Positions 1 through 64,000 of a stretch of DNA of 64,000 nucleotides are shown here, piece after piece (position 1 is the stretch's first letter; every line of letters begins with the position of its first letter). The translations under genes and the position numbers were made by a program. Below the pieces are notes generated by a model. That model had not been told where the DNA came from. It did not search any database and was given only the letters and a program-made list of their open reading frames with translations. The stretch comes from a virus, in the IMG/VR virus record IMGVR_UViG_3300012271_000010, positions 8,111-72,110 of that record; one strand, given 5' to 3'.

Positions 1-21
1 AAACATTGCTCGCAGAAAGGC

Positions 22-50
22 TTGACACATATTTCCAAACCTGTTAGGAT
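22..50 (+). promoter_or_regulatory. sigma70-type promoter (TTGACA-17-TAGGAT, extended -10 TG)
   Basis: TTGACA 22-27, TG 42-43, TAGGAT 45-50; ATG at 57 lies about where transcription would start (leaderless mRNA possible). Confidence 0.7.
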
Positions 51-56
51 ACTTAT

Positions 57-611
57 ATGATTACAACAATGAGTTTTAAAGCCGGAACCGACCCTTGCCC
101 TACTGTATCTTGGGGAGGAAATTATTCCAACGAACAACTTCAAGATGGTATTGAAAAGCTGGTAAGTTTTTGTGCATCTAAGGGAGTGGAAGTTCGTTTT
201 GGAACGAGAGAGAGATGCAGTCATGCGATCGGCTTAAAGCTAATCACGATGAACAGTAGACTTTCTTTAAAGAAATTGTACCATGTTTTGCTACACGAAA
301 GCGGACATGTTGTGATTAATCAAGATATGATTTCTGAAGAAGACCATACTGAATATCTTCTTAATTATCCTGGAAATGTAAACAAAAATACAGAAGCATA
401 CATTGCTGAGGGTGACAACGAACATAAGTTGACAAAGAAAGATCATCGACGCTATATGGTTAGTCTCATTCATGAAGAATGTGACGCATGGCGCAAAGGT
501 TTGGATATTGCAGCGATGTTGGAGCTTCCTTTGAATTTGTATGATTTTTATTCTGATGCAACAACTGGAATTGAATCTTATATTCTAGCAGCTGCCCAAT
601 CGAGGTCTTAA
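57..611 (+). CDS. HExxH zinc-metallopeptidase-like phage protein (ImmA/IrrE-like)
   Basis: LLHESGH motif plus downstream HEECDAW third-ligand helix. Confidence 0.6.
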   Translation: MITTMSFKAGTDPCPTVSWGGNYSNEQLQDGIEKLVSFCASKGVEVRFGTRERCSHAIGLKLITMNSRLSLKKLYHVLLHESGHVVINQDMISEEDHTEYLLNYPGNVNKNTEAYIAEGDNEHKLTKKDHRRYMVSLIHEECDAWRKGLDIAAMLELPLNLYDFYSDATTGIESYILAAAQSRS

Positions 612-869
612 ATGTCATTTTTCTCTAAACGTCGTACTTCTCGTATGTTTACTTTTGGAAAAGTTGGAAGTAAAAGTGGGCTGATTTTTGTCTTAGCTAA
701 AGATGGTGTTTGGGATATCACAAGTGAAAAAACCGGAGCCCATTCTGTAAGGTTTGGTATTACTACTCAGAAAAAAGAAGATTGTAGTTTTTATTCTTTT
801 TTTATTGGTCCCTTGGCAATAATGCTGAACGTACCGAAAAAAGTGCTTGACAAAGAAGAAAAGAAGTAG
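612..869 (+). CDS. hypothetical protein
   Basis: 85-aa ORF abutting the previous stop. Confidence 0.55.
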   Translation: MSFFSKRRTSRMFTFGKVGSKSGLIFVLAKDGVWDITSEKTGAHSVRFGITTQKKEDCSFYSFFIGPLAIMLNVPKKVLDKEEKK

Positions 870-875
870 TAAGAT
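847..875 (+). promoter_or_regulatory. sigma70-type promoter (TTGACA-17-TAAGAT)
   Basis: TTGACA 847-852, TAAGAT 870-875, upstream of a structured leader and tRNA-Asn. Confidence 0.7.
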
Positions 876-890
876 ACTAGTTAAGAAACA

Positions 891-1028
891 CTGGAAGAAA
901 TTCTGGTTTGAGGATTTATAATGTTTACATCAAAATTGTATAATAAATCGAATATTAACGGCTACAATAATTTGTGGGATAGCCATTTATATGCACTCAA
1001 ACCAAGCTTGTTAGCCTAATTTCTCTAG
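891..1028 (+). ncRNA. putative structured RNA enclosing a 32-codon ORF (921-1019)
   Basis: CTGGAAGAAATT pairs with AATTTCTCTAG; TGGTTTGAG with CTCAAACCA; inner GATTTAT/ATAAATC and GGCTA/TAGCC stems; GAGGA RBS before ATG 921. Confidence 0.4.
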
Positions 1029-1045
1029 AATCCATTAAAATTTAT

Positions 1046-1123
1046 TGTAGTTGAACCGACCGGGTGTCGGTGCCGAGCTGTTAACTCGGAATAAGGTAGG
1101 TTCGAGTCCTACAACTACAGCCA
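1046..1123 (+). tRNA. trnN: tRNA-Asn(GTT) with 6-bp D stem
   Basis: TGTAGTT/AACTACA acceptor, CCGAG-CTGTTAA-CTCGG anticodon arm, GTAGG-TTCGAGT-CCTAC T arm, G73, encoded CCA. Confidence 0.85.
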
Positions 1124-1143
1124 TTTAAAAGAAAGAAGAGAAA

Positions 1144-1287
1144 ATGATTGATTTCATCTTGAGAAAGATTAGAAAGAGAATTGAGCCAAAAAATATGTGT
1201 GATTCTTGTACAAGGAAGTATACATGCCAGACCAAAAGTGGTAAGATGCTCTGTGAACGATGTTATAAAAGGGAATTAAATGTCTAA
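1144..1287 (+). CDS. small CxxC...CxxC zinc-finger protein (47 aa, below ORF-track cutoff)
   Basis: MIDFILRKIRKRIEPKNMCDSC...LCERCYKRELNV; stop overlaps the next gene. Confidence 0.55.
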   Translation: MIDFILRKIRKRIEPKNMCDSCTRKYTCQTKSGKMLCERCYKRELNV

Positions 1288-2473
1288 ATCGGAAACAAAG
1301 CGATGCGCTATATGTGGAAATACGAATTCTAGGAAAGGTAAGACGCAGTTTTGTTCAACCAAGTGTTATTTAGAGTCTAATAGAAGTGTAAAGAAATGTG
1401 AAGTTTGTAAAAAAGAATATTCTTATATATCTTTTTATGAAAAAAGGACGTGTTCTAGAAAATGCGGAGCTAAAATAAATGCTTCATGTTATCAAAAAGA
1501 CCCAAAAACATGGGTAACGACAAAATGCAATATTTGCAATAAAGATTTTGATGTACGAATCAAAAGGTTGAAGAGGACCAAGAACGTGTTATGCAGCACT
1601 AAATGTTCTGCGGAATTTAGATCTATTAACTTTAATCATGATCGGATATTGAATCACTATTCTGGATTCTTTTCATCTCTTAAATCAGGAGGTGAAAAGA
1701 AAATTAGATTTGATTCCTCTTGGGAATTGAGAAGGTTTAAAGAATTAGAATTTGATCCAAAAGTCATTCTATGGGATAGATGTCAAGATAAAATACTTTG
1801 GTATGATTCTGACAATAAAAAGCATCATTATAATCCAGATATTTATATTGAGTACGAAGACGGTAAAAGAGTAGTGGAAGAAATTAAAGGATTCATGAAT
1901 GAAGAATCTAAATTAAAAATTGAAGCTGGCGAAGAGTTTTACGACAGAACAGAAATATTATTTCGGGTAATAGATAATAAGAATATCTTATTTGATAAAA
2001 AACTTGAATATAAAACAGAAGAGTATGAAAATGATTATGGAATATTTAATCGACTTAAAATGGAATATATTTGGATGTCTCTAGCAATTATGTTAGCAAG
2101 CAAATCTACTTGTTCTCGATTAAAAGTAGGTTCAGTTATAACCGATTCTGGCATGAATAGAGCACTTTGTGTTGGATATAATGGAGATGAAAAAGGGGGC
2201 AAAAACCAGTGTGAAAGTTTAAAACCAGGAAAATGTGGTTGTTTGCATGCTGAAACTAACGCGATAGCGAAATCCCGCGAATCACTAGAAAATTGTATCT
2301 TATTCGTAACAACAGCACCTTGCAAATCTTGCGTTAAGTTGATTATTAACTCAGGTATAAGAGAAGTAATATATAATGAAGTTTATAGGGACACTAGTGG
2401 ACTCAAATTGATGAAACAGCGTGGTCTTAAAGTAACACGTTTTAGCAAAATTGAAGATGATACCCTTCTTTAG
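1280..2473 (+). CDS. fusion: Cys-rich zinc-binding repeats + TnsA-like PD-(D/E)xK endonuclease + dCMP deaminase
   Basis: three CxxC..CSxKC repeats; FDSSWE..YNPDIYIEY..EEIKG nuclease motifs; KSTCSRLKVG..GYNG..HAETNAI..PCKSC deaminase motifs. Confidence 0.8.
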   Translation: MSKSETKRCAICGNTNSRKGKTQFCSTKCYLESNRSVKKCEVCKKEYSYISFYEKRTCSRKCGAKINASCYQKDPKTWVTTKCNICNKDFDVRIKRLKRTKNVLCSTKCSAEFRSINFNHDRILNHYSGFFSSLKSGGEKKIRFDSSWELRRFKELEFDPKVILWDRCQDKILWYDSDNKKHHYNPDIYIEYEDGKRVVEEIKGFMNEESKLKIEAGEEFYDRTEILFRVIDNKNILFDKKLEYKTEEYENDYGIFNRLKMEYIWMSLAIMLASKSTCSRLKVGSVITDSGMNRALCVGYNGDEKGGKNQCESLKPGKCGCLHAETNAIAKSRESLENCILFVTTAPCKSCVKLIINSGIREVIYNEVYRDTSGLKLMKQRGLKVTRFSKIEDDTLL

Positions 2474-2476
2474 GGC

Positions 2477-2504
2477 TTGACTTACTGAGAAAACGTGGTA
2501 TAGT
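2477..2504 (+). promoter_or_regulatory. sigma70-type promoter (TTGACT-16-TATAGT, extended -10)
   Basis: TTGACT 2477-2482, TGG-TATAGT; GGAGG RBS downstream. Confidence 0.6.
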
Positions 2505-2530
2505 GGTTAGACAAGAAAACGGAGGCGGAG

Positions 2531-3169
2531 TTGAAGATAGTGGCAATTAGCGATACTCACAATCAACTTCGTAACATTAAGGTTCCCCATGGTGATGTCC
2601 TGATCCATGCTGGCGATTTCACAATGAATGGAACCGCCAACGAAATTCGTGAGTTTAATCATGAGCTTAGTCTCTTATCTCACGCACATAAAATTGTGAT
2701 TGCAGGCAATCACGATATAAATTTTGAAATGGAACCGGTTGAATCTAGAAAATTACTAACTAATGCAATTTATCTAGAAGATAGTGGAGTTGAAATCGGA
2801 GGAGTAAAGTTTTGGGGTTCACCCTGGCAGCCACAGTTTTATGATTGGGCTTTCAACCTTGAACGAGGTTTGCCTTTGAAAGAAAAGTGGCAACAGATTC
2901 CATCTGATACAGATGTTCTTATTACTCACGGACCTCCAAAGGAAATCCTTGACGAAGCACCCCGAAAGGGAATTTTGAATTATTTGAATGTTGGTTGTAA
3001 AGATTTGAGAGAAGAGGTTCTGTATAGAATCCAACCAAAATATCATGTCTTTGGACACATTCACAATGGATACGGTTATAAGTCTTTTGGAAACATTAAT
3101 TTTATCAACGCATCTATTTTGAACGAGAGATACAAAATCGAAAATAAGCCTATTATTTTCAACATTTAA
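2531..3169 (+). CDS. calcineurin-like metallophosphoesterase (MPPED/239FB-like)
   Basis: SDTH, HAGD, AGNHD, LITHGPP, FGHIH motifs; TTG start after GGAGG. Confidence 0.9.
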   Translation: MKIVAISDTHNQLRNIKVPHGDVLIHAGDFTMNGTANEIREFNHELSLLSHAHKIVIAGNHDINFEMEPVESRKLLTNAIYLEDSGVEIGGVKFWGSPWQPQFYDWAFNLERGLPLKEKWQQIPSDTDVLITHGPPKEILDEAPRKGILNYLNVGCKDLREEVLYRIQPKYHVFGHIHNGYGYKSFGNINFINASILNERYKIENKPIIFNI

Positions 3170-3182
3170 AGGAAGAATTAAA

Positions 3183-3218
3183 ATGAAAAACTACGCAAAA
3201 CGAAAACATAAACGATAG
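3183..3218 (+). CDS. putative Lys/Arg-rich leader peptide MKNYAKRKHKR
   Basis: AAGGA RBS, four AAA codons, ends CGA-TAG, followed by alternative hairpins overlapping the tRNA-Lys 5' end. Confidence 0.4.
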   Translation: MKNYAKRKHKR

Positions 3219-3255
3219 GGCTGGGATGTGCCCGTTGAAACATCCCACACCATGT

Positions 3256-3333
3256 GGGTTTGTAGTATAACGGATGTATTATACTCGGCTCTTAACCGAT
3301 GAGATTTGGGTTCGAATCCCAACAGACCCACCA
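3256..3333 (+). tRNA. trnK: tRNA-Lys(CTT)
   Basis: GGGTTTG/CAGACCC acceptor, CTCTTAA loop, TTGGG-TTCGAAT-CCCAA T arm, ACCA end. Confidence 0.9.
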
Positions 3334-3336
3334 CAT

Positions 3337-3412
3337 GGGTTGTTAGTTCAATTGCGTAGAACATGTGGCTTTTAACCATTCAATCCGAGTTCGAGTCTCG
3401 GACAACCCACCA
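3337..3412 (+). tRNA. trnK: tRNA-Lys(TTT)
   Basis: GGGTTGT/ACAACCC acceptor, GTTC/GAAC D stem, CTTTTAA loop, CCGAG-TTCGAGT-CTCGG T arm, ACCA; D loop lacks GG. Confidence 0.9.
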
Positions 3413-3443
3413 ATTTTGAGAAGAAAATAGATTTTTGAGTTTT

Positions 3444-3716
3444 TGTTCGTGCTGCCGTCGTTTGGATAGCTGGCAGCCACTTGCACCGAAAGAAGTCTCA
3501 GCTGAACCTGCGAATCGAAAGTGAAGCGGGGAGAAAGATGACTTGAGGTTTGAGGTTCGATAGGAGGGGCGTCGCTGCCCCAAAAATGTGCCTCGCGCGT
3601 GGTGAGTTCTTGATAGTAGGAAAAGGTGTACTGAGAATGCACTAAAGTACAAAATCATAGCCCTGTCAGTCTCAGACAGAGCGAAAAGACTTAGGGTTCA
3701 ATCCCCTACACGAACA
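3444..3716 (+). ncRNA. 273-nt structured RNA with tRNA-like acceptor stem and T arm (class unknown)
   Basis: TGTTCGTG pairs with CACGAACA; TAGGG-TTCAATC-CCCTA T arm stacked on it; GC-rich multi-hairpin interior; no credible + strand ORF. Confidence 0.65.
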
Positions 3717-3741
3717 TTTTTTATTTGGAGAAGAAAAAAAC

Positions 3742-4359
3742 ATGAGTGACAAATTACTTGGAAAAATGATCAAAGAGTTGACTGAAAACAATATCAGTAT
3801 AAAATTTGTAAACAAAAGTACTCTTGAAGATGATAGTCCAATGTTGGGGTTTTTCTGTGAATTGGATAAATTAATCGAAGTAGGAACTCTCGACGACGGC
3901 TGGTTTCAGACTTTCGCTCATGAATATTGTCACTTTAAACAGTGGAAAGATGGTCTCTTTGACGATATAACAACAATAGCTGCATATGCCACATTAGATA
4001 ATTGGGTGGACAGGAACAGAGAACTACCATCAGAAACAGTAAAGAAATTTATCCGTTGCATGCAGTTTATTGAATGGGACAATGAAAAACGTACAATTGA
4101 ATTTCTTGATAAAAACAAAATTGATTATGACAGAGAAGCTTATGTTAAGAAAGCTAACGTTTATGTTGCTTCTCATGAATTAACAAGACGTATTAGACGA
4201 TGGCAAAGTAAACCATTGAGTACTGTTCCCGGAGTAAGTGATTTATTTTCAGGGGAAGAAATGATGCTAGAAAGAGATTTTGGGAATCTCCCAGAAGGTT
4301 TTGAAGCATTAGCAATTTCATCTTTTGAAGAAGTTATCGTTGAGGAAGAAGAGGATTAA
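3742..4359 (+). CDS. HExxH zinc-metallopeptidase-like phage protein
   Basis: FAHEYCHFKQW and IEWDNEKR motifs; GGAG RBS. Confidence 0.6.
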   Translation: MSDKLLGKMIKELTENNISIKFVNKSTLEDDSPMLGFFCELDKLIEVGTLDDGWFQTFAHEYCHFKQWKDGLFDDITTIAAYATLDNWVDRNRELPSETVKKFIRCMQFIEWDNEKRTIEFLDKNKIDYDREAYVKKANVYVASHELTRRIRRWQSKPLSTVPGVSDLFSGEEMMLERDFGNLPEGFEALAISSFEEVIVEEEED

Positions 4360-4404
4360 AATGGACTATTATTATTATAAGATTAGACATACCCATATCA
4401 ACAT

Positions 4405-4493
4405 GGGAGACTTTCCTCGCGGTTGGCTGTAAACCAATTACCATAATAAGCGGGGTGGACGGTGAGAAGGTTCAATTCCTTAGTCTCCCACCA
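4405..4493 (+). tRNA. tRNA-Tyr(GTA)-like RNA with rearranged D domain
   Basis: GGGAGACT/AGTCTCCC + ACCA, GGTTGG-CTGTAAA-CCAATT anticodon arm, AAGG-TTCAATT-CCTT T arm; no D arm 5' of the anticodon arm. Confidence 0.75.
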
Positions 4494-4514
4494 AATTAAA
4501 CCGATTATGTGTAT

Positions 4515-4603
4515 GGTGGCTGTGCTGGAAATGGTAGACAGGCTGGGCTGTGAACCCGGTGTTTGATAAAGACGTGCGAGTTCGAAGCTCGTCAGTCACC
4601 CCA
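4515..4603 (+). tRNA. trnH: tRNA-His(GTG) with long variable arm
   Basis: G-1:C73, GTGGCTG/CAGTCAC acceptor, CTGGG-CTGTGAA-CCCGG anticodon arm, 16-nt variable region, CCA. Confidence 0.85.
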
Positions 4604-4628
4604 ATTCAAAAAACACACTTAGGAAGAA

Positions 4629-4835
4629 ATGAAAGTAGGAACAAGAGTAAAAGTTATTTGTTCATGTTGTCAAAATGGAGCATGGACTCTTTTGGAACAA
4701 GAAGGAATAATTTACAAAGATTTTAATACTGCTTATTGCGAAGACCTCACGGTGACACAAAATCTCTACGGCATCAGATTCGACGACAAGACCGAGGGAT
4801 CCTTCTGGACAAAACAGATTGAGGTGTTATACTGA
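4629..4835 (+). CDS. small SH3/KOW-like hypothetical protein
   Basis: MKVGTRVKV...EGII...YGIRFDD pattern; AGGA RBS. Confidence 0.6.
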   Translation: MKVGTRVKVICSCCQNGAWTLLEQEGIIYKDFNTAYCEDLTVTQNLYGIRFDDKTEGSFWTKQIEVLY

Positions 4836-5005
4836 TGTTCTACTGGCTCTCGACAACGAAGATGACTGTGATGGTGGAAACCGATGAAAACGATATTCTC
4901 ATTGAAGCAGCACCAATAGTAAGAAGATTCTTGGGACAGACGATAGAAGACCTTGCAATGTGGATGAACAGACAAGAAGGTTTTAAAATAGAGGAGTTAA
5001 ATTGA
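4835..5005 (+). CDS. small hypothetical protein (56 aa, below ORF-track cutoff)
   Basis: TGATG coupling to the upstream gene; MFYWLSTTKMTVMVETDENDILIEAAPIVRRFLGQ... Confidence 0.6.
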   Translation: MFYWLSTTKMTVMVETDENDILIEAAPIVRRFLGQTIEDLAMWMNRQEGFKIEELN

Positions 5006-5197
5006 ATGGAATACGAAAAAGGTGATCTGATGAAACATAATGATGGTTCATTGGGAATTATTACTAAAGTAAGCACCTACCGTTATCAAATCTCTTGGTT
5101 TGAAGAACGTACGTTAACCAATCTCAGTTATACCTGGATTAATAAAAATATTTCAAAGAAATACCTTCCAGTGTGTATTAGTCGAACAAAGTTGTGA
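5006..5197 (+). CDS. small SH3/KOW-like hypothetical protein
   Basis: YEKGDLMKH...GIITKV; GAGGAG RBS. Confidence 0.6.
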   Translation: MEYEKGDLMKHNDGSLGIITKVSTYRYQISWFEERTLTNLSYTWINKNISKKYLPVCISRTKL

Positions 5198-5204
5198 AAG
5201 TTAT

Positions 5205-5291
5205 GGGGATGTGGTGGAACTGGTTTACACAGCAGGCTTAAAACTTGTAGCCCGCGAGGGCTTGTGGGTTCGAATCCCACCATCCCTACCA
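5205..5291 (+). tRNA. trnL: tRNA-Leu(TAA)
   Basis: GGGGATG/CATCCCT acceptor, CTTAAAA loop, long variable arm GCCC-GCGA-GGGC, ACCA. Confidence 0.92.
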
Positions 5292-5295
5292 TTTT

Positions 5296-5373
5296 AGGTT
5301 AGTAGAGAATTGGTATATCGAGGGGATTCAAACTTCCCTGTCTATGTGGGTTCGAGTCCCACCTAACCTACCA
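5296..5373 (+). tRNA. trnL: tRNA-Leu(CAA), short variable loop, 6-bp anticodon stem (weaker alternative register reads TCA)
   Basis: AGGTTAG/CTAACCT acceptor, AGGGGA-TTCAAAC-TTCCCT, GTGGG-TTCGAGT-CCCAC, ACCA. Confidence 0.75.
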
Positions 5374-5388
5374 TTTTAAGAGGAATAA

Positions 5389-5925
5389 ATGAAGAGAACA
5401 ATCTTGTGCTTGCTAGCACTACTTATAAATGCTAGTTGTTTCTATCTACCAGTTTCAATACCTGATGGTGGAGTTGGAACAATTAGTGATGCAGGAACAG
5501 GACAAAGATTAGGAGATTTAGATGCAGGTGAGACAAATGATTCTGGAAACCCTCAAACAGACAGCGGTATCATCATCGATCTTGATGGCGGCGTTTTCGT
5601 GGACGCTGGTAATGAAGATGACGCTGGATTTATTGCAGGCGACGCAGGTTTGGTAGACTCTGGACCATTTGACTCTGGGATTTTTGATGGAGGTTTGTTT
5701 GATTCTGGAATCTTCGAGTTTGATGCTGGCTTTGTAGACGCTTCTGTGATTATTGACGCAGGAACAGAAATTGTAGATGCTTCTATTGAAATTGATGCCG
5801 GAGAAGAATGCGAAGATACTCATGGACATCATGGATACGGTAGTTGGAATGAACCTGAGCCAAGTTGGAATGAACCAGAATCGGAATGTCCAGATGAATC
5901 GGAGCACGAATGGTGGGAGAATTGA
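5389..5925 (+). CDS. predicted lipoprotein with acidic DAG/DSG/DGG repeats
   Basis: MKRTILCLLALLINASC signal peptide/lipobox; many D-[AGS]-G tripeptides; tandem WNEPE repeat. Confidence 0.75.
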   Translation: MKRTILCLLALLINASCFYLPVSIPDGGVGTISDAGTGQRLGDLDAGETNDSGNPQTDSGIIIDLDGGVFVDAGNEDDAGFIAGDAGLVDSGPFDSGIFDGGLFDSGIFEFDAGFVDASVIIDAGTEIVDASIEIDAGEECEDTHGHHGYGSWNEPEPSWNEPESECPDESEHEWWEN

Positions 5926-6185
5926 TTAAAAAAGGTCAACTTTTAAAAGTTATACGTTGTACGTTTGAAAGTACCGTCACCGCCGAAACGCGCGGCACCG
6001 AAACACCGGTGTTCCCCGCCCACTACCGCGTCGCCGACGACGTCGACGGTCTTAAATTTCTTGATATAGGAACACTGCTGATTGTGACCAGGGAACAAAG
6101 TGACACCAATATTGGGATCGAAGCTTACAACCCAAAAACAAATAGAACTATTTTTGTACCGATGAACGATGTTATTAAACTTTAG
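5910..6185 (+). CDS. small SH3-like hypothetical protein containing a GC-rich segment
   Basis: IKKGQLLKV N-terminus; GC-rich stretch 5973-6050. Confidence 0.5.
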   Translation: MVGELIKKGQLLKVIRCTFESTVTAETRGTETPVFPAHYRVADDVDGLKFLDIGTLLIVTREQSDTNIGIEAYNPKTNRTIFVPMNDVIKL

Positions 6186-6205
6186 CTTAAAAAAAAGGTA
6201 GTTAT

Positions 6206-6279
6206 ATTCCAGAGCGTAGGTTGTGTCGACCGATCTCCAAAATCGTGTTGTGAGAGTTCGAATCTCTCCTGGTTTGCCA
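6206..6279 (+). tRNA. trnW: tRNA-Trp(CCA) with mismatched acceptor stem and reduced D arm
   Basis: CGAT-CTCCAAA-ATCG anticodon arm, GAGAG-TTCGAAT-CTCTC T arm, G73-CCA; ATTCCAG/CTGGTTT has U-U at pairs 2 and 3. Confidence 0.65.
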
Positions 6280-6282
6280 ATT

Positions 6283-6453
6283 ATGATAATATGTGTTTGC
6301 AATAATTTAAACGAGCAAGAAATCCAAACAGCAATTTCAGGCGGATGTAAAACAGCTTCAGAAGTTTGGGAATTTCATAAGTGCAGAGGAAGATGTACCA
6401 AGTGCGTTCCTGAAATCGAAGAAAGTATTGAAAATGAAAAAGATAGAACTTAA
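6283..6453 (+). CDS. bfd: bacterioferritin-associated ferredoxin (Bfd-like [2Fe-2S])
   Basis: MIICVCNN...CRGRCTKC (CxC ... CxxC) signature; start reassigned to ATG 6283 because the longer ORF overlaps tRNA-Trp. Confidence 0.8.
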   Translation: MIICVCNNLNEQEIQTAISGGCKTASEVWEFHKCRGRCTKCVPEIEESIENEKDRT

Positions 6454-6634
6454 ACTAGGTGAACTGGTCACAGCTTGTGGAAACGGAGCCGCCGCCAGCC
6501 GAAAATTTGGAATTTTGATTAAAGTAGTGGATGAAGAAGACGGCGACACTTGGTATGACGCAAATGTCTATTGGGTAGGTAAATATCCTCGTTTTGAGAG
6601 GGTGTGTCTCTCTTATCTAAGAAAAATAACTTGA
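6434..6634 (+). CDS. small SH3/KOW-like hypothetical protein
   Basis: LKLGELV...FGILIKV...VYW pattern. Confidence 0.55.
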   Translation: MKKIELKLGELVTACGNGAAASRKFGILIKVVDEEDGDTWYDANVYWVGKYPRFERVCLSYLRKIT

Positions 6635-6659
6635 CACCGTCAAATTAAACTGTTAGAAC
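6631..6659 (+). promoter_or_regulatory. sigma70-type promoter (TTGACA-17-TAGAAC, extended -10)
   Basis: near-duplicate of the promoter at 6881. Confidence 0.6.
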
Positions 6660-6673
6660 CAACTTATTAAAGT

Positions 6674-6898
6674 ATGAAATCATTATTTAAAAAAGGAGAT
6701 CTAGTAAAAATAAAAGAAAGTGTTGGCGGAAACGATACACTATTTAAAGGATTTGGCATAATAATAGATATAAAAAAATATCCTGACAGAAAAGGAACAA
6801 TGTTGATAATGAATAGAATTTATTTCTTAAAAACAGGACAAGAAGATATTTTTGGTGACGATGAAATCGATAAAAAATACTTGACACCGGCGAAATAA
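6674..6898 (+). CDS. small SH3/KOW-like hypothetical protein
   Basis: FKKGDLVKI...FGIIIDI pattern. Confidence 0.6.
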   Translation: MKSLFKKGDLVKIKESVGGNDTLFKGFGIIIDIKKYPDRKGTMLIMNRIYFLKTGQEDIFGDDEIDKKYLTPAK

Positions 6899-6909
6899 AC
6901 TGCTAGAGT
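6881..6909 (+). promoter_or_regulatory. sigma70-type promoter (TTGACA-17-TAGAGT, extended -10)
   Basis: TTGACA 6881-6886, TG, TAGAGT 6904-6909. Confidence 0.7.
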
Positions 6910-6934
6910 CTATTTATAAAAAGGAGGAGAGATC

Positions 6935-6997
6935 ATGTGTAAAGAAATGTTATTTGTTGAACAACTGGAAAGTGAACTTCTCCTTTTGCCCGTCTAG
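6935..6997 (+). CDS. 20-aa small ORF MCKEMLFVEQLESELLLLPV
   Basis: strong AAGGAGG RBS directly downstream of a promoter. Confidence 0.45.
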   Translation: MCKEMLFVEQLESELLLLPV

Positions 6998-7067
6998 GGT
7001 CAAACAAATAGAAAAATTGAATAGTTCGAGTCTAGATTGGATAAACCTTTCTTTGTAAAATTTATGT

Positions 7068-7146
7068 GTGGGTAAGGGCGATTTTGGTACGCCACTCCGT
7101 TTGGGGCGGAGAAATCTTGAGAGTTCGAACCTCTCTACCCGCACCA
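7068..7146 (+). tRNA. trnP: tRNA-Pro(TGG)
   Basis: GTGGGTA/TACCCGC acceptor, GGCG/CGCC D stem, CTCCG-TTTGGGG-CGGAG, GAGAG-TTCGAAC-CTCTC, ACCA. Confidence 0.88.
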
Positions 7147-7226
7147 TTGGCATCACTAAAGGGGCTGTGATTTAATAGAGGGGGCTAAAACCCTGAAGCC
7201 TTGTTTTTTGTTAAAGGTGTAGTTAC

Positions 7227-7505
7227 ATGTCAAATGTTAAAATTGAAGAATATAGAAAATTACTTGAAAAGGTCTCAAGAATACGCTCTCAACAAGGAGA
7301 GGTGACATCGTTGATCGAGCAAACTCTCGCCGCAGGAGCCATTGGCACCGCTACAAGTATGAAATACCATTGTTCGGATTTGGAAGATACAGAAGATTCA
7401 TATCTCGAACAAATGGATAAAGTTTGGTACTCAATGTCCGAAGAAGAAATTGAAGTTATAAAAAATCTTTTATCTAAAGAGAGAGAAAATGATAACGAAT
7501 CTTAA
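7227..7505 (+). CDS. hypothetical helical protein
   Basis: 92-aa ORF with AAGGTG RBS. Confidence 0.6.
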   Translation: MSNVKIEEYRKLLEKVSRIRSQQGEVTSLIEQTLAAGAIGTATSMKYHCSDLEDTEDSYLEQMDKVWYSMSEEEIEVIKNLLSKERENDNES

Positions 7506-7612
7506 TGTCCCACCAGAATTTTATCAATTGGCGCACCCACGACCCGCACTATGTTTGGAAACAAGGTGTTAGTTATGGAGGAAGTTCTTGCTGGATTCCA
7601 GCGATTAGATAA
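7505..7612 (+). CDS. 35-aa small protein MSHQNFINWRTHDPHYVWKQGVSYGGSSCWIPAIR
   Basis: TAATG coupling with the upstream stop; fills the gap before tRNA-Leu. Confidence 0.45.
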   Translation: MSHQNFINWRTHDPHYVWKQGVSYGGSSCWIPAIR

Positions 7613-7623
7613 AAAATAAGTTT

Positions 7624-7697
7624 GGCTGTGTATTCCAACTGGCAGAGAAGATCGACTTAGAATCGATACAGTGTGGGTTCGACTCCCACCACAGCTA
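7624..7697 (+). tRNA. trnL: tRNA-Leu(TAG), short variable loop, CCA not encoded
   Basis: GGCTGTG/CACAGCT acceptor, ATCGA-CTTAGAA-TCGAT, GTGGG-TTCGACT-CCCAC. Confidence 0.88.
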
Positions 7698-7699
7698 GG

Positions 7700-7878
7700 A
7701 ATGAAAAGTTAAAGTACCTGCATGCGGTTCATTCTGCACGACCCTTGATTTGGTCGACTAAATCTTTAACGATTAACCAGTATTTGTCTTTAGCTTTTTG
7801 ATTCATTTTAATTATCGAGGAGTGAGTTGCACTGGATACGTCAACGGTTATTGGCAAACGGTCTCTTACGGCTGTTAA
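7700..7878 (+). ncRNA. one or two putative structured RNAs between tRNA-Leu and the glycosylase gene
   Basis: AATGAA/TTCATT and AAAGTTAAAG/CTTTAGCTTT closing stems, GATTTGG-TCGA-CTAAATC hairpin; second domain GAGGAG/CTCTT with GTTG/CAAC. Confidence 0.4.
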
Positions 7879-7896
7879 AAAACAAAGAAATAAAAC

Positions 7897-8358
7897 ATGA
7901 ATATTTTTGTTCTAGATTCAGATCCTGTTAAGGCGGCAGAATATCAATGTGATAAACATGTCGTTAAGATGATTTTAGAAACTGCACAAATGCTGTGTAC
8001 TGCAATACATGAGACTGGTGGAAATGCACATTATAAATCAACACATCGAAATCACCCTTGTACGATATGGGCTAGAAAAAGCAAAGGAAACTTTGCATGG
8101 TTGAAAACCCACGGTTTAGCTTTGTGTAAAGAATATAATAAAAGATATGGGAAGGTTCACAAATCGCAAGCAGTGATAGAAGAATGTCTAGACCTAACTA
8201 TTCCAGATGGATGTAAGACTAACTTTGCTCTTGCAATGCCTGACTATTGTAAGGTTGATAACGTGGTCGATTCTTATAGGAACTACTATTTAAAAGAGAA
8301 ATCTAACATTGCAAAATGGAAACTAGGCAACAAGCCGGATTGGTTCTTAATCGAATAA
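7897..8358 (+). CDS. pyrimidine-dimer DNA glycosylase-like protein (DenV/Pyr_excise family)
   Basis: MNIFVLD..DKHVVKMILETAQML..HRNHPCTIWAR..YGKVHKS motifs. Confidence 0.8.
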   Translation: MNIFVLDSDPVKAAEYQCDKHVVKMILETAQMLCTAIHETGGNAHYKSTHRNHPCTIWARKSKGNFAWLKTHGLALCKEYNKRYGKVHKSQAVIEECLDLTIPDGCKTNFALAMPDYCKVDNVVDSYRNYYLKEKSNIAKWKLGNKPDWFLIE

Positions 8359-8362
8359 AATA

Positions 8363-8758
8363 TTGATTAAAACTTTGTCACATTTAATAAGCGAGCATCC
8401 ACAGTTCAGTTTCGAACCAGGGATGCTCGTTTTATTTCACAATACTTTAGAAAAGACGATAAAGTTACGGATTAAGAGCCACGACCAGGCACGACTTTGG
8501 AAGTTGGCAGATGAGCACCTACAACCTGTGCTCGATGATTACAGTACAGCTGGAGTCCTCTTACACATACTTCAGACGACGATCGGAGAAGGCTGTGAGA
8601 TTGAACTGGAACGTAAAGTTTGGTTTTTCACTCCAACGTGGTCGATCAAAATAAAGAGATATTTTATAAAAGAAGAGGACAGTATACTAGGAAATGTTCT
8701 AGCGACTGTCCTCTTGAAGTTGTGGGATGAAAGAAAGTTAGAAAGAAGCAACTCCTAA
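8363..8758 (+). CDS. hypothetical protein
   Basis: 131-aa ORF with TTG start, converging on the protease gene. Confidence 0.55.
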   Translation: MIKTLSHLISEHPQFSFEPGMLVLFHNTLEKTIKLRIKSHDQARLWKLADEHLQPVLDDYSTAGVLLHILQTTIGEGCEIELERKVWFFTPTWSIKIKRYFIKEEDSILGNVLATVLLKLWDERKLERSNS

Positions 8759-9424
8759 TAAGAATTTGTGAATTTCTTCTAATGGAACCATCATACCGAT
8801 GTTTTCTAAGTCTGGTGAAGCTCTTGAAGTAATTCCGATCACTTCCCAGTCTTTATTGAAAATAGGAGAACCTGAACTTCCTCCTTTGGTTGGTATAGTG
8901 TACAAATCAAATTCAAAATCAAGTGCTGGATGAAGAAATCTTCCTGAATAATATCCTTCAAATTGGAGAACCATGTTTTTACCATGAATTCCCAAAGGAG
9001 CAGATAAGTTGTAAGCTTTGTCGCCTGGTTTGACCATCTCTTTGGCAATGAAACTAAAGTCCCGCCCGATGCGGTTTCTAGATTCAAAAACGCACAAATC
9101 CGTTACTTTTGGATCAGATACCTTTAATATGTCAATTTCGTAAACTTGTTGTTCTAAATCGATAGCGAAAGATTTACGGGTGTTGTCATCACAAACATGT
9201 CCAGCTGATAAAATTAAAGTTTTCTCAGCAGAATGATGTATGATTACTCCTGAAGCAGATCCAATTTCAACTTCTTCTTTTTGGAAAACAAGCTTGACAA
9301 AAGAGTCCCGTGCTGCTATAATAGGAGTTATATTGCTGTTAGAGGTTTGTATAGAAGCACAAGACAGAGGGTTCATTAAGAACAAAAAACCGAATGTTAG
9401 TGCAAAGAATTTTAAGACTTTCAT
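8738..9424 (-). CDS. exported/lipoprotein trypsin-like (S1) serine protease
   Basis: SAGHVC, TDLC, GGSSGSP catalytic triad; likely start MKVLKFF.. with hydrophobic leader and PLSC lipobox. Confidence 0.85.
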   Translation of the reverse strand: MKVLKFFALTFGFLFLMNPLSCASIQTSNSNITPIIAARDSFVKLVFQKEEVEIGSASGVIIHHSAEKTLILSAGHVCDDNTRKSFAIDLEQQVYEIDILKVSDPKVTDLCVFESRNRIGRDFSFIAKEMVKPGDKAYNLSAPLGIHGKNMVLQFEGYYSGRFLHPALDFEFDLYTIPTKGGSSGSPIFNKDWEVIGITSRASPDLENIGMMVPLEEIHKFLLGVASF

Positions 9425-9488
9425 ATAAGTAACTATGGACCTACTGGTGCGAATCGCCAACGGTCCCATTTAATAATAAGGTAGGTAA

Positions 9489-10862
9489 ATGGCTAAAAAA
9501 AATATATATGTGCTAGACACGAACGTGTACTTGACAAACGCTAAAGCAATTTATGATTATGGAATTCATGATATTGTAGTCCCTATGAAAGTTCTTGAAG
9601 AAATCGACAAACATAAAAATAGACAAGACTCGGTTGGCTCGCAAGCGAGAAGCACGATTAGAACTTTAGATTCTTTGAGAGAACGCGGAAATCTGAAAGC
9701 AGGTGTCCGAATTGCTAAAGGACGCGGTATTTGTCGTGTTGCAGAATCTGATACTTCACTTCTTCCTGTTGATTTGAGCCCTGACGTACCAGATAATATG
9801 ATTCTTTCAACCGCTCTGTCGGTACAGAAAGAAGAAGATGCAGTCTCATTGAGGCTGTCAGCCTCAAATTTTGAAGCAACCGGCGCGAAGAAAACAAAAA
9901 AGAAAGTAATTCTTGTCACTCGTGATATCAATATGAGAGTTATTTGTGATGCTATTGGATTTCCAGTAGAAACTTATGAGCCAGAAAGTGCTGTCGAAGA
10001 CAGTGATCTTCTATATTCAGGATATTCGGAAGTCCTAGTCGATGATGAATTTATTGATCGCTTTTATCAAGGCAGTGTCTCCGAATTACCAGAAGGTACT
10101 TTGAAACACGCTCCTCAACCAAATGAATTCTTGATGCTGGTCGCAAAAGGTAATGATAAAAAGACTGCTTTGGCTAGATACAAACACGGTGGTGATATTG
10201 TTCGGGTTGGCGATAGAAATGAACTGTTTGGTATTAGATCTCGTAACCGCGAACAATCTTTTGCTTTAGACCTTTTGGTTGATGATAATATTAAAATAAT
10301 TACTCTTGTTGGAAAAGCAGGATCTGGCAAGACACTTTGTGCGATTGCAGCTGGATTGAGTCAATCTCTTGAAAAAGATACTCCATATAAAAAACTTATT
10401 GTCTCTAGACCAATTCAGCCAATGGGAAAAGATATTGGATATTTGCCAGGTGATATCAACGAAAAGATGCTTCCTTGGTTAGCTCCAATCCAAGACAATT
10501 TACAATTTCTTCTCGGTGACGATAAAGAAATGTTAGCGGAGTACATTGAAAAAGGCAAAATTGAGCTTGAAGCTTTGACTTATATTCGTGGTCGCTCAAT
10601 TTCTAACGCTTTCATCATCATTGATGAAGCTCAAAATTTGACCATTCACGAACTGAAGACAATTATCACCCGTGTCGGTGAAAATACGAAAATCGTCCTC
10701 ACGGGTGATATCGAACAAATCGACAATGCGTTTGTCAACGATGTTACAAACGGACTTACGCATGCCGTCGAAAAATTCAAGTTTTCAGACCTAGCTGGTC
10801 ATGTAAGTTTGATCAAGGGCGAAAGGTCAAAAGTTGCCACACTTGCGGCTGCTTGCCTATAA
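9489..10862 (+). CDS. phoH: PIN-domain + PhoH ATPase (PhoH2/YlaK-like)
   Basis: VLDTNV PIN start, TRDINMR, GKAGSGKT Walker A, GYLPG, YIRGRS, IIDEAQN, GDIEQID. Confidence 0.95.
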   Translation: MAKKNIYVLDTNVYLTNAKAIYDYGIHDIVVPMKVLEEIDKHKNRQDSVGSQARSTIRTLDSLRERGNLKAGVRIAKGRGICRVAESDTSLLPVDLSPDVPDNMILSTALSVQKEEDAVSLRLSASNFEATGAKKTKKKVILVTRDINMRVICDAIGFPVETYEPESAVEDSDLLYSGYSEVLVDDEFIDRFYQGSVSELPEGTLKHAPQPNEFLMLVAKGNDKKTALARYKHGGDIVRVGDRNELFGIRSRNREQSFALDLLVDDNIKIITLVGKAGSGKTLCAIAAGLSQSLEKDTPYKKLIVSRPIQPMGKDIGYLPGDINEKMLPWLAPIQDNLQFLLGDDKEMLAEYIEKGKIELEALTYIRGRSISNAFIIIDEAQNLTIHELKTIITRVGENTKIVLTGDIEQIDNAFVNDVTNGLTHAVEKFKFSDLAGHVSLIKGERSKVATLAAACL

Positions 10863-10890
10863 CAAAAACAACAAATAAAAAGGAAAAAAA

Positions 10891-11235
10891 ATGACTGATA
10901 AAGAAGAAGCACCAACCGAAAGTGTAAAATCTCTAGAACAACTCGAACAGGAAGCTCGTGAAGAAGTTCAAGCCGCTGTCGTACCAGATAATCCACTAAG
11001 AACTTTGTTTGTAGAATATGTTGGAGATAACTACTCTCTAGAGGGTAGCAACGAAGTTACTATTGAGATGTGTATTCTGGCATTGGCGCAAGAGTTCCCA
11101 GAGTTTTTATCGCCCTTGTGTGAACAAAATTTTATGCTTGGATACAAACAAGCCGAAAATGATCTCATGAAGCTGCTTCAAGAACAAAGGACTGAAGAAG
11201 TTCCTGAGCAGGCGGAAGAGTCTAATGACGACTGA
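10891..11235 (+). CDS. acidic hypothetical protein
   Basis: 114-aa ORF, AAGGA RBS. Confidence 0.65.
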   Translation: MTDKEEAPTESVKSLEQLEQEAREEVQAAVVPDNPLRTLFVEYVGDNYSLEGSNEVTIEMCILALAQEFPEFLSPLCEQNFMLGYKQAENDLMKLLQEQRTEEVPEQAEESNDD

Positions 11236-11899
11236 CGGGGTACATGATTACATTCGTCAAACAGCGAATGGATTGCAACAAGATCAATTGTTCAATAGGA
11301 TTGTCGTCTATCGACAAAATCCACTCCCCCAGGATGTAGATTTAAAATCTGTTTTAAAAAAGATTGAAGAAAAAATCCCTCAATTTTTATTTAACGATAT
11401 TGATTCTATTTTTATTGGACAATTTTCTTTTTTAAAAGAAAAAGAAGTTAGTGCCATCTACGAAGATGGGGCAATATATCTCACGAATGAGCAAGAATCT
11501 GAAGATGATTTCTACTCAGATATAACACATGAACTTGCGCATGCCGTCGAAGAAACTTATCCATTAGAAATATATGGCGACCGAATAATTGAACAGGAAT
11601 TCCTGGCAAAAAGAAGAAGTATGTCAGAGATTCTAAACGCTCATGGCTACAATAAATTCGGCGTCGAAAAGTATTTTCAGACAGAATATTCAATTGATTT
11701 CGATCTTTATCTTTATGAAGAAGTTGGGTATCCTATTTTGCATACTCTTTTAGAAGGGCTATTTGTTTCGCCCTACGGAGCAACTTCCTTAAGAGAATAT
11801 TTTGCTAATTCCTTTGAAGAGTTTTATTCAGGAGATGTCTTTTATGTTAAATCTATCTCTCCAGCTGTGTATAAAAAGATAGTAGATATTCAATCTTGA
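11225..11899 (+). CDS. HExxH zincin-like protein
   Basis: ITHELAHAVE and YGATSLREYFANSFE motifs. Confidence 0.7.
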   Translation: MTTDGVHDYIRQTANGLQQDQLFNRIVVYRQNPLPQDVDLKSVLKKIEEKIPQFLFNDIDSIFIGQFSFLKEKEVSAIYEDGAIYLTNEQESEDDFYSDITHELAHAVEETYPLEIYGDRIIEQEFLAKRRSMSEILNAHGYNKFGVEKYFQTEYSIDFDLYLYEEVGYPILHTLLEGLFVSPYGATSLREYFANSFEEFYSGDVFYVKSISPAVYKKIVDIQS

Positions 11900-11910
11900 G
11901 GAGTGAAGAA

Positions 11911-12258
11911 ATGGAAAATTGTAAAGTAAAAATTGATAAGGATAAAGGTCATGTTAGTGTTTATCTGAGTCTTCCTCTTTGGAAGCCAGGTTCTCCAAAG
12001 GTTCGTTATTATGAAAGTTGGGCAAGACAACAAGTTGAAGATAAGTTCCCAAATATTAAACTTGGGAAAACTATTATTCCTTGTGTAATGAAGAGTCAAG
12101 GACCGGTCACAGAAGGAACTTGGGTTTTTGAATTGATACAGAAGGCTCAAGTAAAGAAGATTTCCACGAAGAAGAAAACTAAAATAAAAGAGAAGGTAAA
12201 TGTCGAAACCCTTGAAACAGATCAAAGAACCGTTACAGATAAAGACGAAACAATATGA
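11911..12258 (+). CDS. hypothetical protein with basic C-terminus
   Basis: GAGGAG RBS before ATG 11911. Confidence 0.55.
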   Translation: MENCKVKIDKDKGHVSVYLSLPLWKPGSPKVRYYESWARQQVEDKFPNIKLGKTIIPCVMKSQGPVTEGTWVFELIQKAQVKKISTKKKTKIKEKVNVETLETDQRTVTDKDETI

Positions 12259-13093
12259 AGAAGAACAAGGATATTATCTCTCATGGTCTAGTACAAAAAA
12301 CTGGGTTGATTGCGCTCATTATTTTAAACTAACAAAAATTGATAATGTTCCTGGTTTCGAGGGTAATCTGCATACAGCCTTCGGAAACGGCGTGCATTGG
12401 ACTGTAGAGACTCAACTTAATCCACTTCGAATTGAAGAGCTGGACTTAAGTGATACTTTTACTGAGAAGTTTGAACTCGCTATATCAGAATTACCTAATT
12501 CAGAAAAAGAAAAAATAGAGTTAGAGAGGGAAAAATTAGTTGCCAACCCTGATAAATCTAGTTTAGAAAAAGAGATGAGAGAACAAGGTCGTGAGCTGGT
12601 ACATTTTTTGGTGCCCGCTCTCGACAAATTTTTTGGTCTTTGGGAACTCGTAGGTATTGAAGAAAGATTTTACGAAAAGTGTGATTTTTATGAATTATCA
12701 AATTTTTTCTTCAAAGGGTATATTGACATTATTATAAAAACTTCTGATGGCAAGTATCACATTATAGACTGGAAAACTTGCAGTTGGGGATGGAAAGCTG
12801 AAAAGAAAACTGAACCAATGACAACATATCAGTTGACTTTGTACAAATATTTCTTCTGTAAAAAGTATGAGATTAACCCAAAAGATGTAGAAACATATTT
12901 CGCCCTTTGCAAGAGAACGAATAAAACAGATAAGAGAGTCGAGATCTTCAAAGTGACCAGCGGAACCAAAAAAACTTCTAATGCGCTTAACTTGTTGCGT
13001 AAGGCAGTATATAATGTTGATCATAGCTTTCATATGAAAAATCGTTTGAGTTGCCATCGCTGTCAATTTAGACACACGAAGCATTGCACCTAG
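12200..13093 (+). CDS. PD-(D/E)xK exonuclease, Cas4/RecB-like
   Basis: FGNGVH, IEE, GYIDII..IIDWKT, YQLTLY; N-terminal Cys and C-terminal CHRC..C cluster. Confidence 0.88.
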   Translation: MSKPLKQIKEPLQIKTKQYEEEQGYYLSWSSTKNWVDCAHYFKLTKIDNVPGFEGNLHTAFGNGVHWTVETQLNPLRIEELDLSDTFTEKFELAISELPNSEKEKIELEREKLVANPDKSSLEKEMREQGRELVHFLVPALDKFFGLWELVGIEERFYEKCDFYELSNFFFKGYIDIIIKTSDGKYHIIDWKTCSWGWKAEKKTEPMTTYQLTLYKYFFCKKYEINPKDVETYFALCKRTNKTDKRVEIFKVTSGTKKTSNALNLLRKAVYNVDHSFHMKNRLSCHRCQFRHTKHCT

Positions 13094-13101
13094 GATAAAA
13101 C

Positions 13102-14388
13102 ATGACAGAAGAAAAAAAGATTAAAATCTTAACCATTAGTGACCATCCAATGTCTCCTTCTGGCGTTGGTACTCAAGCTAGATACATGATTGAATATTTG
13201 CTTTCAACAGGCAAATATCAATTTGTTTCAATCGCTGGAGCTGTAAAACATCATGACTATCGTCCACAAAAAACTGAACAATGGAAAGATGATTGGATTA
13301 TTTTTCCAGTAGATGGTTATGGTAACCAGGATATGATTCGTTCTATTCTTTTAGCACAAAAACCTGACGTTCTTTGGTTTATGACTGATCCACGCTTTTA
13401 TGGTTGGTTATGGGAAATCGAAGACGAAATTCGACCTTTTGTGCCAATGGTTTATTATCATGTGTGGGACAACTATCCTCTTCCGAAATTTAACAAATCT
13501 TATTATGACTCAAATGATGCAGTGATTACAATTTCAAAGTTGACTGATAATTGTGTTCGGGGTGTTTCCCCTGAAGTGAATTGTATTCACCTTCCACACT
13601 CGGTCGACACCGAGGTCTTTAAGAAACAACCCTCTGAAGTGGTCGAAAATTTTAGGTTACAAGCATTTCCTCAAGAAAAAGATGGTTCACCATTTATTTT
13701 TCTTTGGAATAGTAGAAATGCCCGTCGTAAGCAATCTGGTACACTGATTTTTTGGTTTAAGGAGTTCCTTGATTCCGTAGGAAGAGATAAAGCCCGTCTT
13801 ATCATGCACACTGATCCTAAAGACGTTCATGGTCAAGACCTGGAAGCTATTATTCGAGAATTAGGTCTCACTAACAGCGAAGTGATGTTCTCGCGAAATA
13901 AATTACCTCCTGGAGAACTAGCAAATCTTTACAACATCGCCGATTGCACAATGAGCATATCAGATGCTGAAGGTTTTGGTCTTTCAACATTAGAATCTAT
14001 TTCTTGCGAAACTCCTATCATCGTGAATATGACTGGCGGACTACAAGAACAAGTTACAGATGGAGAAAATTGGTTTGGCATTGGAATTGAGCCTGCTTCA
14101 AAATCGATTATTGGTTCTCAGGAAGTTCCATATATTTACGAAGATCGAATGGCAAAACAAGATTGTATCGCAGCGATGACTAAAATGTACGAAATGAGTA
14201 AAGAAGAAAGAGAAACTCTCGGTACTGCCGGTAGAAATCATGTTTTGAAAAATTACAACTTTAGAGACATGATTGAGGGTTGGGATAAAATTTTCACCGA
14301 CTTACACAATGAAAGTGGTTCATGGGATACTCGTAAAAACTACAAACGATGGACTCTAGAAGAAATGAACGTGGGAGAAACACAATGA
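13102..14388 (+). CDS. glycosyltransferase, GT-B/GT4-like
   Basis: SDHPMSPSGVG, RNARRK, AEGFGLSTLES, TGGLQEQV motifs. Confidence 0.9.
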   Translation: MTEEKKIKILTISDHPMSPSGVGTQARYMIEYLLSTGKYQFVSIAGAVKHHDYRPQKTEQWKDDWIIFPVDGYGNQDMIRSILLAQKPDVLWFMTDPRFYGWLWEIEDEIRPFVPMVYYHVWDNYPLPKFNKSYYDSNDAVITISKLTDNCVRGVSPEVNCIHLPHSVDTEVFKKQPSEVVENFRLQAFPQEKDGSPFIFLWNSRNARRKQSGTLIFWFKEFLDSVGRDKARLIMHTDPKDVHGQDLEAIIRELGLTNSEVMFSRNKLPPGELANLYNIADCTMSISDAEGFGLSTLESISCETPIIVNMTGGLQEQVTDGENWFGIGIEPASKSIIGSQEVPYIYEDRMAKQDCIAAMTKMYEMSKEERETLGTAGRNHVLKNYNFRDMIEGWDKIFTDLHNESGSWDTRKNYKRWTLEEMNVGETQ

Positions 14389-15635
14389 AAAGGGTTTTGG
14401 TAAGAGGACCAGCTTTGTCAACGTCTGGTTACGGAGAACAATGTCGTTTTGCTTTGAGGGCACTTCTAGCTCACGAAGAGCGCTTTGAAGTATTTCTTCA
14501 GAACATTAACTGGGGACGAACTGGTTGGATTGCGATGGACGATAAAGAAAGAGTTATGATTGACCAAATGATGGGTAAAACAAGTATCTTTCTTCAACAG
14601 GGTGGAAAATTTGATATTTCACTTCAAGTTACTATTCCAAATGAGTGGGACAATAGTTTGGCACCTTATAACGTTGGATACACAGCAGGTATCGAGTCTA
14701 CCAAGATTGCTCCTCAATGGATCGAACCTAGTAACCGCATGGATAAAATTATAGTTGTTTCAAATCATGCGAAACAAGGATTTGATAATACATCTTATTC
14801 ATCTAAAAATGATATGAATGAAATTCGAGAGTTCAAAGTAGAAACTCCGATTGAAGTAGTCAATTATCCAGTTCGAGACATTGAACCCGAAACATTAGAT
14901 TTAGAACTTTCCTCAGATTTTAATTTTTTGTCTGTTTGTCAGTGGGGACCAAGGAAGAATTTAGAAGCTACTATTTTTAGTTTTATAGAAGAATTTTTAA
15001 ATGAAGATGTTGGTCTTGTTTTGAAAACAAACATTATGAAAAATAATGTTACTGACAAAGCAGCTTGTCATCAACGTCTCGAAGGTTTTCTTAAAAATTT
15101 TCCAAATAGAAAATGTAAGATCTATCTTGTTCACGGAAACTTAACTTCAAGTGAGATGGCTGGTCTTTATACACATCCTAAAATTAAAGCTCTTGTTTCG
15201 ACTACCCATGGTGAAGGTTTTGGGTTGCCGCTGTTCGAAGCTGCATATTCTGGTCTGCCGATTATTGCTCCTAATTGGAGTGGACATGTAGACTTTTTAT
15301 ATGCTCCAACAAAAGATAAAAAGACTGGCAAATTTAAAAATCGTCCCCATTTCTTGAAGTTAGAATACGTTCTAAAACAAATACAACCATCAGCTGTTTG
15401 GGAAGGTGTTTTACAGGCAGACTCTAAGTGGTGTTTCGTCAAGAATACAAATGTTAAAAAAGTGATGCGAGAAGCTTTCAATAACATCGAAATTCGTGAA
15501 CTTGTCGCTAGAAAATTGAAAAAACACGTTCTTGAAAAATTCAATAAAGAAGACATCTACATGCAGTTCGCTGATGCTGTACATGAATCAGATAACGCGT
15601 GGGAAAATGATCTCGACGCAATCTCTGAAATTTAA
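14385..15635 (+). CDS. glycosyltransferase, GT-B/GT4-like
   Basis: SGYG, PRKN, HGEGFGLPLFEAA, WSGHVDF; start at ATGA overlap. Confidence 0.9.
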   Translation: MKRVLVRGPALSTSGYGEQCRFALRALLAHEERFEVFLQNINWGRTGWIAMDDKERVMIDQMMGKTSIFLQQGGKFDISLQVTIPNEWDNSLAPYNVGYTAGIESTKIAPQWIEPSNRMDKIIVVSNHAKQGFDNTSYSSKNDMNEIREFKVETPIEVVNYPVRDIEPETLDLELSSDFNFLSVCQWGPRKNLEATIFSFIEEFLNEDVGLVLKTNIMKNNVTDKAACHQRLEGFLKNFPNRKCKIYLVHGNLTSSEMAGLYTHPKIKALVSTTHGEGFGLPLFEAAYSGLPIIAPNWSGHVDFLYAPTKDKKTGKFKNRPHFLKLEYVLKQIQPSAVWEGVLQADSKWCFVKNTNVKKVMREAFNNIEIRELVARKLKKHVLEKFNKEDIYMQFADAVHESDNAWENDLDAISEI

Positions 15636-15648
15636 ATTAGGAATTTAA

Positions 15649-17412
15649 ATGAAAATAGGATTTATTGCTGATTACTTTAGAAATGAAATTTTAGGCGGCG
15701 CAGAAGCGAATAACGCTGTCCTGATCGACCATTTAGAAAGCAAAGGTCACGACGTTGAAAAAATTAAGAGTAGTTCTGCTATTCTTGATAAAGATACCTT
15801 TTATATTGTCGCCAATTTTATTGGTTTAAGTGAGGAGAACAAGCTTTTCCTTCAACATAACTGCGATTACATAATCAGTGAGCACGATCATAAATACGTG
15901 AAGAATCGCGACCCATCACGTTTTAAAAATTTCAAGGCGCCTCAAGACCAAATCATTAACGCTGACTTTTACAGAAATGCAAAAGCGGTGATAGTGCTTA
16001 GTGAGATCTGTAAGGAGGTGATTTACAAAAATCTCAAGGTATCCAACGTCTATAATATTGGTTGTAGTTTTTGGAATGAGGACCGTCTTGATCTTTTAGA
16101 AGAATTGTCAACGACTGAAAAAATACATGATTCAGTAGTGTTGAACACTAATAATCCTACAAAAGGCATGCATGCTGCAATGGGTTATTGTAAGAAAGCT
16201 GGCATTTCTCCAGAACTTATTTCTTCAAAAGATGAATTAGAATTTCTCAAAATGTTAGCATCCGGCAAACGTCTGGTCTTCATACCACAAGTTCTTGAAA
16301 CCTTTTGTCGTACTGCTGCTGAAGCAAAGATGCTCAACTGTAAATTGATTACGAAGCCCAAAATGTTGGGATTTTCAAGTGAAAGTTGTTTTCAACTTTC
16401 TGGCATAGAATTGATAAACGATATTCGCCTTAGAATCAAAAACGCATTAAAACTATTTGAAGATCTTTTGAATGGTAAGTCACCAACTAAGACAATAAAG
16501 AAAGCTGCATTCATAGGTAAGTTTCGAAGATTGTATGATGAAGAGGGTAAAGCTCGTTCTCTAGAAGAGGAAGGTGTCGAGGTTAAACGCTTTGATGAAA
16601 CAACTTTTAATAAATATTCTCCAAACGATCTCACAACTCTTCTTGAATATAAACCTGATGTAGTATTTTTTACTAAGTTGCGCGTACCTCGTGCTCAAGA
16701 ACTTATAGATGAATGTAAACGACGTGGGATAAAGACAGTTTGTTGGATGCCAGATTTATATTTTGGTCTCCAACGCGAACAAGAAGTCTTAAATAAAACT
16801 CCAATGTTTAGAGCGGATTATGTTTTTTCGCCTGATGGCGGAAACCAAAAGAAATTTGAAGAGTGCGGCGTCAAACATCATTTGATGAGACAAGCAATTT
16901 TTAAAGATTCTTGTGAATTAAGAAAAGAAGAGAAGAAATATGATGTCCTGTTCGTAGGTACTTTAGGTCCAGAGCATGGTTCTCCAAGAGCAAAGCTTTT
17001 GAAGTTTCTAGAAATAGAATACGGTAACAGATTTTATTGGGCTGGTCGCACTGGACCACATGAGATAAGAAATGATTCGTTAACTAAACTGATTTCAGAA
17101 TCGAAAATAGTGATTGGTGATTGCGTATACTCGAAGAATTATTGGTCAAACAGGATCTATGAAACGCTCGGTCGCGGAGGTTTTCTAATCCATCCTAATA
17201 TTCCAGGTCTTGAAGATGAGTTTGAACACGGCAAGCACCTGTTGACATTCGAATATGGAAACTTGACTGAATTGAAAAGTACAATTGAGGAAGCTCTGCA
17301 CGACGATTTTAGTAGAGAAATCATTAGAGAAAATGGAATGAAACACGTTAAGAAAAACCACACTCTTAGAAATAGAGCACATCAAGTGTTAGAGGTTTTA
17401 AACAATGAGTAG
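15649..17412 (+). CDS. two-module glycosyltransferase (GT4-like + CgeB-like)
   Basis: N half GGAE..ETFCRTAAEA; C half DVLFVGT..YWSNRIYETLGRGGFL..HTLRNRA. Confidence 0.8.
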   Translation: MKIGFIADYFRNEILGGAEANNAVLIDHLESKGHDVEKIKSSSAILDKDTFYIVANFIGLSEENKLFLQHNCDYIISEHDHKYVKNRDPSRFKNFKAPQDQIINADFYRNAKAVIVLSEICKEVIYKNLKVSNVYNIGCSFWNEDRLDLLEELSTTEKIHDSVVLNTNNPTKGMHAAMGYCKKAGISPELISSKDELEFLKMLASGKRLVFIPQVLETFCRTAAEAKMLNCKLITKPKMLGFSSESCFQLSGIELINDIRLRIKNALKLFEDLLNGKSPTKTIKKAAFIGKFRRLYDEEGKARSLEEEGVEVKRFDETTFNKYSPNDLTTLLEYKPDVVFFTKLRVPRAQELIDECKRRGIKTVCWMPDLYFGLQREQEVLNKTPMFRADYVFSPDGGNQKKFEECGVKHHLMRQAIFKDSCELRKEEKKYDVLFVGTLGPEHGSPRAKLLKFLEIEYGNRFYWAGRTGPHEIRNDSLTKLISESKIVIGDCVYSKNYWSNRIYETLGRGGFLIHPNIPGLEDEFEHGKHLLTFEYGNLTELKSTIEEALHDDFSREIIRENGMKHVKKNHTLRNRAHQVLEVLNNE

Positions 17413-17911
17413 ACCAGTTGATAAGTTAGATTTTTGGAAAGGTCGTATTGCGGATTCTAAAAATAGTGACATTCACCATAGTGTTTATCGCTGTAACGGA
17501 CAGTTATGGAGTATGTTAGAAGACCATCATGTCAGGATAATGAGAGAACACATTAAACCAACCGATAAGGTACTTGATGCCGCATGTGGTTATGGAAGAA
17601 TGTCTCAATATTTTAAAAAAGAGAATTATGTTGGCGTTGATTTTTCTCCTGATTTTATCGAAATTGCTAAGCAAGACTATCCTAATAATAGTTTTATTGT
17701 CGGCGATTTAAAGAATCTTCCTTTTGAAGACGAAGAATTCGATTGGTCTTTTGGAGTTTCGATTAAAGACATGATTGTCAGAGAAATTGGTGAAGCTGAT
17801 TGGAGTTTGATGGAGAAAGAACTTCGCAGAGTTTCAAAGAAAATTATCCTTTTAGAATATTCAGATGGCAAAGGAAGTCACTTGACCGACAATTACAAGG
17901 TGATTAAATGA
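17405..17911 (+). CDS. class I SAM-dependent methyltransferase
   Basis: VLDAACGYG, GVDFS, GDLKNLPFEDEEFD. Confidence 0.88.
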   Translation: MSRPVDKLDFWKGRIADSKNSDIHHSVYRCNGQLWSMLEDHHVRIMREHIKPTDKVLDAACGYGRMSQYFKKENYVGVDFSPDFIEIAKQDYPNNSFIVGDLKNLPFEDEEFDWSFGVSIKDMIVREIGEADWSLMEKELRRVSKKIILLEYSDGKGSHLTDNYKVIK

Positions 17912-18020
17912 AAATCTGTATCGAACATCATCAGAGGTCTCCACTTCCCAGGAAAAGAATCTCCTTATTTTATAGGGAAAGATGGAGAAAAGAATTACAT
18001 TCATTACCAGAGAGGAAGCG

Positions 18021-18650
18021 ATGAGGATTGAACTTGACAATTACATTAAGGTTCTAAAAGAAAAAACTACCATCGAACCAAAAGTTTTGTTCGAAGCTGG
18101 CTCTAAAACTGGCGACGACGCTGAGTTCTTAGCAAAACAACTCGGCGTGCCTGATAGTGGAGTGTATGTGTGCGAACCACATTCTGAATTTTATAAAAAA
18201 ATATTAGAGAAGTATCCACAACATACTGTAATGAACATAGCTCTCTTCAATGAAGAAGGAGAATTAGAATTCAACGAAGCGAACAATCTCGACGATGGTC
18301 GTTCTTCACTGATGGGAAGAGATATCTATCAAAAAGATTTTTCAATTATAAAAGTAAAAGCAAAAAGAATGGATAATTTGATGGAAGAACTTGGACTTGA
18401 AACTGTGGACGTTTTTAAGTTAGATGTTGAAGGTGCTTCATATGAGGTCCTTGAAAGTTTCGGTGAACGCATTGATGATCTTAAGTCCATTCAGATTGAA
18501 GCCGAATATGACGAGGTATGGGAAAATCAAAAGACGTGGGGAGCTATTGTCGATTTTATGATGACAAACGATTTTGTCCTTCTTTGGGAACACAATATCA
18601 TTAACATCCAGATAGATTCAGTGTGGGTGAAGAAAGAGTTTATAAAATGA
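18021..18650 (+). CDS. FkbM-family methyltransferase
   Basis: EAGSKTG, VCEP, IAL, FKLDVEGASYEVL; GAGGA RBS favours ATG 18021 over 17982. Confidence 0.88.
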   Translation: MRIELDNYIKVLKEKTTIEPKVLFEAGSKTGDDAEFLAKQLGVPDSGVYVCEPHSEFYKKILEKYPQHTVMNIALFNEEGELEFNEANNLDDGRSSLMGRDIYQKDFSIIKVKAKRMDNLMEELGLETVDVFKLDVEGASYEVLESFGERIDDLKSIQIEAEYDEVWENQKTWGAIVDFMMTNDFVLLWEHNIINIQIDSVWVKKEFIK

Positions 18651-19651
18651 GAGTTGGTTCCATAGTTCTATCCTCTTATCAAGGTTTGGGGATTTTAGCA
18701 AAATCATTTTATGACAATGGGATAATCCAAGAAACGTTAGTAAAACGATCTGGTAGATTTAAGAATCATCCAGAATGGTTTGATAATAAAGTTCTGGTTG
18801 GTAATCCAAACAGTGATTTCGAAGAGAAATTTGAAAAAAAAGATCTACCAGAAGTGGTAGATTTCTTATCTAAAATCGATGTATTGTTGTTGTTTGAGAT
18901 TCCTTTCGTAAAACAGCTGATAACTTTGGCTAAACAAATGGGTGTTAAAGTAGCACTGATGCCAATGTACGAATGTACACCTTATCCTTTAGAAGCTGAT
19001 TTGTATATCTGTCCATCAGTCCTGGACGAAGATTATTATAAGAAAATGTATCCCAAAGGGAATGTAACTCAGATAAACGTACCAGTTCAAGTTGATTTTA
19101 AACTTAGAGAAAGGGCACACATCTTCGTTCATAATGCAGGTAATGGCGGAACATTCGGTAGGAATGGAACTAAAGAGATCTTAGAAGCGATGAAATACGT
19201 TAAGTCTCCTATCAAACTGATCTTAAGGACTCAAAAAAATGGTTATACTTCTGATGATCCTCGAATAGAGATTGTTACAAGCACAGTGTCGTATGATGAG
19301 TTGTGGTCAAAAGGAGATGTGTTTTTGTTTCCTGAAAAGTTTAATGGTCTCTCTTTACCGCTTCAAGAAGCGCACGGTTGCGGCATGCTGGTTATGACGG
19401 GCAACCGAAGACCAAACAACGTTTGGTTGCCGCAGGAGCCTTTAATCCCTGTAGACAGAGAGCACGAAACTAAAATAGTTAATGTAAAATTTCAAATGTC
19501 TGAGTTCGATCCTCGTAAAATAGCTGAAAAGATTGACCACTGGTATGGTAAAGATATAACAGAGTTTTCAATGAGAGGAAAAGCTTGGGCTGAAGTGAAC
19601 TCATGGGAAACGTTAAGACCAGTATATCTGGATTCATTAAGGAGAATTTAA
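18647..19651 (+). CDS. glycosyltransferase, GT-B/GT4-like
   Basis: GDVFLFPEKFNGLSLPLQEA donor-binding motif. Confidence 0.8.
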   Translation: MRVGSIVLSSYQGLGILAKSFYDNGIIQETLVKRSGRFKNHPEWFDNKVLVGNPNSDFEEKFEKKDLPEVVDFLSKIDVLLLFEIPFVKQLITLAKQMGVKVALMPMYECTPYPLEADLYICPSVLDEDYYKKMYPKGNVTQINVPVQVDFKLRERAHIFVHNAGNGGTFGRNGTKEILEAMKYVKSPIKLILRTQKNGYTSDDPRIEIVTSTVSYDELWSKGDVFLFPEKFNGLSLPLQEAHGCGMLVMTGNRRPNNVWLPQEPLIPVDREHETKIVNVKFQMSEFDPRKIAEKIDHWYGKDITEFSMRGKAWAEVNSWETLRPVYLDSLRRI

Positions 19652-19652
19652 T

Positions 19653-20615
19653 ATGTCAAGAAACGACGAAATTAGAAATGCTAAAGTTTGTGTAATTGGG
19701 GGCGCCGGTTTTCTTGGTTCTCATCTGGTGAATCATTTGGTTGACGACAGAAATTGTGAAGTTTTGGTCCTTGACAATTTGATTACAGGTTTAAAAAAAT
19801 ACATCAATTCAAAAGCAACTTTCAAATGGCATGACATTCGCGATGATGGTAATACTTTGTCGAATATTCTTCTTGAACATGAGATTGAGTGGGTTTTCAA
19901 TTATGCAGCCGAACCATATATTCCAGAGTGCTTTGAACGACCAATGCATTTTTTTGATATCAATGCTACCTCTGTTCTCAGAGTCTTGAATGCTTGCGAC
20001 GTAGCAAAAGTAAAAGGTCTTTTGCAAGTTTCCTCAGCTGAAATCTATGGAGATATGAAAGGTAAAATTAAAGAAACCGACTCTGTGGTCCCACACTCAA
20101 CTTATGGCGTGTCTAAAGTTGCTGCTGACGGTCTGGTGCAAGTTCGCTGGCGCGAAGCAAAAGTCCCCTCTATTGCTATGAGACAGTTTAATTGTGTTGG
20201 AGAAAGAGAAACACATGAATATGTTATTCCTGAGATTATTCAACAGTTGGCTAAGTCATCTACGGTAAACCTGGGAAACAACTCTTTTAGAGACTTTCAA
20301 TATGCTGGTGACGCTGTAAGGATGGCAGTAGAACTTCTTGAAAAAGGAGAATTCGGTGAAGTCTATAATATGGGAAGTGAAGGCGGTATTCAAATTTACG
20401 ACTTAGCTAATCTCATCGGAGAAATCATTGGTCATGAGGAAGTGACGATTAAGACAGAGTCATCCCGCCAACGCCCTTGGGAAATCTGGCACCTACAGTC
20501 TGACAACACTAAATTGTATTCAGTAATTGAATCACGTCCTACGGTTACTTTGCGAGAATCCTTGGAAAAGACTGTAAAATTTTACTTTGATAACGGGCAT
20601 TCCTGGGATTATTAA
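19653..20615 (+). CDS. NAD-dependent NDP-sugar epimerase/4,6-dehydratase (extended SDR)
   Basis: GGAGFLG, SSAEIYG, TYGVSK (YxxxK), RDF, GEVYN. Confidence 0.92.
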   Translation: MSRNDEIRNAKVCVIGGAGFLGSHLVNHLVDDRNCEVLVLDNLITGLKKYINSKATFKWHDIRDDGNTLSNILLEHEIEWVFNYAAEPYIPECFERPMHFFDINATSVLRVLNACDVAKVKGLLQVSSAEIYGDMKGKIKETDSVVPHSTYGVSKVAADGLVQVRWREAKVPSIAMRQFNCVGERETHEYVIPEIIQQLAKSSTVNLGNNSFRDFQYAGDAVRMAVELLEKGEFGEVYNMGSEGGIQIYDLANLIGEIIGHEEVTIKTESSRQRPWEIWHLQSDNTKLYSVIESRPTVTLRESLEKTVKFYFDNGHSWDY

Positions 20616-20616
20616 A

Positions 20617-21600
20617 ATGTTAGCTCCTTATCTTGAATTAGAGAAAAAATATGCAGAATATATCGGCACCAGCGGCTGTGTGACTACTAACACTGGGACT
20701 TCCGCTCTACATACAGCTCTAGAAGCTTTAGAGCTTAATCCAGGAGATGAAGTCATTGTACCTGAATTTACAATGATAGCTTCAGCTTGGGCTGTTGTAT
20801 ACGCTGGTCTTAAACCAGTTTTTGTTGATTGTCAACATAATCTTTTGATTGACCCTAATAAAATCGAAGAGAAAATAACACCTAGAACTAAAGTTATTAT
20901 GGTTACCCATGTCTATGGTCGTGTTTGTGAAATGAAGAGAATTCATGGAATAGCTAAAAAATATGGTTTAAGGTTGATTGAAGATGCTTGCGAAGCTCAA
21001 GGGGCGAGATATGAAAATGAAAAGAAGGTTGGAAGTCTAGACATTGGTTGCTTTTCATTTTATAGAAATAAAATTATTTGTGCTGAAGAGGGCGGCGCGA
21101 TTACTTCAAATGATGAAGATTTCCTAAAGAAGTGTTCTGATTTGAAGAGCATGTCTTTTGGTTCAGAACACAATTATCTCCATGGAAAGATCGGATTTAA
21201 TTATAGAATGACAGATTCCCAAGCAGTTTTGGCATTGAAATCTCTTGAAAATGTTGAAGAAAATCTAAAAGCTAGAAAGCTAGTTGAAAGCTGGTACAAT
21301 AAACATCTTCCTTATAAATTTCAAAATTCTCTTTGGTTAGAAAGAAGTGTAGTTTGGGTTTATGACATTAGAGTCGACTCTCAAATCAAAGATGACCTCG
21401 TCGCGTTTTTAAATAGCAAGGGAATAACTGCTCGGCACAGCTTTAAGCCAATGTCTATGCAACCAACATTCAATTATAATTATAAAAATTTAGTTTCATA
21501 TCGAGCTTCGAAAGAAGTTTGTTATTTGCCTGTCATACCCGAAATGGATGAACCGGAAGTGGTTAAAATTTGTAATTTAGTTAAGGAATTCTTTAAATGA
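20617..21600 (+). CDS. DegT/DnrJ/EryC1/StrS PLP sugar aminotransferase (perosamine/viosamine synthase-like)
   Basis: GTSALH, PGDEVIVP, THVYG, IEDACEA, SFYRNKII..EGG, GFNYRM. Confidence 0.92.
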   Translation: MLAPYLELEKKYAEYIGTSGCVTTNTGTSALHTALEALELNPGDEVIVPEFTMIASAWAVVYAGLKPVFVDCQHNLLIDPNKIEEKITPRTKVIMVTHVYGRVCEMKRIHGIAKKYGLRLIEDACEAQGARYENEKKVGSLDIGCFSFYRNKIICAEEGGAITSNDEDFLKKCSDLKSMSFGSEHNYLHGKIGFNYRMTDSQAVLALKSLENVEENLKARKLVESWYNKHLPYKFQNSLWLERSVVWVYDIRVDSQIKDDLVAFLNSKGITARHSFKPMSMQPTFNYNYKNLVSYRASKEVCYLPVIPEMDEPEVVKICNLVKEFFK

Positions 21601-22433
21601 AAAAAACAATTGGGATTATTGGATACGGGTTTGTCGGTAGAGCGGTATCTCAACTTTCGGAAGTATACGAGGTCAACATTTATGATCCGTTCGTAGAACA
21701 GTATAGTTCACTAGAAAATAAGAATGCATCTTATCTTAGTGATTACGTGGTGGTGTGCGTACCAACTCCAACAAATTCAGATGGTTCGTTGGAGTTGGGA
21801 TTGGTAGATAGTTGTGTTTCTGAATGGTCGACAAAAAATAGAAATAGTCTAGACCTTAAAAATAAAGAGTCTATTTTGATTATTAAATCTACTATCGAAC
21901 CAGGTACTATTAAAAAGCTTTCGAGAAAACATAACACAAAAAAGATAGTCCATAATCCAGAATTTTTGACTCAACGTACTGCAATGGAAGATTTTAGAAA
22001 TCCTGTAGAAGTGATAGTCGGCGGCGAAGATCCTAAAGTAGTTGATAGTGTCTTGAATTTGTATAGAGGTTATTATGTTTCTGGAGATAGAGAACCAAAA
22101 TATTATGGGACAAGTTCCAAAATGGCTGAACTAGTAAAAATAACTAGAAATTCTTTTTATGCTGTTAAGGTTTCTTATTTCAATGAAATAAAAGAGTTGT
22201 GCACAAAAATCGATGTAGATTACAAACAGTTCAGAGAAATTTTTACTTTGGGCGGAGACCATCCTTGGATCTCAAAACAACATACACAAGTACCTGGTCC
22301 AGATGGTAAGGTTGGTTTTGGCGGTGCTTGCCTTCCGAAGGATTCACAAGGACTAGTAGAATTATCAGAAACACTTGGAGTGTCGATGACGACTCTTAAA
22401 GGTGCGATTAAATCAAATAAAAGGAGAAGATAA
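21597..22433 (+). CDS. ugd: UDP-glucose/GDP-mannose 6-dehydrogenase family (lacks C-terminal domain)
   Basis: GYGFVG, CVPTP, IKST, NPEFL, AELVK..N, GFGGACLPKD catalytic Cys. Confidence 0.9.
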   Translation: MKKTIGIIGYGFVGRAVSQLSEVYEVNIYDPFVEQYSSLENKNASYLSDYVVVCVPTPTNSDGSLELGLVDSCVSEWSTKNRNSLDLKNKESILIIKSTIEPGTIKKLSRKHNTKKIVHNPEFLTQRTAMEDFRNPVEVIVGGEDPKVVDSVLNLYRGYYVSGDREPKYYGTSSKMAELVKITRNSFYAVKVSYFNEIKELCTKIDVDYKQFREIFTLGGDHPWISKQHTQVPGPDGKVGFGGACLPKDSQGLVELSETLGVSMTTLKGAIKSNKRRR

Positions 22434-22645
22434 TGAAATTAAGTAATCAAATGGTTGGAGCGGTCATGATGGCACTTCAAAATAGTCTGATGAACCAAAC
22501 CGATATTCAACCGGAATTCGAAGGTTGGGAAGTATTCTTAAAGGATGGAGAACTTTTTGTTGAAAATCCTCCACAAGTTAATTTTGAAGAAGATCTTGAT
22601 GAGACTGATGACATCTTAGATTTTCTCACAGAACCAACTGAGTAA
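22433..22645 (+). CDS. small acidic hypothetical protein
   Basis: TAATG coupling, AGGAG RBS. Confidence 0.65.
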   Translation: MKLSNQMVGAVMMALQNSLMNQTDIQPEFEGWEVFLKDGELFVENPPQVNFEEDLDETDDILDFLTEPTE

Positions 22646-22652
22646 AATAAAA

Positions 22653-22919
22653 ATGCCTCGATATGAATACAAGTGTAAAGACTGTGAAAATACTGTTATA
22701 CTAAGCCACAGTAGAAAGGATGTCGTTGCAGTTAAGATCTGTCCTAATTGTGACAGCTCTTCTGAACTTGAAAGAATCTATTCTTTTTCGATAAGCAAGG
22801 ATGCAGTTCAAAAAGAAAACAAACCAGGTAGTTTAGTAAAATCACACATCGAAGAAGCTAAAGAAGAATTGAAAGAAGAAAAGAAAAAATTAGTTGAGAA
22901 GGATTTTAAAGTATGTTAA
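22653..22919 (+). CDS. FmdB-family zinc-ribbon protein
   Basis: MPRYEYKCKDC...CPNC..LERI. Confidence 0.85.
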   Translation: MPRYEYKCKDCENTVILSHSRKDVVAVKICPNCDSSSELERIYSFSISKDAVQKENKPGSLVKSHIEEAKEELKEEKKKLVEKDFKVC

Positions 22920-23266
22920 GTTTTACCGTTGTTTTATTATTGTCGTTAGCACTTAATGTTATTACGATCTGGTATATTATAAAACTTCTCAAAAAATATG
23001 TACCTATTTCTGAGGATCTTATCGACTTGTTCGAAAAATTGGAAGAATATCATTTTCATGTTAAGACGGTATCGGAAATGCAATCTTTTTATGGAGATGA
23101 AATTCTTTTGAATCTTTTACGACATTCTAAAACAGTAGTTCACGAAGTAGGGGAGTTTAAGAAAGCTTATTCTCTATTGGATGAACCTGACGAAGTTCTA
23201 GAACTTGAAGAAGGAGAAGAAGTAGATGACGACCCCGAGAATAAAGACGACGCCCGCGAAGCGTAA
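22913..23266 (+). CDS. membrane-anchored hypothetical protein
   Basis: N-terminal hydrophobic helix, acidic tail. Confidence 0.65.
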   Translation: MLSFTVVLLLSLALNVITIWYIIKLLKKYVPISEDLIDLFEKLEEYHFHVKTVSEMQSFYGDEILLNLLRHSKTVVHEVGEFKKAYSLLDEPDEVLELEEGEEVDDDPENKDDAREA

Positions 23267-23945
23267 GCGCCGCTCAAAAGGAAGATTATACTTTACGCAA
23301 GAGCATCAAGATGCAATTGTAGCTTTTGCAAAATCAGATAATCATGAAGAAAGAGAAAAACTTTATCGTGACTTGATAGGACCAACTTTCAATGAGTTGG
23401 TTGATAAGATAGTTTTTACTTATAAATTTAATAGCTTACCGAATATCGAAGTTTTAAAACACGAATGTAAGGTAGATCTGACTACTATTTTAGGAAAGTT
23501 TGATCCTGACAAAGGATCAAAAGCTTTTTCATATTTTAGTGTTATAACTAAGAATTGGTTTATTCATAAAACAAAAAAGACGGCAAAACAACGCGAGCGC
23601 GAAGTATACCTCGAAGATGTGAAGCGTGAATCTGATTTTATCACCTTATCAGAAGAAAACCAATATCACAATAAGAGAGAATACAAAGAATTTTGGTTAA
23701 GTCTTCGTGAAGAGATCGTTAACTGGGAGAAGATGGAACTTAAAGAGAACGAACAAAAAGTTCTCAAAGCTATAAATATTTTATTTGACAATGCGGAAGA
23801 TATTCCTATTTTTAACAAAAAAGCTGTGTATCTCTATTTAAGAGAGATAACAGGTCTCAACACAAAACAGATTGTAAACAATCTTAATAAACTTAGATCT
23901 AAATATGAACTTTTTAGAAAGAAGTGGGATGAAGGAGAGATATGA
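23226..23945 (+). CDS. phage sigma-factor-like protein (sigma70 region 2), probable late sigma
   Basis: LGKFDPDKGSKAFSYFSVITKN region-2 motif; C-terminal helix-turn-helix-like segment; sits at the head of the virion module. Confidence 0.75.
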   Translation: MTTPRIKTTPAKRKRRSKGRLYFTQEHQDAIVAFAKSDNHEEREKLYRDLIGPTFNELVDKIVFTYKFNSLPNIEVLKHECKVDLTTILGKFDPDKGSKAFSYFSVITKNWFIHKTKKTAKQREREVYLEDVKRESDFITLSEENQYHNKREYKEFWLSLREEIVNWEKMELKENEQKVLKAINILFDNAEDIPIFNKKAVYLYLREITGLNTKQIVNNLNKLRSKYELFRKKWDEGEI

Positions 23946-24280
23946 GTAAGCTTAAAGAAATTTTAGAAAAGACTCTTACTTCAATCGACAGCGATAGAAC
24001 TGACGCTAAACAAATGTTTGATGATATCGCTTCTCATATCGGCAAATCAGCGGATAAATATGCCACTCTAGGTCTGACAGCTGCTAAGTTTTTAGAAACA
24101 CTTCAGAAATCAAATGAGCAGAGAGTTAAGCTTCTTAGTATTTTTTCTAGTCGTCTTGAAGATGAAGATGATTTTGGAGAAGTCTCTAAGGAAGAAGCTG
24201 ATGCAATTTATGAACAGTTTGAAGAAGAAGAAAACGAAGTAGTGGTTGAACCGATTGAGGAAATTAAGGATGGGTCGTAA
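23942..24280 (+). CDS. helical hypothetical protein
   Basis: ATGA coupled, coiled-coil-like. Confidence 0.6.
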   Translation: MSKLKEILEKTLTSIDSDRTDAKQMFDDIASHIGKSADKYATLGLTAAKFLETLQKSNEQRVKLLSIFSSRLEDEDDFGEVSKEEADAIYEQFEEEENEVVVEPIEEIKDGS

Positions 24281-25592
24281 GAATTTTAAATATGGAGATT
24301 TAAATCCTGCTAATCATCCTCAAGATGGTAGAACACTCGATCCAGAATCATTTACTGGTGCTGGCAATTTAACAGAAGCTGCTCGCCGTGTCAACACTCC
24401 AAATTTTATTGAAAAACTTGGTTTTCCTTTAAAAGGAATTGTGATTCGTGTCGAAACGAATCATAAAGGAAAACCAGAAGCTTCAAGCAATTCTAACGAA
24501 GGTTGGGGCGCTTGGTCATATAGTTCTACCCTTCCGCAACCTCAATTATGGCGTTGTCGAGTAAGAATTCCTGAGTTGCACGCCCACCTCCCGATTCCGT
24601 TTGATTTTGGACCCGAGGGGCTAAATTCTATTATGGCTTTATATCCAGTTTTTCAAGCTAAAGATGAAGCGACGGCACCACCGATTGTCGGAGAAATTTG
24701 TTATGTAGATTTCGGTGACAGAGAAAGATTCGAAGATCCAATCTTTTTAGGAATGATTAAAAGTGGTGGAACCCCAGTTGAAGGCGGTACATCTTCTGAG
24801 AATTCTAACCCTGTTCCTTCTTTAGTCATTAACGAAAATCCTGGTCCTTTAAGCGTCCAAGCGCCGCCAGGAGATTCCATTGGATCTTCTTTTGAAATAG
24901 AGCCAGAGCTTGACGCTCAAAGTCAAGTTCCTGTAGTCGTTCCGCCCAAAGAAACTTTCAAGTGTACAGATACCAAAAATCCTTCTAACAATCCTCCAAG
25001 TTGTGGACCCCTTGTTTCTACGTCTCCTGGTGAATACGAAACTGCTGAGCGCGGACGTTCAACTGGCAAAAAAGAAATGGCAACATGGAACAATCGTTCT
25101 CGTAAAGACGTATTGGTTTTAGCTGCTTCTAAACATACTCTAGAGTTGATGGAAGCAGCTTTTATAAAAGATACTGGAATTAAAGATATTGATATAAAGC
25201 GTTTTATCGTTTCAGGTTTTAGAAATTTAGAACATCAAGAATGCCAAAGAAAAAAATATGAAGAATGTCTTAAAGAATGGAAGCGAAAAGGAGGTAAGCG
25301 TCCTACTAGAAGAAACCCACCCGATAAAGGAGCCCTTTTAGATGAGCAACCATCCGCAGTTGCTAAATCAGGTTTTTCAAAACATAACTCTGGTCTGGCA
25401 GTGGATTTTGATCACGACGGTAAGGGAAAAGGTAAAAAATCTAGATCAATAGCTTTGTGGATTTGGTTGCAAAAGAATTCTAGAAAATTTGGCTGGGTCA
25501 ATCCAGCTTGGGCTCGGAACAACCCAGCTGAGCCATGGCATTTCGAGTTTAATGAAAGTCTTGCGAAGAAAAATGGTATGCTTCCGCAGTGA
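24270..25592 (+). CDS. baseplate hub/gp5-like protein with C-terminal M15 (VanY-like) peptidoglycan peptidase
   Basis: N-terminal RCRVRIPEL..PPIVGEICYVDF..PIFLG (gp5 OB-fold pattern); C-terminal SGFR..SKHNSGLAVD..EPWH. Confidence 0.75.
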   Translation: MGRKNFKYGDLNPANHPQDGRTLDPESFTGAGNLTEAARRVNTPNFIEKLGFPLKGIVIRVETNHKGKPEASSNSNEGWGAWSYSSTLPQPQLWRCRVRIPELHAHLPIPFDFGPEGLNSIMALYPVFQAKDEATAPPIVGEICYVDFGDRERFEDPIFLGMIKSGGTPVEGGTSSENSNPVPSLVINENPGPLSVQAPPGDSIGSSFEIEPELDAQSQVPVVVPPKETFKCTDTKNPSNNPPSCGPLVSTSPGEYETAERGRSTGKKEMATWNNRSRKDVLVLAASKHTLELMEAAFIKDTGIKDIDIKRFIVSGFRNLEHQECQRKKYEECLKEWKRKGGKRPTRRNPPDKGALLDEQPSAVAKSGFSKHNSGLAVDFDHDGKGKGKKSRSIALWIWLQKNSRKFGWVNPAWARNNPAEPWHFEFNESLAKKNGMLPQ

Positions 25593-25600
25593 GATAAAAA

Positions 25601-26533
25601 ATGAGTCAAAAAGCAGTAGATCACTCAGGCGAGACTAGAGAGCAAGGAATACAAAGAAGATCTTTGTCCAAGTCAACATCTATCCACACAAAAGGGATAG
25701 CTGGTGGAGTCTTGCCTGAACCGATTCCGAAATTTAATAGAACAAAGAGTGAGAAAATTATTGAAGGTTCAAACAATACCTTTATTGTTTTGGGTCGCGA
25801 TAGACCAGCAAGCAGACTCAGTGGTTTCGGAGGAACAGGAGACACGCAAGCAGGCGCAATTGATTTGGTTGTTGGCAGACTTGGACCACTAGTTCAAGCT
25901 AACGTTTGGGCAGATAATGATTTCTTAAGAGACTCAGCTCGAATTTATATTAGTCAAAAATCGAATGTTGATGATAATTTTAGATTATCAGATGGAACAG
26001 TGGGGAATGCTAAAGGTTCCTCCGCTATTGCTTTAAAAGCTGATGACATCAGAATTATCGCTAGAGAAGGGATCAAATTAATTACTGGTACTGACAGAGA
26101 AAACTCCAGAGGCGGCAGCGTCGACGCCATTGCTGGAATTGATTTGATTGCAGGGAACGATGGGTCTGTAGCCAAAAACGCTGGTGAAACAGGTTTACAA
26201 CCTATAGTTAAAGCGAAGAATACAGAAGAAGCTTTGGACAAAATGTTGAAACTTATTTCAAGTCTTGGTGGTATTGTATCTGCTTTTTTACAGTCACAAA
26301 TGACTTATAACTCAATTCTAGGAACTCATTTCCATGTGTCACCTTTTTACGGTATTCCAACGACCCCTTCATCTCTCGCTTCATCAGGAGCTAGCACAGC
26401 TGCTACTAATATGATGAACGATTGTATTTCAGGTCTGCAAAAACACAAGTCTAACATTTCTAGTGTTAGGAATACTTATCTCAAAACCCACGGTAAAAAA
26501 TATATCGGAAGCCGTTACAACAATACCAACTAA
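25601..26533 (+). CDS. probable baseplate spike (gp5 C-terminal-like)
   Basis: beta-rich repeats (IVLGRD, IALKADDIRIIAREGIKL), HFH metal-binding tip-like motif, position after the gp5-like gene. Confidence 0.55.
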   Translation: MSQKAVDHSGETREQGIQRRSLSKSTSIHTKGIAGGVLPEPIPKFNRTKSEKIIEGSNNTFIVLGRDRPASRLSGFGGTGDTQAGAIDLVVGRLGPLVQANVWADNDFLRDSARIYISQKSNVDDNFRLSDGTVGNAKGSSAIALKADDIRIIAREGIKLITGTDRENSRGGSVDAIAGIDLIAGNDGSVAKNAGETGLQPIVKAKNTEEALDKMLKLISSLGGIVSAFLQSQMTYNSILGTHFHVSPFYGIPTTPSSLASSGASTAATNMMNDCISGLQKHKSNISSVRNTYLKTHGKKYIGSRYNNTN

Positions 26534-26534
26534 C

Positions 26535-29500
26535 ATGCCAATATCTCAAAAATTTGTTATAGATCTTCGAAGACTGCGAAACGATACTAGTAAGGTCTCA
26601 TCCTTGTTGACTAAGCTCGGAAAAGATATGAATTTTGCTGGTTTTTATACACCAGGATTTGATTTCGCTATCCAAGCTAATGCAATTTTGTTGTTTCCTG
26701 AATCATTGCGTGCTCTTATAAACTTCAACGTAAAAGAGATGAATAACCACGATGCATTTAATAATGAATGGAAAGGTTATACTTCCTATGATTTTGTTGA
26801 GTTAGCTGTTGATTTATCTTACAACGTTATTACTTCGATTCGACTTCTAGGAGACACCAAGAAGAAGACTATCGAACAAATTCGTTTTGCTTTGTTCGAT
26901 ATTGATAATGAATTATTCACTCCAACAACTATAAATACTGTTTCGAATATCAAAGAAATTTCTGATGGCATCACGGAATTTTTTGGTGCTGATAACACGT
27001 CTCTTTCCTGTAATGTAAACAGTTCTTCCTCAAGAGTTCCGTTGTTGCAAAATCGTATTAATTCGAATATTGAGTGGTCTAACTATATCAAAGAATATGT
27101 TATTCCAAAGCCTAAAATCCTCTCTTTAGAAGTAAACGTAAATCTCCAGTGTGGTGGAGAGGTTTTTGCTTCCTTCCTTAGTGAATTTGAAACAAAATCA
27201 TTTAAAACTGATGAAGAGAAGATTGCAGAAGAACAAATTTGGGAAAGTGTTGAGTTTAAAAAACAAATTTCTGAAATGCAAAGCAGATGTGTTGAAGTGA
27301 TAAACACCTCAGCAGATATTTTGGAGGATCCGACCGCTCTAGTCAATAAGATTCAGACGTTAGGTGACGCATATTCACAATTTTTTGATAAAATTTCTTT
27401 GGAATGTTTGATCAAATCTGCCATGAAGTGTATTGCTCCGCCTTTAACATGTAAAGAAATACTTGCTGGTTTTGAACTTAAAGATATTGAAAGTAAGATT
27501 GAGTTAGCTTTCCCGAACGTACCTAGAATTGCTTCTCTTGTTAAGAAAGCAGCTACAAATGCGAGAACATCTTTTTCAGACGAATTTGAAGCAGCAAGTG
27601 CGTTTTTAGACGAGATTGAAGAGGTCATCGATTTGGAAGTAATCTGTGATGTAGCTAAATTTAATTTAGCATTTCAAATACCGACAATTGAACTTCCAGA
27701 ACTTCCTATAATTGATTTATTTGCTTCTGTAGAAATAGCTATTGAAGACGCTATTTTATCCGCATTGACTGTTTCAATTTTAGAAATGTTGTTGAAAATC
27801 CTTGAAGATTTACAGTCTTGTAATAATTTGGACTCTTTCATCGCAGGGGCAATTAACGGACAAATTCCTACACCATCTGGGTTAAACAATGATCTGAACA
27901 AGATGTTTGGTTTACTTGTTGATAGTGATCCTTTGGGAACATCTCGCGATATAGTTTCATCTCTTGGCTCTAAATGGCAGAACTTTGTGAAACAGGCAGA
28001 ACCATTATTAAATGAACAAGTAAAATTAGAGAATCAAACGAATCCTGAGGTACTTGGAGAGGCTGCTCAACTCCGTAATCAGATAGACTCTTATGGTGGA
28101 TTGGAGAGCTTACTGGAAGCTGTAGAGGGCAACATAGGAGTTGCTGCTGCTAGAGCTGTCTTTGTTGCGTTCTTTCAAGGACAAATTAATTTTTCTCAAC
28201 TATTAGTATTCCAAGGTACCGACGGTGCTACTGCTCTTCGAGCTTTTTTTAACGAAATTGGTTTGTTTGAAATAGACGAAGAAGAAAAAAGTTTCGTCTT
28301 AAGAATGTCAGATGAACAATCGATTGTAGTTTTCAATGCCATTGGAAGAGCATCTAGAGCAAATATTGATACGAGTGGCGCTGCTTTAGTCGACGCCATC
28401 GGCGGTTTATTAAATGATGTTGTAGCCGTTCTTTCTCCCGCTGATACTTTGAATCTTTTAGCAGGAACTCCTTCCCTCAAAGTGGTAGAAGTTATTATAG
28501 AATTGATCAAAGTTAGTAGGGAAGAGATTCATTTTATAAATAAACCAGATCAAATTATCCAACTTTTTAAAACTCTTGGGGATGCAACTGGAACATCAGC
28601 TATGAAAAATGGTGTTGTTTTAGCTTCTAATGTTAGAAGAAACAGAGATATTCCAAGAAAATTTTGTCCTGAAGACGATGAAGCGCTTAGGTTGCAAGAA
28701 CAGATTCTCATTAGAAGTTTCCCACCTGAAGAGGTCCGAACTATAATTGATGAAATTATTGAAAAGCGTAGAATTCGTTACAACGAGTTAGGTGATATTT
28801 TAGTTCGTCTTGGCGACGATGACTTTTCTCCTACCGAGATACTGGAACCAATTCTTTGTGGTTTTAATCCAGATGGTTCACGTCCAGCTATAGTTGACGA
28901 CGCTTTGAACACAACAATTAACACGATTTTTGAATCAACTAAAATGGCTTTCGACAGAGAGATTCCAAGATATCCAGATGCCTTATCCTCTGAGGAAAAA
29001 ATAACAAGAATTGTCCCAAGAACAATCAGAAGACGCGGTGATCGACCAGTGTTTGGCTCCGACGACGGAAATTTGTTTGGAACTTTTACAACTTTTCTTG
29101 AAGGTCTTGGCTTAGACAATCCTTTTGATAGTGAAGGCAACTCAGAAAGAATCATAAATCCCGAATGGTCAAAAATTGTCTCACAAGGGCTCGTTCCCCC
29201 AGAAGGTGATGGCTCGGCACGAGATAACAGGTTAGGACCATTCACAGAAGGTCCTCCTGCACCAATTCAGGATGTTGTTAAGAGAGTGGGTGTTAATTTC
29301 AAAAGAGCGTTTAAATTCGAAGACGCGGTTACTATTAAACAGTCGAATGAAAATTCTTTTGAAGTACAGATAAAAGGAAGTCTCCCTGTGCAATCCCCTG
29401 TACAGCAGTTTTCTCCTGTTCCTGCTACGCCGCCAAGTTGGGTAATTTCATACAAAGAACAAGACCAAATTTTAAGTTTGTCTCTTGCTGCTCAAGGTTT

Positions 29501-32378
29501 TTTCTATTCTTCTAGACTTGGGCGAGTTGAGTTCTCTGATAATTTTCATTTTTCCGAAGACTTTAGTAGAGATCTTTCCCCGGAAATTCTGGAAAGAACA
29601 GCAGAATTGAACAGATCAGTAGATGGTGTTAACTCTAAGCCAGAAATATTTTCAAGTCTCTTGAAAGAGAAACTTACTCCGGCTATTGAAGCTCAAAACG
29701 TAAATCTTTTCGAAGCATCCGCCGAGTTGTTTTTTAAAGATAGATACGAAGAGTTTGTTAAAAGTTTTCTTACTAATGCTGGAAAGAAGATAGCGAATAA
29801 TAGATTATTAAAGAAGATTCCGAATCAAAGCTTAGATCATCTTGGTCCTGGAACTTCTGAATTCAATTCCAAAGAACAAACAGAAACCTTAATTTTAAAC
29901 TTGATTAATTTTTCTGCAACTCCAACAGACGGACAAAAAAGATGTAAAGCTGATCCTCACTTGCTCGATTTAGAATTTATCAAATCAATCGTTAAAAGTG
30001 AATATGATAAAGATTGTGAAACAGAGAGCAATAATGATGGAGTTAGTCGCTCTAAAGGACCTATGAACTCATCAGGTTTTGTTGGCGTTGTACTTACCGT
30101 CGTCAGATTATATGTTATTGAATACGTTCTTCGTGGGTTGTTTGTATTTGATGAATATGGTTATAAAACAGAATTCGCCGAAGACCAATTGTTGATTGAT
30201 TATGTCTCATTTAGGATAAAGAAGGATCTTGAGAGACAAGGTGAATTAGCTCAAGGTACAAGATATTACGACGCTTTCGAAAGAGAGGTTGTAGTTGCTT
30301 ACAAAAAACTTCTTAAAAATGAAGATTTCGGAATTGAAGAAGAAGAACTTCCTCTTGCTGGTCCTGATGGCGTCCCCGCCGAACTTAAGATTCTCGTGAG
30401 AGAACAATTGAAATCTGTTCTTGAGAAGATTGGAGAGATCGTAGGAGTGAATTCTGATTCACTTGAAGATAATCTTATTAAAGACTTGTTGTCGAATGTT
30501 CCAAATCTAGATACTTTTTCTTTATTTGGAAATGGCACAGTAGAAAATTCTGATTATACCTCTTTAGATTCAAGAATGTCTTCTTTATTCCAACCAGAAA
30601 GAAAAGAAAGTATTCCTTTTCCACCAGTTCCGCCCCAAGTAGCTGCTATAACCGATTCTGAAGGAAAATACGCTATTGAACGTTATATTCGTGTTCCTTT
30701 GTCCTCGAACGAAAGTTTAAGAACAGAACAGCAACGAACTGGACTCAAAGACGTAGTAAACTTTAAAAACTTTGAAGAATTCTTAAGTAACAATGAACAA
30801 TTCAATAATAAAAGAATGGAAGAACTTTTTGAGGAGCCTTTTAAATATGGTTATAGATTAGTGTTTATTTCACCAGTTTCTGCTGAAGCAGCCACTGTTC
30901 CTGAGATAAACAATAGCCAAAAAAGTTTTAAATTAAACGGACCAATCAGGATGAACTTGAGAGATTCTGTTTTAAAATCAGAAAAAGCATTTCATGTTCT
31001 AGAGAAAGAAAAAACAAACTCAGATGAACCAGTAGGAAAGTTGAATGAGTTCTTGTCTAATTTTGGTCTTGATATCGATGTAGGCTCCACTGTTCCTTCA
31101 CCAATTGGTGAACCATTAATACCTGAACTTCCAGTCTACAAACAATTTAATACAGTTCCTATTGCTCAAGTAGAAATTTCTATAGATAACTTTTCGAATA
31201 TTCAAGCAGCACGAGGTAATATTTTAAATGTTTTTAAATCTGATTATGAGTCACGTTTGTTGGAAGAGTTATCTAATTCTGTCGATGTTCGTACTCTATT
31301 TGAATATTGTTTTTTCTCAAAAAGACTTATCACTTTCATGTTAATTCAAAGCTCTATGGTTTTGAATAGTGAAGATATGAAATTTTTATTTGAAGGAACA
31401 AAAATTGAGCTTAAAAAACTGTTTGATATCTTGAGAAATATGGGAGACTATACTAGCAAGAGTGATGAACAATTCTTAGATGGTGTTCCTGGTAATGCTG
31501 GAGCATATAAAGCAGAATTCGACCAAATTGGTAGCCCATCAGGTCCAAAGAGTCCAGATGCATTTTATTTATCATCTATTACTCCAATTTTGATTCTTCG
31601 CGGACTCGCTGAACTGATAGACCCAAATATAGCTATAACAGCAAAGATTGTGGCTGCCGGTAACGCTGGTTATTTATTGCCAAAGTTTGTGCGTTTGCCA
31701 AATGGAAAGATTAAACTTTCTGGAACTGAAGATAATCCAGGTCCACCAGTAATCCAATTTACTCCTGTTGGAATTATAAACCCCAATACAGGATTCGAGT
31801 GTATCGTAAGAGCGTCTGATGACCTCCCTTCTTGGGCAGATGAAGAAACTTTGGTAGAATGGAAATCTCCTATTCTTCCTAGTTTTCCAGGACTCCCAGA
31901 GTTAACTTTGCCCCCACCAGGTGGACTTTTAACTATCCCGCGTGGTCCAAATCGTGAGATCTTTGGTTTAGACCGTAGTTTTAACACAGAAAATCCTAAT
32001 TCTGTTGTTTTGAGTGTACCAGAATTCCCAGGAGAGTCTATAAACCTTCCTTATGGTTTAGTATCTTTGGCTTTATTGCCAATGCAGTTGTTTTTCCCGC
32101 TTATAGGAAACTTTGCTGGTCCTCCATATAACATTAATATACCACTGGGAATTGAGTTCTTAAAACTCGAACCATTGATTTATCAATTACCAAATTACAA
32201 ATTTTCTGTTGAAGACACCGATGTGGCAACAGAACTTTTGGCTTCAGAAGGAATTGATTTGGGAGCAGCCAAAAGAATTAAATGTAAAGATAACACTGAG
32301 GCAACCTCAGCACCATCAGATATTACAGAGTCTGATCCAACAAACCCTAATTTGCCAAAAACTAGCGATAGTTGTTAA
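26535..32378 (+). CDS. very large virion-associated protein of unknown function
   Basis: about 1950-aa ORF between spike and gp25; ATG 26535 follows the upstream stop. Confidence 0.6.
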   Translation: MPISQKFVIDLRRLRNDTSKVSSLLTKLGKDMNFAGFYTPGFDFAIQANAILLFPESLRALINFNVKEMNNHDAFNNEWKGYTSYDFVELAVDLSYNVITSIRLLGDTKKKTIEQIRFALFDIDNELFTPTTINTVSNIKEISDGITEFFGADNTSLSCNVNSSSSRVPLLQNRINSNIEWSNYIKEYVIPKPKILSLEVNVNLQCGGEVFASFLSEFETKSFKTDEEKIAEEQIWESVEFKKQISEMQSRCVEVINTSADILEDPTALVNKIQTLGDAYSQFFDKISLECLIKSAMKCIAPPLTCKEILAGFELKDIESKIELAFPNVPRIASLVKKAATNARTSFSDEFEAASAFLDEIEEVIDLEVICDVAKFNLAFQIPTIELPELPIIDLFASVEIAIEDAILSALTVSILEMLLKILEDLQSCNNLDSFIAGAINGQIPTPSGLNNDLNKMFGLLVDSDPLGTSRDIVSSLGSKWQNFVKQAEPLLNEQVKLENQTNPEVLGEAAQLRNQIDSYGGLESLLEAVEGNIGVAAARAVFVAFFQGQINFSQLLVFQGTDGATALRAFFNEIGLFEIDEEEKSFVLRMSDEQSIVVFNAIGRASRANIDTSGAALVDAIGGLLNDVVAVLSPADTLNLLAGTPSLKVVEVIIELIKVSREEIHFINKPDQIIQLFKTLGDATGTSAMKNGVVLASNVRRNRDIPRKFCPEDDEALRLQEQILIRSFPPEEVRTIIDEIIEKRRIRYNELGDILVRLGDDDFSPTEILEPILCGFNPDGSRPAIVDDALNTTINTIFESTKMAFDREIPRYPDALSSEEKITRIVPRTIRRRGDRPVFGSDDGNLFGTFTTFLEGLGLDNPFDSEGNSERIINPEWSKIVSQGLVPPEGDGSARDNRLGPFTEGPPAPIQDVVKRVGVNFKRAFKFEDAVTIKQSNENSFEVQIKGSLPVQSPVQQFSPVPATPPSWVISYKEQDQILSLSLAAQGFFYSSRLGRVEFSDNFHFSEDFSRDLSPEILERTAELNRSVDGVNSKPEIFSSLLKEKLTPAIEAQNVNLFEASAELFFKDRYEEFVKSFLTNAGKKIANNRLLKKIPNQSLDHLGPGTSEFNSKEQTETLILNLINFSATPTDGQKRCKADPHLLDLEFIKSIVKSEYDKDCETESNNDGVSRSKGPMNSSGFVGVVLTVVRLYVIEYVLRGLFVFDEYGYKTEFAEDQLLIDYVSFRIKKDLERQGELAQGTRYYDAFEREVVVAYKKLLKNEDFGIEEEELPLAGPDGVPAELKILVREQLKSVLEKIGEIVGVNSDSLEDNLIKDLLSNVPNLDTFSLFGNGTVENSDYTSLDSRMSSLFQPERKESIPFPPVPPQVAAITDSEGKYAIERYIRVPLSSNESLRTEQQRTGLKDVVNFKNFEEFLSNNEQFNNKRMEELFEEPFKYGYRLVFISPVSAEAATVPEINNSQKSFKLNGPIRMNLRDSVLKSEKAFHVLEKEKTNSDEPVGKLNEFLSNFGLDIDVGSTVPSPIGEPLIPELPVYKQFNTVPIAQVEISIDNFSNIQAARGNILNVFKSDYESRLLEELSNSVDVRTLFEYCFFSKRLITFMLIQSSMVLNSEDMKFLFEGTKIELKKLFDILRNMGDYTSKSDEQFLDGVPGNAGAYKAEFDQIGSPSGPKSPDAFYLSSITPILILRGLAELIDPNIAITAKIVAAGNAGYLLPKFVRLPNGKIKLSGTEDNPGPPVIQFTPVGIINPNTGFECIVRASDDLPSWADEETLVEWKSPILPSFPGLPELTLPPPGGLLTIPRGPNREIFGLDRSFNTENPNSVVLSVPEFPGESINLPYGLVSLALLPMQLFFPLIGNFAGPPYNINIPLGIEFLKLEPLIYQLPNYKFSVEDTDVATELLASEGIDLGAAKRIKCKDNTEATSAPSDITESDPTNPNLPKTSDSC

Positions 32379-32384
32379 GCATGA

Positions 32385-32394
32385 TAATTACTTA
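32385..32394 (+). promoter_or_regulatory. putative late-promoter motif TAATTACTTA
   Basis: variant of a TA(A/G)(C/T)TA(C/G)TTA motif recurring in rare intergenic gaps upstream of virion genes. Confidence 0.4.
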
Positions 32395-32405
32395 GGAGGG
32401 AAATC

Positions 32406-32780
32406 ATGGCTTCATTTACACCAAAGCTTCCATTGAGTTTCGGAGATTCGCCTGACTATCAAAACATAGTTGCGATTAAAGAATTGGTAAAACAAAATTT
32501 AAAGAACTTATGCTTAACTATCCCAGGAGAAAGGTTGATGGATAGCGATTTCGGCGTAGGTCTGAAAACTTTCTTATTTGAACAAAACTTGGAAACTACA
32601 TATGGTGACATATCAGCTAAAATAGAAGAACAAGTAAATATCTACATGCCATTTGTTGAAGTTGATGATATTATAGTTATCCCAGATGAAGATAATGAAA
32701 ATCTAATACGCGTACAGGTGCAATATTATGTTACTCCAACATCTCAAAGTGATATCCTAAAATTATCAATAAATAGATAA
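32406..32780 (+). CDS. baseplate wedge protein gp25/GpW-like
   Basis: KQNLKNLCLTIPGERLMDSDFGVGLKTFLFE motif. Confidence 0.9.
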   Translation: MASFTPKLPLSFGDSPDYQNIVAIKELVKQNLKNLCLTIPGERLMDSDFGVGLKTFLFEQNLETTYGDISAKIEEQVNIYMPFVEVDDIIVIPDEDNENLIRVQVQYYVTPTSQSDILKLSINR

Positions 32781-32787
32781 CTACTTA
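32778..32787 (+). promoter_or_regulatory. putative late-promoter motif TAACTACTTA
   Basis: same motif upstream of the gp6-like gene. Confidence 0.4.
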
Positions 32788-32837
32788 TAAGGTGAAAAAT
32801 GTATTGGTCTGACCAATAAAATCAAGGAGTCTTTACT

Positions 32838-34634
32838 ATGCCTAAAAAAAACGTGCCAATCTCTTATTTTTCCAGAGATTTTGAATCAATCAAAAAGTCT
32901 TTAGTTGAACATGCGAAAAGATATTATTCTGATTCATTTACAGACTTTAACGAGGCTGGATTTGGTTCGCTTTTTCTAGATACTGCTGCATATACTGGGG
33001 ATATTCTCTCCTTTTACTTAGATTATCAGGCAAATGAATCTTTTTTAGAAACAGCAAACGAGTATGATAATGTTTTGCGTCATGCTAAGCCATTGGGTTA
33101 CAGATTACAAGAAAACCCTTCATCACATGGAGTTTTGACTTTTTTTGTTCTTGTGCAAGCAAATGAAGTGGGTCTTGGTCCAGACTCTCGATACATTCCT
33201 ATTTTAAAAAAGAACAGTATATTTTCTGCCAAAAATGGTAATAACTTTACTTTAGTAGAAGATGTGTTTTTTGGCGACCCGGATAATGAAATTGTAGTTG
33301 CTAGAGTCGACGACATTACTGGTCTGCCAACTTCTTATGCGATTCGCGCTTTTGGAAGAGCGGTCTCTGGACGTTTGGAAGAAACCTTCATTACTGTTGG
33401 AGATTTTGAAAGATTTCTTACTGTTTCTCTTGATATAGGAAATGTTGCAGAAATTATCTTAGTTGAAGATGCAGAAGGTCACGAGTATTATGAAGTTGAT
33501 TTTTTATCGCAGGATGTAGTTTACAAATCAGTACTAAATCGTTCGTCAGACTCGCAAAACGCCCCTGACTTGTTAAAACCTTTTACGGTCCCCCGTCGCT
33601 TTATTGTTGATAGAAAAGAAGGAAAAGTATTTCTTCAATTTGGTTCTGGCAACGATGATTCGGATAGAACTTCAGAAAGAATTGTTGATCCTTCTCGTGT
33701 AATTTTAGATGTACATGGTCGGACAAGTATACCAGATACTTCTTTCGATCCTACTAATTTAATTAAAACAGATAAGTTTGGAATCTCTCCAGCTAATACA
33801 ACTTTAAGAGTTGTTGTTCGAGCGAATACCGTTGATAACGTAAATGCATCCTCTGATTCTGTTGTCGAAACAGTAAATGCTAATTTTGATTTTAATGATT
33901 TACCCACTTTAGATAGAGGATTGGTAAACTCAGTAAAAGCTTCGATTGAAGTGACTAATGAAGAGCCACTTATAGGAGATGTTACTCTCCCCGACGCCCA
34001 AGAATTAAAACTTCGTGTATACAACTCTTTTGCTTCTCAAAATAGAGCAGTAACTTTGCAAGATTATATAGCTTTGGTATATAATATGCCATCTGAATTT
34101 GGTTCTGTCAAAAGAGTAAATGTTGTTAGAGATCCAGATTCTTTTAAAAGAAACTTGAATCTTTATACGATTTCCGAAAATCAGAATGGAACATTGACTC
34201 CGACTTCCACTACTATAAAACAAAATTTGAAAGTTTGGCTAAATAAAAACAGAATGATTAACGATACAATTGATATTCTAGATGCTAAAATAGTAAATTT
34301 AGGAATCAGTTACTCAGTAGTTGGTGATCTGGAAAGAGATAAATATGATATTTTAGCAGATGCGAACTTTGCTGTGTCTAATCTTTTTAATAGTGTAAAA
34401 GATATTGGAGAGTCTCTATTTATCACGGATGTTTATGACACTTTAAAGAGAGTTTCTGGTGTAGTCGACGTTATAAGAGTGAAAGTGTCTCAAAAAGTGG
34501 GAGGGGTTTACTCAGATATACGTTTTAATATAAACGAGCAAACATCAGCCGATGGACGTTATATTGTAGCTCCTGCTAATGTAATTTTTGAAGTTAAATA
34601 TCCGATTGATGATATTAAAGGAGAAGTTAAGTAA
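32838..34634 (+). CDS. baseplate wedge subunit (T4 gp6/baseplate J-like)
   Basis: RDFESIK..DFNEAGFG..AYTGDILSFYLD..ESFLETA; SQNRAVTLQDY. Confidence 0.88.
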   Translation: MPKKNVPISYFSRDFESIKKSLVEHAKRYYSDSFTDFNEAGFGSLFLDTAAYTGDILSFYLDYQANESFLETANEYDNVLRHAKPLGYRLQENPSSHGVLTFFVLVQANEVGLGPDSRYIPILKKNSIFSAKNGNNFTLVEDVFFGDPDNEIVVARVDDITGLPTSYAIRAFGRAVSGRLEETFITVGDFERFLTVSLDIGNVAEIILVEDAEGHEYYEVDFLSQDVVYKSVLNRSSDSQNAPDLLKPFTVPRRFIVDRKEGKVFLQFGSGNDDSDRTSERIVDPSRVILDVHGRTSIPDTSFDPTNLIKTDKFGISPANTTLRVVVRANTVDNVNASSDSVVETVNANFDFNDLPTLDRGLVNSVKASIEVTNEEPLIGDVTLPDAQELKLRVYNSFASQNRAVTLQDYIALVYNMPSEFGSVKRVNVVRDPDSFKRNLNLYTISENQNGTLTPTSTTIKQNLKVWLNKNRMINDTIDILDAKIVNLGISYSVVGDLERDKYDILADANFAVSNLFNSVKDIGESLFITDVYDTLKRVSGVVDVIRVKVSQKVGGVYSDIRFNINEQTSADGRYIVAPANVIFEVKYPIDDIKGEVK

Positions 34635-37198
34635 TGGGAATAAAACGTTACGTCGCCACAAAAGACTCAACAATTACGGATGCCTATAAAGACAATCTTA
34701 CTGACCGAGCCACTAATTCTAATATGGGCGCCAGCGATATCTTAGAAGTTTTTTCTATCTTTGGACAAGCAACTTCGACGGCTGTTGTAACTGGAACTGA
34801 TCTCTATACGCTAGAAAACATTTTTACTTCAAGCGTTTCTCAGGCTAGTGATGCGTTTGGACAAGGTCTTAGTAGATATGAAGATATTATGGCAATTGGA
34901 TCACCCGCATGGTCAGGGTCTTACACCGCCGAGGGCAAAGTAACTGTATTTAGAAGCTCAAGTATTGGTTGGTCTGAAGAGGCAACTTTGTTAAGTTCTA
35001 ATCCTGAAGTTTCATCGAATTTTGGTTTGGCGGTGGAAGCCTATGAAAATTTTATTTTAATTGCGAAACCACACTTTTCAAATACTACAGATCCATCAGG
35101 AAGTGTTGAACTATTTCATAGCAATAGTTCAGGTTGGACGAGTGTTCAAATTTTTAGCGGTTCAAATTTATTTTCTGGGGCTTCTCAGTTTGGTTATAAA
35201 ATGGACCTGGACTATCGAAATAATAAATTAATTGTTTCAGCTTATTTATCTTCTAAAGCTTTCATTTTTTCAAGCGGAAGTTCTGGTTGGGTTGAAGAAA
35301 CCGTTTTAACTGGTCCAGCAGCACAAGCCTTCGGTAATGATGTGGCTATAGAAGAAGATTATGCTGTCGTTGGTTCTTCCTACCGTTTTGATGTTAGTTC
35401 TATTACTGGATCGGCTTATATTTTTAAAAGTGGTAGCTCTGGTTGGGTTGAAGAAGCTATCTTGACATCGTCCGAATCAGCATTAGATGATTATTTCGGG
35501 TTTGGAGCAATTTCAATTTCATCTAACAAAGTTCTTGTTGGCGCCCAGCTCGGTGACGGCTTTAATGGGTCTGCTTATCTGTTTCAAAGCAGTAGTTCAG
35601 GTTGGTCTGAAAGCCAAGTTTTCAAAGATCCGCTCGCGACATTCGCCGAGGTTTTTGGGGTTTCTGTTAGAATAACGGGTTCTTTTGCAGTGATTGGTCG
35701 CGCTGGTGGCGGAACCAATACACCTGGATTCAGAATCTATGAAGCAGAAACCGGAGATTATATTGAAACTCAGTTTATAACTTCTTCTGTATTATCTTAT
35801 TCTAGTCTCATAGATGTTTACAGGGATAGTATCTTAGTAGCAACTGCTGATTCTACAAACGGAAGATTTATGGAGTTGTATTCTTATGACCCAATTGTAT
35901 CAAGTTTCGCTGATGCCATTGAATCTTCAAGACTCTTAGTGGAATTCCCAGTCACAGATATAATAAACGATAGAGCAGCAGGAAATTTACCTGCAAGTGG
36001 AAGTGTTAGTTTTTACCTTAACCTAAGTAATGCTCCTCACGGAGAGAACACACCTAAAGACTTTGATCTTGTGGTTGCGCCAATCTCTCAATCTTGGACA
36101 GAAGGTTTCGGACAAGATATGGAGTCTTACGAAGATTTAGGTCCAGTTAACTGGAATACTGCTTCAACAGGAAACGTCTGGAATAATTCAGGAGGTGATT
36201 ATTTGTCTTCTCCAGTTTACACTTCTAGTTTTTCTATTGGTGATGAAGATTTGAATGTCGATATTACAGAGTTGGTCGAATCGTGGATTAGTGGTACAGT
36301 TTCGAATAATGGTTTAGGAGTCAGACTTGCTCCGACTTATGAGAACAGCACAACAACTTCTTTCTTTACTAAAAGATTCTTTGGCAGGAGAACAGAACAC
36401 TTCTTTAAAACTCCATGGATTGAAGCCCGCTACAACAATGCAATTAAAGACAATCGAAATAGTTTCTATGCAAGCAGTTCTTTAGTCCCAGCATCAGAAA
36501 ATCTAATGACGCTGTTTTTATACAATAAAACTAGAAAAGGTCTTAAAAACATTCCATCTATCGGAACAGGACCAATTTATATGAGTTTGTTCTCAGGAAC
36601 TCTTGGACCCAGTGGAGCCGAACTTCTTCTCCATACAGGAGAATTAGCTATTACAGGCGGCGCCACTGATACTGGAATTTATACTGCTTCAGTCGCAATA
36701 GACACTCAATTTACTCAAGTGTGGGATGTTTGGCATAATAATCTTACTGGAAGTTCTAGGATCGAATACTTTACGGGAAGTGTGATTATTGCTTCTCAAT
36801 ATGCGGCATCTGATGATTTTGAAATTAGTGATTATGTTTTAAACATTACGAATTTAAAGCCGGAATACTCAAAATCAGAAGAAGCAAGATTCAGATTATT
36901 TACAAGATTGAAAGATTGGAACCCTACGATATATACTATTTCAATAGCAAACATAGAAAATGAAATTATCGAAGAGGCTTATTACAGAATTTTTAGGGTT
37001 ATTGACGATTTTGATGTTGTTCCTTATAACACCGGTAGTGATAATGCTACACTCTTAAGTTATGATAAAGTAGGAAATTATTTAGATTTTGATATGTCTA
37101 TTTTAGAATCAGATTATCAATATGGAATTCAATTTACTTTTAAATTGGAAGATAAGTACTACGAACAACCAGAAACTTTTCACTTTCGGGTTAGATAG
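34634..37198 (+). CDS. virion protein with FG-GAP repeat beta-propeller and DNRLRE-like domain
   Basis: repeated FG..V....VGA..GSAYIF....GW blades; W.EG.G..NW..W...GGD..VDITELVESW..NNG. Confidence 0.7.
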   Translation: MGIKRYVATKDSTITDAYKDNLTDRATNSNMGASDILEVFSIFGQATSTAVVTGTDLYTLENIFTSSVSQASDAFGQGLSRYEDIMAIGSPAWSGSYTAEGKVTVFRSSSIGWSEEATLLSSNPEVSSNFGLAVEAYENFILIAKPHFSNTTDPSGSVELFHSNSSGWTSVQIFSGSNLFSGASQFGYKMDLDYRNNKLIVSAYLSSKAFIFSSGSSGWVEETVLTGPAAQAFGNDVAIEEDYAVVGSSYRFDVSSITGSAYIFKSGSSGWVEEAILTSSESALDDYFGFGAISISSNKVLVGAQLGDGFNGSAYLFQSSSSGWSESQVFKDPLATFAEVFGVSVRITGSFAVIGRAGGGTNTPGFRIYEAETGDYIETQFITSSVLSYSSLIDVYRDSILVATADSTNGRFMELYSYDPIVSSFADAIESSRLLVEFPVTDIINDRAAGNLPASGSVSFYLNLSNAPHGENTPKDFDLVVAPISQSWTEGFGQDMESYEDLGPVNWNTASTGNVWNNSGGDYLSSPVYTSSFSIGDEDLNVDITELVESWISGTVSNNGLGVRLAPTYENSTTTSFFTKRFFGRRTEHFFKTPWIEARYNNAIKDNRNSFYASSSLVPASENLMTLFLYNKTRKGLKNIPSIGTGPIYMSLFSGTLGPSGAELLLHTGELAITGGATDTGIYTASVAIDTQFTQVWDVWHNNLTGSSRIEYFTGSVIIASQYAASDDFEISDYVLNITNLKPEYSKSEEARFRLFTRLKDWNPTIYTISIANIENEIIEEAYYRIFRVIDDFDVVPYNTGSDNATLLSYDKVGNYLDFDMSILESDYQYGIQFTFKLEDKYYEQPETFHFRVR

Positions 37199-37207
37199 GG
37201 AACAACA

Positions 37208-40200
37208 ATGCTTAAAAATCTATTTGGCAAAAAGTCTCAAAAATTATTAGTTACCGCAACGACCAATAGGGACTTGAAAAACGAAACAGAATCAGAAGAT
37301 TTTGTTAAAGCGAATATCATTGATAAGGAACGCTTTGTTCCTACTGTTGATTTTTCAGATCCAAATAATTTTGCTAGATTTGCTTCCGCTTCTAAATATT
37401 ATGTCGATGCAATCAATATGATCCAACGGTCATATCCCTACGATGGTTCTTTAGCTGAAAAGTTGAACTTTCACAATGACTCAGTTGATTTTCATAACTA
37501 TCTTTTTGAAAATGAATATCCCCGTACTAATGGATACATTAAGATCGGCGAGAGTTACGGAAGTGTCACTACTGCTTCTCATGGTTACGATACTCCTTCT
37601 GCTTTAGAATACATTTCTTTTAAAGGTGGTCCAAACGCAGCGGTCAGTGCTTCGTCTAAAACTTTAAAAACTCTCTTCAAAGAAGCAAATATTTACGATG
37701 TTGAAGACGATAGAACCTCAAATCTAGAAATGAATGCTAGCGGTGGCACCTCAGTAGAGTTTTGGCTCAAAAAAACAAACTTCTCAGGTTCTCAGAAACA
37801 AGTTGTTTTTGATCTTTGGAATAGCAGTTCTTTTGGCACTGATGAATACGGTCGTTTTCGAATCGAGGTGTCAGGAAATCAATTTTTTGTAGAATATAGT
37901 TCTGGTTCGGCAGGAGTATTTAATACTCCTTTAGGACAAAATTTAAATATTACTGGATCAGATTGGAAACATTATGGCTTCTCTATTGAAAACACAGGAA
38001 GTTCTCTTTCTATGCGTTTTTATGTTACAGGAACTCTTAATGACTCTTCGATAACTGGTTCTTCAACAGGTTTAGTTGCTGGTCCGATGCTTGGGTTTAT
38101 AGGTGCGTTGCAAACGCCAGTCTCTGGTACTTCTGGTTCCCTAGGAGATGCTAAATTATCCGGTTCTCTTGATGAATTTAGATATTGGAGAACTAAAAGA
38201 ACAGACAAAAAGATAAAAAGATATTGGTTTCGACAAGTTGGTGGTGGAACAAACACCGATGAAGCAAATACCGATTTGGGAATTTATTACAAATTCAATG
38301 AAGGAATCGTTGTAACTGGAGCTATCTTTCAGGCAGATAAAACGGTGTTAGATTATAGTGGTCGTGTATCAAATGGTACGTGGGTTGGCTACACTGCAAC
38401 TTCAAGAGATACTGGTTCTGCTATGGTAGAGTCAGGCGCTTCCGCATTTGAATTTAAAGATCCAATTCTTAATTCAAGCCACCCAAGGCTTATTTCTTTA
38501 CGAAACGCTAAGATTCTAACTGGTAGTCTTCACGATCAGGAAAACAGTTCTTACGTCTTTAACTCATTTCCTTCATGGATAACCGAGGAAGACGAAGTCT
38601 CTGGTGAACCTCTTAAAGACCTGGTTCAAATCACTGGTGAATTTTTCGATGACATGTATTTGAAAATTGAAGCCTTGCCTTCAATTAAAGACGCGGTTTA
38701 TCGTTCTGGCAAACCACTTCCTTTTGCTTCTAGACTGTTAGAATCCTTTGGTTTTACAGCTCCAGAAATCTTTACAAAATCATCTATCTTTGAAGAAATT
38801 CTTTCAACTGATAACGAAAGAGAATTCGAAGAAAAACTTCATAATGTTAAAAACCAAATTTATCAAAATATTTATAACAATTTGATTTATATCTATCGTT
38901 CTAAGGGAACTGAAAAGTCAATTAGAAATTTAATTAGATGTTTTGGTGTCGACGATGAATTGATCAAAATTAACATGTATGCTGCTGACGGAGTAGACTA
39001 TAAACTGGAAGATAGCTACCGTTACACAAGCGTTAAGAAAAATTATGTGGACTTTAATGATACTGATAGATTCGATTCTAATGTGTATCAAATGACTGCC
39101 AGCGGCAATTCTAATAGTCTTTCATACATTTCAGGAAATGTTGCTTCTGGTCTTGTAGGAACTACATTTGAATGTGAAACTATATTCCCGAAGAAGTTCG
39201 AAAAATCTAGTGAATTATTCTTTAGAACAGATTTTGTTTCTTGCTCATTGTTTGGAATGCATGAAGCCGACACGTCTTCGGGCTCCAACACTACGTTCTT
39301 TGGTTCTGACAGAGCTGAATTGAGTGTCTTTGCGATTCGTCCTGAAGAAGAATCAAAAGATGCCTATTTTATGTTAACTTCTTCTTACCTCGGTTTAGAG
39401 TTGACTAGCAGTACTTACAGAGATGTGTACGATAATGAGAAATGGAATTTTGGTGTACGTTTCCACCACGAAAAATATCCTTTATCTGATGGAGTGACAG
39501 GAAGTTCTACCGGCAATTATAATATTGAATTTTTCGGTGTTAACGCAGTTTTAGATGTTTTGCAGAATGAGTTTCTCTTAACTTCTAGTGTGACTGCTTC
39601 TTTAGCCGAAGGACATTTTACAGCTGCAAAGAGAATTTACGTCGGCGCACACAGAAATAACATGACAGGTTCGGTCTTGACTGGATTAGGCACAAATAAC
39701 GAACATTTTTCAGATGCAAAGATTTCAGGTGTAAGATATTGGCTTACTAACGTTAGTGATGTTATTCTTCGCGAACACGCTAAAGATCCAACTAACTTTG
39801 GTCCTGAACACCCTTATAGAAATATTGATGCTTACTTAACTTCTGAGTTGAATGGAATATTGGTTCCTCAAATTGAGACACTTGCACTTCATTGGGACTT
39901 TGACACAGTAACAGGGTCGGACAATGGAAGTGGCATTGGTCCTTCAAACACTTCTGACGCCAAATTTTTGGTAGAAGACTCATCTTCTGGATCAGTAGAT
40001 TTACAAACACGATGGAGTTTTATTGGAAATATTTCCAAAGCTCAACACCCTGGTCGCGGAGACTTCTTTTTGAGAAATAACAATCAAGTCGTTCAGCGAG
40101 AATACGTTTTTGCTGCTAGAAAAAGATTGCCTGAAACTCTCAATAGCGATGATCTGATTGAAATTCGAAGTCAAGATGACGAAAATTTCACAAGAGATAA

Positions 40201-40930
40201 GCGTCCAGTAAACCATTATTTTGCTATTGAAAAAAGCATGTATCAGACTTTGTCTGAAGAAATGATTAAGTTTTTTGGTACTATCACTGACTTTAACAAC
40301 TTGATTGGAGACCCGATTAATCGTTATAGACAAAGATATAATGATTTGGACAAACTAAGAACTTTATTTTTTGAGAGAATTGAAAATACACCTGATTTAG
40401 AAAAGTATGTAGATTTTTATAAGTGGATTGACAATTCGATCACTCAAATGACTTTACAGCTCATTCCAGCGTCAGCTAATTTTTCAACTTCTTTAAGCAC
40501 AGTAATTGAAAGTCATGTTCTGGAAAGAAATAAATATTGGAACAAATATCCTACTTTAGAATTGAAACAAGAGCCTCCTGAAGCTGCTGCGCAATCTATA
40601 GGAAAGCATAAATATAATTGGAAATTTGGTCATGCTCCTGTGGGACTACAGCAAAGTGATAATTGTTTGTGGTGGAGAGAAAGAGCGGAGAGAGACAATA
40701 AAACAGGTATAGATTTAAATTCTTTACGAGCAAATCTCTTAATAGCAACACTAAGCACTCTTAACAGAAGGTTCACGCAAGTGTATGATCTAAAAAGTAG
40801 CGTGACTGTGATAGATAAAGATCCGAAAAGTGTAGAAGTTGCGAAACAAGTAACAAGTTTCGGATCGGGTGGATACTTAGTAGTTGAGGCTACCGATTTC
40901 GAGACGCCAAACTGTGACGATGACTCCTAG
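37208..40930 (+). CDS. large virion/baseplate protein with LamG-like domains
   Basis: SVEFWLK..WKHYG..SGSLDEFRYW; YRSKGTEKSIRNLIRCFG baseplate-type motif. Confidence 0.65.
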   Translation: MLKNLFGKKSQKLLVTATTNRDLKNETESEDFVKANIIDKERFVPTVDFSDPNNFARFASASKYYVDAINMIQRSYPYDGSLAEKLNFHNDSVDFHNYLFENEYPRTNGYIKIGESYGSVTTASHGYDTPSALEYISFKGGPNAAVSASSKTLKTLFKEANIYDVEDDRTSNLEMNASGGTSVEFWLKKTNFSGSQKQVVFDLWNSSSFGTDEYGRFRIEVSGNQFFVEYSSGSAGVFNTPLGQNLNITGSDWKHYGFSIENTGSSLSMRFYVTGTLNDSSITGSSTGLVAGPMLGFIGALQTPVSGTSGSLGDAKLSGSLDEFRYWRTKRTDKKIKRYWFRQVGGGTNTDEANTDLGIYYKFNEGIVVTGAIFQADKTVLDYSGRVSNGTWVGYTATSRDTGSAMVESGASAFEFKDPILNSSHPRLISLRNAKILTGSLHDQENSSYVFNSFPSWITEEDEVSGEPLKDLVQITGEFFDDMYLKIEALPSIKDAVYRSGKPLPFASRLLESFGFTAPEIFTKSSIFEEILSTDNEREFEEKLHNVKNQIYQNIYNNLIYIYRSKGTEKSIRNLIRCFGVDDELIKINMYAADGVDYKLEDSYRYTSVKKNYVDFNDTDRFDSNVYQMTASGNSNSLSYISGNVASGLVGTTFECETIFPKKFEKSSELFFRTDFVSCSLFGMHEADTSSGSNTTFFGSDRAELSVFAIRPEEESKDAYFMLTSSYLGLELTSSTYRDVYDNEKWNFGVRFHHEKYPLSDGVTGSSTGNYNIEFFGVNAVLDVLQNEFLLTSSVTASLAEGHFTAAKRIYVGAHRNNMTGSVLTGLGTNNEHFSDAKISGVRYWLTNVSDVILREHAKDPTNFGPEHPYRNIDAYLTSELNGILVPQIETLALHWDFDTVTGSDNGSGIGPSNTSDAKFLVEDSSSGSVDLQTRWSFIGNISKAQHPGRGDFFLRNNNQVVQREYVFAARKRLPETLNSDDLIEIRSQDDENFTRDKRPVNHYFAIEKSMYQTLSEEMIKFFGTITDFNNLIGDPINRYRQRYNDLDKLRTLFFERIENTPDLEKYVDFYKWIDNSITQMTLQLIPASANFSTSLSTVIESHVLERNKYWNKYPTLELKQEPPEAAAQSIGKHKYNWKFGHAPVGLQQSDNCLWWRERAERDNKTGIDLNSLRANLLIATLSTLNRRFTQVYDLKSSVTVIDKDPKSVEVAKQVTSFGSGGYLVVEATDFETPNCDDDS

Positions 40931-40937
40931 GTAAAAT

Positions 40938-43900
40938 ATGTCAGAAATTTTTAAAACAAAGAAAAAACTTCCTTTTAGTATTGTTAGTTCATCTGTAAAA
41001 ACAGGTTATAACTCTGAGATTTCTTCTAGTTTTAGACCGAATATTGATATTGCTAACCTGCATGGCGATAATTATTCTTCTTATGAAGACGCTCCAGCTC
41101 AAGGACCTTTTACAGAGGCACACGTAGGAGGCAATAAACATCGTCATGCTCCTCTAAACGCCGGTGACGATGACGCTTCAAACCGCGCAGAAGCGTTTTT
41201 AATAAACCTTGATACTCCTGGTGAGCTGAGAGTTTATGGTCCAGAAACAGTAGACACAGCTTACCCAAGAGCTTCAATGCTACGAGGAAACGCAGCAAAG
41301 AGCCCTCTAAACCTTTCGAACATACAGAGTACTACAGGTTCTGCATTATTAGGAAATTACAAAAATGAATATGAAGTTCTACAGACTTCTGGTAGAACAG
41401 TCAATAATAGATTCATAAAGAACGACGGAGAAATCGCCGTTCTCAATCCGATCACATTTTTTGTAACTGGTGCTGCTGAATATACGCTTCCAAGTCGCGA
41501 AAACACTGAGACAAACAAGTTTATTTTTGTTGAAAGATTTAATGCACCAGGAGGATTTGATGTTTCTTCTCGCGGCATGCTCGATAGAGCAGCTGAAGAG
41601 ATGGCATCAAACAATGCCCTCCCTTTCAGAAATTTAAAAGTACGTCTTTCTCTTAGAAATTCTTTATCTGAACACACTGTTCCAGCAACAGGATTGTCAG
41701 GTTCCTTACATAAAGTAAATAGAAATACTCTTAGGCGCCCGAGCAAAAGCGACGATGGAACTTTTACTCCCTTGTACGACAATGGATATGTCAATCACCC
41801 AATTCCACAATCTGATTTACAATATAGTTGGATAACTTCTTCAGCTATTACGACTATGAACGAACTGTTAGGTTATCAACATAGTGGTTCACATTTAAAT
41901 AAAGCTGGTGCCTTCACCGACATAAGTTTTTCTGTTTCTGGCTCAGTCATTGATGATGATACTCTCACTGATCATTTGAATATAAGAGGATTCAACAAGA
42001 ATTTTCATTATATTAATAAATTTGATAAAACTTTAGAAAAAGACCGTTCTTTTTTTGTGTTTGATGGTCAGACTCAAACTTTTCCTGGGGCAGGTCAGCA
42101 TACCAACGCTATAGATTTGGGGAACACTTCGTTGTGGAACCACTCTATTGGAACTTTAGGAAGTAAGAAATTTACTCTCTCTATCTGGTTTAACTTAACG
42201 TCTTTCTCAGGTTCGGTAACTACTCCAAGATTGTTTGATTTTTCCAATGAAATGTATCTTGCTTTGGAAAGTGGTTCAAATAACAGAATTGATGTTGCGT
42301 TCATGCAAGACACAACTGGGGTTCATGTTTCTTATTTTACTAATAGTGGTTCTGCTCCAAATATCGATTTTGGAACTTGGCATCATGCTGTTTTGACATT
42401 CGATGGAACTCAAATAACCTCTTCAACTCCTCCTATACTCTACCTTGATGGAGCTAAAGTTCTATTACAAAATGATGATTCTCCGACTGGAGATATGAGT
42501 AGCTTTGCTTCTTTCGCTAATTGTTTTGTCGGAAATAGAAGAAGCGTAAGTTCAGCGGACCTCCCTTTTAGCGGTTCATTATCGGAAATTAGTATCTGGA
42601 ATGATGTTCTCACTGAAGAAGAGCAAGGTTTACTTTATTTAGCAACTAAGCCACCGAATAATATTGGTGCACCACTTAATTATCGCGAACACAAGATCGA
42701 TCAACAATACCCTTCGATGAGACGCAAATTGGTTTCTTGGTGGTCAGGTTCTGGTCGTCACCAAAGAAACAATGTTATTAGCGCTAACGGCGGCGGAAGT
42801 CCTAAGACTGGTATTTTTATTGAAGATGTCGCTCGAATTAACAATTACCACGCCGCAATGGGCTCCGGTGTAACAAAACAAAAGGTTGGTATAACTTCAC
42901 TATCTTTTAATAATGGTCCATATCAACATCCAATTTGGAAACAAATTCGTACTGGAGAAACACCAGTCGCTAGATTTCTAAGACACGCTAATATTATCAC
43001 AGTGCAAGATGAACCAATTTTGAAAGAAATCGTTTCAAACGGTAAACGAAGAGTTATAAAACCTAAGCGCTCTTCTACTTCTACTAGTTTTGTTGAGCCA
43101 CCGGTTTCTTCAAAATATAAACCAATTAAGCACAATTTGATGTTAAAGGGTACAGTAAATCCATTACTTGGACACGAAATAACTCATACTTATGCAAACA
43201 ATTTATCAATGTTTGCTAACAAGTCACTTAATCAACGTTTGAAAATTGATCGTTTAGATAAACAGATGTACGATCGTTTAGTTGAGTTTTATTTAGATTC
43301 TGATCTACCAGAGGAAGATAACCCAATTGCAAGATTTTTAAACCTTATTTATAAGGAAACTATCTTTCCTAAAGAAGAAAATACCTTTCTAGGTAAAACA
43401 AGAAGTCGACAAAAATACATTCTTGATCTTTCTGGGTTTTCATCAGAAGGTTATGATAAAACGTTTGGTTCACAGAGAGTTTTCTGGAGAGATCATTTTT
43501 CAGATAGACAAAGAACTGTCAATAAAGCGATTAATAGTCAAGGATTTATAATTTCTTCCTCATTAGGTGGAACTTCTGCGTATCCTATTGATCTCCACTC
43601 GGCTTATCTCACTTCTTCAGCTCTGGCATCTTCTTCAGTCCAAATAAACACTGGAATCGCCTTAACCTCTCAAGAAGTAATTAAAGTATGGAATTCACCA
43701 TCAGGATCTGGTGAATTGAATGCTTATGCCTTTTTAGAAAACAATAGAGAGGCATTTGTTTCTTCTATCCCAGCCATGTTCTATTCCGATACTTTAGTTG
43801 ATTTAGATTTTCTTTCTAATTTTCATCATTACACACAAAGTTTTGGTTCTTTGATGAATACCACAGGGACTTTTCCTTTAACGCCACCGCGCGCCAAATA

Positions 43901-46577
43901 CTTATGTTGGCTCGGCGGATACACAAAAGAATTTACTGATGAACCAGCATTTTTTGATAGTTTCAACAGTCATACTAAAGACAGTGGGATTATAAACAGA
44001 GTAAATGAGCAAGCCGGGAAAAATTCATGGTTCGATTCTTATGAAGATTACTCACAAGACATTCGTTTGATGGGACAAGATATGTCTTTGATTCCTGAAT
44101 TCCGTATGTCAGAACATATGGAGTTTTATGTTGAAACGAACGGAGGAAACTTCAGAAAAAAGAACAATAAATTCCTTTCTATCGACGGAGGAAAAGTGCG
44201 AAATAGCGCTTTGACTGAAAATACAGAATTGGATTTGAACTTCTCAAATGATTATGTTGTTTCGGATAAGATTAGATTTATCGATGGAATCAAAGAAGAA
44301 CATGGAAATATAGCTAAAGTAGCGAACATTTCACTTAAATGTAAAGGCATCAAAAAACTACTTCCTTATAACGGATTTTATCCTATTACTAGAACTTTGC
44401 AACTTGCAAACTTATTCTCTCAATCATATGGTTCTTCTTTTGTTGGAGGTTATGACAAACTAGAGGTATCATCAAGTGCCGCCGTTAATTTTTTATTCGT
44501 TGACACAAATGAATTTATTGAAAATGAAAATAGTAGAATGAAAGCAGCTCTTGCTCCGTTCTTTGCTCCTGGAATTATGTACAATACTATTAAGTCGGGT
44601 ATTGCTGTAGACTTTCCTGTCTATACAGGATCGCTCTCGACCCCGACAGGTGCATTTCAAGTTTACACTTTTCCTCGTAAATACGAATGGGGAATAGTTC
44701 CGAATTATAGATTTCCTTTTGAAGCGATTATTACTCCTAGTGCTTATTTGCCAAGATCTTCTTCAACTGACAGCAGTAAAGTGCAATATCAAAAAGCGGA
44801 TTTCTTTTTTCATACGGGTAATGTTGTTAGTCGAGAGTTCTTCAAATGGACCGGCATCATAAATCCTTTATATGATTTAGCCTCATCTAACTTTTTCGCC
44901 GAAACAGTGAAATTCTTCTTAAAAGATGAGAAGCTAACAACATTTAGCTCAGCAAAAGAAACTGAATGGGGTCAAACTATTTTCAATAGTTCTAAAACCT
45001 ATTATATGGATGTGGTGATTGAAAAAACATCAGATTTAGTAATGATGGAAGCATATAATACTTCTTCTCATTATACTGTAAATCCTGAACCACAATTTGG
45101 AACGTTTGAAGGTCTTGGTACAAAGAATGGTAGATATTTTGGATTTCCGATGTCAACTCAAGGGAATCCTTCTGTTGCTGAGGCTTATGATGATCCTTGT
45201 TATGCTGCTTATACACCACCTTATTTCGAAGGCGCTTCATTTGCGAGAATTTCCTTTTCTCCTACTAGTACTAGAGCTTTTTCGCTAGAAGAGATTTTTG
45301 CAAGTTCATCGATATCATATACCCAAGGAGGTTTTGAGAATATGTCTCAAACTTCAACAGCGTATTCTTCTTCAATGCGTGTTTCTTCATCGGTCAATAT
45401 TTTTGGGGTGTCAAATATTCCAAAGGTGACATACGATGAACAAGGAAATATAATTCAGATTGTGGAAGACCAAAACAAGAGATGGGTTATTTCTTCTAGA
45501 ACGGAAACACCAGTATTAGATTTTTCTTCACAACCATTTGAACAAGATTTACTTTATTCTGCATCGGCTGGTGACGCCCGTCTTGCAGCCACCGGTTCAC
45601 ATGACAATCAGGCTCATGACCCAAATCAGAGTGGATATGGTCGAGGAATGTGGAGTGGTTACGGCACCACGCCCGCTGGAAGCAAAGGAATTTTCCTTAG
45701 ACTGAGAGAGAGTTTTCCCGAACAAAGTGAAAACCCTTCTTCGACAACAGCTTCATTATTGCAAGTTATGAAATTTAGCGAAAACTCTTCACTTGAACAA
45801 AAGATTGGTGAATTGGCTGACGTAAAAGAAATTTCGGAAGCGATCATCGCAATTCCATATGTTAAAACTCCTACTAAGAATACTGTCGAGATCCTTGGCA
45901 AAAACTTTATTAAAATTGATCGTAACATATTCGATTCTCAAAGAGAGAGAATTAAAAAAGGGCAGACCGCTGTTGGAATAGGAGTTCTTTCTAGTAAAGA
46001 GGACATCGCCGAAACTTCGATTTCTAAAATGATTTCAACCATGAATAAACATGTTATGCCGCCACATTATGACTTCTTACAATTTAATGATATTGAACCA
46101 TTTGTGGCTTACACTTTTGAATTTAGGCATAATTTAGACAAGCAGGATTTGGCAGATATCTGGCAAGGGGTGATGCCTAAGATAGCTATTGTTCCAGAAA
46201 AAGATGAGATCGAATTTTCACATCCATCTAACAAATTTGAGTTTTTTCACGGAGAAGAAATGCCGGATGGTTTACGTTGGATGGTATTTAAGGTTAAGAA
46301 GAAGTCTGAAAAGAATTACTTTGCAGTAACAGCAGATTCTTCTGATGATTCTAGATACAGTTTTGACTTCGAAGTTGGTAGAAAAGCTCCTGAATATAGC
46401 TACAATTGGCCATATGATTATTTTTCTCTTGTAGAACTGGCTAATTTAGAAGTTGAAATTGAATATGAAAACAACAATGAAATTGAAAAAATCAGACAAG
46501 GAAATATAAGAGGACTGGATACTCAGCGCCCCGCTTCCAGTCAACGTGGTTCCTCAAATAAAGGCAAGAAAGTATAA
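40938..46577 (+). CDS. very large virion protein with LamG domain
   Basis: FTLSIWF..WHHAVLTFDG..LYLDG..FSGSLSEISIWNDVLT; Ser/Thr-rich. Confidence 0.65.
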   Translation: MSEIFKTKKKLPFSIVSSSVKTGYNSEISSSFRPNIDIANLHGDNYSSYEDAPAQGPFTEAHVGGNKHRHAPLNAGDDDASNRAEAFLINLDTPGELRVYGPETVDTAYPRASMLRGNAAKSPLNLSNIQSTTGSALLGNYKNEYEVLQTSGRTVNNRFIKNDGEIAVLNPITFFVTGAAEYTLPSRENTETNKFIFVERFNAPGGFDVSSRGMLDRAAEEMASNNALPFRNLKVRLSLRNSLSEHTVPATGLSGSLHKVNRNTLRRPSKSDDGTFTPLYDNGYVNHPIPQSDLQYSWITSSAITTMNELLGYQHSGSHLNKAGAFTDISFSVSGSVIDDDTLTDHLNIRGFNKNFHYINKFDKTLEKDRSFFVFDGQTQTFPGAGQHTNAIDLGNTSLWNHSIGTLGSKKFTLSIWFNLTSFSGSVTTPRLFDFSNEMYLALESGSNNRIDVAFMQDTTGVHVSYFTNSGSAPNIDFGTWHHAVLTFDGTQITSSTPPILYLDGAKVLLQNDDSPTGDMSSFASFANCFVGNRRSVSSADLPFSGSLSEISIWNDVLTEEEQGLLYLATKPPNNIGAPLNYREHKIDQQYPSMRRKLVSWWSGSGRHQRNNVISANGGGSPKTGIFIEDVARINNYHAAMGSGVTKQKVGITSLSFNNGPYQHPIWKQIRTGETPVARFLRHANIITVQDEPILKEIVSNGKRRVIKPKRSSTSTSFVEPPVSSKYKPIKHNLMLKGTVNPLLGHEITHTYANNLSMFANKSLNQRLKIDRLDKQMYDRLVEFYLDSDLPEEDNPIARFLNLIYKETIFPKEENTFLGKTRSRQKYILDLSGFSSEGYDKTFGSQRVFWRDHFSDRQRTVNKAINSQGFIISSSLGGTSAYPIDLHSAYLTSSALASSSVQINTGIALTSQEVIKVWNSPSGSGELNAYAFLENNREAFVSSIPAMFYSDTLVDLDFLSNFHHYTQSFGSLMNTTGTFPLTPPRAKYLCWLGGYTKEFTDEPAFFDSFNSHTKDSGIINRVNEQAGKNSWFDSYEDYSQDIRLMGQDMSLIPEFRMSEHMEFYVETNGGNFRKKNNKFLSIDGGKVRNSALTENTELDLNFSNDYVVSDKIRFIDGIKEEHGNIAKVANISLKCKGIKKLLPYNGFYPITRTLQLANLFSQSYGSSFVGGYDKLEVSSSAAVNFLFVDTNEFIENENSRMKAALAPFFAPGIMYNTIKSGIAVDFPVYTGSLSTPTGAFQVYTFPRKYEWGIVPNYRFPFEAIITPSAYLPRSSSTDSSKVQYQKADFFFHTGNVVSREFFKWTGIINPLYDLASSNFFAETVKFFLKDEKLTTFSSAKETEWGQTIFNSSKTYYMDVVIEKTSDLVMMEAYNTSSHYTVNPEPQFGTFEGLGTKNGRYFGFPMSTQGNPSVAEAYDDPCYAAYTPPYFEGASFARISFSPTSTRAFSLEEIFASSSISYTQGGFENMSQTSTAYSSSMRVSSSVNIFGVSNIPKVTYDEQGNIIQIVEDQNKRWVISSRTETPVLDFSSQPFEQDLLYSASAGDARLAATGSHDNQAHDPNQSGYGRGMWSGYGTTPAGSKGIFLRLRESFPEQSENPSSTTASLLQVMKFSENSSLEQKIGELADVKEISEAIIAIPYVKTPTKNTVEILGKNFIKIDRNIFDSQRERIKKGQTAVGIGVLSSKEDIAETSISKMISTMNKHVMPPHYDFLQFNDIEPFVAYTFEFRHNLDKQDLADIWQGVMPKIAIVPEKDEIEFSHPSNKFEFFHGEEMPDGLRWMVFKVKKKSEKNYFAVTADSSDDSRYSFDFEVGRKAPEYSYNWPYDYFSLVELANLEVEIEYENNNEIEKIRQGNIRGLDTQRPASSQRGSSNKGKKV

Positions 46578-47656
46578 TGACTTTTCTTAATAAAAAAGAA
46601 CAGGTTTTAGATATTGAACTCACTCAGCACGGCAAACGCTTATTGTCTCGTGGTAAGCTGAAGCCAGTCTACTATGCTTTTTTTGATGACAATGTCATTT
46701 ACGATTCTAAATATGGTGGATTCGAAGAAAATAGAAACGACGCCGGACAAAGAATCAAAGACGACACACCAACTACTGAAGTCCAATATGTTTTCAGTGG
46801 TATTGAAACTGATATTAAAAAAGCAGTAGCTCAAAAGAGGACTAATATAAGTGCAGGTCTTGACGAAGGTGTCTTGATCCAAGGTACACCAGAAAAGCAC
46901 TATGCCATTTCAGCCCCAATGGGCAATTCTGGTCAAGGTGATATTTTTTCTCCTTCTTGGGGGGTAAGTGTTTTTCAAGGAGAAATCAGTGGAACAATCG
47001 AAGTTGTAACTGGTTCCCAACCGAACACTAAGATTCCTCAAATAAATTTAGAAAACGTAGTATTCAAAACCACTCCTATAACACCTATTAAAGATAGCCC
47101 CGAGGCTCAACAGAATCAACCCTTCGGCGATTTCGGTGACGCCGCCACCGCTACTGTGTCTGATTTAAACTTTGCCTCAAGTCGATTTGAGGACGGTTCT
47201 TTTATACAAATAGAAGAAGACTTTATACTTCTTGAAGTTTCTGAGGAAAACGTCGATAATTTAAGTAAGAATTTCGATATTGAAGTTTTTATTCAAGAGG
47301 TTGACGACATTACAGGGCAGGATGTTTTTATTCCTTTATACTTTGATGTTAAAAAACCCTTAGTTATAAACGATATACTTGTGGACCAAGACGACGACTT
47401 ACCACTAGAAAACCGAGCATTAGATCCTACTTATGTTGATCACTTTTTTCATGTCTATGTAGATGACGAGATTAGTAAAGATGTTCTTTGCAGAAAAGTT
47501 CCTTTATCTGTTCTAGAAGCAAGTTTCCCGGCTGATTTCATAGATTGTGATAAATTTATTGAACCACGTTTAGTTAATAACACTTTAGTAATTGATGCTG
47601 GTGGATTGTACGATAGTGATGTAACTGAAGCTGATATTGATCCAGATTGTGATTAG
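46577..47656 (+). CDS. virion structural protein (N-terminus paralogous to 54260..55168)
   Basis: MTFLNKKEQVLDIELTQHGKRLL..FDDNVIYD vs MGFLDNSGDIILDAVLTDTGRFRL..GDDEIDY. Confidence 0.55.
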   Translation: MTFLNKKEQVLDIELTQHGKRLLSRGKLKPVYYAFFDDNVIYDSKYGGFEENRNDAGQRIKDDTPTTEVQYVFSGIETDIKKAVAQKRTNISAGLDEGVLIQGTPEKHYAISAPMGNSGQGDIFSPSWGVSVFQGEISGTIEVVTGSQPNTKIPQINLENVVFKTTPITPIKDSPEAQQNQPFGDFGDAATATVSDLNFASSRFEDGSFIQIEEDFILLEVSEENVDNLSKNFDIEVFIQEVDDITGQDVFIPLYFDVKKPLVINDILVDQDDDLPLENRALDPTYVDHFFHVYVDDEISKDVLCRKVPLSVLEASFPADFIDCDKFIEPRLVNNTLVIDAGGLYDSDVTEADIDPDCD

Positions 47657-47671
47657 GGAAGGAAAGTTTAG

Positions 47672-50600
47672 ATGGTAACAGTAAATCAAGAAGATCTATT
47701 GGGGGAACTTATTCCTGATGTTTATATTAGGAAGATTACTCTTGAAACATCAGGAACTCCAAATACCGATTCCAATCCGCACATTGATCATAAGAGGGAA
47801 TCTCTTCCTTCAAAAATGCAAAAAGATTCAGATTCACTGATTGTAACGTTAGAACTTTTGATGAAAGAGAAGTTAGACAATGATCTCATCGGAACCTGGT
47901 TTGCCAATCAGGATTTGAACAAATATTTAGAAATAAAAGTATTCCAAAGCACAGATCCTAAAGTTACAGCAATTTTATCAGCTGGAACTGACCTGTTGGA
48001 ACTCGTTGAACCAAATAAGCACGTTCCAGTTACAGACTTGAAGGTTAAATTAGCAGCTACTGTTTTTGAAGTTAGTAATTTTGAAAATGTTTTCGAAAGA
48101 CTGAACAACGAAACAGTTTTTAAAAAATTCAAAGCAAGTAAAGCTGGTACTGGTGTTGAGCCGAAAATTAGCCAATATAAACAAATCGTTGACGATGAAG
48201 GAAATAGAGTTTTCAACATAACTTACCAACAAAGGTTTGAATTAAACGACTCAAACCCAGAACATTTAGCTTATTTTGCTGTTACTTCACTTGATTTAGA
48301 AAAACTTGCTAAAGAATTCGAGATAGATTTCGATTCCATCGGTCTTGAGTCGACTAACGGCAAGATTGCTTCTGATATCGTTATTGATGATTTTAAAGTA
48401 GTGAATAAGAGTTTCACATTTTTAGATCCGCAAGGCAAGATTTGGACAGGATCAGTTCACCAACGTGATGGGGTATTTCGTTCTAATAGCACTGAAACTT
48501 CAAACTCTTTTGATTTAGAACAAGTTTTTGTTTCAAATTCAAAAATACAAGACTTTAGAGATGTGAAAGAAATTGAACGTTTGACTTTAAATCTTGATAA
48601 GTTAGAACGTATTTTCGCCAAGAATAATCTTACTAAAGTTTTGTCGAACGATATCATTGGTCCAACTAATGAATCAAATTATTTTTCCAACATGTTGTTG
48701 TCTCGCGATAAGGACGGCGACGCTAAATTCTTTTTTTCTATCGATTTCAATAAGCTGATAGAAGAAAATGCTATTTTAGGAAATCTGTTTGCTTCTTCTA
48801 ATATGAAAATGAAGAGAGAGATAATTAAAAATGCACACATTCGTTCTTTAAGAATACTGAGAAGAAGAATTGTAAAAAGTAAAGATGTAAATTCTCTTGG
48901 AACTCCTGATTTGGTTAGAGTTTTTGATAAAGAAGAACCTTTGGAGTTAATCGCAATTTCGAGTGAGAAAAGATGGAAGAGTTTTAACCCTTCTAAGTTA
49001 GAAATGGGTTCAATTAAAGAAATTGATTTGACAACTAGAACTAACTCTGAATTAGTTCGCCATTTCACAGGTATGGATTTGTCCATGTCAGAGGTGACTG
49101 ATGGGTTGTATCAATACATCATTGAATTGGAAATAGACGACGCCACAGTTACTTTTTTGAAAGATAAAGTGAAAGAACTTTCATTAGCTAAAAACGTCTT
49201 ATCTTTATATCTGGGAGAGGCAAGTCAACCTTCTATGTCAAAATATCTAGAAGAAGTAAGAAATCCTCATATTGTTCACCCTTCAGAGTTTTCTGGAACA
49301 AAGGGAACGATTGCAGGTGCATTTGATATTCCTTCAAACCGGTTCACACAAAACTTTATCAATGAGCAACGTAGAAAATATGCAGGTCGCATGACGTCGT
49401 CACCTTGGATCTCCTCAGTTGTCACCTACGTTAGTATTTTAGATTTATTGACTGACGCATTTGAAAGTGAATCTTCTCGTCAAAAATTCATAAATTCTTT
49501 ATATTCATATGTTTCTCCAAATACTGGAAATCCAACAGGAATTTCCTCAGTAATAAAATTGATTGATAAATTGATTTCTTCTCTGTCTGGAATAGCGGGT
49601 GTTTCTAACGAAACAACTCCTCGCCCTTTTGATGGCACCACGAAGTCAACTCTACAGAGTCCCATTTTAAACCCAGGAAGAGGAAACAAGAGGACTTTTA
49701 AAGTTTCCAAAGCATTCAATGAAGTTTTTGATAGTAATATCGTAAAAGGAGCTGGACTGGATTATCTCTCTTCTGGAGAAGATGAGACTGAAAATGATGA
49801 TGGTCTTCGTACAATTAAAAACGAGAATTATAAACTTAGAGTTGATTTAGAAACTCTCAAATATTATAAAGATCCAGAACCAAATATAGATTTGTCTTTC
49901 GGAGGTGAACAATTCACAGAAGGTGACAATATCAAAGCAACAAACTTTTCATTTTTGTCTCCTTCTAGAGTTGATTTTTCAAGAAAATCTTTCATCTTGT
50001 CTGAGGGCGGACGTAAAAACTCTTCTGTTAAAACGGCAAAAGATAAAAAACAAAGAGCCATTAAACACATCGATGATATAGAAGCAAGAAAGGAAGATGT
50101 TGCTACAGATATTCTCACCTCTATTTTACTTCAGTCATCGACTGGCTCTCCTATTGATTATAGTTCAAATGAAGTTAAAAGCGAAGTGAAACTAAATCAA
50201 AGAAAAATACGTCATAAATTCGAAAATTATATCTCAAAACAAGTCTCTACAACAATCAAAACTGCAAGAACAAAAACAGTTAAGGATGTAAACGATGACA
50301 CAATTTCTTTGAAATCGATCCGCAAGGTTGAACCATTAGAAACAAAAAATACTTTAGAAGAAGAAAATGAAGATTTTTCTAAGAGTCAAGATGTAACAAT
50401 GCAAGATGAAAGCTTTCCTTTGAATCAATTTTATATTGCGATTTCTAAACCGATGATTCAAAAATCAACACCTCTCTTAGATAAGCTTAGTTTAAGAGAA
50501 CTCAGTGTTGTCTCAACTTCAGGTAGACCAGATGCTGTAAAAACTATACATGGTCTAAATAAAGTGATCACAGAGAATCAGTTAAAATCTCTACCTAATC

Positions 50601-51463
50601 AGTTAAAAGCTGTTTTCCTTCAAACCTCTACCCAGAATGTGCTTAGAGCCTCAAAGATGAATTCGATTAGTATTTCAAATTCTTCAGATAAGAGAAAATA
50701 TTCCGCCTCCGCTATATTAGATTTTGAAATGCTTAGAAAAATAGAGTATTTTACTGGATATGGAAAGAATCAAGAAGAAGAGCTTTTGATAAAAGAGAGG
50801 AACTGGAAGCCACTTACTGATGAAGCAAATAACCTTCTTGTCGGCAACAATATACTATGTCGTTCAATTCCTTATGAAGAAACTTCACTTGGAATTATCC
50901 CTAATAAAGGATTATCTACTATTGTTTATGATGAGTATTTCATTCTTCAGCCTAAATTCAGAGAGATTTTTGAATCTTTTGGAGAAATAGAGATCAATGT
51001 AGCTGTTCCCAAAGAAACGTTTGAGTTAGGTGTTCAAGGAACTACGGTTGCAGCACCAGTATCAATTGTAAATGAAATTCTTGCAACTGATGAAAAGACA
51101 AATAGGTTTGAAGGAGAATTTACTTCGAACAACATAATGATTCAAACTTTATTTTCTGATGCAGCAGAAGAAGCATCCTCTAATATACGCGAAAGCTCTT
51201 CGGCAGTAGACGCATTGAGAAACAGAGCTGGAGACGGTTTTATAGAGGCATTAGGACTTTCAGAAGACCAAGCTCTTATAATGTTAAATTCTATTCCTTC
51301 TAACCTATCTACGGAGACGGAAGTTGTTCAATTTATAGGACAAACATTAGAAGAAGCAAATCTTGTTGATAGTGAAAACGCTTTAAACCTAAACGTCGAT
51401 ACGGTAGATTCAAGAACTATAAGAACATCAATTTCAGATTTGATCAAAAAGAGTAGAAGATAA
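47672..51463 (+). CDS. large hypothetical protein in virion module
   Basis: 1263-aa ORF. Confidence 0.55.
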   Translation: MVTVNQEDLLGELIPDVYIRKITLETSGTPNTDSNPHIDHKRESLPSKMQKDSDSLIVTLELLMKEKLDNDLIGTWFANQDLNKYLEIKVFQSTDPKVTAILSAGTDLLELVEPNKHVPVTDLKVKLAATVFEVSNFENVFERLNNETVFKKFKASKAGTGVEPKISQYKQIVDDEGNRVFNITYQQRFELNDSNPEHLAYFAVTSLDLEKLAKEFEIDFDSIGLESTNGKIASDIVIDDFKVVNKSFTFLDPQGKIWTGSVHQRDGVFRSNSTETSNSFDLEQVFVSNSKIQDFRDVKEIERLTLNLDKLERIFAKNNLTKVLSNDIIGPTNESNYFSNMLLSRDKDGDAKFFFSIDFNKLIEENAILGNLFASSNMKMKREIIKNAHIRSLRILRRRIVKSKDVNSLGTPDLVRVFDKEEPLELIAISSEKRWKSFNPSKLEMGSIKEIDLTTRTNSELVRHFTGMDLSMSEVTDGLYQYIIELEIDDATVTFLKDKVKELSLAKNVLSLYLGEASQPSMSKYLEEVRNPHIVHPSEFSGTKGTIAGAFDIPSNRFTQNFINEQRRKYAGRMTSSPWISSVVTYVSILDLLTDAFESESSRQKFINSLYSYVSPNTGNPTGISSVIKLIDKLISSLSGIAGVSNETTPRPFDGTTKSTLQSPILNPGRGNKRTFKVSKAFNEVFDSNIVKGAGLDYLSSGEDETENDDGLRTIKNENYKLRVDLETLKYYKDPEPNIDLSFGGEQFTEGDNIKATNFSFLSPSRVDFSRKSFILSEGGRKNSSVKTAKDKKQRAIKHIDDIEARKEDVATDILTSILLQSSTGSPIDYSSNEVKSEVKLNQRKIRHKFENYISKQVSTTIKTARTKTVKDVNDDTISLKSIRKVEPLETKNTLEEENEDFSKSQDVTMQDESFPLNQFYIAISKPMIQKSTPLLDKLSLRELSVVSTSGRPDAVKTIHGLNKVITENQLKSLPNQLKAVFLQTSTQNVLRASKMNSISISNSSDKRKYSASAILDFEMLRKIEYFTGYGKNQEEELLIKERNWKPLTDEANNLLVGNNILCRSIPYEETSLGIIPNKGLSTIVYDEYFILQPKFREIFESFGEIEINVAVPKETFELGVQGTTVAAPVSIVNEILATDEKTNRFEGEFTSNNIMIQTLFSDAAEEASSNIRESSSAVDALRNRAGDGFIEALGLSEDQALIMLNSIPSNLSTETEVVQFIGQTLEEANLVDSENALNLNVDTVDSRTIRTSISDLIKKSRR

Positions 51464-54180
51464 TGGCATTTAAGATTACAAAAGATATAATTGATACGGT
51501 TTTGAAGAAAGATTCTAAAGAAGAAAAGAGAAATATCAATAACCCGAAAAAGAAAAACTTAAATCCTCCTGTGAAGATTAATAGTAAGAAATCTGTTAAA
51601 AAAATAGTCCCTGTCTTTGCTGTTGGAAATTTGATTCCTTTAAATCAGGAATTTAAAGCCTTATTGCAAACGGCAGAAGCGATTCCAGAAGATAAATCTG
51701 TCCCTAAAGAACCAAAGAAAGAAGATACTGTTCCCAGTACGGAAGTTTTATCAACTGGTAAGAGGCACTTTTCGATAGATAGCAATGCTTTTGGTTCTAG
51801 AACAAAAGATTTTTTAGCTTCTCCCATTGAAGAAAAGAAATCTTTTTCAACGGATTCTGTTCGCGGAAATTCTGCCAAATATTGGTCAATTGATTCTAAA
51901 GATAAGAATTTCGTCTTTGTAGAAGATGAGCTTGGCTCCTCATCGCGAAGTACAACACCATATGAACTGGATTTTTATACTCCCTATAATTCAAAAGAAG
52001 ATAGCGATTTTGGTCGTACAGAACAATGGGTTTCTATGAAAAGTAATATGAAACTTTTCGAGAATTCAAATAAGAAATTTTCTAAAGATTTTTGGAATTC
52101 GTATATCGCAGGAGGGGAATATAAGGGTACCTCTAAAAGAAGTAAGGGAGAACCTATTTTCTATGATCCTGTCGTTAAAATGAATCAAATATTCTCTGAT
52201 CATTCTTATGAAATGCCTCTTCCATTTACTAATAAAGAGATTGAAGATTTTCAAGTTCCAAGAGGTTCTCTAGTTTCTAAAATTGATCATGAATACAATT
52301 TTTATATTGAGGAATATGAAAATACAATTTCTAGAAAGAAAGAGGTATTAGATAATACGTTACCAAATATGTATGTCTTTATGTCTGAACTTAAAAATGA
52401 AAAACCTAATCCTGAATTTAAAAACTTCATTACTCTTGATGATACCTTGGTAACTGATGAACAATTATCTCGAAATGGTACAAGTCGTAACAAGTTTGAT
52501 ATCAAGACACATCCAATTGGACAGTATTACGATATTTATGCGAGACAGTACACCAATGCTGTAGAGAAGGGCGCTGTAGAGCGTCTGAACAAGAAGTTTT
52601 CGAACATTGTTGTGCCTTTGGAAGAAATTGGATTGTTTAACTCTTTCAACGAAAGTAGTGAGATGTTTCCTATGCTTGTAGATATCACTATTGGTACCGA
52701 CAAGACTACTACTTTCGCTCAAATCCTAAAAGATTCAAAATTAACCAATTCATTTATTACTAGGCTTGTTAATCGACATATTAATTCTAAATCTTCCACA
52801 TTGAGTACTGAAGTTTCAATGGAAACTATTGTACAACGAGATGATGGAACCACAAAGAGAAAAGTATCAAAGTTTGAATCAGTGAATAAAAGGACGTGGG
52901 ATTTAGCAGAACTGGTAGAAGGTCTCCGCCAAGACGAAGAAAAATTAAATAGCAGTTCAGCGATTTTTCTAGGAAATTACGACCAAGAAGCTGAAGCGAA
53001 CAGCGGTCCGCAGTTTAAATTCTTCAAATCATTAATGTTTTCGATTTTTCAAGGAAAGTTTCAAAGTTTAATTAAACAAAAAACCAGAACAATTAAAGAA
53101 GTCATGTCTGGAACCCCAGCTTATTCTGAAACTGTCTTGTATAGAATTTCTAAACATGAAGGAAATTCTAATAGTCAACCAATTCAAAATTTTTGGCTTC
53201 CAAATTCGAACGAAATCGATGTTTTAAGATTTCTTGATACTCAGGTGAAATACTCTAAAAGATATTTTTATAAAGTTTGGGCTTATCAACTTGTAATCGG
53301 GAGTAAGTACTGGTATACGGATTTAGATGTTCAAAGTTACGATCATCACGCATCTTTCAAGACCCATATGGAGCCATCAGTAATGTTGGTTGAAACTTTG
53401 TATTCTGACGCCACTGTGAGAGTAATGGATAAACCTCCAGTACCTCCAGATGTGGACATTATTCCTTACAAAGGAGTTGACAATGAAATTCTCTTCTACT
53501 TGAAGGGTAACGTTGGCGATTTTGAAGCCGAACCGGTCTTAATTCAATCTACAGATCAGGCTATTTTCAACAATATACGAGATTCGCAAAAGAAAGATAT
53601 AGATGAAAAGATTCTCTTTGGATCTGATGATCATCCTTCTACGTTCCAGATATTTAGAATTGAAAATAAACCTAGATCGTATTCTGACTTCACAAACAAT
53701 ATTCGAGCAAGAGTAAATATCGATATATCATTAGAATCTAAACAAAAAGCTACATCAGCTTCTTTTGTAGACTCTGTTTCTCCAAACACTAAATACTATT
53801 ATATTATAAGAACAATAGATATACACGGTCATGTATCAAATCCATCTCCAATTTACGAAGTGGAAATTATTAACGAAAATGGTCTAATTTTTCCTTTGAT
53901 AAAGTGTGTTGATTTTGATAAAGAAAACAATGAGACAAACAAACCAGCACGAAGATTTATACAAATCGTTCCAAATATACTTCAGACACTAATTAATGAA
54001 GAGAAGTCAGGATATGAAGAAGCGGAAACCGCTGAAGACATTAAGAGAAAATTACATCTTGGTGTGACATCAGATGCTGTTTGGGACAAAAGGTTTAAAA
54101 TAAGATTGACTTCTAAATCTACTGGTAAGAAAATTGAGCTGAATTTGGGATTTGAACACAAACACTCAGAGAAAGCTTAA
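51463..54180 (+). CDS. large hypothetical protein in virion module with FN3/Ig-like C-terminal segments
   Basis: FLDTQVKYSKRYFYKV and FVDSVSPNTKYYYIIRTIDIHGHVSNPS patterns. Confidence 0.55.
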   Translation: MAFKITKDIIDTVLKKDSKEEKRNINNPKKKNLNPPVKINSKKSVKKIVPVFAVGNLIPLNQEFKALLQTAEAIPEDKSVPKEPKKEDTVPSTEVLSTGKRHFSIDSNAFGSRTKDFLASPIEEKKSFSTDSVRGNSAKYWSIDSKDKNFVFVEDELGSSSRSTTPYELDFYTPYNSKEDSDFGRTEQWVSMKSNMKLFENSNKKFSKDFWNSYIAGGEYKGTSKRSKGEPIFYDPVVKMNQIFSDHSYEMPLPFTNKEIEDFQVPRGSLVSKIDHEYNFYIEEYENTISRKKEVLDNTLPNMYVFMSELKNEKPNPEFKNFITLDDTLVTDEQLSRNGTSRNKFDIKTHPIGQYYDIYARQYTNAVEKGAVERLNKKFSNIVVPLEEIGLFNSFNESSEMFPMLVDITIGTDKTTTFAQILKDSKLTNSFITRLVNRHINSKSSTLSTEVSMETIVQRDDGTTKRKVSKFESVNKRTWDLAELVEGLRQDEEKLNSSSAIFLGNYDQEAEANSGPQFKFFKSLMFSIFQGKFQSLIKQKTRTIKEVMSGTPAYSETVLYRISKHEGNSNSQPIQNFWLPNSNEIDVLRFLDTQVKYSKRYFYKVWAYQLVIGSKYWYTDLDVQSYDHHASFKTHMEPSVMLVETLYSDATVRVMDKPPVPPDVDIIPYKGVDNEILFYLKGNVGDFEAEPVLIQSTDQAIFNNIRDSQKKDIDEKILFGSDDHPSTFQIFRIENKPRSYSDFTNNIRARVNIDISLESKQKATSASFVDSVSPNTKYYYIIRTIDIHGHVSNPSPIYEVEIINENGLIFPLIKCVDFDKENNETNKPARRFIQIVPNILQTLINEEKSGYEEAETAEDIKRKLHLGVTSDAVWDKRFKIRLTSKSTGKKIELNLGFEHKHSEKA

Positions 54181-54181
54181 A

Positions 54182-54220
54182 TTACTAGTTGAAAGAAGGT
54201 AGAATAACTAGTTAGAAAGA
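54182..54220 (+). promoter_or_regulatory. tandem putative late-promoter motifs (TTACTAGTTG, TAACTAGTTA)
   Basis: direct repeat ACTAGTT(A)GAAAGA in the intergenic gap. Confidence 0.4.
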
Positions 54221-54259
54221 TGCAGTAGAATAAACTATTGCGAAGGAGAACAAAAAGAT

Positions 54260-55168
54260 ATGGGCTTTCTCGATAACTCCGGCGATATTATCCTCGACGC
54301 AGTACTAACCGACACAGGACGATTCCGACTTGCAAAGGGCGACGGTTCGTTCCGAGTCGCCAAGTTTGCGGTTGGCGATGATGAAATCGATTATTCTAAA
54401 TATAATAAGAATCATCCTAGTGGATCAGCTTTCTTTGATTTGGACGTCTTGCAGACTCCTATCTTCGAGGCTTTCACAGATAACACCGCTAATTTAAAGT
54501 CTAAATTGATTTCTATTCCGAGAACAAATCTTTTGTTTCTTCCTGTTATCAAAGTAAATGATCTTTTTGAAAAGACATCTTTGCATGCTTCTGGCGCGTT
54601 CTTTGTCGCAGTTGATAAAGATACGGAGGATGCGATCAGCGTCGTTTCAAACCAGCTTGTGGATGGGATTATGTTAGGGGAGTCATTAAACGGTGGCACT
54701 TACATTCGCGTCGATCAAGGATTGAATACGACAGAGATAACACCCTCAGTTACTATCGACTCAGACTTGGTTGAGACCCAATTTATCGTAGAAATGGACA
54801 ATAGGCTTGGGAAATTAGCAAGTCGTGTTAACGGTCGGTCTGCTAAAGTATCTTTTATTGACGACGACAATGTGGCTAGCTACTTTCTTTCTCTAGGAAC
54901 AGATTTAGACTATGTCTTAGAAAATACTGAAAGAGATACAAAACCTACGCAGGTTATATCTGGTCCACGCGGCACAATTTTACAATTTATGATTCGTTCC
55001 TCTTTGGAGCTTAACACAAGTGATTACTTGTTTGATCAGTTAGGGGGAACAACTACTATTGCTCCGAATGCTACAGCAATTCAAACTATCGACACAGTTA
55101 TCAGAATTACAGGCGCAACAACTGGATATCGCTTGGATTTACCAGTTCGTTATGTTAAACTGGTCTAA
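54260..55168 (+). CDS. virion structural protein
   Basis: AAGGAG RBS; DAVLTD.GR..LA.G..F..KFA.GDDEIDY motif of large-phage virion proteins. Confidence 0.65.
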   Translation: MGFLDNSGDIILDAVLTDTGRFRLAKGDGSFRVAKFAVGDDEIDYSKYNKNHPSGSAFFDLDVLQTPIFEAFTDNTANLKSKLISIPRTNLLFLPVIKVNDLFEKTSLHASGAFFVAVDKDTEDAISVVSNQLVDGIMLGESLNGGTYIRVDQGLNTTEITPSVTIDSDLVETQFIVEMDNRLGKLASRVNGRSAKVSFIDDDNVASYFLSLGTDLDYVLENTERDTKPTQVISGPRGTILQFMIRSSLELNTSDYLFDQLGGTTTIAPNATAIQTIDTVIRITGATTGYRLDLPVRYVKLV

Positions 55169-55180
55169 TAGGAGTTAATA

Positions 55181-56212
55181 ATGTCAACTGTATTTAAAAC
55201 TTTCCTGAACAATGATGTAACGACAACCAGGTCGTTGCTTCATGAAGCTATCCCAATTACTGGCTCTATTGTATCGGGAACATATTCTGATCTTAATATC
55301 AAGGATTACTCGCACGGTATATTTCAGTCTGTTTTTGATTATCCGTATCTTAGTTCTTCTGCAAATCATATTTTTGATTTAACGACTGGATACTCTCCTT
55401 TGTCGTCGCTTTCTTCATCTGCAAATATTCAAAATGCTAAGAAGATTAATTTATATAATCAGATGGCACAGATTCTTGTAGGTCATGATATCACCGGTGG
55501 CATTCTTCAATTTGATAACGATGGTGACTTACTCGCTGGTGGGAACAAGATTAAAGAAGCTGTCTTTATAAACTTCGCAAGACTTTTAAATAAGGACGAG
55601 ATTAAGAAAGGTTCGTTCTTTTTACAACTGGGAACAGGAAGTACTTATGCAAGTCCTTTCGTGAATGTTCTGACACTGCAAGATACTAATGCTCAAAACG
55701 AGTTTAGAATAAACTCTCCAGCCGGTGAATACGCGCCTCTCTATACCGCTTCTTCCGGCATTATAACAGATACAGGTGTCGGATTGGTTTTTTATCAAGC
55801 TGGAATTGCAGTTGTTACAGCCTCAGTTTTTGCTGGTATAGAATTTAGTGCAAGTCTTGGATCAGATCAATTAGTAGACACTGCTTTAACGTCAAGTACA
55901 ATTTCTGACATATCAAATGCTCTTAGGCATAGAATTGCTGACATTGATTTTAACAATACTACAGAGTTGAATTCAACTATATATTTCTGTCGTTTGAACC
56001 ACAACGAATTCAATTATAGTTCTAATCCAACGTATCTTTCTGGCAGTAAAATTAGAGTCAAAAACAACACAATTGATGAACCAGTTGCTTATGTAACTTC
56101 AGTAGGTTTATATTCAGCTGATAATGAACTCTTGGCTGTAGCGAAACTTTCAGAACCATTAAAAAAGACTCCTCAAAATGAACTTACACTTAGAGTTAGA
56201 TTAGATTATTAG
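55181..56212 (+). CDS. virion structural protein (C-terminus paralogous to 58069..59037)
   Basis: NEFNYSSNPTY..YVTSVGLY..ELLAVAKLSEPLKK..LRVRLDY. Confidence 0.65.
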   Translation: MSTVFKTFLNNDVTTTRSLLHEAIPITGSIVSGTYSDLNIKDYSHGIFQSVFDYPYLSSSANHIFDLTTGYSPLSSLSSSANIQNAKKINLYNQMAQILVGHDITGGILQFDNDGDLLAGGNKIKEAVFINFARLLNKDEIKKGSFFLQLGTGSTYASPFVNVLTLQDTNAQNEFRINSPAGEYAPLYTASSGIITDTGVGLVFYQAGIAVVTASVFAGIEFSASLGSDQLVDTALTSSTISDISNALRHRIADIDFNNTTELNSTIYFCRLNHNEFNYSSNPTYLSGSKIRVKNNTIDEPVAYVTSVGLYSADNELLAVAKLSEPLKKTPQNELTLRVRLDY

Positions 56213-56232
56213 AGGTTTTCTTTAATTTTATT

Positions 56233-56289
56233 GAACGCCCATCTCATCAGAACGTTTTAAGTTTTTGATAATGGGCGTTCTTGGTTTTT
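56233..56289 (+). terminator. long hairpin with U-rich tail (terminator or processing stem)
   Basis: GAACGCCCAT/ATGGGCGTTC outer stem, ATCAGAAC/GTTTTTGAT inner stem, then TTGGTTTTT. Confidence 0.6.
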
Positions 56290-56293
56290 AAAT

Positions 56294-56617
56294 ATGTTTA
56301 AAAAATTTGAAGATGGTGATTTGTTTGTAAATCGTATCGAAGCACATCCAAAAGTAGAATTATTCGTTTCGAACGGAGCTTTAAATTCTATCCATCACAA
56401 TAGAAAAGTTGAAACTGCTGGCTCTGTTGTCCCTGACGGACATGTATACTTAAATAATTTAATCCATCCAGTTTTTAGTGATGTAATTCCACCCGATTTT
56501 ATTGATAGTTTTGAGTTCGTTGATGGTTGGAGTGATATTACTTCGAGTGTTCCTTCCCCCACTTTTGCATCAGTAACTTATAATGAAGATTTTGATAGTA
56601 CCTGGAGTGGAACATAA
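56294..56617 (+). CDS. small virion-module protein (possibly N-terminal part of a split gene)
   Basis: 107-aa ORF; acidic aromatic C-terminus. Confidence 0.55.
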   Translation: MFKKFEDGDLFVNRIEAHPKVELFVSNGALNSIHHNRKVETAGSVVPDGHVYLNNLIHPVFSDVIPPDFIDSFEFVDGWSDITSSVPSPTFASVTYNEDFDSTWSGT

Positions 56618-57325
56618 ATGACATTTTCAGATTGGGACATAAATTCTCTTGGCGCTGGTGTTTTCGTCGGGGGTGCCGACGGTACCTCTAGGCGTCATAT
56701 TTATTTAGAAAATCCTATAACTGATAGTGGAGATTTTTGTCGACAATGGACTCGCGTAACTGGTACTAGTGTAACTTTGTTGCATTTTAGTTTAAAAGAA
56801 ACTTTAGATGCCGGAAAGTTTTTCGAAATGCCATCTGAAAAAATATCTATTCGTGCTAGATTAAGATTAGGACTTAATTATTTTCCAAACAATACAGCAA
56901 TTGGAATTGTCGCTAAATTTGATCCTTCAAGCATATCAGCAACAACTACTTCTCCAAAGGGGTATACTACTTTTATAGGAGATACCGCAGAAACTTTAGC
57001 GAATGGGAATATTAAAATAGTATGCGACAATAAAACGGGCGCTCATTCTACGACACAAAGCACATCTTCAGCTACGGCTGATGAATGGTTAAAAATTAGA
57101 ATGGATGTTACTCCAATATCCGCTACTGAAGATTTAATAGAAGTATATACAGGGACAGACGGTTCTGAAGATTGGACATTAATAGAATCTAAAACAGTTT
57201 TAGATAGTGATACTTTTTGGATTCCTTGGACCGAGACAAACAATGGTAAAATAGGCTTCTTTATCTTGAATTCGAATGCATCCGCCGATTTATTTATTGA
57301 CAATTTTGAAGTGTGGTTAGGTTAA
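56618..57325 (+). CDS. beta-sandwich/lectin-like protein, paralog A
   Basis: shares CR, ISIRARLR, IGIVAK, PKGY, WLKIRMDV, WT, IPW, GFF, IDNF with the next ORF. Confidence 0.6.
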   Translation: MTFSDWDINSLGAGVFVGGADGTSRRHIYLENPITDSGDFCRQWTRVTGTSVTLLHFSLKETLDAGKFFEMPSEKISIRARLRLGLNYFPNNTAIGIVAKFDPSSISATTTSPKGYTTFIGDTAETLANGNIKIVCDNKTGAHSTTQSTSSATADEWLKIRMDVTPISATEDLIEVYTGTDGSEDWTLIESKTVLDSDTFWIPWTETNNGKIGFFILNSNASADLFIDNFEVWLG

Positions 57326-57344
57326 AAAAAGGAGCTTAATAAAA

Positions 57345-58067
57345 ATGACAGCAACAGATTTTGAGTTTCTTCAAGACGGAACTGGTGTTATTAATGGTGG
57401 TCCTTCTGGTTCAGCATTATTACATTCTGGTCTTGCTTCTCCTTTGGCAGGAGAAGGAAGTTATTGTAGAGAATTTTCTCTGACATCAGGTACTAACACA
57501 AAAACAACAATCTCCCTTAGTTCCTCAGCCGATGGCGGAGCCTATTACGAGATACCAAACACTAAATCTATTTCTTTGAGAGCGTGGGTCCGCGCAGCAT
57601 CTCTTTTCATTTCCAGCTGTGCGATAGGCATTACTGCCAAGTTAGAACCAAACGCCACAGATACAACTAATAGCTCTACTTCTACTCCACGGGGATATTC
57701 TCTGGTGCTCGGAGACACTGCCGACAACGGTCCTCTGGCATTCTTGAGATTATTTTGCGATAGTAAAACTGGAGCAATTTCTATAGATACTACTCCCATT
57801 GCTGTGTCACCGAATGCTTGGATTAAAATAAGAATGGATGTTATTCCAGATGGGACACAAGATATAATAAAAATATATTCTGGTACCGGCGCGACCGGCT
57901 CTGAAGTCTGGACGCTAGAATATACTAAGGTTGTTTTTAATACTGATAATTTTTATATTCCATGGGGTGAAACTGGAGCCGGACAAGTTGGGTTTTTTAC
58001 AGTCCTTCCTAGCACAAGTTATGACACTCATATAGACCGATTCCAGGTTTTCTTAGAGGACGTATAA
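57345..58067 (+). CDS. beta-sandwich/lectin-like protein, paralog B
   Basis: ISLRAWVR, IGITAK, PRGY, WIKIRMDV, IPW, GFF, IDRF; AGGAG RBS. Confidence 0.6.
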   Translation: MTATDFEFLQDGTGVINGGPSGSALLHSGLASPLAGEGSYCREFSLTSGTNTKTTISLSSSADGGAYYEIPNTKSISLRAWVRAASLFISSCAIGITAKLEPNATDTTNSSTSTPRGYSLVLGDTADNGPLAFLRLFCDSKTGAISIDTTPIAVSPNAWIKIRMDVIPDGTQDIIKIYSGTGATGSEVWTLEYTKVVFNTDNFYIPWGETGAGQVGFFTVLPSTSYDTHIDRFQVFLEDV

Positions 58068-58068
58068 A

Positions 58069-59037
58069 ATGAGTAGCGGAAGTTTACCATATCCATTTAT
58101 TACAAAAGATGGGACTCTTGGTGCATTTAAAACAATTTCTACCACTGAATACGCGGCATTTGATTATGGAGACATAATTAGTGGCTGCTATCCTCTCACT
58201 TCTACTATTGCATCTGAATATCATGCTGTTGACTCTTCTAGACCACATCTCGATGCTTTGAAAAATACTTTAAATCACTATACTACTCGAAGTCCGCATT
58301 TCGCCTTCTCTTCATCTTATGGTAATAAAGCAACTCAATCTCTTAGACTTTTAAGTCTCCCAACAATAATGTACGGCTCTTCAATTGAAAAAGGAACCGT
58401 TAGCTGCAAATTTTATCTAACAGGAACTTTGATAGCTGAATTGGGAGACCCACTCAAGAATGGAGAACTAATCCAAGTAGGTCCTTCAGGGAGTAATCAA
58501 TCCGGGTCCGTCGCAGGCGTAGTATTATACCGAGAAGGGTTTTTAGTCTTGACTGGAAGTTGGAGCTTACATTCTTCATATACAGATAACTTTGTTCCTC
58601 TTTCTACTGGCAGTGTCGCCCCTGCATGGAAACATTTCTTTACAACTGGTTCAAACGGTCTCGATGTCGTGCCATCTTCTAGTTTTGGTTTTACTTTTAA
58701 TGGGACTCAATATATCCCAACAATGACGATGCTATGTCATGCCGAGAAAGGAGATTTCAACCATTCGAATAATCCTACTTATATTGAGCATGGGCAGACA
58801 GATAAAATACCATTCTCTAGTTCAGTACATTTTAGAGAACGTGATAACATAGCTATTAAGAATTTGGTGAAAGTGTCGTATGATGAAGAGGAACCTGTTT
58901 TCGAAAAAACAACCTATATTTCAAGGGTAGGTATCTTTGACGCAGAAAAGAATTTGATAGGAGTAGCGAAGTTAGCTACCCCATTAAGAAAGAAAGAGAC
59001 TGATTCTTATACTATCAAATTAAAATTTGACATCTAA
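58069..59037 (+). CDS. virion structural protein
   Basis: FNHSNNPTY..YISRVGIFD..LIGVAKLATPLRK..IKLKFDI. Confidence 0.65.
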   Translation: MSSGSLPYPFITKDGTLGAFKTISTTEYAAFDYGDIISGCYPLTSTIASEYHAVDSSRPHLDALKNTLNHYTTRSPHFAFSSSYGNKATQSLRLLSLPTIMYGSSIEKGTVSCKFYLTGTLIAELGDPLKNGELIQVGPSGSNQSGSVAGVVLYREGFLVLTGSWSLHSSYTDNFVPLSTGSVAPAWKHFFTTGSNGLDVVPSSSFGFTFNGTQYIPTMTMLCHAEKGDFNHSNNPTYIEHGQTDKIPFSSSVHFRERDNIAIKNLVKVSYDEEEPVFEKTTYISRVGIFDAEKNLIGVAKLATPLRKKETDSYTIKLKFDI

Positions 59038-59059
59038 ACCCATGAATGGACTTTAAATT

Positions 59060-59608
59060 ATGATCCTCGCTCTTGATATATCAACCAGCATAACTGGTGT
59101 TACTTTATTGGATAAAGAAGGAAATAGAATTTTTACTGGTTATACAGATACAAGAAAAGAAATTGGATTTTTTAATAAAGTAGAGAAACAAAAAAATGAA
59201 ATACTTAATATTATTGAAGTTCATTGCGGAGATAACAATAAATTTATTGAAAGAATCTTTATTGAACAGTCTCTTCAAGCGTTCCGACCGGGTCTGTCTT
59301 CCGCAAAAGTCATCCTCGCATTAGCAGGAATGAATCGAACTCTCTCTTATCTTTTATACGAAGCGCTTGGTTTAGAACCTGAGTATATCGGAGCTTCCAC
59401 AGCTAGAAAAGCATGTGGAATAAAAATTCCTAAGGGAGAGAAAGCTAAAAAAGTCGTGCTGCAATTCTTACTTGACAATGAGGCAGACTTTATGGTAGAG
59501 TATACTAGTTTTGGTAATCCAAAGGCGCCATATTATGATATGGCGGACAGTATTGTGATTGCTAGAGCAGGATACGAAATATGGAAGAGCAAAAACTCAG
59601 ACTCTTAA
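59060..59608 (+). CDS. ruvC: RuvC-like Holliday junction resolvase
   Basis: ILALDISTSITG, IFIEQ, ARK, DMADSIVIA catalytic acidic residues. Confidence 0.85.
   Translation: MILALDISTSITGVTLLDKEGNRIFTGYTDTRKEIGFFNKVEKQKNEILNIIEVHCGDNNKFIERIFIEQSLQAFRPGLSSAKVILALAGMNRTLSYLLYEALGLEPEYIGASTARKACGIKIPKGEKAKKVVLQFLLDNEADFMVEYTSFGNPKAPYYDMADSIVIARAGYEIWKSKNSDS
59472..59501 (+). promoter_or_regulatory. internal sigma70-type promoter for replication genes (TTGACA-18-TAGAGT)
   Basis: same TTGACA/TG.TAGAGT form as 6881, about 80 nt before the primase start. Confidence 0.5.
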
Positions 59609-60522
59609 AAGAAATTTTTGGATACACCTATAAGTCAGGTGACGAATGGTTATTTTATTGTCCAAAATGTAAACACCACAAACCAAAATTAAGCGTCAAC
59701 ATTGAAAAGAACTTGTTCAAATGTTGGGTGTGTGCTTATAGTGGTTCTTCTGTTTATAGGCTTGTGAGAAAATATGGAAATTTTTTACAAAGGCAAAGTT
59801 GGGAAGTCCTCGACGATGTAGTCGATCTTAGCGTTTCTCTTTTTGAACAGATGTTCGGAGAAAAAGAAAAGCCAGAGGAGATCACATTAAAGCTCCCTCA
59901 AGAATTCAGGTCGCTAGCTAATAAGGATTCTCACTTCTCTAGCATACCTGCGCGCAGATACCTCAATGAAAGAGGGATAACCAAAAAAGACATTGTTAGA
60001 TGGAAGATTGGCTACTGTTCTACAGGTGAATACGCTAAAAGGATTATTGTACCGTCTTTTAATTTGGATGGTAGAATAAACTATTTTATTGCTAGAAGTT
60101 ATGTTGATGGATATAAATATAAAAATCCTGAAGGTGCTACTAAAGATATCGTCTTTAACCACCTCTACGTTGACTGGAAGAATCCTGTTCACCTTGTAGA
60201 AGGTGTTTTTGATGCTATCCCAGCCGGAAACGCTATTCCATTATTACAATGTTCTTTGAGAGAAGAATCAAAACTTTTTCAAGAAATAACAAAACACGAT
60301 ACTCCAATCTACATTGCTTTAGATCCTGATGCAGAAAAAGGAGCAATGAAGCTGATAAAGAAACTGTTGGAATACGATATAGAGTGTCACAAGGTTGATG
60401 TTTCAGGAAAAGAAGATGTTAGTTTGATGGGACGAATAAAATATCTTGAGAGGGTAAAGAAAGCAGAATTGATGAACTCTAGAACGTACTTGCGACAGCT
60501 AGCAAGAGGAAGTAGTAGATGA
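59581..60522 (+). CDS. dnaG: DNA primase (zinc finger + TOPRIM)
   Basis: CPKC..FKCWVC, YLNERGI, RIIVP, LVEGVFDA, ALDPDA. Confidence 0.92.
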   Translation: MEEQKLRLLKEIFGYTYKSGDEWLFYCPKCKHHKPKLSVNIEKNLFKCWVCAYSGSSVYRLVRKYGNFLQRQSWEVLDDVVDLSVSLFEQMFGEKEKPEEITLKLPQEFRSLANKDSHFSSIPARRYLNERGITKKDIVRWKIGYCSTGEYAKRIIVPSFNLDGRINYFIARSYVDGYKYKNPEGATKDIVFNHLYVDWKNPVHLVEGVFDAIPAGNAIPLLQCSLREESKLFQEITKHDTPIYIALDPDAEKGAMKLIKKLLEYDIECHKVDVSGKEDVSLMGRIKYLERVKKAELMNSRTYLRQLARGSSR

Positions 60523-63500
60523 TTAAGATCGCACATATTAGTGATACGCACATTCATAATTTAAAATATCACGATGAATATAAAATAATTTTTCAAAAGA
60601 TATTTGATACTCTTAAAGAAGAAAAACCAGACTTCATCTTTCACGTTGGAGATATTGCTCACACCAAGACTCAAATTTCTCCTGAGTTTGTGGAAATGTG
60701 TGCATGGTTCTTTCGTTCGTTGGCAGAAATTGCTCCAACTTATATAACTCCTGGAAACCACGATGGCAACCTTAAAAACGATAGCCGCCAAGACGCGCTG
60801 ACTCCTATCGTGGACGCCCTTGACCTATCTAACCTACACCTGATTAAGGCGGCGGGAGAGGTAGAGCTTACAGACGAACTGACATTGAATGTTTTGTCCA
60901 TCTTTGATGAAAAAAATTGGCAAAAGATTTCAAATCACAGCAAGATTAATGTGGCGATGTATCACGGTTCTGTAAGCGGCGTCAAGACCGATGCAGGGTT
61001 TGTTATGGAATATGGGGACCACGATGTGGGTATCTTTGAAGGATTTGATTATGTCATGCTTGGAGACATCCACAAAACAAATCAATCTCTGGATGAAGAA
61101 GGCAGAATCCGTTATCCAGGTTCCACCGTACAACAGAACCATGGAGAAACAAATGATAAGGGTTTTCTAATCTGGGAAATTGAAGATAAGAATAAATTTG
61201 ATGTAAGACATATTGCTTTCCAAAATCCAACTCCGTTCTTTACTCTAGAATTGACACCAGAAGGACAGATTCCCAAGGACTCAGTTGTACCAGAAAACGC
61301 TCGTCTACGATTAGCAGTTGCACATCGGGTATCTCTTAATATTATTCGTAAGGCTCTTGATGTTGCAAAAACAATGTTCAAACCAGTTTCGGTAACATTT
61401 TTTAATCGTTCATCTTTAAAGATAAAAGAAGAAAATGCGGAGGATATAAATCTGAGCGTTGACGAAGATCTTCGAGATATACAAGTTCAGAATCGAATTA
61501 TTCGTGAGTTTTTAAGTGAATATCAAGACGAGCCCGTTGTCCTCGATAAAGTCTTAGAGCTGAATAAAAAATATCATATTCTTGCTGAAGAAGGCGAGGA
61601 GGTTGTTCGCAACGTTCGCTGGAGTATAAAATCACTTGATTGGAGTAATCTCTTTTCTTATGGAGAAGACAACAATATAGATTTCACTAAATTAGGTGGA
61701 GTTGTAGGTATTTTCGGAAAGAATTTTACAGGAAAATCTAGTATTATCGATAGTTTGTTGTGGACAATATTCAATTCAACTTCAAAGTCGTTTAGAAAGA
61801 ATTTAGATGTGATAAACCAGAACCGTGATTATGGTCACGGGCGAACTGAAATGCAAATTGGACAAAGAAACTTTGTTATTGATAGAAACGCATCAAAACA
61901 ACAGAAACAAACACATGTTGGTATAGAAGAATCAGCTGTAACAACATTAGATTTTGGGTTTTATGATCCTATGACACATTCGTCAATACCTAAAGAGTTT
62001 GAACAAAATCTAAATGGGAATACGAGACCCCTTACCGACAAAAACGTTAGACGAATGTTTGGAACTATTGATGATTTCCTTTTGACTTCAATGTCTTCTC
62101 AACGAGATTCTCTTTCTTTCGTTAATGCAAAATCAAGTGATAGGAAACAAGTACTTGCTAAGTTTCTAGATTTAGAAATCTTTGACAAGAAGTATAAACT
62201 GGCTAATGATGACGCTCTTGATTTGCGAGGTGCGTTAAAGAAACTTGAGGGAAGAGATTTTGATCTAGAACTTGAGAAAGTTGTTGCTGCCGCTGCTAAA
62301 AACGAAAACTCAACCAAAGAATACCAAGAAAGAATTAACACACTTAAAGGGCAAAAGAGCGAGCAAGAAATTAAATTATCAGAGGTGAATATCGAGATTG
62401 CCAAATCTCCAGAGTTAGAAGTGCTTGACGAAGAGAGGGTCCAAGCAGAGATTTTAAAACTAAATATTCTAAAAGAAGAGGCAATTCTTGTAAACTCAAA
62501 TTGGACGATAGAATTAGAAAAACTAGTTGACTCTCTAAAACAAGTTCGGACCCTCGCCACAGAATTTGAAATAGATGATTTAAAGAAAGATGAGAAGAGA
62601 GCTAAAGAATCCCAAATTAAGTTTAATCAACTGTTTCGTGAACTAACCCAAGAAGAGAGCAATAAAACACTCCAAGACAAACAAGTATCTCTTCTTTCAG
62701 AAGTACCTTGTGGAGATAAGTTCCCAGAATGTAAATTCTTGCACAATGCTTATGAAGCACAAAAGAAGATTCCTGATACAGAAAAGTTAATTTCTATTAA
62801 GAGGGATAAATGTTCTGATTTCAAAAAAGAATTAGAAGCTACTGATATTGGAGTTATTGAAAATAAGATTACTGAATTTGATTTCTTAAAAACTAAAGAA
62901 TCAAAACTACAAATAAGAATCTCCAACATTCAATTAAACATAGAAAGAAAAACTTCCTCACTATTTGAGATAAACAATAAAATTGACACTCTTCAAAGTA
63001 GACTTGAAGCATATTTTAAAAATCAAAAAGCAGTTAAAGTGTTAAAAGTTCTTCATAAAAATAAGAGTGATTATGAGAAGTCTTTAAATAGCATAACTGA
63101 AGAACTTGAACAATGTCAAATCGAATTAACTGAGGTATGGAAAGAACACGGTTCTCTTGAAGAAAAATGGAATAATTTAGAAGATTCTAAACTTGAACTT
63201 GCAGAACTACGTGAACAATATGCAGCATTTGATTTATATTTAAAAAGCATGCACAGTAATGGAATTGCTTATGACATTATCAAGAAAAGGTTGCCTATAA
63301 TTAATGAACAAATCTCTAATATCTTGGCGAATGTCGTTGATTTTGAAATTTTTCTTGAAGATAATGGCAAAGAACTACCAATTATGATTAGACACCCGAA
63401 ATATCCACCACGTTCGTTAAATGGTGGGTCAGGCGCTGAATTAACCTTAGCTTCTATGGCGATTAGGCTTGCTTTAATTCGTATTAGTAGTCTACCAGTG

Positions 63501-63698
63501 GGGGACCTATTTATTCTAGACGAACCAGCTACATCCTTGGATGAAGAAAATATGGAAGGATTTACACGTATTATCGAAATGTTGAAAATGCAGTTTAAAA
63601 CAATTATTCTTATATCACATCTTGATGCTTTAAAAGATATTGTCGACACGCAAATCGTTATTGATAAGAAAGCTGGTTACGCTCAAGTCAACTTTTAG
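60519..63698 (+). CDS. sbcC: fused SbcD(Mre11)-SbcC(Rad50) nuclease/ATPase
   Basis: HISDTH, GD, GNHD, GDIH, YPGS; GKNFTGKSS Walker A; coiled coil with CGDKFPEC hook; GSGAE signature; FILDEP; ISH. Confidence 0.92.
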   Translation: MIKIAHISDTHIHNLKYHDEYKIIFQKIFDTLKEEKPDFIFHVGDIAHTKTQISPEFVEMCAWFFRSLAEIAPTYITPGNHDGNLKNDSRQDALTPIVDALDLSNLHLIKAAGEVELTDELTLNVLSIFDEKNWQKISNHSKINVAMYHGSVSGVKTDAGFVMEYGDHDVGIFEGFDYVMLGDIHKTNQSLDEEGRIRYPGSTVQQNHGETNDKGFLIWEIEDKNKFDVRHIAFQNPTPFFTLELTPEGQIPKDSVVPENARLRLAVAHRVSLNIIRKALDVAKTMFKPVSVTFFNRSSLKIKEENAEDINLSVDEDLRDIQVQNRIIREFLSEYQDEPVVLDKVLELNKKYHILAEEGEEVVRNVRWSIKSLDWSNLFSYGEDNNIDFTKLGGVVGIFGKNFTGKSSIIDSLLWTIFNSTSKSFRKNLDVINQNRDYGHGRTEMQIGQRNFVIDRNASKQQKQTHVGIEESAVTTLDFGFYDPMTHSSIPKEFEQNLNGNTRPLTDKNVRRMFGTIDDFLLTSMSSQRDSLSFVNAKSSDRKQVLAKFLDLEIFDKKYKLANDDALDLRGALKKLEGRDFDLELEKVVAAAAKNENSTKEYQERINTLKGQKSEQEIKLSEVNIEIAKSPELEVLDEERVQAEILKLNILKEEAILVNSNWTIELEKLVDSLKQVRTLATEFEIDDLKKDEKRAKESQIKFNQLFRELTQEESNKTLQDKQVSLLSEVPCGDKFPECKFLHNAYEAQKKIPDTEKLISIKRDKCSDFKKELEATDIGVIENKITEFDFLKTKESKLQIRISNIQLNIERKTSSLFEINNKIDTLQSRLEAYFKNQKAVKVLKVLHKNKSDYEKSLNSITEELEQCQIELTEVWKEHGSLEEKWNNLEDSKLELAELREQYAAFDLYLKSMHSNGIAYDIIKKRLPIINEQISNILANVVDFEIFLEDNGKELPIMIRHPKYPPRSLNGGSGAELTLASMAIRLALIRISSLPVGDLFILDEPATSLDEENMEGFTRIIEMLKMQFKTIILISHLDALKDIVDTQIVIDKKAGYAQVNF

Positions 63699-63717
63699 GT
63701 TTAGGAGGGTTTATGAA

Positions 63718-63936
63718 GTGGGAGACGGAGACGTAGTACAAGAAAAAACAGAGGGAAAACCATCGAGATTTGTTAATTTTCTTGGTAAGGTTTTATTACT
63801 TTTTGAAAACATTGCAAAAGCAGTAGCTGGCATCGGACTAATAATTAGTTTGATTGCTGGCACTGCTGGTTTTGGTGGTATGTTGCTTGCACCAGGTGAT
63901 ATTGAAAAACTAAAAAACAGGGAGCTAGATGAATAA
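63718..63936 (+). CDS. small membrane protein
   Basis: AGGAGG RBS then in-frame GTG; hydrophobic segment AVAGIGLIISLIAGTAGFGGMLL. Confidence 0.55.
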   Translation: MGDGDVVQEKTEGKPSRFVNFLGKVLLLFENIAKAVAGIGLIISLIAGTAGFGGMLLAPGDIEKLKNRELDE

Positions 63937-64000
63937 TGTCAGATAACGAAAAGAAAATTGTAAAAAGAGACCCAAAGGGTTTTTTAGATAAAACTTTATC
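63936..64000 (+). CDS. partial ORF truncated by the window end
   Basis: TAATG coupling; MSDNEKKIVKRDPKGFLDKTL... Confidence 0.45.
   Translation, partial: MSDNEKKIVKRDPKGFLDKTL

Follow-up and report, generated by a model that had tools for sequence, protein, structure and literature searches.

According to the accessible text of a 2024 paper (PMC11551756), all known bacterial tRNAs are cloverleaves, and arm size is the full extent of structural diversity among cytosolic tRNAs. The same text places natural arm-less tRNAs in mitochondria only, and reports that E. coli HisRS, EF-Tu and the ribosome accept a synthetic D-armless tRNA, mini HisT. In phage tRNA clusters, tRNAs of the 8/4 type have been reported by Mukai et al. 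2017 (PMC5389517, accessible part). The allo-tRNAs described there have a closed D stem-loop ('long stem and tetraloop') and a closed variable arm, and tRNA-Sec and the allo-tRNAs count as cloverleaves because both of these elements are closed. Phages T5 and T6 encode tRNA-Tyr that counters retron-Eco7 and Septu, the variable arm being important for escape, as far as the accessible text of PMC11555353 and PMC13096335 goes. In this study, we describe a tyrosine tRNA gene of non-cloverleaf layout at positions 4405-4493 of a 64,000-nucleotide stretch of viral DNA (hereafter the window), and the family to which it belongs.

The layout was confirmed at every coordinate, and on re-reading of the sequence all positions given in the first-pass annotation were correct; TGGAC lies at 4456-4460. 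The features are listed below; H1 and H2 are the two long-range helices, A1 and A2 the two alignments of homologues, and R1 the model of the family.

4405-4493, + strand: whole gene, non-cloverleaf tRNA-Tyr(GTA), 89 nt including the encoded CCA (sequence; R1, 85.7 bits)
4405-4412, + strand: acceptor stem 5' strand, 8 nt, GGGAGACT (pairs with 4482-4489, 8/8 pairs)
4413-4414, + strand: TT connector from acceptor stem to H1 (T in 92 and 94 of 102 sequences, conservation partly imposed by the search patterns)
4415-4420, + strand: H1 5' strand, CCTCGC, of a D-stem-like long-range helix (pairs with 4450-4455; covariation)
4421-4426, + strand: anticodon stem 5' strand, GGTTGG, 6 nt, with no spacer after H1 (sequence, A1 and A2)
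4427-4433, + strand: anticodon loop CTGTAAA, 7 nt, with the anticodon GTA at 4429-4431 (sequence)
4434-4439, + strand: anticodon stem 3' strand, CCAATT (98.5% paired, 6/6 pairs covary on A2)
4440-4442, + strand: H2 5' strand, ACC, at the position of the variable-arm stem (pairs with 4461-4463; covariation)
4443-4449, + strand: joining loop J, A/U-rich, 7 nt (about 7-12 nt in the family)
4450-4455, + strand: H1 3' strand, GCGGGG, within the variable region (covariation on A1 and A2)
4456-4458, + strand: TGG directly after H1, candidate counterpart of the D-loop GG (putative docking on the T loop)
4459-4460, + strand: short linker (about 1-3 nt in most family members)
4461-4463, + strand: H2 3' strand, GGT, closing the pseudoknot (covariation on A1 and A2)
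4464-4466, + strand: linker leading into the T stem (family range about 2-3 nt)
4467-4481, + strand: T arm, AAGG / TTCAATT / CCTT, with a 4-bp stem and 7-nt loop (sequence)
4482-4489, + strand: acceptor stem 3' strand, AGTCTCCC (pairs with 4405-4412)
4490-4493, + strand: discriminator A73 (4490) and encoded CCA (4491-4493) (sequence)

The cloverleaf features present are the acceptor stem, the anticodon arm with its 7-nt loop, a T loop of the TTCRA type, the discriminator and CCA. A D hairpin is absent, only 8 nt (TT and CCTCGC) separating the acceptor and anticodon stems. The strands CCTCGC and GCGGGG of H1 form six pairs, one of them G-U.

The expectation that tRNA finders would score the gene poorly was borne out, both ARAGORN and the Rfam tRNA model missing it. 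ARAGORN called 8 tRNAs in the window and none at 4405-4493, its mitochondrial mode returned nothing at the gene, and with a lowered threshold it forced a wrong Trp fold on it. An Rfam scan at gathering scores gave no match at the gene, the score there lying below the 29 bits of RF00005. At E <= 10, with one lower match of the same clan omitted, tRNA-Sec (RF01852) was the only Rfam model aligning to the gene among the matches listed, with 25.7 bits against a gathering score of 47.

Family membership was defined by an 8-bp acceptor stem, a 2-nt link, an H1 5' strand continuous with a 6-bp anticodon stem, H2, an H1 3' strand followed by GG, and a 4-bp T stem, all of which are present in the window gene; the model R1 itself does not include H2. 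R1 scored 85.7 bits at 4405-4490, its sole match within the window. Family members scored at least 57.9 bits and ordinary tRNAs of the same loci at most 34.7, with one variant element at 43.9. ARAGORN detected 4 of the 165 family elements.

The homologue alignment proposed in the first-pass annotation was carried out in two ways. Alignment A1, made with MAFFT, held 43 homologues picked by a DNA pattern and acceptor pairing only, blind to H1 and H2; A2 held 102 distinct sequences from loci selected by a parser for at least 5 of 6 H1 pairs. On A1, H1 was 95.7% paired with two-sided changes in 5 of its 6 pairs, and H2 was 92.2% paired with two-sided changes in all 3. Overall, 95.9% of the cells of A1 paired, compared with 71.4% in shuffles and 42-58% with slid partners, and for neither alignment did any of 500 shuffles match the observed pairing. 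On A2, H1 was 98.9% paired with 6/6 pairs covarying, a percentage that is inflated because the loci had been picked for H1 pairs, so that A1 is the fair test. H2 was 91.8% paired on A2 with 3/3 pairs covarying, its pairs failing in 6-11 of the 102 sequences. The acceptor stem was paired in 99.9% of cells with all 8 pairs covarying; its eighth pair was formed in 102/102 sequences by four pair types, and the outermost T-stem pair was unpaired in 30 of the 102 relatives. Covariation was present in all five helices. The anticodon loop has T at position 2 in 102/102 sequences and A at position 6 in 100/102, and TGG follows H1 in 102/102, but the invariance of these motifs and of the T loop is inflated by the search patterns, which demanded them in whole or in part.

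Both long-range helices claimed in the first-pass annotation are therefore upheld by compensatory changes in homologues, and the lack of such changes that it had named as the sign of a decayed gene is clearly not what is found; its interpretation is supported overall. The fold signal of the single sequence is weak (z = -2.01; 5 of 200 shuffles fold equally well). A rival structure, the RNAfold minimum free energy fold (-30.1 kcal/mol, lower than the -26.7 of the nested model without H2), was rejected as not conserved, since its own helices are 42-65% paired over the 102 relatives, which is the level of chance.

The family shares with tRNA-Sec and the allo-tRNAs the 8/4 branch of 12 bp, a 6-bp anticodon stem, a 6-bp D-type helix and much extra sequence 3' of the anticodon arm (PMC5389517, accessible part). 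It differs from them in that the strands of the D-type helix flank the anticodon arm and a second helix creates a pseudoknot; the window gene also has Tyr identity (A73, GTA) in place of Ser or Sec. With respect to tRNA-Sec, which has a 6-bp D hairpin, the anticodon is GTA rather than UCA and the D region spans 6 nt against 16 in the model, in addition to the sub-threshold score. In the comparison with published 8/4 and allo-tRNAs suggested by the first-pass annotation, the 8/4 split (8/4 or 9/3 in allo-tRNAs) was found, the eighth acceptor pair being formed in every sequence of A2. A closed D stem-loop and closed variable arm, as described in the accessible part of that source, were not found: there is no D hairpin, and the variable region is opened into a pseudoknot. 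Nor does the gene have the G73 or U73 of Ser identity, its discriminator being A73.

A GTA anticodon together with A73 is the identity rule of tRNA-Tyr, and the window gene carries both, as do bacterial class II tRNA-Tyr. It further resembles canonical class II tRNA-Tyr in placing GTA in a CTGTAAA loop and in having, at the variable-arm position immediately after the anticodon stem, a short helix rich in G and C. In contrast to class II tRNA-Tyr, it has no D hairpin, branches 8/4 and not 7/5, and has an opened variable loop in place of a closed arm, which in the family donates one strand of the D-type helix and the GG. Mitochondrial D-armless tRNAs such as tRNA-Ser(AGY), and mini HisT, likewise lack a D hairpin and have a short connector between acceptor and anticodon stems. 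Those tRNAs, however, simply lose the D domain and are modelled as Y-shaped in the accessible text of PMC11551756, whereas the family rebuilds a D-type helix and GG from a distant strand, H1 being a covarying 6-bp replacement helix, and is neither organellar nor synthetic. The 3' tRNA-like structures of plant RNA viruses, for example the Tyr-accepting one of BMV, are also viral, pseudoknotted tRNA mimics, some of them tyrosylated in the accounts accessible. In contrast to the family, they are 3'-terminal elements of RNA-virus genomes with no decoding role. Their pseudoknot builds the acceptor end, not the core. The anti-defence tRNA-Tyr of T5 and T6 fit the Tyr dominance of the family and its occurrence in a Rhizobium phage with a single tRNA (see below), but are drawn as ordinary cloverleaves in the accessible text of PMC11555353 and PMC13096335. 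In the literature searched, no description of the fold was found; the phage tRNA clusters and 'E-loop' tRNAs of Mukai et al. 2017 were compared by text, and some overlap with them is possible.

The family is large, with 140 distinct sequences, and is neither a one-off nor restricted to Tyr. Its members occur both in tRNA clusters of phages and in mobile arrays of tRNA genes in Planctomycetota. Tyr accounts for 153 of the 165 elements, with rare Cys, Trp, Ile(UAU) and Arg(UCU) anticodons. The discriminator follows the anticodon: A73 accompanies GTA in 153/154 elements, T73 accompanies GCA in 4/5, and G73 accompanies CCA in 1/1, with one further Trp member. Natural suppressor versions were sought by a scan for YYA anticodons, which returned 99 loci; a parser recognised three members on the scaffold among them, one Trp(CCA) and two Tyr, and none with CTA, TTA or TCA. 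One sequence, identical in two loci (L003 and L006), retains only 6 of 8 acceptor pairs and lies beside a canonical Tyr gene.

At least three other tRNAs are present in the locus for 117 of the 140 distinct elements; 2001 of 2005 neighbouring tRNAs share the strand of the element, and the nearest is at a median distance of 10 nt. Elements also follow their neighbours in encoding CCA, which they do in 62/63 loci where at least half of the neighbours do and in 1/49 loci where fewer than 20% do; in the window, 7 of the 8 other tRNAs also encode it. Elements replace canonical tRNA-Tyr in the clusters: among loci with at least 15 tRNAs called by ARAGORN, a canonical tRNA-Tyr is found in 7/76 with an element and 14/24 without (Fisher p = 2e-6), although the replacement is not strict, a canonical tRNA-Tyr also being present in 10 of 154 element-bearing loci. 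The whole source contig of the window carries 20 canonical tRNAs and none for Tyr, and in two arrays (L130 and L154) both Cys and Tyr are represented by non-cloverleaf genes, with no canonical Cys or Tyr. On a complete Planctomycete chromosome (G001), the element lies between tRNA-Glu and tRNA-Leu in an array of about 40 tRNA genes; ARAGORN called no canonical Tyr in the 8-kb array locus, and a single canonical tRNA-Tyr is located elsewhere on the chromosome. A core gene of Planctomycetota was considered and rejected, given that canonical copy and the presence of the element in only 7 of 151 sampled genomes, which makes it accessory in this phylum. The elements range from 44% to 62% GC, in phage contigs of very different composition.

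No recurring partner protein was found when 51 ORFs, taken from the initial 22 kb of the source contig, were compared by tblastn with all loci collected, the maximum for any ORF being 6 loci, for a dCMP deaminase. Pfam and PHROGs scans of the neighbours and large ORFs identified deaminase, phosphoesterase, PhoH-PIN, glycosyltransferases and baseplate proteins, and no synthetase or tRNA enzyme.

A cultured member was found in the 43-kb genome of Rhizobium phage RHph_N3_2, which carries one unannotated family gene (R1, 75.4 bits) as its only tRNA, with no RF00005 match at E <= 1 genome-wide. This member, found without a pattern, has CGG in place of TGG after H1. It was reached by using three other family members as queries, which gave this one match only. 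A megablast of 5 kb against GenBank phages returned three records, each matching just 78 nt (query 3205-3282), and blastn of 4380-4620 returned 30 records with short T-arm matches only. Among the 24 listed datasets with the stretch, none is RNA; all 24 are DNA, as contigs. In population contigs from four runs, no variant was seen within 4405-4493, with the gene partly covered in two runs and uncovered in one, X24; a 6-nt insertion is located behind 4387.

On the basis of the covarying structure, the identity-matched discriminators and the gene context, 4405-4493 is probably a functional tyrosine tRNA from a class that departs from the cloverleaf, its core being strand-swapped and pseudoknotted. 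The amino-acid branch is of ordinary length, the 8-bp acceptor and 4-bp T stem giving 12 bp. H1 pairs across the anticodon arm, and the 3-bp H2 closes over H1, making the pseudoknot. The first-pass annotation had described the D domain as relocated 3' of the anticodon arm; the partner strand does lie there, but the connectivity appears to be explained better by a swap of strands than by the transfer of a domain. CCTCGC continues directly into the anticodon stem and so stands where a normal D stem has its 3' strand, and the variable region would supply the equivalent of the D-stem 5' strand and the GG of the D loop. We infer that H1 stacks on the anticodon stem, giving a 6+6 branch as in tRNA-Sec, and that the GG following H1 docks on the T loop in the manner of G18/G19; together, these contacts would preserve the L shape although the backbone is connected differently. 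Transcription and processing would be shared with the adjacent phage tRNAs, and the product, with A73 and GUA, would be charged by the host TyrRS and read UAY codons. The likeliest advantage of such a scaffold may be resistance to host nucleases that recognise or cleave the variable arm of normal tRNA-Tyr. Septu, PtuAB and retron-Eco7 are candidates, and resistance would let phage translation continue; the link to PtuAB-type defence, raised in the first-pass annotation, is kept as a hypothesis. A tentative reading that we hold possible, though doubtful, is that this natural and undescribed fold of phages and mobile tRNA arrays, with its D helix strand-swapped and locked by a pseudoknot with the variable arm, is a nuclease-proof replacement tRNA, chiefly for tyrosine, because the variable arm cut by Septu, PtuAB and retron-Eco7 has been rebuilt.

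Four other explanations bear on these readings. The RNA might be a decoy or sponge, a tRNA-Tyr mimic that occupies or misleads a host nuclease and has no role in translation. Septu and retron-Eco7 target tRNA-Tyr, the accessible text of PMC13096335 raises 'decoy or supplement' for phage tRNA-Tyr, 153/165 elements are Tyr, and the one cultured phage has the family gene as its sole tRNA. A decoy, however, would not require that discriminator and anticodon agree in Tyr, Cys and Trp members alike, nor a 12-bp EF-Tu branch or a CCA that follows the neighbours (62/63 against 1/49), nor the exclusion of canonical Tyr from clusters (7/76 against 14/24), and it would be odd for bait to be most altered at the variable arm, the reported cut site. 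We regard a decoy as unlikely, and decoding appears favoured over a pure decoy role because the family genes occupy the Tyr slot of clusters and follow the local CCA habit. A functional tRNA whose odd core is a frozen accident of one mobile-array or phage-cluster lineage, with no advantage over the cloverleaf, is consistent with an accessory family (7/151 Planctomycetota genomes) that travels with tRNA arrays and has no recurring partner gene alongside. Against this stand the spread over phage contigs of very different composition (44% to 62% GC), the presence in a 43-kb phage without any other tRNA, the five anticodon types on one scaffold and a persistence against canonical copies that suggests it is at least not inferior; such an accident is judged improbable.

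The silence of ARAGORN and the Rfam tRNA model, together with the relative with 6/8 acceptor pairs beside a canonical Tyr gene, would suit a decayed pseudo-tRNA or a chance tRNA-like sequence. This is refuted, as far as comparative data reach, by the covariation in A1 and A2, which extends to all five helices over 102 sequences and was equalled by 0/500 shuffles, leaving decay or chance barely credible. Irregular tRNAs possibly unused in translation are discussed by Mukai et al. 2017 (accessible part of PMC5389517), but nothing points directly to such a role here, be it as primer, as regulatory RNA or as copy of an integration site. The elements are of full length, with their own acceptor stem, CCA and anticodon loop, and lie within same-strand tRNA operons, the next tRNA being a median of 10 nt away. 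A copy serving as attachment site would match a tRNA of the host, but in G001 the Tyr gene of host type is canonical and unlike the element. A non-translational role of this kind is extremely improbable.

Standard annotation is blind to the family (4/165 elements with ARAGORN), and as a result tRNA-Tyr, and sometimes tRNA-Cys, seem to be missing from many phage clusters and tRNA arrays. The family would be a natural counter-example to the statement in PMC11551756 quoted at the outset, keeping the tRNA helices and changing the wiring. As a new natural scaffold it lends itself to orthogonal tRNAs, and it gives a direct test of how tRNA shape is read by TyrRS, RNase P, EF-Tu and the ribosome, and the cultured pair of Rhizobium phaseoli and RHph_N3_2 makes its questions testable now. 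The fold may also be a structural answer to defence systems that cut tRNA. If the nuclease-proof reading is true, the cytosolic translation of many bacteria would routinely use a non-cloverleaf tRNA, and the tRNA-centred arms race would have altered the architecture of tRNA and not its sequence alone.

The gene at 4405-4493 (+) is best explained, from its sequence and those of its relatives, as a functional tRNA-Tyr belonging to a non-cloverleaf class that is widespread but unannotated. The source IMG/VR record comprises 72,110 bases with a completeness rating of 40%, and tailed-phage genes, encoding baseplate wedge and tape measure proteins, occur in the window (its bases 8111-72110; 36.9% GC). 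A tRNA cluster fills the window's first 8 kb, where ARAGORN identified tRNAs for Asn, Lys, Lys, His, Leu, Leu, Pro and Leu; its calls for the whole contig are 20 tRNAs and a tmRNA, with tRNAs for Tyr, Cys, Trp, Ala and Arg absent. The gene lies between an ORF ending at 4359 and a tRNA-His at 4516. Inspection of the sequence found every element described in the first-pass annotation, which had proposed a rearranged tRNA-Tyr, exactly as stated:

4405-4412 with 4482-4489, + strand: acceptor stem of 8 bp
4415-4420, + strand: CCTCGC, 5' strand of H1 (a long-range, D-stem-like helix of 6 bp), reached from the acceptor stem by a TT link
4429-4431, + strand: GTA, in the loop CTGTAAA of a 6-bp anticodon stem that follows CCTCGC with no spacer
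4440-4442, + strand: ACC, 5' strand of H2 (a 3-bp pseudoknot helix at the place of the variable arm), followed by seven A/U bases
4450-4455, + strand: GCGGGG, 3' strand of H1, followed by TGGAC
4461-4463, + strand: GGT, 3' strand of H2, followed by GAG
Within 4405-4493, + strand: T stem of 4 bp with the loop TTCAATT, and a 3' end of A73 plus CCA

The poor scoring by tRNA finders that had been anticipated was borne out. ARAGORN made no call at the gene, mitochondrial mode included, and a lowered threshold yielded a wrong, forced Trp fold. Rfam gave only a sub-threshold match to tRNA-Sec (25.7 bits, where the gathering score is 47), in which the long acceptor stem, 6-bp anticodon stem and 4-bp T stem were aligned and 6 nt stood against the 16-nt D arm of the model.

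Several features of the surroundings were also recorded. The tmRNA, for which ARAGORN gives the tag peptide ANDNIEQFAPIALAA, lies upstream of the window at G000:C1:1127-1424 (+), in the company of 12 further tRNA genes. The neighbouring tRNA-His(GTG) at 4516-4603 (+) is 88 nt long with about 13 extra variable-region bases (Rfam alignment, 40.9 bits), a long variable region being unusual for tRNA-His, and its discriminator C can pair with the base preceding the Rfam match. In contigs from two runs labelled salt lake metagenome, a 6-nt insertion, CATACC, duplicates the adjoining CATACC at 4387 in the leader, 18 nt upstream of the gene, and the tRNA sequence is identical. A dCMP deaminase ORF at 1280-2473 (+) has an N-terminal half weakly resembling TnsA-like endonucleases, below the Pfam cut-off, and a PIN-PhoH fusion ORF at 9489-10862 (+) flanks the tRNA cluster.

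Folding of the single sequence with RNAfold favoured a different internal fold (-30.1 kcal/mol; z = -2.0, with 5 of 200 shuffles folding as well), compared with -26.7 kcal/mol for the proposed nested fold without H2. The special helices of this minimum-energy fold were only 42-65% paired over 102 distinct relatives, and it was rejected. Since single-sequence support was weak, the helices were judged on relatives. IMG/VR was scanned with a DNA pattern requiring only a suitably spaced anticodon loop, TGG and T loop, which returned 65 loci representing 49 distinct candidate sequences. The 43 with at least 7 of 8 acceptor pairs were aligned with MAFFT, H1 and H2 playing no part in the choice; L003 (6/8 pairs) and L009, L013, L030, L047 and L059 (2-4/8) were left out. 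Overall, 95.9% of cells in this alignment were paired, against 71.4% in shuffles (none of 500 as high) and 42-58% with slid partners. H1 was paired in 95.7% and H2 in 92.2%, and two-sided changes in five of the six H1 pairs and all three H2 pairs indicate that both proposed long-range helices are real.

A covariance model built without H2 separated family members (57.9 bits or more) from ordinary tRNAs of the same loci (34.7 or less), with one variant element at 43.9. In the model-based alignment of 102 distinct sequences, H2 was paired in 91.8% with 3/3 pairs covarying, despite its absence from the model; H1 was paired in 98.9% with 6/6 covarying, a percentage inflated by selection of these loci for at least 5 of 6 H1 pairs, so that the 43-sequence alignment is the fair test. 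Compensatory changes were thus present among homologues in both helices, and the structural reading of the first-pass annotation is supported. The five covarying helices are ordered acceptor 5' - UU - H1 5' - anticodon arm - H2 5' - A/U-rich joining loop - H1 3' - (U)GG - 1-3 nt - H2 3' - 2-3 nt - T arm - acceptor 3'. The scaffold copy in L003 and L006 (identical sequence; 6/8 acceptor pairs), which shares its locus with a canonical tRNA-Tyr, may be decaying.

In every respect measured, the element behaves like a tRNA gene. Among 140 distinct elements, 117 share a locus with at least three other tRNAs; 2001 of 2005 neighbouring tRNAs are on the element's strand, and the nearest is a median of 10 nt away. 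CCA is encoded by the element in 62 of 63 loci where at least half of the neighbours encode it, and in 1 of 49 where fewer than 20% do; in the window, CCA is encoded in the element as well as in 7 of the 8 other tRNAs. Discriminator and anticodon agree: GTA occurs with A73 in 153/154 elements. ARAGORN calls merely 4 of 165.

The element fills the tyrosine slot of tRNA clusters. In loci with at least 15 ARAGORN tRNAs, counted per locus with duplicates included, a canonical tRNA-Tyr was present in 7/76 holding the element versus 14/24 without it (Fisher p = 2e-6). A canonical Tyr gene stands beside the element in 10 of 154 loci, and replacement is therefore not strict. Some non-cloverleaf Tyr genes (L010, L015, L031) begin with C1-G72 instead of G1-C72; C1-G72 is the identity pair of archaeal and eukaryal TyrRS, a possible sign that hosts or synthetases of a different kind are involved.

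A scan of prokaryote genomes yielded at least 120 loci. Among the 80 matches listed with titles, at least 35 loci bear the element, at least 28 of them named as Planctomycetota taxa, to which we take several of the genera to belong. In one complete Planctomycete chromosome (G001; 86 Rfam tRNA matches, and 91 ARAGORN tRNAs in the stretches examined), the only canonical tRNA-Tyr called by ARAGORN is at 3,136,621-3,136,702, and the non-cloverleaf gene, at 828,567-828,653, has tRNA-Glu(ctc) and tRNA-Leu(caa) on either side within an array of about 40 tRNA genes. The 39 ARAGORN tRNAs of the 8-kb locus holding this array include no canonical Tyr. The array (L145/L238, G001:C1:826000-832000) runs on one strand and covers most isotypes, the place of Tyr being taken by the non-cloverleaf gene. 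A tRNA-Gly(acc) was called by ARAGORN elsewhere in this genome. Merely 7 of 151 sampled Planctomycetota genomes had a match, so the element is accessory and is carried along by phages and mobile tRNA arrays. Long tRNA arrays are known in Planctomycetes and other phyla (PMC8421152); the available text of that paper contains no word beginning 'Tyr'.

Independently of the motif patterns, a blastn search with one family member identified an unannotated site in the complete 43,061-bp genome of Rhizobium phage RHph_N3_2 (MN988526.1; host Rhizobium phaseoli). The element, a non-cloverleaf tRNA-Tyr at 39882-39967 (+) (L490:1491-1576), scored 75.4 bits with the covariance model and has H1 CCCGCG/CGCGGG, H2 GCC/GGC, the T loop TTCGACT and CGG for TGG; the GG is therefore kept and the preceding T is not. 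It is directly downstream of an HNH endonuclease gene. ARAGORN found no tRNA in the 3-kb locus and Rfam no tRNA match at E <= 1 over the whole genome, showing that a non-cloverleaf gene may be the sole tRNA of a phage.

With the anticodon left free, a second pattern recovered other members: GCA with U73 in four Planctomycete loci (L119, L130, L154, L192), a CCA anticodon with G73 (L074, L460), TAT with A73 (L095, L099) and TCT with A73 (L069, L292). The Cys and Trp members agree with the bacterial identity rules of U73 for tRNA-Cys and G73 for tRNA-Trp. In arrays L130 and L154, Cys and Tyr are both represented by non-cloverleaf genes and neither by a canonical one, and none of the 99 loci scanned for YYA anticodons had a stop-codon anticodon on the scaffold. 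The scaffold is a general tRNA chassis rather than a Tyr oddity. The variant at 43.9 bits (L026:727-826, -) is a second member 10 nt downstream of a non-cloverleaf Tyr gene, with H1 CCATGT/ACATGG, AGG for TGG, the T loop TTCGATT and an anticodon stem closing on about 17 nt rather than 7, which may be an intron-like insert or reflect another function.

Because no spacer separates them, H1 and the anticodon stem are probably stacked as a 12-bp branch, the same total as the 6+6 branch of tRNA-Sec; acceptor and T stems would make up the usual 12 bp. The strand after the acceptor stem would run from the elbow end to the anticodon stem, as the 3' D-stem strand normally does, and the variable-region strand would climb to the elbow end and then offer GG, like the normal 5' D strand and D loop. 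The fold would thus be that of a class II tRNA with the D-stem 5' strand and GG transferred into the variable loop. H2 would lie where a variable-arm stem starts, and a position alongside H1 seems compatible with links as short as those seen (1-3 nt between GG and H2, 2-3 nt between H2 and the T stem). A function in translation is plausible, since a tRNA without any D arm is accepted by E. coli HisRS, EF-Tu and the ribosome, PNPase being the barrier in vivo (PMC11551756, available text).

As to why the fold persists, we hypothesise that the pseudoknotted variable arm provides a cleavage-resistant replacement of tRNA-Tyr. In the available text of two papers (PMC13096335, PMC11555353), Septu (PtuAB) and retron-Eco7 block phages by cleaving the tRNA-Tyr variable loop or stem, a distinctive variable loop reportedly makes T5 tRNA-Tyr resistant, and T6 escapes by tRNA-Tyr gene amplification. 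Resistance to cleavage would explain the dominance of Tyr in the family and the phage with a sole tRNA. Against it count the members with Cys, Trp, Ile and Arg anticodons, isotypes without a long variable arm, and the finding of no recurring defence or partner gene beside the element. A pure decoy for such defences, as the first-pass annotation had considered, is less likely, given discriminators matched to anticodon identity, CCA status concordant with neighbouring tRNAs and displaced canonical Tyr genes. The fold may also have been inherited neutrally in one lineage of mobile arrays.

The closest described molecules are tRNA-Sec, the 8/4 allo-tRNAs and phage 8/4 tRNA-Ser and tRNA-His (Mukai et al. 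2017, PMC5389517). According to the text descriptions available, these RNAs have the 8/4 split and long stems in common with the family but retain closed D and V hairpins; 'E-loop' tRNAs are also among that paper's subjects. The sections of a review on non-canonical tRNAs cover tRNA-Sec, selC* tRNA-Cys, allo-tRNA, tRNA-Pyl and mitochondrial tRNAs (PMC7609411). In D-arm-less mitochondrial tRNAs the domain is absent, whereas here it is rebuilt. Full-text literature, taking in few subscription journals, yielded no tRNA with a D helix closed from the variable region and no odd tRNA-Tyr for phage clusters or Planctomycete arrays. Within this literature, the gene would be a tRNA with a new topology. 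In the available text of Edelmann et al. 2024 (PMC11551756), all known bacterial tRNAs are cloverleaves and natural arm-less tRNAs occur in mitochondria only; the non-cloverleaf class would contradict this stated rule on cytosolic tRNAs, and the cultured pair of RHph_N3_2 and Rhizobium phaseoli makes it directly testable.
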